Positions 1-31,050 of a stretch of DNA of 31,050 nucleotides are shown piece by piece. How positions within the stretch are numbered: the first letter of the stretch is position 1; each line of letters opens with the position of its first letter. The stretch spans positions 1-31,050 of IMG/VR virus record IMGVR_UViG_3300044490_000111. One strand, written 5' to 3'. The notes beneath the pieces were generated by a model, which made no database searches, had not been told where the DNA came from, and was given only the letters and a program-made list of their open reading frames with translations. The translations under genes were made by a program, and so were the position numbers. This DNA comes from a virus (lineage: Duplodnaviria; Caudoviricetes).

Positions 1-772
1 TCACCACCTGCGTTCGTGCTGCGGCCTGCCGCTGCTTGTCCTGCTCGGTGACGGTGAATAAATCCTCCTTGCGCTCCTCACCGCCTCGGTCTATGCGCTG
101 GTATTTCTTCTCAGCATCCGCGCGACTCATGGGCTCCAGCTCTGGACGACGGGTCGGCTCCTGGCTGGAACGACGGCTCTGCTCCTGGGCGGGCTCCAGC
201 TCTATGTAGGTCTTCTTCGGCTCCTGGGCACGGCCGGGCTCCAGCTTGCGGCGCTCTTCCTCTAGAATGCGGTTATACTCCTTCTCTGCAGACTTACGGC
301 TCGCTTCCTCCTTGCGGCGGTCTTGTGCTTCCTTGCGACTATCCTCCTTTCGCTGCCGTTCCTGCTCTCGCTCTTCCTTCTTCCGCTGCTGTTCCTGCTC
401 ACGCTGTTCTCGATCCCGGTCTCGTTGCGCCTGCCGCAGATTGTACTCAGTCTCGGCACGGTCTTCTTTCGCCTGCCGTTGGCGCTCACGTTCCGCCGCA
501 GCTTCCATCCCCGCCGTAAACGGATCCCGCACCGGACCGCCCGTTGCTACTGGCGGCGGATACGACGTCCCACTTCGTGTTTCCGGAATGCGCGGTCCCG
601 TTGGCGCAATCGGTCCCGTGAACCCCTGCCCAACCGCGCCCTGCAGACGATCTAGCCGTGCCTGAACCTCCAACACCGCGTCGCCAAACTGACGGAGCTG
701 CGCCAAGGCGCTGTCAAGAGGCTGCACGCCAAGACGGAAGATGACATCACGACCGCCGTCAGTGACCGTCAT
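1..772 (-). CDS. Probable tape measure protein, N-terminal part (runs off the window)
   Basis: ATG at 772 overlaps the upstream TGA (ATGA) and has a GGAG RBS. The frame MTVTDGGRDVIFRLGVQ... stays open to the window edge with a highly charged coiled-coil stretch. It lies directly after the G/GT chaperone pair. Confidence 0.7.
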   Translation of the reverse strand, partial: MTVTDGGRDVIFRLGVQPLDSALAQLRQFGDAVLEVQARLDRLQGAVGQGFTGPIAPTGPRIPETRSGTSYPPPVATGGPVRDPFTAGMEAAAERERQRQAKEDRAETEYNLRQAQRDRDREQREQEQQRKKEEREQERQRKEDSRKEAQDRRKEEASRKSAEKEYNRILEEERRKLEPGRAQEPKKTYIELEPAQEQSRRSSQEPTRRPELEPMSRADAEKKYQRIDRGGEERKEDLFTVTEQDKQRQAAARTQVV

Positions 773-1161
773 GTCGCTACTCCTGCCATCGCCAACTGAT
801 CTATCCGGTCCCGCTCCCGATAGGCTACGTCGCAGAGGACCAGGAATCTCGCCAGCACCTTATCCGGCACTGGCCACCAGCCACCGATGCGACGCTGGAG
901 GTACTCCTGATGGACCAAGTGATTACGCAGCGTCAACACCATGTCGGCTTCGTGCTCCGGACCAATCTTTGGACACTTCTCCCCGAGCTTGCATGGCGGC
1001 GGCATCCCATTGCGCTGCATCGGTACAACGTTGTCTGGCGATCCGCTCTGATACGTCTCTCTAGCGCCAGTCCGTATGTTGTAGACGTAGTGCTGGCACT
1101 CGCCACACGTGAATCCTGACAGCTCCGGATGATGCAGGATCAACCAGAGCCCCGCTTGGAG
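769..1161 (-). CDS. Tail assembly chaperone GT extension, reached by -1 frameshift
   Basis: The -1 frame after the slippery site reads LQAGLWLILHHPELSGFTCGECQ...PPCKLGEKCP... and stops at 769, overlapping the next ATG. No own start is evident near its 5' end. Confidence 0.7.
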   Translation of the reverse strand, partial: LQAGLWLILHHPELSGFTCGECQHYVYNIRTGARETYQSGSPDNVVPMQRNGMPPPCKLGEKCPKIGPEHEADMVLTLRNHLVHQEYLQRRIGGWWPVPDKVLARFLVLCDVAYRERDRIDQLAMAGVAT

Positions 1162-1649
1162 TTTTTTGCTTGCAGCTCCGTAAGCACGTCCGCCACTGGA
1201 CGCCCCGTCGCCACCGCCTGGACACGAGCCCTCTCCACCATGTCCACCTCTTCGCTCGACCATTCCGGATCCGTGTCCGACGCGCGAGAGGAAAACAGGA
1301 CGACGGAAACCAGCGAGTTGTACAGGTCTGGCTCCAACGTCAAGATCGAATCCTTGCTGATCGGCAACGGAACGATTCCTCGCTGTCCACTCTCGTCTGT
1401 TGGCGCAAACGCCGTCGCGTCCCATGACTTCAGCCGCGGCACCAAACATTCCGCCACGGCTCTATCCCACGCCACGCCAGTCTTCCCCGCCAAGTGCGTC
1501 TGAATGTCCGCTCGCTCCTGTAGACCCACTGGCCTGTACGTCCCGCGCAGCGGAGGATGCAGCGGCGGAACCTCGTGAGACAAGATGTAGAACGGATACG
1601 TCAGACCGTCGTCGGTCGGAACTGCATGCACTACTCCACGTCGCAACAT
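1140..1649 (-). CDS. Tail assembly chaperone (G)
   Basis: Lies between the tail tube and tape measure genes. GAGG RBS precedes the ATG at 1649. Ends ...QAKNSKRGSG with a slippery heptamer. Confidence 0.7.
   Translation of the reverse strand: MLRRGVVHAVPTDDGLTYPFYILSHEVPPLHPPLRGTYRPVGLQERADIQTHLAGKTGVAWDRAVAECLVPRLKSWDATAFAPTDESGQRGIVPLPISKDSILTLEPDLYNSLVSVVLFSSRASDTDPEWSSEEVDMVERARVQAVATGRPVADVLTELQAKNSKRGSG
1161..1167 (-). promoter_or_regulatory. Programmed -1 ribosomal frameshift site A AAA AAC
   Basis: The minus strand reads GCA AAA AAC TCC, an X XXY YYZ heptamer in the correct phase near the end of the chaperone. Confidence 0.8.
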
Positions 1650-1676
1650 ATCGCACCTCTTTCCGCTGGATGACAC

Positions 1677-1713
1677 AACCGCCGCCGAACGTCCAGCACA
1701 TTCGGCGGCGGTT
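1677..1713. promoter_or_regulatory. Intergenic 13-bp hairpin
   Basis: AACCGCCGCCGAA / TTCGGCGGCGGTT perfect inverted repeat upstream of the chaperone gene. Confidence 0.6.
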
Positions 1714-1732
1714 CCTGGTCTTGCTCGATTGA

Positions 1733-2122
1733 TTACGGGGTCGCGTCAAGACCGACATAGCAGAAGAACGATCCCGCGGCGGTCGCGCTCAAATACATCT
1801 TGGTCACGTCCACCGTGAATGGATTCGCGAAGTACCCATCTGCCGACTTCCACACGAGCGGTTTGTTGGCCAGCAGCGAGAACGTGTTACTGTGCGGATG
1901 CGCATTCGTTTCAATCGTGCACGCCGCCGTTGCCCACATGACGACCCACTTGACGGCCGCAAACCCAAACGCAATCGCCAGTTCCTTGTCTGTCGTCGGA
2001 TTTGCGAATGTAACGCCGCTGCCGCCTCCATCGACACTGACTGCGCCATCAGCCGCAAAGGTGTTATCGAAGCTGAACTCGGTACCGTTCAGGACCTCTG
2101 TGAGTTTCTCGTGCAAATTCAT
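1733..2122 (-). CDS. Hypothetical virion-associated beta-rich protein
   Basis: MNLHEKL... with a GGAGGGAGGG RBS; follows the tail tube gene. Confidence 0.6.
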   Translation of the reverse strand: MNLHEKLTEVLNGTEFSFDNTFAADGAVSVDGGGSGVTFANPTTDKELAIAFGFAAVKWVVMWATAACTIETNAHPHSNTFSLLANKPLVWKSADGYFANPFTVDVTKMYLSATAAGSFFCYVGLDATP

Positions 2123-2145
2123 GTTACCCTCCCTCCTGCCGTCCC

Positions 2146-3057
2146 TTACGGAGTGACGACGATTTGAACTTCTTGTGGAATCGGATCGCCCGACTTCTGC
2201 CGAGCGGTAAACTGCAAACGCAGCGGCATCTCTTGACCACGCGCCGGCGCAGCCGGAGCTTCTGGAGCGTACTGCAGGCACGGGAACGAAAACGTCAGGC
2301 TGTAGGTCGCGTTGGTGTACACGACCGAGCCCGTGATCCCAGCCACGCCGTCCGCGATGAACAGCGCGTAGTCCGCCGTTGTGAATGGGTTATCGCACGA
2401 GAAGGTGATGATACGGTCGCCCTGCGGCACCTCCACTCGCGTCTGGCTGTTCATGAACCTGTCCGCGATCAGACCGTTGTTCACCTGGATTTGGATGTTA
2501 TTCACCTGGATCGCCGTCACGCTGTTCAGGTTCAGGACGGCCTGATGGTGCATGTACGGCTGGAGCAACGACAAGCTTAGCGACGGGAACGTCCCCGCGT
2601 TCCCAATCGAGTAGGTCTTGCCCTCGATTTGGCAGGTGAGTGCCAGCGTCTGGCCCGCCGAGCTGGCGAACGTGGCAACGCCAACCTTGCACCCCGTGTA
2701 GGTATGCACCTTCACCTTGCGGTCGAAGCCGAACGGAAAATAGTTCAGGGCGCCTGGGTCTAGCGTCCCAGCGGCGAACGTCCCGCCAAAGATCAAAGGC
2801 AGCAGCTTCACAAGATCGTCGGGGCGCGGGCGCAGGCTAAATGAACCGCCGCACGGGATCAGCCCCGCAGTGACCGGCTCCCTGGCGTGGGCGATCTGCC
2901 CTCGCATCTCGTCTGGCGCCACCAACTGCGGACGATGCGACACGTCGCACGTCTCCAGGGCGAGCTGGTAGTTGATCGGCGTGTCCGTTCCAGGGTCGCC
3001 GATTCCGAACTTCATTTCATGCCGCATCGTAGCGGCCACTGGTGTATAGGCGGGCAT
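2146..3057 (-). CDS. Phage tail tube (major tail) protein
   Basis: 303 aa with GGAGG RBS. Motifs 'HTYTGCKV', 'NNGL...R.ITFS' and 'LTFSFP' are typical of tail tube proteins, and the position fits. Confidence 0.8.
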   Translation of the reverse strand: MPAYTPVAATMRHEMKFGIGDPGTDTPINYQLALETCDVSHRPQLVAPDEMRGQIAHAREPVTAGLIPCGGSFSLRPRPDDLVKLLPLIFGGTFAAGTLDPGALNYFPFGFDRKVKVHTYTGCKVGVATFASSAGQTLALTCQIEGKTYSIGNAGTFPSLSLSLLQPYMHHQAVLNLNSVTAIQVNNIQIQVNNGLIADRFMNSQTRVEVPQGDRIITFSCDNPFTTADYALFIADGVAGITGSVVYTNATYSLTFSFPCLQYAPEAPAAPARGQEMPLRLQFTARQKSGDPIPQEVQIVVTP

Positions 3058-3069
3058 GGTCTGTACCTC

Positions 3070-3813
3070 CTACGGGTAAAGTGTCTGCTCTTGGTACGAC
3101 TGGCACCGGAACACGATCCCACCGGCGTCGTACCCGACTTTGAATGCCTCTGGAATAATCAGGGGACCGGGTTGAACCGACACCCGGCATACTTCGGTCA
3201 CGGTCGGCAGCGACGTCTCTTGCAGAGCCATCGCGAGGCGGAACCGCCAATTCAAGTCTTGCCGGAATATCGTACCACCGCTGACGTCATCCTCCAGAAC
3301 CTGACTACTCTTGCGAAACAGCACGACCTGCACGCTCGGTGAATACTCGGAACGTTTGTTGTCGTGCGCCGTCAGACCTTCCGGAAGTGGGCTAATGATG
3401 ATCCCCTTGTCTCCGATGAAGTTCTCGATTCGGTAGGGATGCTTCAACACCAGCACGTTCCCGCTGGTGATTTCGGCCAATCCAAGACCTAGGATGATCG
3501 ACTTAATCGCCTGCATGCACCGGTAGTGCAAGGGGTCGACCGTTGGGTTGGTCACGCCGAATGTCACGACCGACGACACCGCTGGCGAACCAGATACCGT
3601 GGCTGTGCAGTAGCCGAAGTACACGCCCAACCCCAACGCCAACGCGATCGTTCCGTTGCCCGTGCGCGAACCACCAGCTGACCACGTAGCCGTGGTGATT
3701 TTCAGCGACCATTGAATCACGTACAGACTGACAGTCGCGGCATCCGCGCCGGCGATCGTCGCCGTGGCGCCCGTACCGTCCGCCTTATCCGTGATGGTCA
3801 ACGTCAGCGCCAT
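3070..3813 (-). CDS. Probable tail terminator/completion protein with an N-terminal beta-rich extension
   Basis: 247 aa, directly upstream of the tail tube gene. Call rests mainly on position. Confidence 0.5.
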   Translation of the reverse strand: MALTLTITDKADGTGATATIAGADAATVSLYVIQWSLKITTATWSAGGSRTGNGTIALALGLGVYFGYCTATVSGSPAVSSVVTFGVTNPTVDPLHYRCMQAIKSIILGLGLAEITSGNVLVLKHPYRIENFIGDKGIIISPLPEGLTAHDNKRSEYSPSVQVVLFRKSSQVLEDDVSGGTIFRQDLNWRFRLAMALQETSLPTVTEVCRVSVQPGPLIIPEAFKVGYDAGGIVFRCQSYQEQTLYP

Positions 3814-3817
3814 TTGC

Positions 3818-4147
3818 TCACCGTTCCAGGGTGATGGTCACCAGCGCATCCGATCCGGCGGCCCGGATCAGCCTGAGATTCGCAATGTTCGCGTTGCCAA
3901 ACAATTCCACCGGTGCCGCATCCTTGACCAACAGATGCCCGACAGTGCTACTCGGGTCTGTCGATCCATCCCACGTCACCCGCACGTCGGCGTCCGACGC
4001 GCTAATCCACGCCCGAGTCGCATTTGCCACCTCGGCCGCCGTAAACCCAAAATCCGTCATGCTATGCACGCCGGTCGATATCGTGTGGCTCAACAGCTTG
4101 TACGCTGTGGTTTGCCAGTCGAGCAGACTTTGTGAGCACGTCACCAT
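3818..4147 (-). CDS. Hypothetical virion protein
   Basis: 109 aa, tightly packed between neck and tail genes. Confidence 0.6.
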   Translation of the reverse strand: MVTCSQSLLDWQTTAYKLLSHTISTGVHSMTDFGFTAAEVANATRAWISASDADVRVTWDGSTDPSSTVGHLLVKDAAPVELFGNANIANLRLIRAAGSDALVTITLER

Positions 4148-4150
4148 GTT

Positions 4151-4651
4151 TCACCCCACTGGTTGTAACTGCCGCGTCACTCGCCCGCGCTGCAACTGCC
4201 ATCCGAACAGCCGATCCCTCATGTCCTGGACAAAGCGTTCCAGGGCACTGTCCACTGTCTCGTCATTGGCGTACAGGAATTCCCGCTGCGGCACTCGGTC
4301 GCTGCCTTCCTGGTGAGTGATGGCATACGGAATGGTTGCCCCGTCGATGCCTAGCTCCAATCTCCTGCCACGATCCGTCACGCGAGTAATGTTGCCCGCA
4401 CTCCCTTCGTCCCCAGACACCGCGAGCATCGCCCCGCTCAGAATCAGCAACGGATGCACGCCGTGCAGCCGAATCGTCAGCGGCGCGTGCGGTGCCCACG
4501 GGACTCCACGCGGATCCTGCCGCCGGATGAAGTTCCCGAGAAAGCCATTGTGAAACGACGGAACGGTCCCGCGCAGTTCGTCGCTTAGGTCCCCGTTTTC
4601 GCAGGTGTCCGCCATCTCGTAGCACATGTCTCGGAACGCTTCCGGCGTCAT
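4151..4651 (-). CDS. Virion morphogenesis protein (Mu gpG / P2 gpS-like)
   Basis: Motifs 'F..RQDP.G.PWAP', 'L..SG.M', 'YA..HQ.G...VPQREFL'. Confidence 0.85.
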   Translation of the reverse strand: MTPEAFRDMCYEMADTCENGDLSDELRGTVPSFHNGFLGNFIRRQDPRGVPWAPHAPLTIRLHGVHPLLILSGAMLAVSGDEGSAGNITRVTDRGRRLELGIDGATIPYAITHQEGSDRVPQREFLYANDETVDSALERFVQDMRDRLFGWQLQRGRVTRQLQPVG

Positions 4652-5004
4652 GTATTAGCCGCCTTCACCATGTCGACGATGTACTGAGTACCCCACCGCG
4701 CCTCTTGGATCGTCCCGTCCACGGTCCACTGTTCCCCCGCCGCCGTCGTCAGCCGCCAGCCATCTGTTGGTACGTTACCTCCGAGCGTCGTCGTGAACAG
4801 AATCCACTTACGTCCCCGCTTCCGTACCAACCCATCCATCCCACCTAGCGGCACTGACGCCTGCGTCAATGGTAGCCTTTTGGCTTTTGCCGTCGCGACG
4901 TTCAACGCCGCGTTATCCACCGATGAGATAGTGACCTGTTCCACGCCGTCCATTGCGAGGTATTCATCCTTGTACATCGCATAGGCTTCGGCGCGCGTTG
5001 TCAT
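4648..5004 (-). CDS. Probable head-tail joining/closure protein
   Basis: About 118 aa with ATGA-type coupling on both sides. The 'P.DGWRL....G..WTV' beta-barrel pattern and the position fit. Confidence 0.55.
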   Translation of the reverse strand: MTTRAEAYAMYKDEYLAMDGVEQVTISSVDNAALNVATAKAKRLPLTQASVPLGGMDGLVRKRGRKWILFTTTLGGNVPTDGWRLTTAAGEQWTVDGTIQEARWGTQYIVDMVKAANT

Positions 5005-5213
5005 CCCTTCAGCTCCCAAGGTCCATCTGCCATCGGCAGCATCTTCCGCAGTTGCTCCAATTCTCTCAGCAGCGACTCCCGATAACGGATGTGGTCGATT
5101 GACTCGCCGCCGCCACTGGTGGTCGGCATCCCACCCAGAGTCGCCGCTGTCATCGCTTCCAGCTGGGCTTCAATCGTCGCAATCCGAGCTTTGATTGAGG
5201 TTGATCCTGCCAT
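5001..5213 (-). CDS. Probable head completion/adaptor protein (gpW-like)
   Basis: 70 aa, helix / 'SGGGESID' hairpin / helix layout, after the capsid genes. Confidence 0.55.
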   Translation of the reverse strand: MAGSTSIKARIATIEAQLEAMTAATLGGMPTTSGGGESIDHIRYRESLLRELEQLRKMLPMADGPWELKG

Positions 5214-5221
5214 GCGTCACC

Positions 5222-5262
5222 AAACAAAACGCCGCGGCACCGCCCATCGGCAGCCCGCGGCG
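5222..5262 (-). terminator. Possible intrinsic terminator or attenuator after the head genes
   Basis: CGCCGCGG/CCGCGGCG stem (5230-5237, 5255-5262) followed by TTTTGTTT on the - strand. Confidence 0.45.
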
Positions 5263-5290
5263 GATCGGTTCGCCGTGGTACTCGCGCTGG

Positions 5291-5767
5291 TCATGCCGCT
5301 GCGGCGGATGGTCCCACCGAAGTCACCACGATCTTCGACGGCGGTGCCGTGCCAGTCACGCCGAAATACTGCATCCACTTCCATTGCGCCTCACCAGGGG
5401 TGCCGCCACCGACAACGCGGCGCATACGCTCCTGGGCCTTGCTCCCGACCAGCAACACGACATCGAATTGCTTCTCGCCGCTAGCCAAGAGCTTGTCCGC
5501 GAGCTGGGCCTGCTCGTCGATCTTGCGGATCGTCTCCCGGACTACTGCTTCCGCATCCAGGGGCGGCGACATGACGGGGATTCCGGGGACCTGCGGTCGC
5601 ACCCTTTCCGCCAGCGCAGCCAATTGTTCCTGCATCCGCATCAGCTGGGCTCTGGTCGCGTCCAGCTCGGACTGCAGTTCCTTCATGGTCGTTCGCCCGC
5701 CCTGACTCTGCGGATCGGGCACGGTTTTGCTCGCCACATCGGGCGGCACCATCGTTGCTTCGGCCAT
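5291..5767 (-). CDS. Hypothetical coiled-coil protein downstream of the capsid gene
   Basis: MAEATMV... preceded by GGAG; 158 aa. Confidence 0.6.
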   Translation of the reverse strand: MAEATMVPPDVASKTVPDPQSQGGRTTMKELQSELDATRAQLMRMQEQLAALAERVRPQVPGIPVMSPPLDAEAVVRETIRKIDEQAQLADKLLASGEKQFDVVLLVGSKAQERMRRVVGGGTPGEAQWKWMQYFGVTGTAPPSKIVVTSVGPSAAAA

Positions 5768-5854
5768 TGTCACGTTCTCCAAACACGCACCTCTGTTCAT
5801 GCGGTTGGCCACGCCACCAACCGCCTCATACATCATTCACGGCGATAAGACGAG

Positions 5855-7141
5855 TTACGACGGCGTGCACATGATCCCATAGCGGGGCTCGCGCACGTCG
5901 ACGCTATCCATGTAGTCAGCGAACACCGCCAACACCAGCTTCTGGTTCAGCATGGCGTAATCGTTCGGCGATGCGCGCTGGATGGTGATGGGCCAGTTTT
6001 CGGTCCGAATGAAGGCCGGATCGTCTCCCGCGGTTCGCAACGCCCACCAGTAGTCGTCTGCCACGGACTGGGCGAGCGCCAGACCAGGGTTGACCGGATC
6101 GGTCGTCGCGTTGGTCAGAATCTCGTCGAGAAACGTTGACGACAGAATCTTCTTGCTGTCGCCCAACCGCTTTGCATGCGAGACGACTTGACCGCTCTGT
6201 GTTACCGACTCGACTTCGGTCGCCGCTTGGATGTACTGCGCGGTCATCGTCTTCGACGGCGAGCACAGCACCGTGTCCCAGTCGACGGCAATCCGCGTCC
6301 CAGTCTCCTGGTCCTTCATGCGGCTGAAGTAACTGTTGACGACGTTGATCGACGTCCAGTCCCGCAGCAGCACGCCCGTCAGGTGGTTGATCCAGTTGCC
6401 GCTGGTGAGCCACGTATTGTAGCTGGTGCCCCGGTAGCTGTACGGGTTTGTCACGCCAGCGATCAGTCGGAATGCCGACCGCTCGCGCTTCAACCCCAGC
6501 CATTTGCCGATCATGTTCATCTGATCCAGCACCTGCTGGGTCTGTTCGAAGAAGATCGCCTCGAACGTCACCGACCCCTTCAGCGCGTACTGTTGCGTTT
6601 CCTGGGTCGTGACAAACCGCTCTTCGATCTGCGCTTCCGGGTAGGGCTCACCGGGATTCCGATTCAGCGCGACGTCGCCCATCCATCCGGCACCGATGTA
6701 GCGGCTGACGCGCGTCTTGGACGGTCGCGTTGGGACGAGCTGGTCCGCGATGAACTCGGGCATCGAATAGCCCTTCAGAATCTGGGCGTCCAGCAGACCG
6801 ATCACGGACCCCAAGTAGGCGGACACATTCGGCAGATTCGCTGGCGTGATGGCACCCACGCCGCCAGCTTCGAACACGCGGAAGGCGCTCGCGTTGGACT
6901 GCCGAATCTGATCCGCCCAATCGGGACCGATCAGCGACTCAGCCAGCCCTTTGATGCAGAACGATCGCGACGACATGGTGGCTTGCGATTCGTTCAGCCG
7001 GGGCGTACCGTACTCGTCTTCGTACAGCCCGAGCCGCTTCCTCAACTCAGCGACGAACGCACGCGCGCCTACCATCTTCTGTTCGGGGCTGTCGGCAGGC
7101 TTCACGAAGTCTTCGAAAACGCGCTTGATTCCCTGGTACAT
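5855..7141 (-). CDS. Major capsid protein (HK97 fold, Mu gpT-like) with an N-terminal propeptide
   Basis: Likely start MYQGIK at 7141 (GGGAG RBS), 428 aa. Motifs 'FEA...T.ANLP', 'PGEPYP', 'Y.....VTFEAI' and a C-terminal 'V.EPRY'. Position after protease, scaffold and decoration genes. Confidence 0.85.
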   Translation of the reverse strand: MYQGIKRVFEDFVKPADSPEQKMVGARAFVAELRKRLGLYEDEYGTPRLNESQATMSSRSFCIKGLAESLIGPDWADQIRQSNASAFRVFEAGGVGAITPANLPNVSAYLGSVIGLLDAQILKGYSMPEFIADQLVPTRPSKTRVSRYIGAGWMGDVALNRNPGEPYPEAQIEERFVTTQETQQYALKGSVTFEAIFFEQTQQVLDQMNMIGKWLGLKRERSAFRLIAGVTNPYSYRGTSYNTWLTSGNWINHLTGVLLRDWTSINVVNSYFSRMKDQETGTRIAVDWDTVLCSPSKTMTAQYIQAATEVESVTQSGQVVSHAKRLGDSKKILSSTFLDEILTNATTDPVNPGLALAQSVADDYWWALRTAGDDPAFIRTENWPITIQRASPNDYAMLNQKLVLAVFADYMDSVDVREPRYGIMCTPS

Positions 7142-7162
7142 TGTTGCTCTCCCGTTTCGTTT

Positions 7163-7257
7163 CCCGCGAGAACAGGAGTTTGTGTCTTTCCCACCCGTAG
7201 AGGTCCAGGGGTTCGGCGCCACATCAGTGTCTTGCCTCCCCCCTGGGTTCTCGCGGG
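7163..7257 (-). promoter_or_regulatory. Structured RNA leader upstream of the major capsid gene
   Basis: 11-bp closing stem CCCGCGAGAAC/GTTCTCGCGGG enclosing a 7-bp stem CCAGGGG/CCCCTGG and two AAGACAC repeats. Confidence 0.5.
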
Positions 7258-7296
7258 TACTGTCAAGCGGCACACGCCGCGCTAACCTTGTCTCCG

Positions 7297-9504
7297 TTAC
7301 ACTGCGTCCGGAACCAATGCGGCGATGTCCGCTCCGAGCTTCGAGAATCCACGGACGATCCATTCCGTCGCCGAAATGCACTCACAGATGAAATGGCTGT
7401 CCGCAACCAGGGCACATTCATTGGCCGTGCCATCGGAGTTCACGTCATTGATCTTGACGCCGCTCGACGCGACGGTCCGTAACTCGCAACCGGTCGCAGG
7501 CGTTACAATGCGGATCATCATGCCCACGACAGGTGCCGGCAGCGTAATGATCTTGTCGGCGTTGTCGCACGTCACAGTGATGTGCGACGCATTGCTGGGG
7601 ATCAGTCCTGTGGTGAGCCCATCGACGGTCGCGGTAACCGCCGTCGCCGTAACCTGAATCTTGGTACCCAACACGGCGGGGGTGAACGTAACCGTCTGCG
7701 CCCCGGTCGTCGTGCAGAAGACGATCAAATCACCCGCCCCATCCTTCACCGACAACGCATCCGCCAAATTGGTGGTCAACACCATTTCCGGCTGACCCGT
7801 CGTGCCAGTAAACGTCAAGTCAACGGCGCCCGTCAGAGTGATACCACCGTTTGCGCTGAGCAGACCGGTGATGCTCGTAGCGGGAGTAATCGCCACCGCC
7901 GGGGAACCCGTGGTGGTGGTGATGACAATGATATCCGCGGCAGAATCGCGGATACTGAGGGCGTCCGCCAAGTTGGTTGTCAGCACGACTTCCGACTGGC
8001 CCGTCGTCCCGGTGAACGTCAAGTCAACCGCACCGGGGATCGTGACACCACCCGTGGCGGTCAAGAGGCCCGTGATGCCAGTCGGTGGCGTGATGGTCAC
8101 AGTCGGACTGCCGGTGGTCGTCGCGATGACGATGATGTCGGCCGCACTGTCCTTGATCGACAAGGCATCGGCGAGATTGGTGGTCAGGTTGACTTGGCAC
8201 TGGCCCGTCGTGCCAGTGAACGTCAAGTCCTTGCCACCTCCGATCGTCACGTCACCGTTGAACGTAACCGCAGGCGTGAAAGTGATGACTTGCGAACCAG
8301 TGGTCAAGTCGAACACGATCAGGTCGCCGGCGCTGTCCTTCACTGATAGGGCGTCCGCCAGATTCGTGGTCAGCTTGATTTCCGGCTGACCCGTGGTCCC
8401 TTGGAAGTCGAGGTCCACTGCCCCGGACATGATGATGCCGCCAGAGAACGTCTTGATGGCGGAAATCGTCTGGGCCAGACCGATGAAGTCAAACGTGTCG
8501 CTCGCCGCCGCCGCGAAATCAGGGATGGTCAACGTCGGGGCACCACCCGTCTGTGCGGCGGTCGTGATTGTGATGGTCTCGGTCCCATCGTCGATCGGGA
8601 GGAACTTCAGGGCGCCCGACGTCTTGCCGTTGATCTGGACGTACCCAGTGTTCGTCTTGCCAGCCGCCGTGGTGATGCTGGGAGTGACCGCGGCAGTCAC
8701 GGTGACGGCACCTGACAGCTGGTTGGCGCCAGAGCTGGTCTTGAAGGTCCCGCTCGATCCGCTGAAATCATTGGAGCCGGAACCACTCGCCGTGAGTCCG
8801 GCAGAGATGACCGGGGCGCTCAGCGTCTTGTTCGCCAAGGTGGCCGCCAGCGTGTTGAACGCAAACGTGTCCGACACGCCGCCCATGTCGGGCACGGTCA
8901 AGGTTGCCGTCCCGGCTTGTGCCGCCGTCGTGACGGTGACCGTGAAGGCTGTGCCATCGGCTGCGGTCAGCTTCAGGGCACCAGAGGTCTTGCCGTTGAT
9001 CTGCAAGAAACCAGTGTTCGTCTTGCCAGCCGCCGTGATCAGACTCGGAGTCGCCGCTGCGGCGATCGTGACAGGGCCGGACAACGTGTTCGCGCCGGTG
9101 CATGACAGAAACGTTCCCGACGAACCGGACAGGTCGAAGTTTCCACTGGCAGAGGTGCACCCGTTGATCGTCGGATTGGTAAGCGTAACTGCGGAGTACG
9201 TTCCGCTATTGAAAAGGATGTCCCATCCTTCGGCTTGATCCAGAAACACGAGGCCGGACATGAGTGGCAGCACGGTCATCACCGTAGCCCCGTCCGCATC
9301 CTTGATGACAAGATTTTGCGTGGCAGAGGCGTTGATGAAGACGTAATGCAGTCCCGCTTGCCCATGCGGCTCTGGAAGATACACGGTGCGCGTGCCACCG
9401 GAGGGCGTCAATTTCTGCACGCGGAGCGAATCCAGCGTCAATGTGTCGTTGGCGGTCAGCGTTGCGGTCCGCGTGGACACGTCCATCGCAGTCAGATTGA
9501 TCAT
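7297..9504 (-). CDS. Thr/Gly/Ala-rich repetitive head fibre or decoration protein
   Basis: 735 aa with two 'AGKTNTG..QINGKTSGALK' repeats and four roughly 66-aa 'DL.F.GTTGQ....LTTNLADALS..D' repeats. It sits in the head module. Confidence 0.65.
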   Translation of the reverse strand: MINLTAMDVSTRTATLTANDTLTLDSLRVQKLTPSGGTRTVYLPEPHGQAGLHYVFINASATQNLVIKDADGATVMTVLPLMSGLVFLDQAEGWDILFNSGTYSAVTLTNPTINGCTSASGNFDLSGSSGTFLSCTGANTLSGPVTIAAAATPSLITAAGKTNTGFLQINGKTSGALKLTAADGTAFTVTVTTAAQAGTATLTVPDMGGVSDTFAFNTLAATLANKTLSAPVISAGLTASGSGSNDFSGSSGTFKTSSGANQLSGAVTVTAAVTPSITTAAGKTNTGYVQINGKTSGALKFLPIDDGTETITITTAAQTGGAPTLTIPDFAAAASDTFDFIGLAQTISAIKTFSGGIIMSGAVDLDFQGTTGQPEIKLTTNLADALSVKDSAGDLIVFDLTTGSQVITFTPAVTFNGDVTIGGGKDLTFTGTTGQCQVNLTTNLADALSIKDSAADIIVIATTTGSPTVTITPPTGITGLLTATGGVTIPGAVDLTFTGTTGQSEVVLTTNLADALSIRDSAADIIVITTTTGSPAVAITPATSITGLLSANGGITLTGAVDLTFTGTTGQPEMVLTTNLADALSVKDGAGDLIVFCTTTGAQTVTFTPAVLGTKIQVTATAVTATVDGLTTGLIPSNASHITVTCDNADKIITLPAPVVGMMIRIVTPATGCELRTVASSGVKINDVNSDGTANECALVADSHFICECISATEWIVRGFSKLGADIAALVPDAV

Positions 9505-9550
9505 GTTTGGTTCTCCATCATCTTCCCGGTTCGCGGTTGTACTACGCCAC

Positions 9551-9582
9551 GAGCCGCCGGCGCGCTTTGGCGCCGACGGCTC
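9551..9582. promoter_or_regulatory. Intergenic 13-bp hairpin
   Basis: GAGCCGCCGGCGC/GCGCCGACGGCTC (one G-U pair on the - strand); no U-tract. Confidence 0.5.
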
Positions 9583-9599
9583 ACCCGGCTACAGGAAGG

Positions 9600-10391
9600 T
9601 TACACGGCGGTCCACGTCCCGATGTAAGCGAACACTTCCCACTGGCCGTCAGTGACACATTCGACCGTCACGTTTTCGCCAGCGGCATTGGCCGTCAGGT
9701 ACGCGCCAGCAGCGCTCTGCGCGCCAGTGCTCGGAAGAGCGATCGTCTCGGTGCCGTTCGGGTCGATACGCAACTCCTGCGCTGCCCCGACAAAGAACCG
9801 GTACTTCAGGCCCTTCGTCGCCGCCGGCAAACTGAACACAACCGTGCCAGCGGCGCCGATTGTGGTAAATGTCATGCCGGTTTCCGCGGCCGATACGGTT
9901 TTGTCCGCGGTGTGCGTCTGGACGCCGCCCTTGGGCTCATGCAGTCCGGGGGCGATGGTGCTGTAGAACCGCACCCACACACTCGTCGTCGCCGATCCGT
10001 AGTACCGCGTGACCTCCCCAATCGCAAGCGACCGATCGGTCACCTTGCGAACCTTGTTGTTCAGCAGCGCGTTGCCGGCAACGTTCTCGCAGGCGCCAAT
10101 CAAATCGCCGACGTTGAACGCACTGCTGACGCATTCCACTTTGGCTTCGATGTCCGGGCTGACTGGGAAGTTGGTCACGGCGCCGTCCGTTGCCAGTCGC
10201 GCATCGGCGGACAAGCCGCAGAAGTTGCGAGCGAACAGACGCTGATTCAGCTCCAGCGTGCCCTGGTCCGCCTGGCTACTGGCTGGGTACATCGACGTCG
10301 ACCCGTTGTAGTAGCACAGGTCGTAAACCGCGATGGCGATGCTTCCGACGAAAGGAAACTGCCTGGCAAGTTCAGAAACTCTGGTGGTCAT
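9600..10391 (-). CDS. Head decoration/cement protein with a C-terminal beta domain
   Basis: 263 aa, GGAGG RBS, located between scaffold and capsid genes. The 'F.G.S......G', 'GDL.G' and 'AIG.V' pattern resembles cement proteins. Confidence 0.65.
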   Translation of the reverse strand: MTTRVSELARQFPFVGSIAIAVYDLCYYNGSTSMYPASSQADQGTLELNQRLFARNFCGLSADARLATDGAVTNFPVSPDIEAKVECVSSAFNVGDLIGACENVAGNALLNNKVRKVTDRSLAIGEVTRYYGSATTSVWVRFYSTIAPGLHEPKGGVQTHTADKTVSAAETGMTFTTIGAAGTVVFSLPAATKGLKYRFFVGAAQELRIDPNGTETIALPSTGAQSAAGAYLTANAAGENVTVECVTDGQWEVFAYIGTWTAV

Positions 10392-10443
10392 TGCACGATT
10401 CCTCCGGTTTGGTTACTCGTTACGCGTGAACCGCTTAGTGGCG

Positions 10444-11358
10444 TTAGTTGCCCGCGGTGAGTGGTCCCTGACGACAGGCGCTTTCAAACGCGCCTGGCTT
10501 CGAATATCGCTCGATGGTTTTGTCCAAGGCTTCTTCCTTCTGCGCCGGTCTGCGTGGTTGTAACGGTGCGCTGCGTGGCACCAACGGAGGCGGCGCTGCA
10601 GATTCGACGATTGCAGCTTTGAGGGTCACCGCGTAATTCCGGCGCTGTTCAGACGTACCCAGCCGCGCCATGGATTCGATGACCACGCGCGACTGGGGAC
10701 CAGTGAACCGGATTCCCTCTGCGGCAAGGATCCCAACACATTCCAGAATCACATTGGCGTCCAGTGGCGCCGCGCTTTCCGATACTGGCGGCTTTTTCTT
10801 CTTTTTCTTGCCTTCCTCTTCCTCTTCGTCAGGAGGGCCTTCCAACGGAACCTCTTCGACTTCTTCGACCACGCCATCGCCGCCGCTCGCCACTTCGGGC
10901 GATACCTCTTCGCTGCCCTCTTCCGTAGCCGGCGCAACTTCCTCTTCCAACTGCTGGTTCACCGGCGGTCCAGTCGGCTCCGCAGCGGCTTCCGTTGGTT
11001 CCGGTGCAGGCGTCATTGGACCAACGACAGCCGGCGCTGGAATGGTTCCCGTTGCGATGGCACCTGCCTGCGGCGTCTGCAGGCGACCTACCAGCTCCGA
11101 AATCGAATCCGGCAGACCCAAGGTCATGATGACAGCCTTGATGGTCTTCACGTCCGCGCGAGCGAGCAACGCCGCCGCCGAAGCCAGTAGCCCTTCCCGG
11201 ATCGACTGCTCGGGACTGGCGTTGTCTGGCAGTTCAACGGGCATGCTGTCCATCGGGCCGGGCGCCTGCGGATGTTGCACAACGGCTTCGAACAGGAACT
11301 TCCGCTCCGGACCTTCCGACAACGATTCAATGATCCGCCCCAGGGTCGTGTACGGCAT
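10444..11358 (-). CDS. Probable scaffolding protein
   Basis: 304 aa with an acidic/Pro-rich core directly after the protease gene. Contains many hydrophobic-x-ES sites (IIES, VSES, VIES, IVES, AFES). Confidence 0.7.
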   Translation of the reverse strand: MPYTTLGRIIESLSEGPERKFLFEAVVQHPQAPGPMDSMPVELPDNASPEQSIREGLLASAAALLARADVKTIKAVIMTLGLPDSISELVGRLQTPQAGAIATGTIPAPAVVGPMTPAPEPTEAAAEPTGPPVNQQLEEEVAPATEEGSEEVSPEVASGGDGVVEEVEEVPLEGPPDEEEEEGKKKKKKPPVSESAAPLDANVILECVGILAAEGIRFTGPQSRVVIESMARLGTSEQRRNYAVTLKAAIVESAAPPPLVPRSAPLQPRRPAQKEEALDKTIERYSKPGAFESACRQGPLTAGN

Positions 11359-11361
11359 TGG

Positions 11362-12483
11362 TCACACCCCCATTGCAAGTGACTCAAACAGCCCAGCCGT
11401 GGTACCAGGCTTCGATGCAATCAACGCAATACCGTCCACGTCGGTGATTCGGCTTAGCCAGATTTGCCCATCTCGCAAGACGGGATCGTCGTACCCGGCT
11501 TCCTGACTGAATGCCAGTTTCCGCGGGAACTTCCGCGCCGTTTCAAGCAGTTGCGGCACGAACGGATGCGTCGACAGGTAGTAGAAGTCTCCGCGGATTC
11601 CGTCGCCATCGGCAAACCGCACGTTGCGCATGACTCCGAGTAAATCGCTCGCCGATCTCTCGCTTGTTTTGATGATCCTGGCGCCAGATTGATCGAAGTC
11701 GAATGGACGATGGTCCAGGAAGACTGCGGCATCTTCGTAGAGCGGAAGAGCAGCCCGGAGTCCATCCGCCGTGTAGCCGTATGGTCGTTCCAGTGCCTCG
11801 CCAAACTTAATCGGGTCGAGTCCGAGCACGCGACCAGTGTTTCTGGACTGCACGCCTAACAGCTTCACATCCCGAATCACCTGCGAATCGGCATCAATCC
11901 TGGTGGAGTAATCAGATGCTGGCCAGTCGGATGATGCCAACTCCAGAACGCGCGGGTGCGATGGTGACCACAGTTCGAGAACAAGCTGCCGGAACGGCTG
12001 CGCTGATTCATCCGCTTGGCCTGCCGCCGCGCCGAACATGCCGCGCTGCGCGTCCGTCAGCGGCCGACCGTGCACCGTGCCGTCACGCAAGATTTCCTTG
12101 GCTTTGTCCGGCGCGATGTCGTCCGACGGCTGGCTCTCGTCCGCCCGCTTGCCTAACGCCTTGGAATGCCACCCTGCGACCGAACACGCCGCTTCGTAGG
12201 TGGGCGCCGTCGCGATGTGCTGCTTGTCGTAGCCAAACCGTTGGCTTGCATTGGGCTTGCGGTAGTGGACTTCGTGTTCGTCCTTACCGTCTTCGCACGA
12301 GATTTCGTAGACGTGGCCCTCTTCTGGCTTGCAAAGTCGCGTCAGTTTCGTGCCCGGCAACCAGACCGGACGACCGCTGATCGTTGCCCACCTGCCTGGT
12401 TGGCCCTCGGCGGATTCAAGCACACGCCCTAGCACGGGCGTGCCGTAGTCAAGGAATTGGATGACGTTTTGCAGACCAATCAC
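11362..12483 (-). CDS. Prohead maturation protease (herpes-fold, T4 gp21/HK97-like) with a long N-terminal extension
   Basis: C-terminal motifs 'SRNTGR...Y', 'VFLDH', 'R...D.LG', 'AFS', 'KPGTTAGLFES'. Likely GTG start at 12483, 7 nt after GGGAG. Confidence 0.8.
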   Translation of the reverse strand: MIGLQNVIQFLDYGTPVLGRVLESAEGQPGRWATISGRPVWLPGTKLTRLCKPEEGHVYEISCEDGKDEHEVHYRKPNASQRFGYDKQHIATAPTYEAACSVAGWHSKALGKRADESQPSDDIAPDKAKEILRDGTVHGRPLTDAQRGMFGAAAGQADESAQPFRQLVLELWSPSHPRVLELASSDWPASDYSTRIDADSQVIRDVKLLGVQSRNTGRVLGLDPIKFGEALERPYGYTADGLRAALPLYEDAAVFLDHRPFDFDQSGARIIKTSERSASDLLGVMRNVRFADGDGIRGDFYYLSTHPFVPQLLETARKFPRKLAFSQEAGYDDPVLRDGQIWLSRITDVDGIALIASKPGTTAGLFESLAMGV

Positions 12484-12507
12484 AGCTGAACTCCCACGTT
12501 CAGCCGC

Positions 12508-12539
12508 AATCGTTACGCGAGGTGCTGTAAATTTGTCAA
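12508..12539 (-). promoter_or_regulatory. Promoter-like motif upstream of the head/tail operon
   Basis: TTGACAAATTTACAGCACCTCGCGTAACGATT, followed by a 9-bp hairpin (12483-12506) that includes the RBS. Confidence 0.55.
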
Positions 12540-15500
12540 GAGACTTTCGCGGAATTTCCCGTTCCCGCCGCCGCCTGCGTCCCTTGAAGCGTTGCCAGTT
12601 CGGCATTCGCCTTGTCGATTTCCCGCTGGTACTTCGGCAGGACCTTACCGTTTTTCCCACGGAAGTTCGACGCGGTTTGGATGTACGACGTCAACTGCAA
12701 AATCCGCCCCGCCTGTTTCTTCGCTGCCGCCGCTGCCTCTTCCTTGGCAACTTGGTCCGCTGGCTTCTGTAACTGCCGTATCTGCCCCTCCACTTCCATC
12801 CCGCCCTCAGACATGAGCGGCGTCGCCATCACGCCAGCGTTTTCCTTTCGCAAGCGCTCCCCTTCCGCCTGATTCGCGTCGGCTTTCTGGTGTGCCGCTT
12901 GCAACCGCTGCTTCACCGCGTCGATCCCGACAATCCCGATCCGTTTCTCCGCGTTCGCGACGGCTGCTTCCCGGCTCGCTCCGTACCCCAGTGCCATCCC
13001 GCTCTTGGCGTCGGTCAAGGTGAACATCTTGCCAGGATCCTTGCCGCGGTTCTGCGCCATTGTCTTGTGAGTGATGAACTCCACGTCTTCCAGCCCTTTG
13101 ATTTTCGCTGCCTCCGCGTCAGGAACGTTTACCTCCCCCTGCGCCGTCTTGACCGTGTATGTTTTGTCTGCCGGAGGCTTCGGCTTCAACCCGGCAGTCG
13201 CCTTATGCGCGAGCCGTGCGGTTTCGTCTTTTGTGGACTGCGCCGCCTTGCCCTCTTCGTCGGTCTTCCGCTTGGCATGGGCAATCGCGTCTTTGGCGAT
13301 GTCGTGGTGAGTCTTGCCGCTCGCCAACGGGAGAGTCATCGGAGGTGCCTTGGGTTTCTCTGACGGCTTCGGTTGTTCCTGCGCTGCCGGTTTGACGACC
13401 CCCGGTTCACTCGCCGGTTTTTCTTCGCCAGTCTTCCAGCCTTCATCCTTAGTGACCGGTCCGCGGAATGTGTGCGTGCTTGTCTGAGCCCAACTGTTTT
13501 CGATCTTGACCGTCGTCAACTGCTGGGTATCTGTGCCACTCCAGGTCGATTTGGGATCGGTCGGATGGAACGCGGGCGTCTTCCTCGTCTGCGTGCGAAC
13601 GCTGATGACCTTGCCCTTCTCGCCGTCGATTGTCACTTCCTCGCCTACTTTCAATGCGGCGGCAGCTGCCTGCGGCGTTTCTTTGGTGGTCAAGGCATCT
13701 GCTGTTTCCTTCCCCGTCCACGACATGTCTTGCTGTGCCTTCCGGGATGCATCTGCCAAATCGGGACGCACCTTGGTGATGGCTTTCGTCAGGTCGTCAT
13801 ACTGATCCTGATGGATGCCGGCAAACGCTACCCCCACGGCGCCTTCATCCAACAGGTCTGGATTCTCCAGCATGTGGTGCAAGGCTTTCGCCCGCTCGCC
13901 GGTGCCGATGTTGATGAATTCCGGCTCTTTGACTGCGGCAGCTGTTTCCGTTGGCGTCGCTTCCCCCTTGTGGGCGAACTGGCCCTTGTTCTTCGCGCCG
14001 CCACGCGGGTGCGCGCTTTCGTCCCAATTGGCGTCAGTTTGTGCCTGCACTGGTGCCGCGGATGCGCGCTTCGCCTGCATGGCTTCCCACTCCGGGTCCT
14101 CACGATCACCACGCATGATCGTCCGCGCTTCAAACACCGGACGCCCGGACGGGCCGATACGCCATTCCGACTCGCCGAACCGACCGGACGTCGGATCGAA
14201 CGTTCCCCGGTTGCCAGTCGCCGACTTGATCTGAGCCGCATCGAACACGATGAAGCTGTCAGCTTTCAACTTCGCATCGTAGTAGTCTTTGAAGATAATC
14301 CCATCAAATCCCTTAGCCTTCGCCTGCCGTTGGATTTTCTCCGCTACACTCGCGTCGTTCAGCATCTGGTACGGGCGCCGTCCAGAAAACGGCATGTCGG
14401 CAATCGTCATGTCAATCCCGTGCTGCGCAAGCACCTGGATCAGCTTGTCCGGATTCTGCGGTCGAATCCCCAACGACCGCAAGTCGATCGGCTTCTCCAT
14501 CTTCAGGAACGCCGGGACGATTTGGCTTCCCACGCCGATCGTGCTGCTCTTCCATTGCAACGTCACGGGATCAATCTGGCTCGTGGCGGATCGCGCCGCC
14601 CGCTTTCGCTCTCGCTCGCTGGCGTCCCGCGCCTTCGACGCCATCTGCGCGGCTTCCTTCTTTGTCTCCGGCGACATCGCCGCCATCATCTGCTCTTGGG
14701 GCATGGTCCAGTCCACGGACAGTTTCTTCAGGTCACCAGCCAACTTCTCAGCCTGCTTGAACGTCCCCGACCCGACAGCAAACCCGCTCGCCGCATGCAG
14801 CACGCCATACAGGTCACCGTCTTCGCTCAGCCTGCGCAGCACAAGCCCAGGCGTCTTGGTACTCCACGCCGGAGTCTCCAGCGTCTGTTCTGCGCCATCA
14901 TCGCCCATGACGTGCGCCTTGACTGTCGCGTCTGCTGGCCTGACCGGCTTCTCGGGTTCCTTGCCGGGTTCGAAGTCCAGCGGCTCTTCTGATCCTGAGA
15001 ATTTGCCAGCGAACTCAGGATTCGAACTGAAGTAGTGCCATCCAATCGCCGCCAAGTCACTCGTGGATCCCGGTCCGCCGAACTCGCTGAACTCTTTGGC
15101 CGTGCCGTGGTACACGCGCAGCGGCTGTCCAGTGTCGTCCTTCACCTGGGAGTTGCCGAACCATGACTTGAATTCTGGCGTCTCGGTGACGGGACCCTTC
15201 GGCTGTGGCGTCGATTGCGGTTGCGTCTCTGCCTGATAGAACGTCCTGCCGTACCCGGAATCTGTCGTTCCCTTGTCCGGTCCATCCAGCCACGTGAACT
15301 TCCACCGCGTGTACTGATCGAACGCGCCATCTGTTCCGAGAATCTTCACGGCCTGTAGCTGACCGCTCTCTGGATTTGTGGTCCATGCGACCATGCCAGC
15401 CTCTGGAGGAACACGTGCAACACCAGTGTCGCCTGCATACCGCGTCCCCGGAGGTAGCTTCGGCGCTTCTGGCATATCGGCTGGCGTTGTCGTTGCGAAC

Positions 15501-16465
15501 GGACTGGAGCTGACGACTGGCGGGGCGCCTGTGCTTGGTGTATTTGGCTGTTCCTGGCCCTTCACGACATCCAAGAAATCAGACAGCCCGTATGTTGGTC
15601 GGCCCCGCGTCGCTTTGACGTGCTCGTCGTACAGCGCCTGGGCAGTATCAACCGCCGAGCCCTTCTTGGCAAACAACCCGCCTTTCCCGCGGGGGTGTTC
15701 TTCCTCTTCCCATTGACCTTCGAAGACTCGCGGAATGCCGTTGAAGAGGCTCCATGATTCGAACTGGGCATAGAATGCCCGAGCGTTGAAGGCGTCTCGC
15801 ACCAAGGGCGTACTGCCACCTCTATGGTGTCGATCGAAGAACGCTTGGGCTATCTTCCGATCGCTGTCGGTCAAGATCTCGTCGTCCGCGAAGTGCTTTC
15901 TGGCTTGCGCACTCTGGTGTGGCTTGAACAACCGTTCCGCGCCGACCGCGGCAGCGTAGGGCGCCTTCAGCGTCTCCAGAGTCCCGACGATCCTTTCCTT
16001 GGTCCACTTCCCTGGTTCGTTGACCGCCTGGTACAAGACACTCCGTGCCAAGTCTTCATCATGCCCCGCAGACGCCAATTCCTGCCCTGCGTACATGATG
16101 CCTGCTTCGACCTGCAGTAAGTCGAGCCGCTTACTCACCGACAGCCGCGACCCAATCTGGTTCGCCGCGCGTTCAGCTTCCAGCTTGGCATCGTTCCAGA
16201 CTTCCTCACCAAAGACCGAGCGGATAAGGGCACCCGCCTCTGCCGCTTCCGTGGGTGTGATTTCCTTGGCGCGCCTGTTCAGGTCCTTGTAGCCGCTATC
16301 CTGCCGCCACTTGCCCTTGTTCAAAGACGAGACGGTCTGCGCCACGTCGCCGTCTCCGTTGCGGACGAACAGCCCCGCGTCGCCACGCGGATGCTCCGCC
16401 TCGTCCCAGGTTTCAAACACCGGACGTCCACCACGTCCAACACGCCAAACGCTCGTCGCTGTCAT
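12536..16465 (-). CDS. Large polyvalent protein A with an ADP-ribosyltransferase (ART-PolyVal-like) domain and several unknown domains
   Basis: Likely start MTATSVW (GGAGG RBS), 1309 aa. Motifs 'TPEFKSWFGNSQV.D..G.PL.VYHGT...YFS' and 'GFDGIIF...FIVFD..QIKSATGNRGTFDP'. Three W(D/E)E..HPR..G.F motifs. Confidence 0.8.
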   Translation of the reverse strand: MTATSVWRVGRGGRPVFETWDEAEHPRGDAGLFVRNGDGDVAQTVSSLNKGKWRQDSGYKDLNRRAKEITPTEAAEAGALIRSVFGEEVWNDAKLEAERAANQIGSRLSVSKRLDLLQVEAGIMYAGQELASAGHDEDLARSVLYQAVNEPGKWTKERIVGTLETLKAPYAAAVGAERLFKPHQSAQARKHFADDEILTDSDRKIAQAFFDRHHRGGSTPLVRDAFNARAFYAQFESWSLFNGIPRVFEGQWEEEEHPRGKGGLFAKKGSAVDTAQALYDEHVKATRGRPTYGLSDFLDVVKGQEQPNTPSTGAPPVVSSSPFATTTPADMPEAPKLPPGTRYAGDTGVARVPPEAGMVAWTTNPESGQLQAVKILGTDGAFDQYTRWKFTWLDGPDKGTTDSGYGRTFYQAETQPQSTPQPKGPVTETPEFKSWFGNSQVKDDTGQPLRVYHGTAKEFSEFGGPGSTSDLAAIGWHYFSSNPEFAGKFSGSEEPLDFEPGKEPEKPVRPADATVKAHVMGDDGAEQTLETPAWSTKTPGLVLRRLSEDGDLYGVLHAASGFAVGSGTFKQAEKLAGDLKKLSVDWTMPQEQMMAAMSPETKKEAAQMASKARDASERERKRAARSATSQIDPVTLQWKSSTIGVGSQIVPAFLKMEKPIDLRSLGIRPQNPDKLIQVLAQHGIDMTIADMPFSGRRPYQMLNDASVAEKIQRQAKAKGFDGIIFKDYYDAKLKADSFIVFDAAQIKSATGNRGTFDPTSGRFGESEWRIGPSGRPVFEARTIMRGDREDPEWEAMQAKRASAAPVQAQTDANWDESAHPRGGAKNKGQFAHKGEATPTETAAAVKEPEFINIGTGERAKALHHMLENPDLLDEGAVGVAFAGIHQDQYDDLTKAITKVRPDLADASRKAQQDMSWTGKETADALTTKETPQAAAAALKVGEEVTIDGEKGKVISVRTQTRKTPAFHPTDPKSTWSGTDTQQLTTVKIENSWAQTSTHTFRGPVTKDEGWKTGEEKPASEPGVVKPAAQEQPKPSEKPKAPPMTLPLASGKTHHDIAKDAIAHAKRKTDEEGKAAQSTKDETARLAHKATAGLKPKPPADKTYTVKTAQGEVNVPDAEAAKIKGLEDVEFITHKTMAQNRGKDPGKMFTLTDAKSGMALGYGASREAAVANAEKRIGIVGIDAVKQRLQAAHQKADANQAEGERLRKENAGVMATPLMSEGGMEVEGQIRQLQKPADQVAKEEAAAAAKKQAGRILQLTSYIQTASNFRGKNGKVLPKYQREIDKANAELATLQGTQAAAGTGNSAKVS

Positions 16466-16487
16466 CGCAGTGCCTCCGCAGTTCGCC

Positions 16488-16546
16488 AATCATTACCGCA
16501 GATGAGCTGATTTTGCAACCGGAACAAGCCCGCGGGACTCCCGCGG
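16488..16546 (-). promoter_or_regulatory. Promoter-like motif with an upstream palindrome
   Basis: TTGCAA-N17-TAATGATT (16518-16488) and the palindrome CCGCGGGA-C-TCCCGCGG (16530-16546). Confidence 0.5.
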
Positions 16547-16552
16547 TCAGCG

Positions 16553-16586
16553 CAAAAAGAAACCCGGCAGCTTTCGCCGCCGGGTT
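16553..16586 (-). terminator. Intrinsic terminator
   Basis: AACCCGGCGGC-GAAA-GCTGCCGGGTT followed by TCTTTTT. Confidence 0.8.
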
Positions 16587-16615
16587 CCCCGCTTCCCGAC
16601 ATCGACCGGCGCTGA

Positions 16616-16930
16616 CTAAGAATCGCAACCTCGCACCCGACGCAGCGGCAAGATCAATAGGGACCTCAGACCCTTGGCGCGTTTGCCGCATTTCCCGGCG
16701 CGACATGTGGCGTCTTTTTGCGCTACATCCTTCTGGTCCGCGCCGACCGCGACAAGCTCGACCGCACGGACCCCCTGAACCGTGACCGGGGTGACCGGCA
16801 TCGTGACTAGCGACTGCAACTCCTGATAATCATTCGCGCTTCGCGTCGCGGACTGCGCCGTCGGGCAGACCATCAGCATGGCCCCCACGGCGCACAGCAC
16901 CAGAAAACAGAGCACACAGAATCGCATCAT
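16616..16930 (-). CDS. Small exported protein with a signal peptide (moron-like)
   Basis: MMRFCVLCFLVLCAVGAMLMVCPTAQSA leader, GGAGG RBS, its own promoter and terminator. Confidence 0.65.
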   Translation of the reverse strand: MMRFCVLCFLVLCAVGAMLMVCPTAQSATRSANDYQELQSLVTMPVTPVTVQGVRAVELVAVGADQKDVAQKDATCRAGKCGKRAKGLRSLLILPLRRVRGCDS

Positions 16931-16987
16931 TCCATCCTCCCTTCTGCAAAGTACCTTCACTCCGACACTTGGTAGTGGTAAAACGTA

Positions 16988-17016
16988 AGCCTACCGTCTT
17001 CCCGTCCAGGAGTCAA
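16988..17016 (-). promoter_or_regulatory. Sigma70-type promoter
   Basis: TTGACT-N17-TAGGCT. Confidence 0.6.
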
Positions 17017-17022
17017 CAGGAA

Positions 17023-17343
17023 TCAAAACACCGCCGCCGCTCCGTCCTGGAACCGAAGCGTCTTCCCGTCGTCTTCCCTGGTTGGGCTGCCACCCCACGT
17101 TGCCCGCACTCGGGCACCGAGTCTCCTGCCCCAATGTTCGTCAAATCCACGCGGGATGTCCCCCAACGATAACCGGTCACAGTCGAACCCGTACCGCACG
17201 GCGAACCGTCTGCCAAGTTCATCCCGCGGCGACTCCCAGTCGAGTAGCCACATGCCGTCCTTTTCCCAAAGGATGGTCCGTCCGCAGCCGACGCTGGCGA
17301 CGAACGCTCGGTAAATCCCGACGATCACTTCTGCTTCCGTCAT
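17023..17343 (-). CDS. Hypothetical protein
   Basis: MTEAEVIV..., ATGA-coupled to the upstream gene. Confidence 0.6.
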   Translation of the reverse strand: MTEAEVIVGIYRAFVASVGCGRTILWEKDGMWLLDWESPRDELGRRFAVRYGFDCDRLSLGDIPRGFDEHWGRRLGARVRATWGGSPTREDDGKTLRFQDGAAAVF

Positions 17344-18350
17344 CTCCGCGTTCTCCGATTGACGAGCGATCTCACGGCCGTCCAGTGGTCGGCAATGCCG
17401 CCCAGGGTAGCCCGGTCCGCCTGTTCCTGCGCCGCATCTTCCTCCCACAACTCCGCATCAATCTCGGGAGTCACGTTGTCCCGGATCAACTGTTCGATGA
17501 CCTGCGGCGACAGCGCGTCCAGTTCCCACGATTCCCCACTGAAGCGGTCATTGTACGCTGCGGCACGTGGGTCTGTGACCTTCGTCGGATTCGGCGGCGG
17601 ATTGTATTGCCGTATCTGGTCCCATGTGAGCGCGATGCGCCGCACCTCCAGCCCGGACGTGTCACACCACATTGCGCCGTCGTCATCCGATTCGTCACTC
17701 GATTCGGCTTGCCACTGCCCGCGCCCAAACGTCTCCAGACGATCGGCGATGTCCCGTGTCATGTCCAAACCGGACGGATCGTGGTCGCCCAGGTGGAGAA
17801 TTAGCACGCGTTTGTCGTTCTGAAGTTTCTCGCGGAAGCGCTGCGCGGCGGACCGCATCTCGGAAGCCGACGTGTAGCCACGGCAAGAGAAGTACGGGAC
17901 GCGCAGGTCTTCGCAGACGTTCGTCAACACCCCCTTCAGGGCGTCCTTCTCGATCCAACACTCGACGTACACCGGCTGCCGTGCCCACCTGTCCATCCGA
18001 AACTGTTCGGCACACGCCCGCACGATCGCCTGCGGGTCTTGCCACGCCGAAAGCACCTCTAAGTTCCGCGTCCGGTCTTCAATGGCAGACCAGTCGATCA
18101 ACCCAGCCATTCGGCCGTCGTTGATTAGATTACCAAGCCGCTTGTACGACCGTTCGTTGTTCACTGAGCCCGTGGTCGGGTCAGCCCACGTTGCTGGGAA
18201 CATATCCCGCGCCACGAACTGGTAGTACAGCTGCCGCACGGTCAGGCTGAACCCCTGCGCAGCGTACTCCCGAACAATCTCGCAAGCCGTCCGAATGAGA
18301 CTTCGCGACTCGGGTCTGAAATCGTGCGGCTCATAGCAGATGTATGGCAT
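17340..18350 (-). CDS. wHTH-TOPRIM protein (topoisomerase VI-A / Spo11 / JetD-like)
   Basis: Motifs 'LTVRQLYY', 'W.EKDAL', 'GY.S', 'LGDHDPSG.DM', 'RIALT..QI', 'WELDAL'. Confidence 0.85.
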   Translation of the reverse strand: MPYICYEPHDFRPESRSLIRTACEIVREYAAQGFSLTVRQLYYQFVARDMFPATWADPTTGSVNNERSYKRLGNLINDGRMAGLIDWSAIEDRTRNLEVLSAWQDPQAIVRACAEQFRMDRWARQPVYVECWIEKDALKGVLTNVCEDLRVPYFSCRGYTSASEMRSAAQRFREKLQNDKRVLILHLGDHDPSGLDMTRDIADRLETFGRGQWQAESSDESDDDGAMWCDTSGLEVRRIALTWDQIRQYNPPPNPTKVTDPRAAAYNDRFSGESWELDALSPQVIEQLIRDNVTPEIDAELWEEDAAQEQADRATLGGIADHWTAVRSLVNRRTRR

Positions 18351-18386
18351 TGGTCGTCCCTCCATACGTCAATTCGCTGCCCGACG

Positions 18387-18998
18387 TCAATTATTGACCC
18401 CCTGTGCTGCTTTGTCGTACTGGCGAATCCCCCAAACGATCGCGTAGAGGTTCCAGAGGTACCTGAACGTGAAGTCCCGACAGTCATGCTCCCAGAAATC
18501 CCGGAAGGCAAGACCGTGTTCGTTGAAGTTTAACAGTGCCGTCTCGGCAACTGCAGCACCTTCGTCGATCACGTCAAGGATGTCGACCGCAATCGCGTCC
18601 TCGACCTTCTTCACGATGGCTCGGTCCGTCTGTGCCTCCCGCCATGATTCGAATTCTGAGCGGAGCGCGTCCGTGAACTTCTCGGCCGACCATTCCTTGA
18701 ACCCGCCGTTGCTGTCGACTGCCAACAGTTTTTCTCCCCAATACGACGGATTAATTTGCAGCGGCCCAGTAAGCTCGCCGCGGAAGAACGAGAACATGTC
18801 GCTGACTCGCGCGAACACGTAGCACCCACAGTCACCGGTGATGCAGAGCGTTCCAGGCCATGTAATTAGGTCGAACCAGTATGTTGACGACTTGGGATCG
18901 CGGAACTGCACTTTCCGAAATGTGGCGTCTTCCACTACCGCGCTCAGACGATGATCCTTGACGTCCGCGAGAAACCGTTCTTCTGTGCATGCTGTCAT
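18387..18998 (-). CDS. Conserved phage hypothetical protein
   Basis: 203 aa. The 'YWFDLITWPG.L.ITGD.G.YVF.R..DMF.FFR' pattern is one I recognise from other phage proteins; function unknown. Confidence 0.75.
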   Translation of the reverse strand: MTACTEERFLADVKDHRLSAVVEDATFRKVQFRDPKSSTYWFDLITWPGTLCITGDCGCYVFARVSDMFSFFRGELTGPLQINPSYWGEKLLAVDSNGGFKEWSAEKFTDALRSEFESWREAQTDRAIVKKVEDAIAVDILDVIDEGAAVAETALLNFNEHGLAFRDFWEHDCRDFTFRYLWNLYAIVWGIRQYDKAAQGVNN

Positions 18999-19000
18999 GG

Positions 19001-19216
19001 CTACGACCTTTGGTTATTCGATGCATTGAACAGCGCCACAACAGCATTGTGGTGGATTCCGCTGTCCATAATCAGTTGTTCGAAATCTCCCGCACAGAAC
19101 GCCATCGCTTGGCCGCAATGTTGCCGTTGCATGTTGTCGGAATGCATCCCGATTGCCGTGATGATCGCTTGCGCCGCCTGTGCAATCACATAAGCCGCTG
19201 ATTGTTCTGGAGTCAT
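19001..19216 (-). CDS. Hypothetical protein
   Basis: MTPEQSAAY... with a GGAGG RBS. Confidence 0.65.
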   Translation of the reverse strand: MTPEQSAAYVIAQAAQAIITAIGMHSDNMQRQHCGQAMAFCAGDFEQLIMDSGIHHNAVVALFNASNNQRS

Positions 19217-19310
19217 GATCCCTCCAATTGCCACGTGCCGGGAAGGCTTTCCGCCACAGGCCACGGTCGAGCACTCTAGCTATTCGCTGGCGGAAGCCGT
19301 TTATTGGCGT

Positions 19311-19988
19311 CTAGGCGGCGATTCGAACAAGATCAATCCAGCACGCGCAGTGCACATGGGGGGATGGCGGTCCGTCCGGATAGAACTGCGACCAGTACGC
19401 CTCTTCGCTGTCCGCCAGGTCGAGACACACTTGGCAGTGCTGTTCTACGTCCCCAAGGCGCCAGACGCGCCGCAGACCGGGGACCATGCCGAACACTTCG
19501 TCGATGCCGCGCGTGCTGCCCGCGGTCGTCTCTGTCACACCAATCGCTTGCGCCCGCGAGTCACCGAATGGCCAATCCAGGGCGTCGTCCAGCTCGTCAA
19601 GATCGACCAGCTCCCCGGCTTCGTAGCGGTCAAGGATCCGCCCCACCCGATCCCGCGTCGTGCGGCGATACCCCGCTGCGATTTCCGTCGCGTGGTCCGC
19701 AGCCCATTCCTCCAAGGCTTCCTCCGCCTCCTCCTGCTCTTCCTCCTCCATGTCGTAGTCCAGCTCGTCAAGCTCAGCCAGGAACGCCGACGTCGTGGAC
19801 GCAATCAAAGCAATCAGCAGAGCGTTCTCCGCGTCGCGCTCCAGCTGATCCCAGAACGACTGCGGTACTTTCTTCAAGTCTGGAGGATTGCCTAGCAGGC
19901 GTGTCAGCTCGTCACGCTGCTTCTGAGACAGGAGCCGGAACCGCTTGGCCAGCGTCTCTTCGTGCGTCTCTCGGTCAAGGAGTCGCAT
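19311..19988 (-). CDS. MuF/SPP1 gp7-like minor head protein (short form)
   Basis: Motifs 'RAQAI.VTET', 'W.......C.VC..L', 'PP.PHVHCAC'. Start is 19988 (GAGG RBS) or 20015. Confidence 0.8.
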   Translation of the reverse strand: MRLLDRETHEETLAKRFRLLSQKQRDELTRLLGNPPDLKKVPQSFWDQLERDAENALLIALIASTTSAFLAELDELDYDMEEEEQEEAEEALEEWAADHATEIAAGYRRTTRDRVGRILDRYEAGELVDLDELDDALDWPFGDSRAQAIGVTETTAGSTRGIDEVFGMVPGLRRVWRLGDVEQHCQVCLDLADSEEAYWSQFYPDGPPSPHVHCACWIDLVRIAA

Positions 19989-20004
19989 GGACCACCTCAG
20001 CCGC

Positions 20005-20286
20005 TCAGTCGTCATCTAGGTGGCGAGCGCCAGACCACCGGTACACAAGATAGATGGCTCCGCCTGGGGACTCTTGTCGCGTGAGCCGAAAGAAGTGTAC
20101 ATCAAGGTTGGACCTAATTGCAACCACAGGAATCCATTCGTCGACCCAGCGCAGACGTCGATACACGGGCCCAAACAGGTCGTCCGGACCACCTTCGAAG
20201 TAGATGTTGCCGCCTGATTTTAGAAGTTCACGCTGCGCTATCATGCCGGTATGTCCATACGTGCCATACTGGCATTCTAGCGTCAT
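20005..20286 (-). CDS. Hypothetical protein
   Basis: 93 aa. Its ATG overlaps the reconstructed pre-insertion stop codon of polyprotein B. Confidence 0.55.
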   Translation of the reverse strand: MTLECQYGTYGHTGMIAQRELLKSGGNIYFEGGPDDLFGPVYRRLRWVDEWIPVVAIRSNLDVHFFRLTRQESPGGAIYLVYRWSGARHLDDD

Positions 20287-20313
20287 TTTGTCGTTGGTCT
20301 AGTGGTTTTCGCA

Positions 20314-20348
20314 GGTAGTGTCCTAATTTGAAAGACACGGTAGGTCAC
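20314..20348 (+). repeat. Left terminal inverted repeat
   Basis: GGTAGTGTCCTAATTTGAAAGACACGGTAGGTCAC. Confidence 0.95.
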
Positions 20349-20387
20349 GGGAGTGTCCCATCGGTCGCGTTTTGTAAACCCTTCCTG

Positions 20388-20654
20388 TTAGGTAGCTCTG
20401 TCTTCGGCAGGCGGATTCTCCGGGGGCACGTCGGATCCGCCGGGACTCTCTGGCCCCCACGCATCCGGGCCCCATGCGAGACTTGCCAGCGCTTTGTCGT
20501 CTTCCGTCTGCGGCGGTTCTTTGGGCTTCAACGCCAGGTCCGCCTCCAAAATCGCCTTCGCCCCCGCGCAAATCCGGTCCAACTGCTCAGGACTCAGCCG
20601 ATAGTCCGGGTTCGGAACATGCGGCTTGTGGGACCGCTCGTCGTCTGTGGACAT
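20388..20654 (-). CDS. Small protein homologous to the nested ORF at 26825-27052
   Basis: 88 aa with GGAG RBS. Positions 20464-20588 match 26853-26977 at 114 of 125 nt. Confidence 0.7.
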   Translation of the reverse strand: MSTDDERSHKPHVPNPDYRLSPEQLDRICAGAKAILEADLALKPKEPPQTEDDKALASLAWGPDAWGPESPGGSDVPPENPPAEDRAT

Positions 20655-20673
20655 GGCAAGGTCTCCAGATGGG

Positions 20674-23541
20674 TTAGGCTTGGGCGCGTTCCAGGTTCAG
20701 TGCCAAGAGCGCCGCCAACAGGTCATCATCGGTCATCGCTGGGTCCCAGCCGTAGGCGGCAAAGACGGCAGCGTCGAGTCTCTGGTGAGCTAGACTGAGC
20801 CACGTGTCGCCCCTGTTATACAGTTCCGTCAGCGTCCGTTGTTTCAGTTCCTTGGCGCATTCCGCGTCCTTGGGAACCAGCCGCGGATAGCGGACTGTGC
20901 CGATGCCTCGGTGGTCCGGCTCGTGCACGTACCGTGCCCACGGTCCCGTGGTGCTGCCGGGGAATTCCAACACCTCTTCCCGCGTCCACTCCGGCGGGTT
21001 CAGCCAGTTGGAGCGAAGTCGGTCTAACTCCTGCGCCGCTTCTGCAATCGCGTCGCGCTGCTCGTCTGCCGGCTTGGGGAACGGGAAGGTTTCAAAACAG
21101 GTTGTGGGGGTGTAACGGGGACGGGTCTCCAGTCGCGTGCCAAGTCGCAAGCCCCAAACCTCGTGCACACGCGAGTGCAACACGCCAAGAAAGCAGTCTT
21201 GCGCGGCTGCAAGGACAATCAGCTGATGATCGGGCAGCGTCGGTGATTCGGCCCAGAGAAACAATCGGTGCTTGGAAACCGTTGTCGTAATGAGGAACCG
21301 ACTCAAGCCTGCGAGTTTCGCGCGCATGCCGCTTCGTGGCTCCACATGTAACCACCACCTCTTTCGATAAGACTCGCGTTTGTTCCCTTGCCGCTCCGGG
21401 TACACATGGTCGCGCACGTACTCAAACGGGGCTTCGTATTGTGAGGCATCCAGTAACGTTGATTCGGTGCCAAAGTCGATAATCCACACGCCACGGTTGC
21501 GGCGGGTAATATCCAGTCCGTTGGCCCACGGCAACACGACGTCACTATTCGGACGTCCGTGGGGAGTTGGTGTTCGCAGGAACTGCAAGGCTTGTCCAGC
21601 CGTGATGTCAAAGGCCCCGCCTTTGGTGTCGCCCATGTAACTAATGTCTAGGTTTGCCGTCAACCGCGCGGCTTGCGTGATGTCCGCCGCTGCTGACAAG
21701 TTGGCGTTGACCGTTCGCACCTTGTGCCCATCGAGAACCAAGTCCTTTTCGGTCCCGTCGTCAAATCCGACCATGCTGACGTGGACGTTGGCCCCGTTCA
21801 GAATCCAGTCGCGATCGCTCTCAGCGAAGAAAATTCCACCGCTCTCCTTGATCCTGGCTAACGTGTCCCGATTGGCACCGCCACGAATGCCTTGGGTCGC
21901 CAGCAGCCCGGCGCGACGGCACTTGCCTTCCTTGACTTGCGAGCGTGCCTTTTCAAACCAGTAGCAGCACAAGTCCGCTTCCGGTCGTACTCGCTCGCCC
22001 CAGAGACGGAACATCGCGTCGACGTATTCGTCGCCCAGATTCGAGCGGAGCAGCTTCCCTCCCAGGAACGGCGGGTTGCCGACGATGAAATCAGCCGCGG
22101 GCCATGTGGGCTCTTTCGGATTCTGCGGGTCGCTCAGGTCCAAGATGGCGTCCATGTGCTGGATGCTCTCGATGGGCTCCAGCACGGGTCTCAGGTTGGG
22201 AGTGAATCCATTGTCCCGTAGCCACTGCAGATAGCCGATCCAGATTGCCACTTGCGCCAGTTCTTGGGCGTACCGATTGATGTCTAGTCCGTGCAGTTGC
22301 GTTGGGCTGATGCGCGGCAACTGAGCAATTCCGTAGCTTCTGCCAAACGAGTAGACTTCCTTCCCAAGCTCCAGAAGCAGACGCAGCGTCACATACAGAA
22401 AATTCCCCGACCCACACGCTGGGTCGAGCACCGTGACATCCGCCAGCCGCTCCATGAAGTCCAACAGCAGGCGGTCGAACTTCTGACGAACCTTTGACTC
22501 TCTCCCCGTCTTCCCGCGCTTGAACTTCGGAATCAGTGCCTCGCATTGTCGGCGCACGTCGTCCCACTCTCGACGCAAAGGCACCATCACGACAGGATTC
22601 ACTATCGTCTCGATGTCGCCGCGGCTGGTGTAGTGGGCACCGATCTGAGCGCGCTTGTCGGGATCAAGTAGCCGTTCGAACAACGTTCCAAAAATGGATG
22701 GTTCGATTGATCCCCAATCCATCGCTACAACATCGACCAGGACGTTGATTTCCTTTTCCAGCAACGGAATGACCTCGGCGTCGGCAAACAGACCCCCATT
22801 GAAGTAGGCAATGTCATCCGTTCCGAATGTCCCCCCGTTGGACATAGCTTCAAACAAATCAGAGAGCATTTTGCCGAGTCTTGTCGGGTCCTTTCGCGAT
22901 CCTGCCAGTAGCCGAGAGAAGACCTGGTTGGGAAGTAGCTCGATGTCTTCGGCGAACATGCAGAAGATCAGCTTCATCAGAAAATGCGCTGCTTCCTGCG
23001 ATGGCACTTTGCGTACTCGCATCCCGTCTGCTATCTGGCCAAACCGCTCAGCAGCCTGCTTTGTGACGCCCTCCCTGGTCACTCCGGGTTTCAGTGACTC
23101 AGGATCCGTGAATACCCTGCGAAGAATGTCCAGATTCTTCGGATCGGCTAGCCCGGCTAGGTCGAAGGTATATACCTTCTTGGGGGTATCGTTGAAGTTG
23201 GTGTGGACTTCGAACCGGTCCATGTCACAAACGACGAGCAGTTTCGGGTTCTCCAGGGACTCCCGGTATTGGAGCAACTGGGCGTAGGCAGCCTTTAGGT
23301 CTTTCTTCTTTCCCTTGTACTCCCAGCCGAAGTGCCCGCGCATCCACACGTCAGCCCAGCCGTCGCCGCCGCCGGTCTTCTGGACGCCCCGCTCAAAGGT
23401 GTACCACGCCCCTTGCGGGTCCGCCGCCGCTGGCTTGGGCTGCTGGAGCAATTCGCACAGGTCCAGGAAATGCTGTTGGCAGGCGGAACGTTCCGACAGC
23501 GTGACGTGTTTCCACTTGCGGGTGAATTCGTCGACGTCCAT
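20674..23541 (-). CDS. MmeI-like type IIG/IIL restriction-modification enzyme (nuclease + adenine MTase + TRD)
   Basis: 955 aa. N-terminal 'ADVW...EYK....AY.QL' nuclease motif, motif I DPACGSGNF, motif IV NPPF, C-terminal 'RYTP..CFETFPFP' and 'RTLT.LYN'. Confidence 0.92.
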   Translation of the reverse strand: MDVDEFTRKWKHVTLSERSACQQHFLDLCELLQQPKPAAADPQGAWYTFERGVQKTGGGDGWADVWMRGHFGWEYKGKKKDLKAAYAQLLQYRESLENPKLLVVCDMDRFEVHTNFNDTPKKVYTFDLAGLADPKNLDILRRVFTDPESLKPGVTREGVTKQAAERFGQIADGMRVRKVPSQEAAHFLMKLIFCMFAEDIELLPNQVFSRLLAGSRKDPTRLGKMLSDLFEAMSNGGTFGTDDIAYFNGGLFADAEVIPLLEKEINVLVDVVAMDWGSIEPSIFGTLFERLLDPDKRAQIGAHYTSRGDIETIVNPVVMVPLRREWDDVRRQCEALIPKFKRGKTGRESKVRQKFDRLLLDFMERLADVTVLDPACGSGNFLYVTLRLLLELGKEVYSFGRSYGIAQLPRISPTQLHGLDINRYAQELAQVAIWIGYLQWLRDNGFTPNLRPVLEPIESIQHMDAILDLSDPQNPKEPTWPAADFIVGNPPFLGGKLLRSNLGDEYVDAMFRLWGERVRPEADLCCYWFEKARSQVKEGKCRRAGLLATQGIRGGANRDTLARIKESGGIFFAESDRDWILNGANVHVSMVGFDDGTEKDLVLDGHKVRTVNANLSAAADITQAARLTANLDISYMGDTKGGAFDITAGQALQFLRTPTPHGRPNSDVVLPWANGLDITRRNRGVWIIDFGTESTLLDASQYEAPFEYVRDHVYPERQGNKRESYRKRWWLHVEPRSGMRAKLAGLSRFLITTTVSKHRLFLWAESPTLPDHQLIVLAAAQDCFLGVLHSRVHEVWGLRLGTRLETRPRYTPTTCFETFPFPKPADEQRDAIAEAAQELDRLRSNWLNPPEWTREEVLEFPGSTTGPWARYVHEPDHRGIGTVRYPRLVPKDAECAKELKQRTLTELYNRGDTWLSLAHQRLDAAVFAAYGWDPAMTDDDLLAALLALNLERAQA

Positions 23542-23547
23542 GCCGCC

Positions 23548-23575
23548 AAGGTAATCGCGGCAATGCGCCCGTCAA
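23548..23575 (-). promoter_or_regulatory. Promoter for the RM gene, probably producing a leaderless mRNA
   Basis: TTGACG-N16-TACCTT ends 6 nt before the ATG; no SD sequence. Confidence 0.45.
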
Positions 23576-23584
23576 GCGGGGAGT

Positions 23585-24473
23585 CTACCCGTACTGGACG
23601 ATCGTGCTGAAGAATTCCTCGAAGCTCCACAGGTGGTCCGTCAGGCCAGCCATCATCGCCGCGGTCGGGCGCCGCTTGCCCGCCCTGCCGCTGCCGTCCG
23701 GATACCGCGTCCGCCAAGACGGCGACCGCTGCCGCTAGGCACTCAAACTTCTTTGAGAACCCCAGCGCCAACCGGGCGAACCGCTTCATAAATGTGCGGA
23801 TCGTCAGGTTGTGTCGCTCGACATGGCTCGTGCAAATGTCCCACTCGGAGAACTGCCCCTTGACCACCTTCCGCTGCGTCCCGACTATCTCGGACGGCGT
23901 GTAGGGCATCGAGGCGTTGCGGAAGTCTTTGATGATCTGCCCGTACTTGGCGTAGGGGCCGAACGCCAGGTCAACGGCTTCCGGGTAGGCGGCAAAGCCG
24001 TCCGTGCTCAGGCGGATAACCGTCTGGTAGCCGCCAGTCTGGAAAGCGTGCGGGTCTGAACTGTGCGGGTTCGGCCAGCTGACCCGCGCGGCCAAGTCCA
24101 TCAGGAAGCGCCGTGCCATGTCCGCCGACCGCTTGCCAAGGGCGTAGCAGGCAAGCAGCTTCGTGTCTTCGTCGATGGCGGTGAACAAGTACACGTCGCC
24201 AATCGTGCCGCTCAGTTGCTTCTGCTCGGTCGTCAGTTTGTCCTGCTTCTTGCCGACGAACGTCCAGATTTCATCACACTCGACGTGCCGCAGCGTCAGA
24301 CCCTGAAGACGTTCGTCCAGGAAGTTACGGGCGCACTCGCCAAGCCGCACTATCAGCCGCCCAATGCTGTCCCGGTGCACCCCCGTGATTCGCTCTGTCG
24401 AACGAATCGAGTTGCCCTCGCAGAGCAGCCGCAGGACCATCATTCTCGTGGCGAGCTTCAGCGTGTTAGCCAT
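23585..24473 (-). pseudogene. IS1-family DDE transposase, frameshifted near the C-terminus
   Basis: HTH 'EGNSIRSTERITGVH' and catalytic motifs 'DEIW', 'TDG..AY', 'VERHN.TIR'. After 'LAAAVAV' (about 23717) the usual YNF segment is missing, and the tail 'TAAMMAGLTDHLWSFEE' is in another frame ending at 23585. Confidence 0.85.
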
Positions 24474-24562
24474 TGCCGTCTTGACCTCCAATAGCTATTC
24501 GTGTAATACGAAAACCTCTTGGGCGGATTCGCTCGGAATTGCTGTAATACAGGAACCTCGTC

Positions 24563-24805
24563 ATGCCGAAGAAACGCAAGGTCGGGCGTCCCAAGGGCGA
24601 CCCGAAAAAGAACCGGTCGGAAATCGTCCTGCTCAGACTCACCAAAGCTGAACGGGTCCACCTGGAACGCGCCGCTGGCGGAAATCTGTCCGACTGGATG
24701 CGGCACGTTCTCTTGCCAGCGGCAGGACGTGCCCATAAAACGAAAGACGGAAAGCGTGGGAATCGAACCCCATCAGCGAACGCTGAGCCTCTGGGCGGCT
24801 TATAG
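24563..24805 (+). CDS. Small ribbon-helix-helix-like DNA-binding protein, divergent from the transposase
   Basis: 'GRPK...LLRLT..E...LERAA...LSDWMR..LL'. The last roughly 19 codons overlap the tRNA on the other strand. Confidence 0.7.
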   Translation: MPKKRKVGRPKGDPKKNRSEIVLLRLTKAERVHLERAAGGNLSDWMRHVLLPAAGRAHKTKDGKRGNRTPSANAEPLGGL

Positions 24806-24840
24806 AGCCGCTGCGCCAACCAGGACGCAGGACGCCTTCC
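24748..24840 (-). tRNA. Non-canonical 9/3 tRNA (allo-tRNA-like), anticodon UAU, long variable arm, discriminator G
   Basis: Acceptor GGAAGGCGT/ACGCTTTCC (9 bp); D arm TGCGTC-CTGGTT-GGCGCA; anticodon arm GCGGC-TCTATAA-GCCGC; variable arm TCAGC-GTTC-GCTGA; T arm GGG-TTCGATT-CCC. No encoded CCA. Confidence 0.8.
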
Positions 24841-24845
24841 ACCGC

Positions 24846-25245
24846 GGCGCCCGTGGTCATTCGCCACGGGCGCCCAGTTTTCCAGAATCCAGGGCTTGTC
24901 TATGGGGTCGTTTCGTGGTAGCCTAAACGACGAACCCTGAGCGGTACGTCGCCACATGGCGCGTTTCCTTGCACAAGACAACGATGGGTTCCACGGGCCG
25001 CATACGCTGCAACGGATGCGGCCCACGTCATTGACGACGGTACGCACGGTCATCCGTGCCCGTCGCGAGTAAGACGAATCGCGAGAAGCATTCTGCACCT
25101 CCTTTCTGGGTTGTGCATGTGCAAACCCTCCGCGAATGACCGACTTGGCGGATTCAGGCTGCCAACCGTTGCCCGCCATGCCGGAAGCTACCGGGTGGGA
25201 TTACAGACGGCCCGATGACTCCCCGGTGAGTCGTTGGGCCGCTTC
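24846..25245 (-). ncRNA. Hairpin-rich region upstream of the tRNA (possible precursor or regulatory RNA)
   Basis: Stems at 24846-24874 (perfect 11 bp), about 24907-24931, 24995-25024, 25035-25065, 25108-25128 and 25208-25241. Confidence 0.45.
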
Positions 25246-25340
25246 TATTTTGCCGACACCTCGTCTGACGAGCCGTTCTGCGAACACGGTCTGAGGCAAG
25301 AAGAATCCGAGCCCCCACCAAGGAACGGCCAGTGTTCGGA

Positions 25341-25372
25341 AATCAGTACGGCCTATCCTGGAAATTTGTCAA
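25341..25372 (-). promoter_or_regulatory. Promoter-like motif pointing into the hairpin/tRNA region
   Basis: TTGACAAATTTCCAGGATAGGCCGTACTGATT. Confidence 0.55.
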
Positions 25373-25387
25373 TAGGGGTCCCGCGGC

Positions 25388-25425
25388 AAGAAACGAAAAA
25401 TGCCGCTGGCTTGCCCAGCGGCATT
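25388..25425 (-). terminator. Intrinsic terminator just inside the right end of the IS
   Basis: AATGCCGCTGG-GCAAG-CCAGCGGCATT followed by TTTCGTTTCTT. Confidence 0.75.
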
Positions 25426-25444
25426 CATCTGGCACGTGCCAGGT

Positions 25445-25479
25445 GTGACCTACCGTGTCTTTCAAATTAGGACACTACC
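25445..25479 (-). repeat. Right terminal inverted repeat
   Basis: Exact reverse complement of 20314-20348. Confidence 0.95.
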
Positions 25480-28400
25480 GTTTTCGGCGGCGATGCCGCG
25501 CCTTCCCCCTTGTGCGCAAACTGCCCGCCGGTCTCCCGCGGATGTTCCTCTTCCCGCCAGTCTGGATCGGACTCCAGCACGCGGTTGTGACTGATTGCAC
25601 CAAGGCTCTCCACCATGCGTCGCTTTGCCGCCCACTTGCGTAGCGGACCCACGTCCCCTGCCTCCAGCCACGCGCGGAACTGCGGCATGGTCAACGCGGT
25701 CACCGGACCACACTGCCAGCCGTCCTGGTAGTTCGCAAGGTAGCCGTCGACCGCCTCTTGCTTCGTCAGGAACCCGACCATCACCTTGTGCTCGTCGAAC
25801 CCGCCATGCTGGTCGCTCTGGTCAACCACAAACACCAGCTCCGCTTCCGGATGCGGTCCCAGGAAGACGTCCACCGCGTCGCCGTCCGCCCCCTTGGTCT
25901 TCCTTCCGCCAACCTTGGCGATGTAGCCGTAGTCCCACGCCAGCTCCGATTTCCAAGGAACGCCTTCCGGAGAGACACCCCGGCGAATCGAACCCTTTGG
26001 ATTCTCAATTGCGATGTTCAGCCCCTGGACGTCGACGTGGCCCTTGGCGTAGCGACCGGATTTCCGCTGGGCATCCGTCAGTTCTGTATCCGTTCTGGCA
26101 GCAGCCAGCCTGATCGCTGTTGGCAGGTCTAACCCATTGCTACTTGCTTGCGCCTCCACCACAAACCGCGGAATTCCGTTCATTGTTCGCCAAGTGCGCG
26201 ACTCAGCGACCCTGACTCGCCCGGCCAGCATCCACAGCGGGACGTCGCCCTTTACCTGAGCCCCATGCCCATACGCCAACGAATCAGCCAGAGTGTTCCC
26301 GACTTGGCGCTCGGCGAACATCCTCTGGTTTTTCAGCTGGTCCGTATCGGGAACCAACTGTGAAATCGGGACATCGACGGCGTGGACGGCGATGTCTTGA
26401 CCGGGATACGCCATCTGGCCGAAGGTTTTCGCCATTCCAGGGTATAGCGACAGCGAGACGTATCCCGAGCGACTCTGTAGACTATGGCGCCGCTTGCCGC
26501 TCGTCTTCAGAATACCTTGCCCTTCAATGTCGTGCTTGGCGGCTGTCCCGTGGTACATCCGCAGCTTGGGACCACCCGAGAACGACGGCGGTTTCGCCCG
26601 CTGTTCTTTCAACCACGCGCTCAGCCGCTTCACGCCTTCGGGAGATGGATCAGCGTAAAACACGTCATCCCATTGGCGATCGTTCGTCAAATCGAAAGAC
26701 CCTTCATCCAGGTCTGGAGCGTGTACCTTGTCCGCTCGCTGGTAGCCTCCCTTGGCCCAGCGACCGCGATTGTCCCGTGGCTGGTCTTCGTCGTAGGCTT
26801 CGGCCACGAATCGCGGCATCCCGTTCAGGAGCTGCCACCTGGACCATAGGCTTCCGGGCCCCATGCCAGACTCGCCAACACCTTGTCGTCGTCTGTCTTG
26901 GGCGGTTCCTTGGGCTTCAACGCCCGGTCCGCCTCCAAAATCGCCTTCGCCCCCGCGCAAATCCGGTCCAACTGCTCCGCGCTGAGAACTAGCGACTCCT
27001 GCTTCCGCGAAGACGGCTTGCTTGACGGCTTGGATTGTCCGTTGCCTGACATCGGTCTTCTCCTTTTTCCCCTTTGCGGCTTTGTACTCACCCGCCCCGG
27101 CGTTGATGGCATCGGAAATCGGACCCTTCCGATTCACGAGCGTGTCGTACACAGTAAGTATTCGCTCGGCTTCGTCCGCTATTCGGCGATTTTCCTCCAG
27201 ATTCAGTACATTCCCAGCCCCGGCGACCGCTTCGGCCCTACGCTTCGACGCAACCGCTAGAAAATCGCGCACCTCCCTAGACATGTCCATCCGGATCGCC
27301 GACTTCAGCTCGTTCCGCGGAACGAACAGGCTTTCCGCGGATTCAATGTCTTCCATCCCAGGCAGAAATCCCCCCTTTCTGCCGGGCGCAGGTTCAACCC
27401 GCGGTGTCTCAGCCATCTCCCGCGACATCTCAGCGACGACCTTCAGGCTCGTTTCCTTGCCATCTTCGTCTCGCTTGGCAAGCAACCGAAACAGCTGATC
27501 CTGTAAATCGTGGTCCTTCAGGTGTTCGCCCACGGCAAGGGCCACATCCTTGTCGAGCAGCCCACGAACTAGATCGTCGAACGCCCGGTTACTCAGACCC
27601 TGCAACACCATCGCCTCTGACGCCAGCCCGCCTTTCAAGCTTACGCCGCGCTTGGCAAATTCATCCGGTGTCGCCTTGGAGTCCCGCAGAAACTTGGCGG
27701 CGTCGATCGCCGTTCCCTGCCCCTCTGCGATGTTTGTCAGGGCGCCCAACGCTCGGGCCTCGACCGCTGTCTTGGCTTCATCGTTGTCAATGTACCGGAT
27801 AGCCAAGTTGTCAACGCCCAATCTCCGCGCCAGCTCCAAGCGATGATGACCATTCACCACGTAGGTCTTGCCATCCTCCGGGTCCCGCCACACGCTGATG
27901 ACGCCAGCAAAGTTCGGGTTCCAGACTTTGACCGACTTCAACTTGTCGGTCACGCCTTCCTTGTCCACGTTCTGCTTGAACTGGAACCTGTCGGGGTCGA
28001 CTTGCAATCCGGACGTTGGGCAGTTGTAGACGTAGCCCTTGGTGATTTCTCCACCGCTCCAAGGCTGCTTGCCTTCTGCCCTGGCGCTGCCTTTTGGCTT
28101 GTCGGATTCCCGGACTGATACGGGCGCTTCCGGTTGTCGCAACTGGCGTTCAATCTCGGTCGCCGTCTCGTCGCTCGCCACCCTCCAGAACGACTTGCCG
28201 CTTGGCCGAAACTGCCACTTGCCGCCTTCAATCTTGACGTCGGATGCCTTACCGTGAACAGTGACTTGTGGTGGCGCATTCTTCGCCACAAACTGCCCGG
28301 CATTCTCTGGCTGACCGCGGGGATGCTCAGCTGAATCCCAGGATTCCACCAAGCGGTTACAGCCGTTCATGCGCAGCCACCGCGCACGCGACTCATTGAC

Positions 28401-29318
28401 TCGCTCCCCTCGTCCAATTTCGTCCCAGATTTGGTCGAGCAACGCCAGGTCTACGTCACTGTCAGATTCCACGGGACGCCCATCGCCGACCGGTTGTGAC
28501 GACAGTGACTCTGCCACGGTGTGCCTCTTGCGGGCAAGGTACTCAGTGAAGACGCGGCGTGACAAACTCCCTTCCGACAAGTCGAATGCTGCGTCCATCG
28601 TCACGCCATGCCGGTCCCACCAGTCCCGCCCATCGGCCGTCTTGAACAGGTCGCTTAGGCGGCTTGCGTTTGGAAATTGCCACTTGACCTGCTTGGCGTT
28701 GTCCAGGTCTTCAACGGCGCAGTCGAACCCGAGTCTGGGCCACACCTTGTAGCCGATCGCCTTGCGCTCTCCGCTGTCGGCTCGCTCCGCAATCAGTTCG
28801 ATCCGCTTGGCGCCGGCGCGCGATGCGCTCGCGACTAGGCTCTCCATCGCCCGAGTCATCGTGCCTCGCCCCTGACGTGATTCGTCGACGTAGGCATCGG
28901 CGATCGTTACGACCATTCCATCTTCCGGCGTTTTCTTCACCTGATACAGCAACGTGTAGTCGTCAGTCGCCATCTTGATGTGGACGTACTGTGTTCCGGA
29001 TGAAGCCACGGTCACTTCGGCAGTTTCATCCCAGTCGATTCCGACGATGCCTGCTAAGTCTTCTGGCTTGGCGCCTTTCCCAAGCATCGCGACCGCCGTC
29101 TTCTCGGGACACGATCCAACAACCTCGATTGGAGACCCCCGGCGCCGCGTCTCCCAGCCCTTGACGGCGCCTCCCGTCGTCCCGTACTCCGCGATGAAGC
29201 GCGGCGTGCCGTTGCGAACACGCCATCGCTTCGTCAGCCCCGTGGCGGCGCTTGGACGATACGCCGATACGTTCGGCAGATGGCCTGGAGTTACAGCGCA
29301 CGTCTCAGCGAGCGACAT
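25467..29318 (-). CDS. Large polyvalent protein B: GNAT + ParB-like + ART-like + inorganic pyrophosphatase domains
   Basis: 1283 aa. GNAT 'VDESRQGRG...GYKVWPRLGF'; ParB-like 'DPDRFQFK...YVVNGHHRL'; ART-like 'MYHGT...GYVSLS'; pyrophosphatase 'IENPKGS.R.G...DYGYI...GADGD.VDVF.G...FDEHKVM.GF'. Confidence 0.85.
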   Translation of the reverse strand: MSLAETCAVTPGHLPNVSAYRPSAATGLTKRWRVRNGTPRFIAEYGTTGGAVKGWETRRRGSPIEVVGSCPEKTAVAMLGKGAKPEDLAGIVGIDWDETAEVTVASSGTQYVHIKMATDDYTLLYQVKKTPEDGMVVTIADAYVDESRQGRGTMTRAMESLVASASRAGAKRIELIAERADSGERKAIGYKVWPRLGFDCAVEDLDNAKQVKWQFPNASRLSDLFKTADGRDWWDRHGVTMDAAFDLSEGSLSRRVFTEYLARKRHTVAESLSSQPVGDGRPVESDSDVDLALLDQIWDEIGRGERVNESRARWLRMNGCNRLVESWDSAEHPRGQPENAGQFVAKNAPPQVTVHGKASDVKIEGGKWQFRPSGKSFWRVASDETATEIERQLRQPEAPVSVRESDKPKGSARAEGKQPWSGGEITKGYVYNCPTSGLQVDPDRFQFKQNVDKEGVTDKLKSVKVWNPNFAGVISVWRDPEDGKTYVVNGHHRLELARRLGVDNLAIRYIDNDEAKTAVEARALGALTNIAEGQGTAIDAAKFLRDSKATPDEFAKRGVSLKGGLASEAMVLQGLSNRAFDDLVRGLLDKDVALAVGEHLKDHDLQDQLFRLLAKRDEDGKETSLKVVAEMSREMAETPRVEPAPGRKGGFLPGMEDIESAESLFVPRNELKSAIRMDMSREVRDFLAVASKRRAEAVAGAGNVLNLEENRRIADEAERILTVYDTLVNRKGPISDAINAGAGEYKAAKGKKEKTDVRQRTIQAVKQAVFAEAGVASSQRGAVGPDLRGGEGDFGGGPGVEAQGTAQDRRRQGVGESGMGPGSLWSRWQLLNGMPRFVAEAYDEDQPRDNRGRWAKGGYQRADKVHAPDLDEGSFDLTNDRQWDDVFYADPSPEGVKRLSAWLKEQRAKPPSFSGGPKLRMYHGTAAKHDIEGQGILKTSGKRRHSLQSRSGYVSLSLYPGMAKTFGQMAYPGQDIAVHAVDVPISQLVPDTDQLKNQRMFAERQVGNTLADSLAYGHGAQVKGDVPLWMLAGRVRVAESRTWRTMNGIPRFVVEAQASSNGLDLPTAIRLAAARTDTELTDAQRKSGRYAKGHVDVQGLNIAIENPKGSIRRGVSPEGVPWKSELAWDYGYIAKVGGRKTKGADGDAVDVFLGPHPEAELVFVVDQSDQHGGFDEHKVMVGFLTKQEAVDGYLANYQDGWQCGPVTALTMPQFRAWLEAGDVGPLRKWAAKRRMVESLGAISHNRVLESDPDWREEEHPRETGGQFAHKGEGAASPPKTVVS
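26825..27052 (-). CDS. Small out-of-frame gene nested inside polyprotein B
   Basis: AAGGAG lies 7 nt before the ATG at 27052; 75 aa. Differences from the copy at 20388-20654 are mostly synonymous in this frame. Confidence 0.65.
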   Translation of the reverse strand: MSGNGQSKPSSKPSSRKQESLVLSAEQLDRICAGAKAILEADRALKPKEPPKTDDDKVLASLAWGPEAYGPGGSS

Positions 29319-29338
29319 GTCTCGGACCTCCGGATACG

Positions 29339-29617
29339 TCAGATTCCGTCCGATGCCCAGAACTGGGACGCATCCGTGTCCGGATTCAACGCGCTGGAAA
29401 TCCGCTCCAGAGTCACTTTCACCGTGCCTTCTGCTAACAGCGCTTGGTCGATGGCATCCTTGATGTCACCCATGATGCCATCCGGCACGCGACCGCCATA
29501 CGCCTCGATGGCTGCCCTGCGGAGGGCCATTGCCGCCTGCCCGAATTCAACCCCGTGACCGGCCAGCTCGCACGGGTTGCCACCCATCCAGTCGTACCGT
29601 CCGCGAAATGCGCTCAT
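29339..29617 (-). CDS. Hypothetical protein
   Basis: MSAFRGRYDW... with a GGAG RBS; tight gene packing. Confidence 0.6.
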   Translation of the reverse strand: MSAFRGRYDWMGGNPCELAGHGVEFGQAAMALRRAAIEAYGGRVPDGIMGDIKDAIDQALLAEGTVKVTLERISSALNPDTDASQFWASDGI

Positions 29618-29619
29618 TG

Positions 29620-29955
29620 TCAATCTCCGAAGATTGGCCACTCTGGGTGCTCGCCAGAATTGACGGCGGCTGGCGACCTGCTTTCCGTGATGATCGTCGC
29701 CGCCCTGCACAGCTTCGCAGCGTCCAGATCGGTCCATTCCGCCAAGTCTACCCGCCCCTGAATCAGCACATCCACGACACGCATCACAGCATGCTTGTCG
29801 ATGTACACGCCCACGGCCAATTTCTCGTTCTCCCGAAGCCTGGGACGCTCCACCGGATCGTCGACGAAGACGTACCGGATGAACTGCGTCGCCTGACGCA
29901 CGCGATCAATGCCGGACTGGTCAAGGTATGCCTGGACTGCGAATTGCTGCGTCAT
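29620..29955 (-). CDS. Hypothetical protein
   Basis: 111 aa, tight gene packing. Confidence 0.6.
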   Translation of the reverse strand: MTQQFAVQAYLDQSGIDRVRQATQFIRYVFVDDPVERPRLRENEKLAVGVYIDKHAVMRVVDVLIQGRVDLAEWTDLDAAKLCRAATIITESRSPAAVNSGEHPEWPIFGD

Positions 29956-30042
29956 GGTGTCATTCCAAACAAGGCGGTGGTCTCCGATGCTGGTCGTTCC
30001 CTCCCATGTGGGAGTCGTAGACCTTTCGCAATACCTCTCGGT

Positions 30043-30267
30043 TCACGGTTCCCGACGGTAATTCGCTGCCACCGGGCGAATCTTGTCCTCTTCGTCCCAG
30101 GATTCGACCACCCGCGGGCAGCCGTTGACCACATGCCACGATTCCTCGGCGTCGCCCTGCTCGGTCGCTTCCTCCGGCACATCTTCGACCAGCGGTCCGC
30201 CAGCATCTGCATGCCCGTCCGGCAACTCAATCCGCCGCGTGAACAGTTCCGGCAATGCGCCCATCAC
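30043..30267 (-). CDS. Small acidic protein ending in a spacer motif (possibly a truncated polyprotein)
   Basis: GAGG RBS; ends ...EESWHVVNGCPRVVESWDEEDKIR... Confidence 0.5.
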   Translation of the reverse strand: MMGALPELFTRRIELPDGHADAGGPLVEDVPEEATEQGDAEESWHVVNGCPRVVESWDEEDKIRPVAANYRREP

Positions 30268-30301
30268 TACGCCCTCGCAAAGAACACCGGACGTGCACCT
30301 C

Positions 30302-31050
30302 TCACACTAGGTCCCACTCGCGCCACAGCTTGTAGCACCGCGGGAACATCTCCCTTGCCTTGTCTGGATCCTTCACCACCAGCCGCCCAAACTCGGCAAA
30401 GCCCTCCGACGCATTCTTCTGCGCGTAGCGACTCAGGGTCTCTGGCGGCGCCATTGGAGACTCCGCCGTGAAAAACGGAATCTCCGTCTTCCACTTGTGT
30501 TCCTCCTCGAACTGGCTTCCGTCTTCGCGCGTTCGACGAATCGTGATAGCCAGATGCTTGCCAAACTTCCCTTTCGTTAGCACTTCAGCCGCGACAACCT
30601 CCACCAACTCTTTACCGTAGTACAGCCGATCCCCAGACTTTACTTCAGACGCTGGTTTCCCGACTCGGTACGTCACCTTCTCGCCGTCATTCACCACGCC
30701 AATCAATTGATCCTTGGCCGATCCAATCTCTGCCCTCCACGCATTGCCCCATTTACGCGACGAACTGTACGTGTCTTTCGGCCCATCAATCGCGTGGGTC
30801 ATCTCGTGCGAGTATGTCCCTTCCGGGTCAGGGATGCCAACTCCCGTCAGATGCAGCCTCCCAACGCCGGTGGTCGGATTGGACGTGTAGCAGCCATAGA
30901 CAGTCCCCTGGGTCTCCTTGACTCCCTGCGATTGTAGTTCCACTTGGTCAATGTAGACAGTCACGTTGGCCTTGCTGATTTCCTCCAGCGCTTTGGCGCC
31001 AAACCTCGACACTACCTTGTCGAGCGTCGCCCGCGCAACCTGTACCGTGG
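30302..31050 (-). CDS. C-terminal zincin metallopeptidase domain (lethal-factor/MPTase-like) of a gene starting outside the window
   Basis: 'HEMTHAID' (HExxH) and 'SRYA..NASEGFAE'. The frame appears open to the window edge. Confidence 0.8.
   Translation of the reverse strand, partial: TVQVARATLDKVVSRFGAKALEEISKANVTVYIDQVELQSQGVKETQGTVYGCYTSNPTTGVGRLHLTGVGIPDPEGTYSHEMTHAIDGPKDTYSSSRKWGNAWRAEIGSAKDQLIGVVNDGEKVTYRVGKPASEVKSGDRLYYGKELVEVVAAEVLTKGKFGKHLAITIRRTREDGSQFEEEHKWKTEIPFFTAESPMAPPETLSRYAQKNASEGFAEFGRLVVKDPDKAREMFPRCYKLWREWDLV

Follow-up and report, generated by a model that had tools for sequence, protein, structure and literature searches.

An allo-tRNA(UAU)-type gene in an IS1-family element of a phage, and its probable coupling to an AUA codon cluster in the transposase

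The window (the whole stretch of DNA analysed, 31,050 nucleotides of a virus record) encodes a tRNA-like RNA with a UAU anticodon that is a real gene of the allo-tRNA(UAU) type and has a specific partner, the transposase of the insertion sequence (IS) in which it lies. The allo-tRNA(UAU) class has already been published; what is new is that related elements interchange RNA bodies that share the UAU loop, including a D-armless body with G3-U70 and A73. Judged from the sequences, the RNA and a cluster of AUA codons in the transposase are very probably coupled.

Structure of the RNA and its family

The window RNA (Table 1) has a 9-bp acceptor stem, a 3-bp T stem, a long variable arm with a 5-bp stem and discriminator G73; its anticodon loop reads UCUAUAA, with C at position 33, and CCA is not encoded. 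The 9/3 branch, the long variable arm, the discriminator G and the loop are all present as a first-pass annotation of this DNA had described them. The fold has a z-score of −3.09, with 1 of 200 shuffles as good. The annotation had also expected tRNA finders to miss the gene; ARAGORN does call the window copy, as tRNA-Ile(TAT) at 24746-24841, but it detected just one of four homologs (L010, L011, L014, L016), and the expectation is thus wrong in part. The Rfam tRNA-Sec model (RF01852) matches at 36.4 bits, under its gathering score of 47; together with a 12-bp rather than 13-bp branch and UAU rather than UCA, this led us to reject tRNA-Sec identity. An amber (CUA) reading was also rejected, as homolog loops read YUUAUAW.

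A pattern search returned 26 metagenome and 3 viral loci, to which four genome loci and the window were added; two of the three viral matches (L048, L050) do not parse as the 9/3 UAU family and were dropped, leaving 32 parsed rows, of which 29 are distinct. In the resulting alignment 91.5% of structure cells pair, compared with 46-56% in slid controls, and both sides vary at 18 of the 29 pairs of the family structure; the search pattern partly fixed D3, the anticodon stem and the T loop. Pair 9 of the acceptor is Watson-Crick in all 29 distinct homologs (23 G-C, 6 U-A), and the fourth T pair of the alternative 8/4 fold, which was thus rejected, forms in none of them. Covariation among the homologs thus supports the 9/3 branch.

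In the D arm the window differs from its family. The annotation's 6-bp D stem is indeed the best fold of the window copy alone (pair 12-29 probability 0.97; −40.4 vs −38.4 kcal/mol), but it does not describe the family, which has a 5-bp D stem with a loop of 5-6 nt; of the 29 homologs, the window is the sole one able to form the sixth pair. In the family, positions 10-12 instead pair with the linker after the anticodon stem, forming an extra 3-bp helix that closes the D and anticodon arms. Positions 10, 11 and 12, which were outside the search pattern, pair in 26, 28 and 29 of 29 homologs, RNAalifold recovers the helix unprompted, and the window has U-A where the other homologs have C-G.

Other positions are conserved to different degrees. 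G73 is found in 27 of 29 homologs, the remaining two being off by one base in register, the variable stem is present in every parsed row, and A3-U70 occurs in 26 of 29; the serine-type identity marks, for which the annotation had pointed to the long variable arm, hold. At position 33, where the pattern accepted either C or U, 28 of 29 have U and the window is the exception, so C33 is as atypical as had been stated. Acceptor pair 7 is open in 16 of 29 and pair 31-39, the last of the anticodon stem, in 15 of 29; CCA is encoded in 0 of 29. The window RNA scores 90.1 bits against the family model, of which it is a training member. Among 151 genomes of the phylum, model R1 gave high scores in G001 only (two matches, 96 and 91.5 bits), with 46 weaker matches of 37-47 bits known by score alone. 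A blastn search with the RNA found one 21-base chance match in plasmids and none in phages. The perfect 11-bp hairpin 5′ of the RNA is possibly a leader element; similar hairpins precede the RNA in L009 and L014.

Allo-tRNA(UAU) outnumbers every other group of allo-tRNAs and has been classed as 8/4 (Mukai et al. 2017, PMC5389517; reviewed in PMC7609411); several of its 8/4 rows come from metatranscriptomes (PMC5389517 supplement). The present family resembles this group in its 12-bp branch, which combines a long acceptor stem with a short T stem, in its long variable arm, in having G73 in most members, in its stem mismatches and loop (published as YUUAUAA), and in a suspected transposon tie: an association of UAU allo-tRNAs with transposons or toxin-antitoxin systems has been suggested, and a published Edaphobacter pseudogene overlaps a transposon-related ORF (PMC5389517). 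It differs in being 9/3, in having relatives in Planctomycetota, in the extra helix and in its tie to one group of transposases with AUA clusters; the extra helix may resemble a junction variant in Figure S5 of that paper. None of 119 examined UAU rows (of 186 in the PMC5389517 supplement) is labelled 9/3, and the 9/3 species given in the paper carry only Arg, Leu or UAA anticodons; the motifs of the present family do not occur in its supplementary table. The Arg, Leu and UAA species have the 9/3 branch, the long variable arm and Ser or Ala identity marks in common with the present family, and in E. coli they have been shown to be missense or nonsense suppressors; they differ in anticodon and in having a long D stem with tetraloop in place of a 5-bp D stem and extra helix (PMC5389517, PMC7590224). 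That tRNA-Sec-like D stem, an allo-tRNA trait, does not occur in the family. A published-type 8/4 allo-tRNA(UAU) was found amid small genes of a viral contig (L125:2969-3053), with no IS1 transposase within 3 kb.

The IS1-family element and its AUA codons

The RNA lies inside an IS that in turn lies inside a phage, as the annotation had it: the element is bounded by 35-bp inverted repeats, its transposase matches Pfam PF03400 above cut-off (E 2.5e-8), and the 31-kb record has capsid, tail-tube, neck and polyvalent-protein genes. IS1-family elements have terminal inverted repeats and make target duplications of 8-9 bp; the duplication is imperfect in the window (7 of 9 flank bases match) and a perfect 8 bp in four of five relatives checked. 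The order within the element is ∼640 bases, the RNA, a small divergent ORF, the transposase, an MmeI-like gene and an 88-aa ORF. Insertion occurred at the end of a polyvalent-protein gene, whose stop codon is now within the IS end.

Table 1. Positions of features in the window and of related RNAs at other loci
Feature	Position	Strand	Basis
tRNA-like RNA, UAU anticodon, 9/3 branch	24748..24840	-	fold, ARAGORN, Rfam, homolog covariation
Perfect 11-bp hairpin, separated from the 5′ end of the tRNA by five bases	24846..24874	-	sequence itself
IS1-family element with cargo, 5166 bp	20314..25479	-	35-bp repeats, flank comparison
Terminal inverted repeat, 35 bp, upstream of tRNA	25445..25479	-	perfect repeat
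Terminal inverted repeat, 35 bp, downstream of cargo	20314..20348	+	perfect repeat
IS1-family DDE transposase, frameshifted near 23718	23585..24473	-	Pfam PF03400, homolog comparison
Small divergent ORF, 80 aa	24563..24805	+	relatives have homologous ORFs of 56-66 aa in this position
Cargo: MmeI-like (type IIL) restriction-modification protein, 955 aa	20674..23541	-	four MmeI domains
Cargo: 88-aa ORF	20388..20654	-	no family match
Phage polyvalent protein gene, 1283 aa, InPase and ParB-like parts	25467..29318	-	Pfam/PHROG
Large polyvalent phage protein, two ART-PolyVal domains	12536-16489	-	
D-armless RNAs	L006:2174-2242; L008:2365-2429; L054:873-937; L100:980-1048		
Ordinary-looking tRNA-Ile(UAU)	L128, L131, L132, L135, L136, L139		6/401 Planctomycetia genomes

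Plasmid homologs of the transposase have 36-38% identity, and three of four are annotated as IS1 family; D67, D158 and E223 are invariant in the alignment, and a model of the L009 transposase (pLDDT 86.9) matches DDE transposases. An intact autonomous transposase is absent from the window copy, which carries the frameshift listed in Table 1. Contigs from run X7, which span 23491-23803 and do not extend over the RNA, are identical to the window including the frameshift, and run X6 has an additional 2-base loss at 24176. We take the group to be a single-ORF, ISMhu11-like IS1 subgroup with passenger genes. It is like IS1-family elements with passengers in its DDE transposase with N-terminal HTH, GGTAGTG ends, 8-bp duplications and cargo on both sides; classical IS1 limits itself by a −1 frameshift, whereas the present group has one ORF.

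The small divergent ORF overlaps the 3′ part of the tRNA on the opposite strand and has no Pfam or PHROG match; it likely encodes a putative DNA-binding regulator. On the minus strand at 24900-25130, a strong ribosome-binding site (AGGAGG) precedes a 13-codon ORF that overlaps the next start and is possibly a broken or tiny cargo gene. A second, ∼89% identical copy of 20464-20566, joined 352 bases beyond 26500, was seen in runs X1 and X6, and the repeat is thus common to the 88-aa cargo ORF and the phage gene. No empty-site joint was seen in contigs of four runs, a result that cannot establish absence. The closest transposases are in Planctomycetota genomes at 19 of 21 loci, and the phage host is therefore probably a planctomycete; a transposase search in viral contigs gave one pattern match and none confirmed.

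Among the 26 metagenome loci found by RNA pattern alone, 19 have a transposase downstream on the same strand (three of these being partial or weak), and the other seven have <600 bases of sequence on the downstream side. The converse fails, since 28 of the 60 transposases placed in a quick tree lack an RNA of this kind upstream (of 76 distinct rows, 16 had been left out because their cover or their upstream DNA was too short). On this quick tree RNA presence requires eight changes, four of them forced by strong branches. The annotation had called the RNA a passenger; its location in an IS stands, but it is not chance cargo, because it recurs throughout one group of the IS1 family, whose transposases keep AUA codons that match its anticodon. 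Five elements (L010, L011, L006, L008, L014) have cargo upstream of the RNA, which by eye we take to be defence- or toxin-antitoxin-like (a DUF433/PIN-like pair in L011, an HTH and peptidase pair in L008).

The AUA codons fall in one segment, codons 179-217 (L009 numbering), just before catalytic Glu 223; in the L009 model it forms a strand pair and a short helix, placed after the second Asp and ahead of the catalytic Glu. In-frame ATA accounts for 93 of 194 Ile codons within the segment and 4 of 407 outside it, a comparison in which the limits were drawn after viewing the data and the rows are related, so that p-values overstate. Out-of-frame ATA is not enriched (11/53 inside vs 67/348 outside, and 12/81 vs 27/349), nor are other A-ending codons. 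Across 49 distinct transposases with at least 43% identity to L009, ATA fills column 217 in 38 of 44 rows and column 209 in 24 of 42, while 16 Ile-rich columns outside the segment have no ATA at all. AUA shifts among five columns with differing contexts; codon 217 is preceded almost invariably by ACG or ACA.

At least one AUA is found in the segment of all 32 RNA-bearing transposases and of 12 of 28 without RNA. In the distant group (<43% identity) the counts are 5/5 with RNA vs 2/17 without; in the close group they are 27/27 vs 10/11, with means of 2.3 and 1.3. Two elements that the RNA pattern alone brought up later, L126 and L137, have two and four. The window transposase has AUA at codons 41 and 196, the latter (column 198) being its sole AUA in the segment, and its column 217 is ATT.

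The codons that replace AUA indicate its usual meaning. At columns 180, 209 and 217, the non-AUA residues of RNA-bearing rows are Ile, Val, Leu or Met; AUA in the transposases is therefore normally Ile, Ser as its normal meaning was rejected, and Ser at the main AUA columns would be a misfit. Column 217 has no Ser or Ala in the tblastn columns; in a MAFFT alignment it is Ala in 2 of 39 homologs (L117, L120). TilS matches were found in five of five host genomes, four above cut-off, so AUA is readable there without the RNA. Genes near RNA-bearing elements do not avoid AUA (163/1368 vs 204/1762, from a crude ORF set), which argues against broad misreading and also caps the strength that any misreading could have, and the phage uses AUA for 10 of 337 Ile codons. 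General Ser-for-Ile misreading at AUA directed at host or phage, a broad form of one of the functions that the annotation had offered, is thus unsupported. In a literature search that covered few subscription papers, no account was found of a tRNA-like gene that matches codons of a transposase.

Other RNA bodies with the same loop

Two further bodies occur in related elements. At the same element position, L009 and L097 have a 7/5 RNA whose variable arm is very long and whose discriminator is G73. Eight loci (L006, L008, L054, L061, L100, L123, L126, L137) have a D-armless RNA of about 65-69 bases with the UAU loop, and all eight of these carry G3-U70 and A73 (four called by eye, four by script). 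The three bodies are intermixed among close transposases on the quick tree (L009, L006, L016; L054, L065, L061). The L006 RNA has a sub-threshold Rfam tmRNA match (E 6.9e-5), and both it and the L008 RNA have weak mascRNA matches.

A search that left out the G3-U70 constraint gave 21 matches in 20 of 401 Planctomycetia genomes. Four are D-armless RNAs, all with G3-U70 and all with a transposase; six are ordinary tRNA-Ile(UAU), all with G3-C70 and none with a transposase within 1.5 kb; the other 11 lack the fold of a UAU tRNA. None of the IS1-group elements examined was seen to carry an ordinary tRNA-Ile(UAU). In a viral scan for D-armless forms, which was set aside, ordinary phage tRNAs dominate and a transposase is present at none of the loci.

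G3-U70 with A73 is the main AlaRS signal (PMC7590224), and the long arm binds SerRS (PMC7590224, PMC5389517). Every body examined here bears either Ser marks (G73, long arm, A3-U70) or Ala marks (G3-U70, A73), as read from its sequence. A3-U70 belongs to the Ser identity set of E. coli. A second odd tRNA lies directly upstream of the UAU RNA or the transposase in L006 (2077-2152), L008 (2266-2341), L100 (891-965), L120 and L124; its anticodons in L006 and L008 are TCC and GCT, its stems are imperfect, and the arrangement resembles published polycistrons of irregular tRNAs.

A possible brake on the transposase and its alternatives

The reading we prefer, tentatively and at somewhat less than an even chance, is that the 9/3 UAU RNA acts as a brake on the transposase of its own element, predicted to be charged with Ser and to compete at the AUA codons. 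The element RNA would be transcribed, processed by RNase P and given CCA, then charged by SerRS or AlaRS, both indifferent to the anticodon. The charged RNA would compete with the host lysidine tRNA-Ile2 at AUA; a share of transposase would be spoiled or stalled, growing with element copy number, and host genes, as rare users of AUA, would mostly be spared. We favour the brake because the bodies match two anticodon-blind synthetases, the ordinary Ile decoder present in the same hosts was not found on the elements, and five host genomes have TilS matches. A precedent is that published allo-tRNAs bearing Leu anticodons led to insertion of Ser and were lethal to E. coli (PMC5389517). The mismatches at acceptor pair 7 and pair 31-39 and the lack of encoded CCA in homologs speak against it, as do the AUA retained by 10 of 11 close-clade elements without RNA, the natural Ala at column 217, the lack of AUA avoidance in nearby genes and the failure of six published UAU species to suppress once recoded to CUA (PMC5389517). 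Misreading alone leaves unexplained the restriction of AUA to one segment and its absence from the 16 other Ile columns; the real variable may be that synthesis pauses once the nascent chain has reached a fixed point. IS transposases can bind co-translationally.

The reverse function is unlikely, though a serious contender: the AUA cluster would pause ribosomes, and the RNA, as a decoder private to the element, would read AUA so that full-length transposase is made with Ile or a tolerated residue. The same co-occurrence of RNA and AUA fits this account, as does the RNA-less sister clade, which fell from 2-3 AUA to one, and when B. subtilis tRNA-Ile is mutated to UAU, IleRS still charges it and it decodes AUA (PMC3919564). 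That tRNA in TilS-less B. subtilis and the tRNA-Ile(UAU) of Mycoplasma mobile likewise read AUA with UAU, but both are ordinary 7/5 tRNAs that serve the whole cell, whereas the present RNA has a Ser-type body in hosts with TilS (PMC3919564; PMC3575796). Against it stand the Ser or Ala marks of the bodies (G73 in 27/29, G3-U70 in 8/8) in place of an Ile body, the TilS matches of the hosts, and the ordinary tRNA-Ile(UAU), which exists in the same host class but was not found on the elements; moreover, RNA-less elements with AUA at 217 have intact ends and perfect 8-bp duplications.

It is distinctly less likely that the RNA does not decode at all and instead absorbs a nuclease, modifying toxin or synthetase aimed at host tRNA-Ile2, the AUA cluster then tying transposase synthesis to the state of that tRNA. 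Departures from the usual core (an extra helix or no D arm), many stem mismatches and defence-type cargo in several elements are consistent with such a decoy or sensor, as are published UAU species that are inactive in translation and lie near toxin-antitoxin genes; six allo-tRNA(UAU) species failed to suppress in E. coli once recoded to CUA, and two of them were lethal (PMC5389517). However, a pure anticodon decoy has no need of conserved Ser or Ala acceptor marks, and no partner nuclease gene common to the elements examined was found.

That the RNA places Ser at AUA throughout the proteome, so as to harm invaders rich in AUA or to serve as an addiction factor, we consider very unlikely. The Ser identity marks and the precedent of published allo-tRNAs as toxic missense suppressors (PMC5389517) would suit this role, but the AUA-enriched gene is the element's own transposase, its neighbours do not avoid AUA and the carrier phage seldom uses it. 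Finally, a DNA signal in which the shared letters are a TATAA promoter box, or ATA in an antisense promoter, and the loop-codon match is coincidental is highly improbable: TTATAA is palindromic and −10-like and codon 217 has its near-constant ACG or ACA neighbour, but covarying tRNA helices flank the loop, enrichment is in-frame only and moves among five columns, and a sigma-70 promoter scan found no site.

On the brake reading, the circuit of the window itself is likely dead, since its transposase is frameshifted, AUA 217 has been lost and U33 has become C; C33 need not by itself mean decay, because L006, an element with an unbroken match, has it too. The window copy is probably a relic, and an intact relative would make the better test object. 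A broader reading, which we regard as somewhat unlikely as a whole, is that a widespread IS group has its AUA cluster read by an element-encoded mischarged tRNA, with at least three unrelated bodies recruited (9/3 Ser-type, 7/5 long-arm Ser-type and a 65-69 nt D-armless Ala-type like the tRNA-like domain of tmRNA), and that targeted mistranslation would thereby serve as copy-number control.

No set of allo-tRNAs is larger or less well explained than UAU, and a fixed partner gene with matching codons makes the question of its function directly testable. If true, the proposed coupling would be a new means by which mobile elements limit or license themselves via translation, and it would supply two natural tRNA scaffolds of interest for code engineering, the extra-helix 9/3 form and the D-armless Ala-type form.

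Follow-up and report, generated by a model that had tools for sequence, protein, structure and literature searches.

A small gene lies in the +1 frame of a phage polyprotein, over the end of a ParB-like domain and the linker that follows it, and we hold it to be almost certainly real. Its product quite probably binds the domain that it adjoins. Linkers of giant virion proteins are treated as filler; the one considered here encodes a conserved protein family, and its peptide is a candidate partner for an uncharacterised ParB-like domain, which makes the role of such polyvalent domains testable.

The nested gene

The window, i.e. the whole stretch of 31,050 nucleotides that was analysed, comes from a phage and includes a capsid gene together with two polyproteins of the polyvalent type. 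One of these, polyprotein B (25467–29318, minus strand, 1283 aa), has the composition of a polyvalent protein, with an InPase, a weakly matched GNAT-like and a ParB-like domain in one polypeptide and the capsid and head genes nearby. Between its domains, the motifs NG.PRF.(A/V)E and VES recur, which we take to be head-protease sites; they flank the ParB-like module at aa 323–333 and 835–843. The domain itself spans aa 428–773 (27000–28037, minus strand) and consists of a nucleotide-binding fold with the sequence NGHHR (GxxR), an HTH-like region and a C-terminal helical bundle.

The nested ORF has 75 codons in the +1 frame of polyprotein B (26825–27052, minus strand; ATG at 27052, TGA at 26825). 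A Shine-Dalgarno (SD)-like AAGGAG (27060–27065, minus strand), which the polyprotein reads as Lys-Glu, is located 7 nt before the ATG, and the frame is likely translated from its own start. The N-terminus of the ORF is rich in Ser, Pro and Lys and overlaps the last helix of the ParB-like domain, and over the linker it encodes a conserved LS.EQ..R helix and a C-terminal DDDKVLASL segment. The other polyprotein frames of the window contain no second convincing nested gene.

Two further features of the window can be mentioned. A short acidic segment of polyprotein B, SDSDVDLALLDQIWDEIG, follows the GNAT-like domain at aa 283–310 (about 28390–28470, minus strand) and is bounded by ES motifs; it is possibly an in-frame partner of that domain. 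Elsewhere, a 735-aa Thr/Gly-rich protein (7297–9504) with repeats of ca 68 residues is likely a virion fibre or decoration protein.

Conservation at homologous loci

Scans with the domain gave 199 loci, two of the scans contributing the best 80 of 281 and the best 80 of 363. With the window added, 188 of the 200 loci have a near-complete domain, and 140 were left below 85% identity. Enough flanking sequence is available for 135 loci, 106 of which (the window included) read through the site, while 29 end within 90 codons.

At the last helix, an SD sequence of at least 4 nt, a start and at least 30 open +1 codons occur together in 63–67 of the 106 read-through loci. Thirteen control windows give 5–14 of 106, and the +2 frame at the same site gives none in 106. 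The +1 frame is free of stops over codons 0–35 in 87 of the 106, compared to 21–41 in 14 windows inside the domain, and its stops peak near codon 50. The combined signal of SD, start and open frame is also found in 18 of the 29 loci where the host gene ends. A permissive call gave 100 short ORFs in 137 representatives, with a median of 62 codons, an ATG start in 84 and an SD of at least 4 nt in 88, these counts including a few probable chance ORFs (L101, L116, L039). The sequence-only reading had named the loss of the nested start and SD, or stops in the frame, among homologues as evidence against the gene. As the counts show, the signals are kept in 63–67 of 106 read-through loci, and 31 of the 137 representatives have no ORF at the site. 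Of these 31 loci, 30 retain NGH[HN]R, and a displaced copy (E<0.05) is present in just three within the 0.3–3 kb examined; the partner does thus not always stand beside an intact effector, and the peptide is not obligatory in the manner of a classical antitoxin.

About 100 divergent loci carry the frame, in viral contigs, metagenomes and genomes of several phyla. As the ORF turns up in all parts of the domain tree (FastTree), with repeated losses, we suggest that it is ancestral.

Selection was evaluated in both frames, as had been proposed, for 18 independent read-through pairs with a frame-blind DNA alignment. Over the linker, dN/dS is 0.45 in the +1 frame vs 1.37 in the host frame, and over the domain it is 0.13 in the host frame vs 1.67 in the +1 frame. 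The value of 0.45 is moderate, and counted pair by pair the sign test barely reaches significance (p=0.049, with 13 of 17 informative pairs in agreement).

The peptides form a family with the core (Y/F)xKLSxEExxRxL; outside the clade of the window there is no conservation of the C-terminal segment, which the complex model described below lays near the pocket and which thus counts against the inhibitor reading. In cross-validation, 83 of 100 held-out peptides scored above all 20 of their own shuffles, and the window peptide reached 24.9 bits vs 8.0 for its shuffles, in a test that is generous as shuffling also erases a compositional gradient. The family profile gave only three matches in protein searches, neither the nested peptide nor its paralogue described below belongs to a Pfam or PHROG family, and all matches in the ESM Atlas scored below 0.9 and were left out of account. 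In searches with the single peptide sequence, the sole true match is that paralogue. A match in L001 was rejected as chance low-complexity similarity and one to P0124 as an unrelated repeat protein. Among 401 genomes from a single host phylum, seven weak matches (E 1e-4 to 9e-4) were likewise attributed to chance, since they lay in longer open frames and the domain was missing. For one peptide subfamily, a degenerate DNA pattern gave no match.

The paralogue in the insertion sequence

An IS1-family element (20314–25479), recognised by its DDE_Tnp_IS1 transposase and 35-nt perfect terminal inverted repeats (20314–20348 and 25445–25479), is inserted in the last codons of polyprotein B. It carries a stand-alone paralogue of the nested gene (20388–20654, minus strand, 88 aa; ATG at 20654, TAA at 20388), and directly upstream of it, as a passenger, an MmeI-like restriction-modification gene (20674–23541, minus strand). 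The paralogue has GGAG (20663–20666) 8 nt upstream of its ATG, so that each copy indeed has its own SD and start, as stated by the sequence-only reading. The transposase (23606–24491, minus strand) is broken near its C-terminus by a frame change, with ca 23 residues unmatched, and the element is therefore probably fixed in place. The insertion flanks match at 7 of 9 positions in the window, and the relatives L201 and L207 have exact 8-nt duplications. No contig joining across the element was seen in the lake runs, where contigs show presence and not absence.

In this IS family, varied passengers run up to the end of the element, many of them closed by the inverted-repeat stop; among the IS ends L201–L264, many passenger ORFs end in ...SN through this stop inside the repeat. 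The frame of polyprotein B likewise ends in the inverted repeats, as does the off-frame of the small IS gene. A 79-aa ORF with a GRPK motif (24563–24805, plus strand), conserved in related IS elements, is likely a small DNA-binding regulator. The peptide is not a standard companion of MmeI, since none of the 31 loci with the MmeI C-terminus (among 41 retrieved) has it, nor a regular passenger of this IS family, being absent from all 64 loci examined.

We now consider what the two copies can tell about selection. The differences reported earlier were reproduced: there are 11 differences in 125 nt between 26853–26977 and 20464–20588. When these are read as EQLDRICAGAKAILEAD...LASLAWGP (the EQLDR frame), 11 codons differ, seven of them synonymously and the others as R/L, K/Q, D/E and V/A, while in the polyprotein frame nine codons differ and seven of these change the residue. 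The differences are clustered, with none in the first 52 nt and 11 in the next 73 (Fisher p=0.0026), and the 52-nt tract (26926–26977, minus strand) is identical to 20537–20588. A conserved RNA structure was rejected as the cause of this identity (z −0.04).

Each copy occurs on contigs from several lake runs, with comparable depth; of the four runs, three may be the window's own source. A second allele of the IS small gene (window 20433–20619) is present in three of four runs, with roughly one-third of the depth. Seven of its ten isolated substitutions fall at third positions, six of these being synonymous (codon effects by hand), and its two indels compensate each other; by these signs in the sequence, the IS gene itself keeps its frame.

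Since the second allele differs from the polyprotein copy inside the 52-nt tract, the tract looks like a recent, and we think likely, gene conversion between the copies. Furthermore, the IS copy lies outside any polyprotein, as a TGA closes the polyprotein-type frame just upstream of the shared segment. With one copy free-standing and the pair a mosaic, the pair alone cannot show selection inside the polyprotein, and its synonymous excess could stem from the lineage of the IS copy alone. The claim that selection acts on the nested frame is thus upheld by the homologue dN/dS values and the positional conservation, and the argument from the copy pair is by itself insufficient. The simplest reading is that the element captured the paralogue from a related phage module and then exchanged sequence with the resident copy, the IS copy being a captured, partly homogenised paralogue and not an independent witness. 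It may add to the antidote dose for the phage, or may once have protected a host.

The host domain and the predicted complex

The model of the host domain has a pLDDT of 84.9, and its structure matches Noc, ParB and KorB (best E 1.7e-5; TM 0.33/0.45 for Noc/ParB). NGHHR aligns to GERR of ParB, and LTNIAEG to IENVQR (E 0.16), and G63 and R66 of the domain are invariant in 56 of 56 members. The canonical ParB motifs are altered, with GHHRLEL in place of GERRxRA and LTN in place of IEN. The Box III glutamate, which is catalytic in ParB, is not retained, whereas GxxR is. No ParB-type Pfam match was obtained in the window (E<=0.05) or in any of the 56 members (E<=0.01), and no ParA family member is found among the 18 window proteins scanned. 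On the basis of the modelled fold and GxxR, we assign the domain to the ParB/Srx (ParB-CTPase fold) superfamily, and because no Pfam ParB model matches any of the 56 members, we do not file it as DdrB-ParB. Nucleotide choice is described as unpredictable from sequence (PMC12704722).

Scans that started from the peptide found the domain directly upstream in 9 of 9 viral loci, two of the contigs being new, which bears out the proposed linkage between the two. The complex model scores 0.72, compared to 0.00 for the best of three controls; the mark used for this score is reached by 116 of 157 solved complexes and by two of 215 mismatched pairs, and is rough with our own alignments. The runs share at least 90% of their contacts, and the pLDDT of the partner is at least 72. 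Residues 27–39 of the peptide are placed on domain helix 96–107 (the Box III helix) and on the HTH turn 127–132, and residues 53–68 over domain residues 35–46 (the Box I region), beside G63, H65 and R66, which are themselves among the contacts. Nearly all residues of this modelled interface are present in the IS copy.

Of the earlier proposal of a partner or antidote for the domain, the partner thus gains from both the linkage and a complex model that passes its controls, binding being predicted. The model is silent on the direction of the effect, and the peptide is a putative antidote. If the domain is toxic and the peptide neutralises it, the two would form a putative effector-immunity pair.

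At loci where the polyprotein is extended, family-like peptides are sometimes also located 0.3–1.3 kb downstream of the domain end (L098, L167 and L124, and more weakly L165 and L108). There they form genes of their own or the last part of the following small ORF. In L019, L166, L030 and L023, the host gene ends and the +1 ORF continues for at least 300 codons, so that the next large protein begins with the peptide, followed in three of them by a FAE motif. This arrangement would place the peptide in the virion pathway.

Proposed mechanism and alternatives

On balance we favor, with some reserve, a mechanism in which the peptide is a cognate inhibitor from late infection that keeps a virion-packaged ParB-like effector off in the producer cell. 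The peptide would be translated from the late polyprotein mRNA and, as the model predicts, would cover the adjoining domain's nucleotide pocket, presumably inhibiting the domain. The ParB module would be freed by head-protease cleavage and enter the head, and the processed module could then reach the next host without its partner and act there. As to the history, the small gene would be older, overlapping the end of a ParB-terminated gene, and the linker would be an overprinted frame because the polyprotein later read through that gene. This suggests that a polyprotein is extended when it reads through the small partner gene belonging to the module before it.

The peptide could instead be a positive cofactor. 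It might act on the clamp as a latch or loader, much like KorA with KorB, or as a chaperone that helps the module to fold. The domain fold matches KorB, ParB and Noc, the peptide in the model touches both the nucleotide domain and the HTH-like turn (residues 119–132), KorA is described as latching KorB (PMC11790492), and the peptide heads the next large protein in L019, L166, L030 and L023. The model, however, covers GxxR and the Box III helix, while KorA docks on the DNA-binding domain (PMC11790492), and the peptide has no recognised DNA-binding domain, so we consider such a role unlikely, although worth keeping in mind. It is less probable still that the gene is real but its product targets a host protein or the virion, the ParB linkage being only physical co-inheritance. 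The 31 of 137 loci without an ORF at the site would fit this, as would the family-like peptides 0.3–1.3 kb downstream of the domain end and the paralogue behind the MmeI-like gene, whose second allele keeps the frame. Nevertheless, the domain is upstream of every strong peptide-first match, the peptide occurs in none of the 31 MmeI-like loci and none of the 64 loci with the same IS end, and the complex model passes its controls.

Two alternatives concern the gene itself, and we give both very little weight. Ribosomal frameshifting into the +1 frame would provide the ParB module with an alternative C-terminus, and the open frame does start inside the last helix, where it would fuse cleanly. However, the starts and SD-like sites peak at the 5′ end (84 of 100 ATG, 88 of 100 SD of at least 4 nt), and free-standing versions exist in the IS and in L098, L165 and L167. 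In the other, no more credible, alternative, the frame is a non-functional relic copied from the IS passenger, or is open owing to the codon bias of the helix and linker. It is true that the 52-nt tract is identical to the IS copy 6.4 kb away, and that the N-terminal third is of low complexity, as expected of helix codons read out of frame. Against this, some 100 divergent homologues have the frame but not the IS, selection is seen when read-through pairs are compared, and no unusual RNA structure (z −0.04) is there to explain the conservation. The relic reading is thus largely refuted by the positional conservation and dN/dS.

Returning to the peptide as a cognate inhibitor, a wider scheme can be formulated, which we put forward as a tentative idea with the odds against it: polyvalent virion proteins hide inhibitors of their own effectors in the off-frames of linkers, the peptide plugs the ParB-fold pocket, and the IS with its restriction-modification gene is a mobile neutralising cassette. 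If true, such a cassette could neutralise the effector of an incoming phage. A peptide covering the nucleotide pocket of a ParB fold would also be a tool for studying such switches.

Relation to known systems

The lambda spanins Rz/Rz1 are a case of a same-strand +1 embedded phage gene whose product binds that of the host gene; these are membrane lysis proteins, with no sequence or functional relation to the nested peptide. Type II toxin-antitoxin and toxin-immunity systems have a small downstream, translationally coupled gene. Similarly, the small partner would here, according to the model, cover the active site of the effector; unlike in those systems, it is missing at the site in 31 of 137 loci, and it has no family match.

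Polyvalent proteins are described as combining GNAT, InPase, ART and a ParB/Srx-superfamily domain without ParA, and as proposed to be packaged and processed and to act at an early stage of infection (PMC5512222). Their ParB domains are proposed there to be packaged and early-acting, as nucleases under NTP control or as sensors of NTP (Iyer et al. 2017, PMC5512222). Like the DdrB-like ParB polyvalent proteins, the present one is a giant multi-domain protein among virion genes (PMC5512222), but its domain has no Pfam ParB match (0 of 56) and contains extra HTH-like and helical parts. The words 'overlap' and 'linker' are absent from the main text of that article (PMC5512222). KorB–KorA of plasmid RK2 is likewise presented as a ParB-fold protein with a smaller dedicated partner, KorA being a repressor that sits on DNA and latches the clamp at its DNA-binding domain (PMC11790492). 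The present peptide, on the other hand, has its reading frame within the gene of the effector, and the model places it on the nucleotide pocket.

A drifting linker with a conserved other frame is also described for the HBV polymerase spacer/PreS and the ASGV linker/movement protein, and the HBV linker frame is proposed to have arisen over an older short gene (PMC8227390). Unlike these eukaryotic viruses, the present case concerns a bacterial phage and a predicted direct partner of the adjacent domain. Searches of the main texts of the open-licence literature brought up no account of a gene nested in a polyvalent protein, nor of a peptide that occupies a ParB pocket.

Finally, P-loop domains that we take to be zeta-toxin-like are located at the polyprotein ends of L028 (4865–5341), L012 (4935), L108 (5181), L107 (5698) and L010 (5955), each followed by a small downstream or overlapping ORF. 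These loci suggest that an effector with a small partner is a general module.
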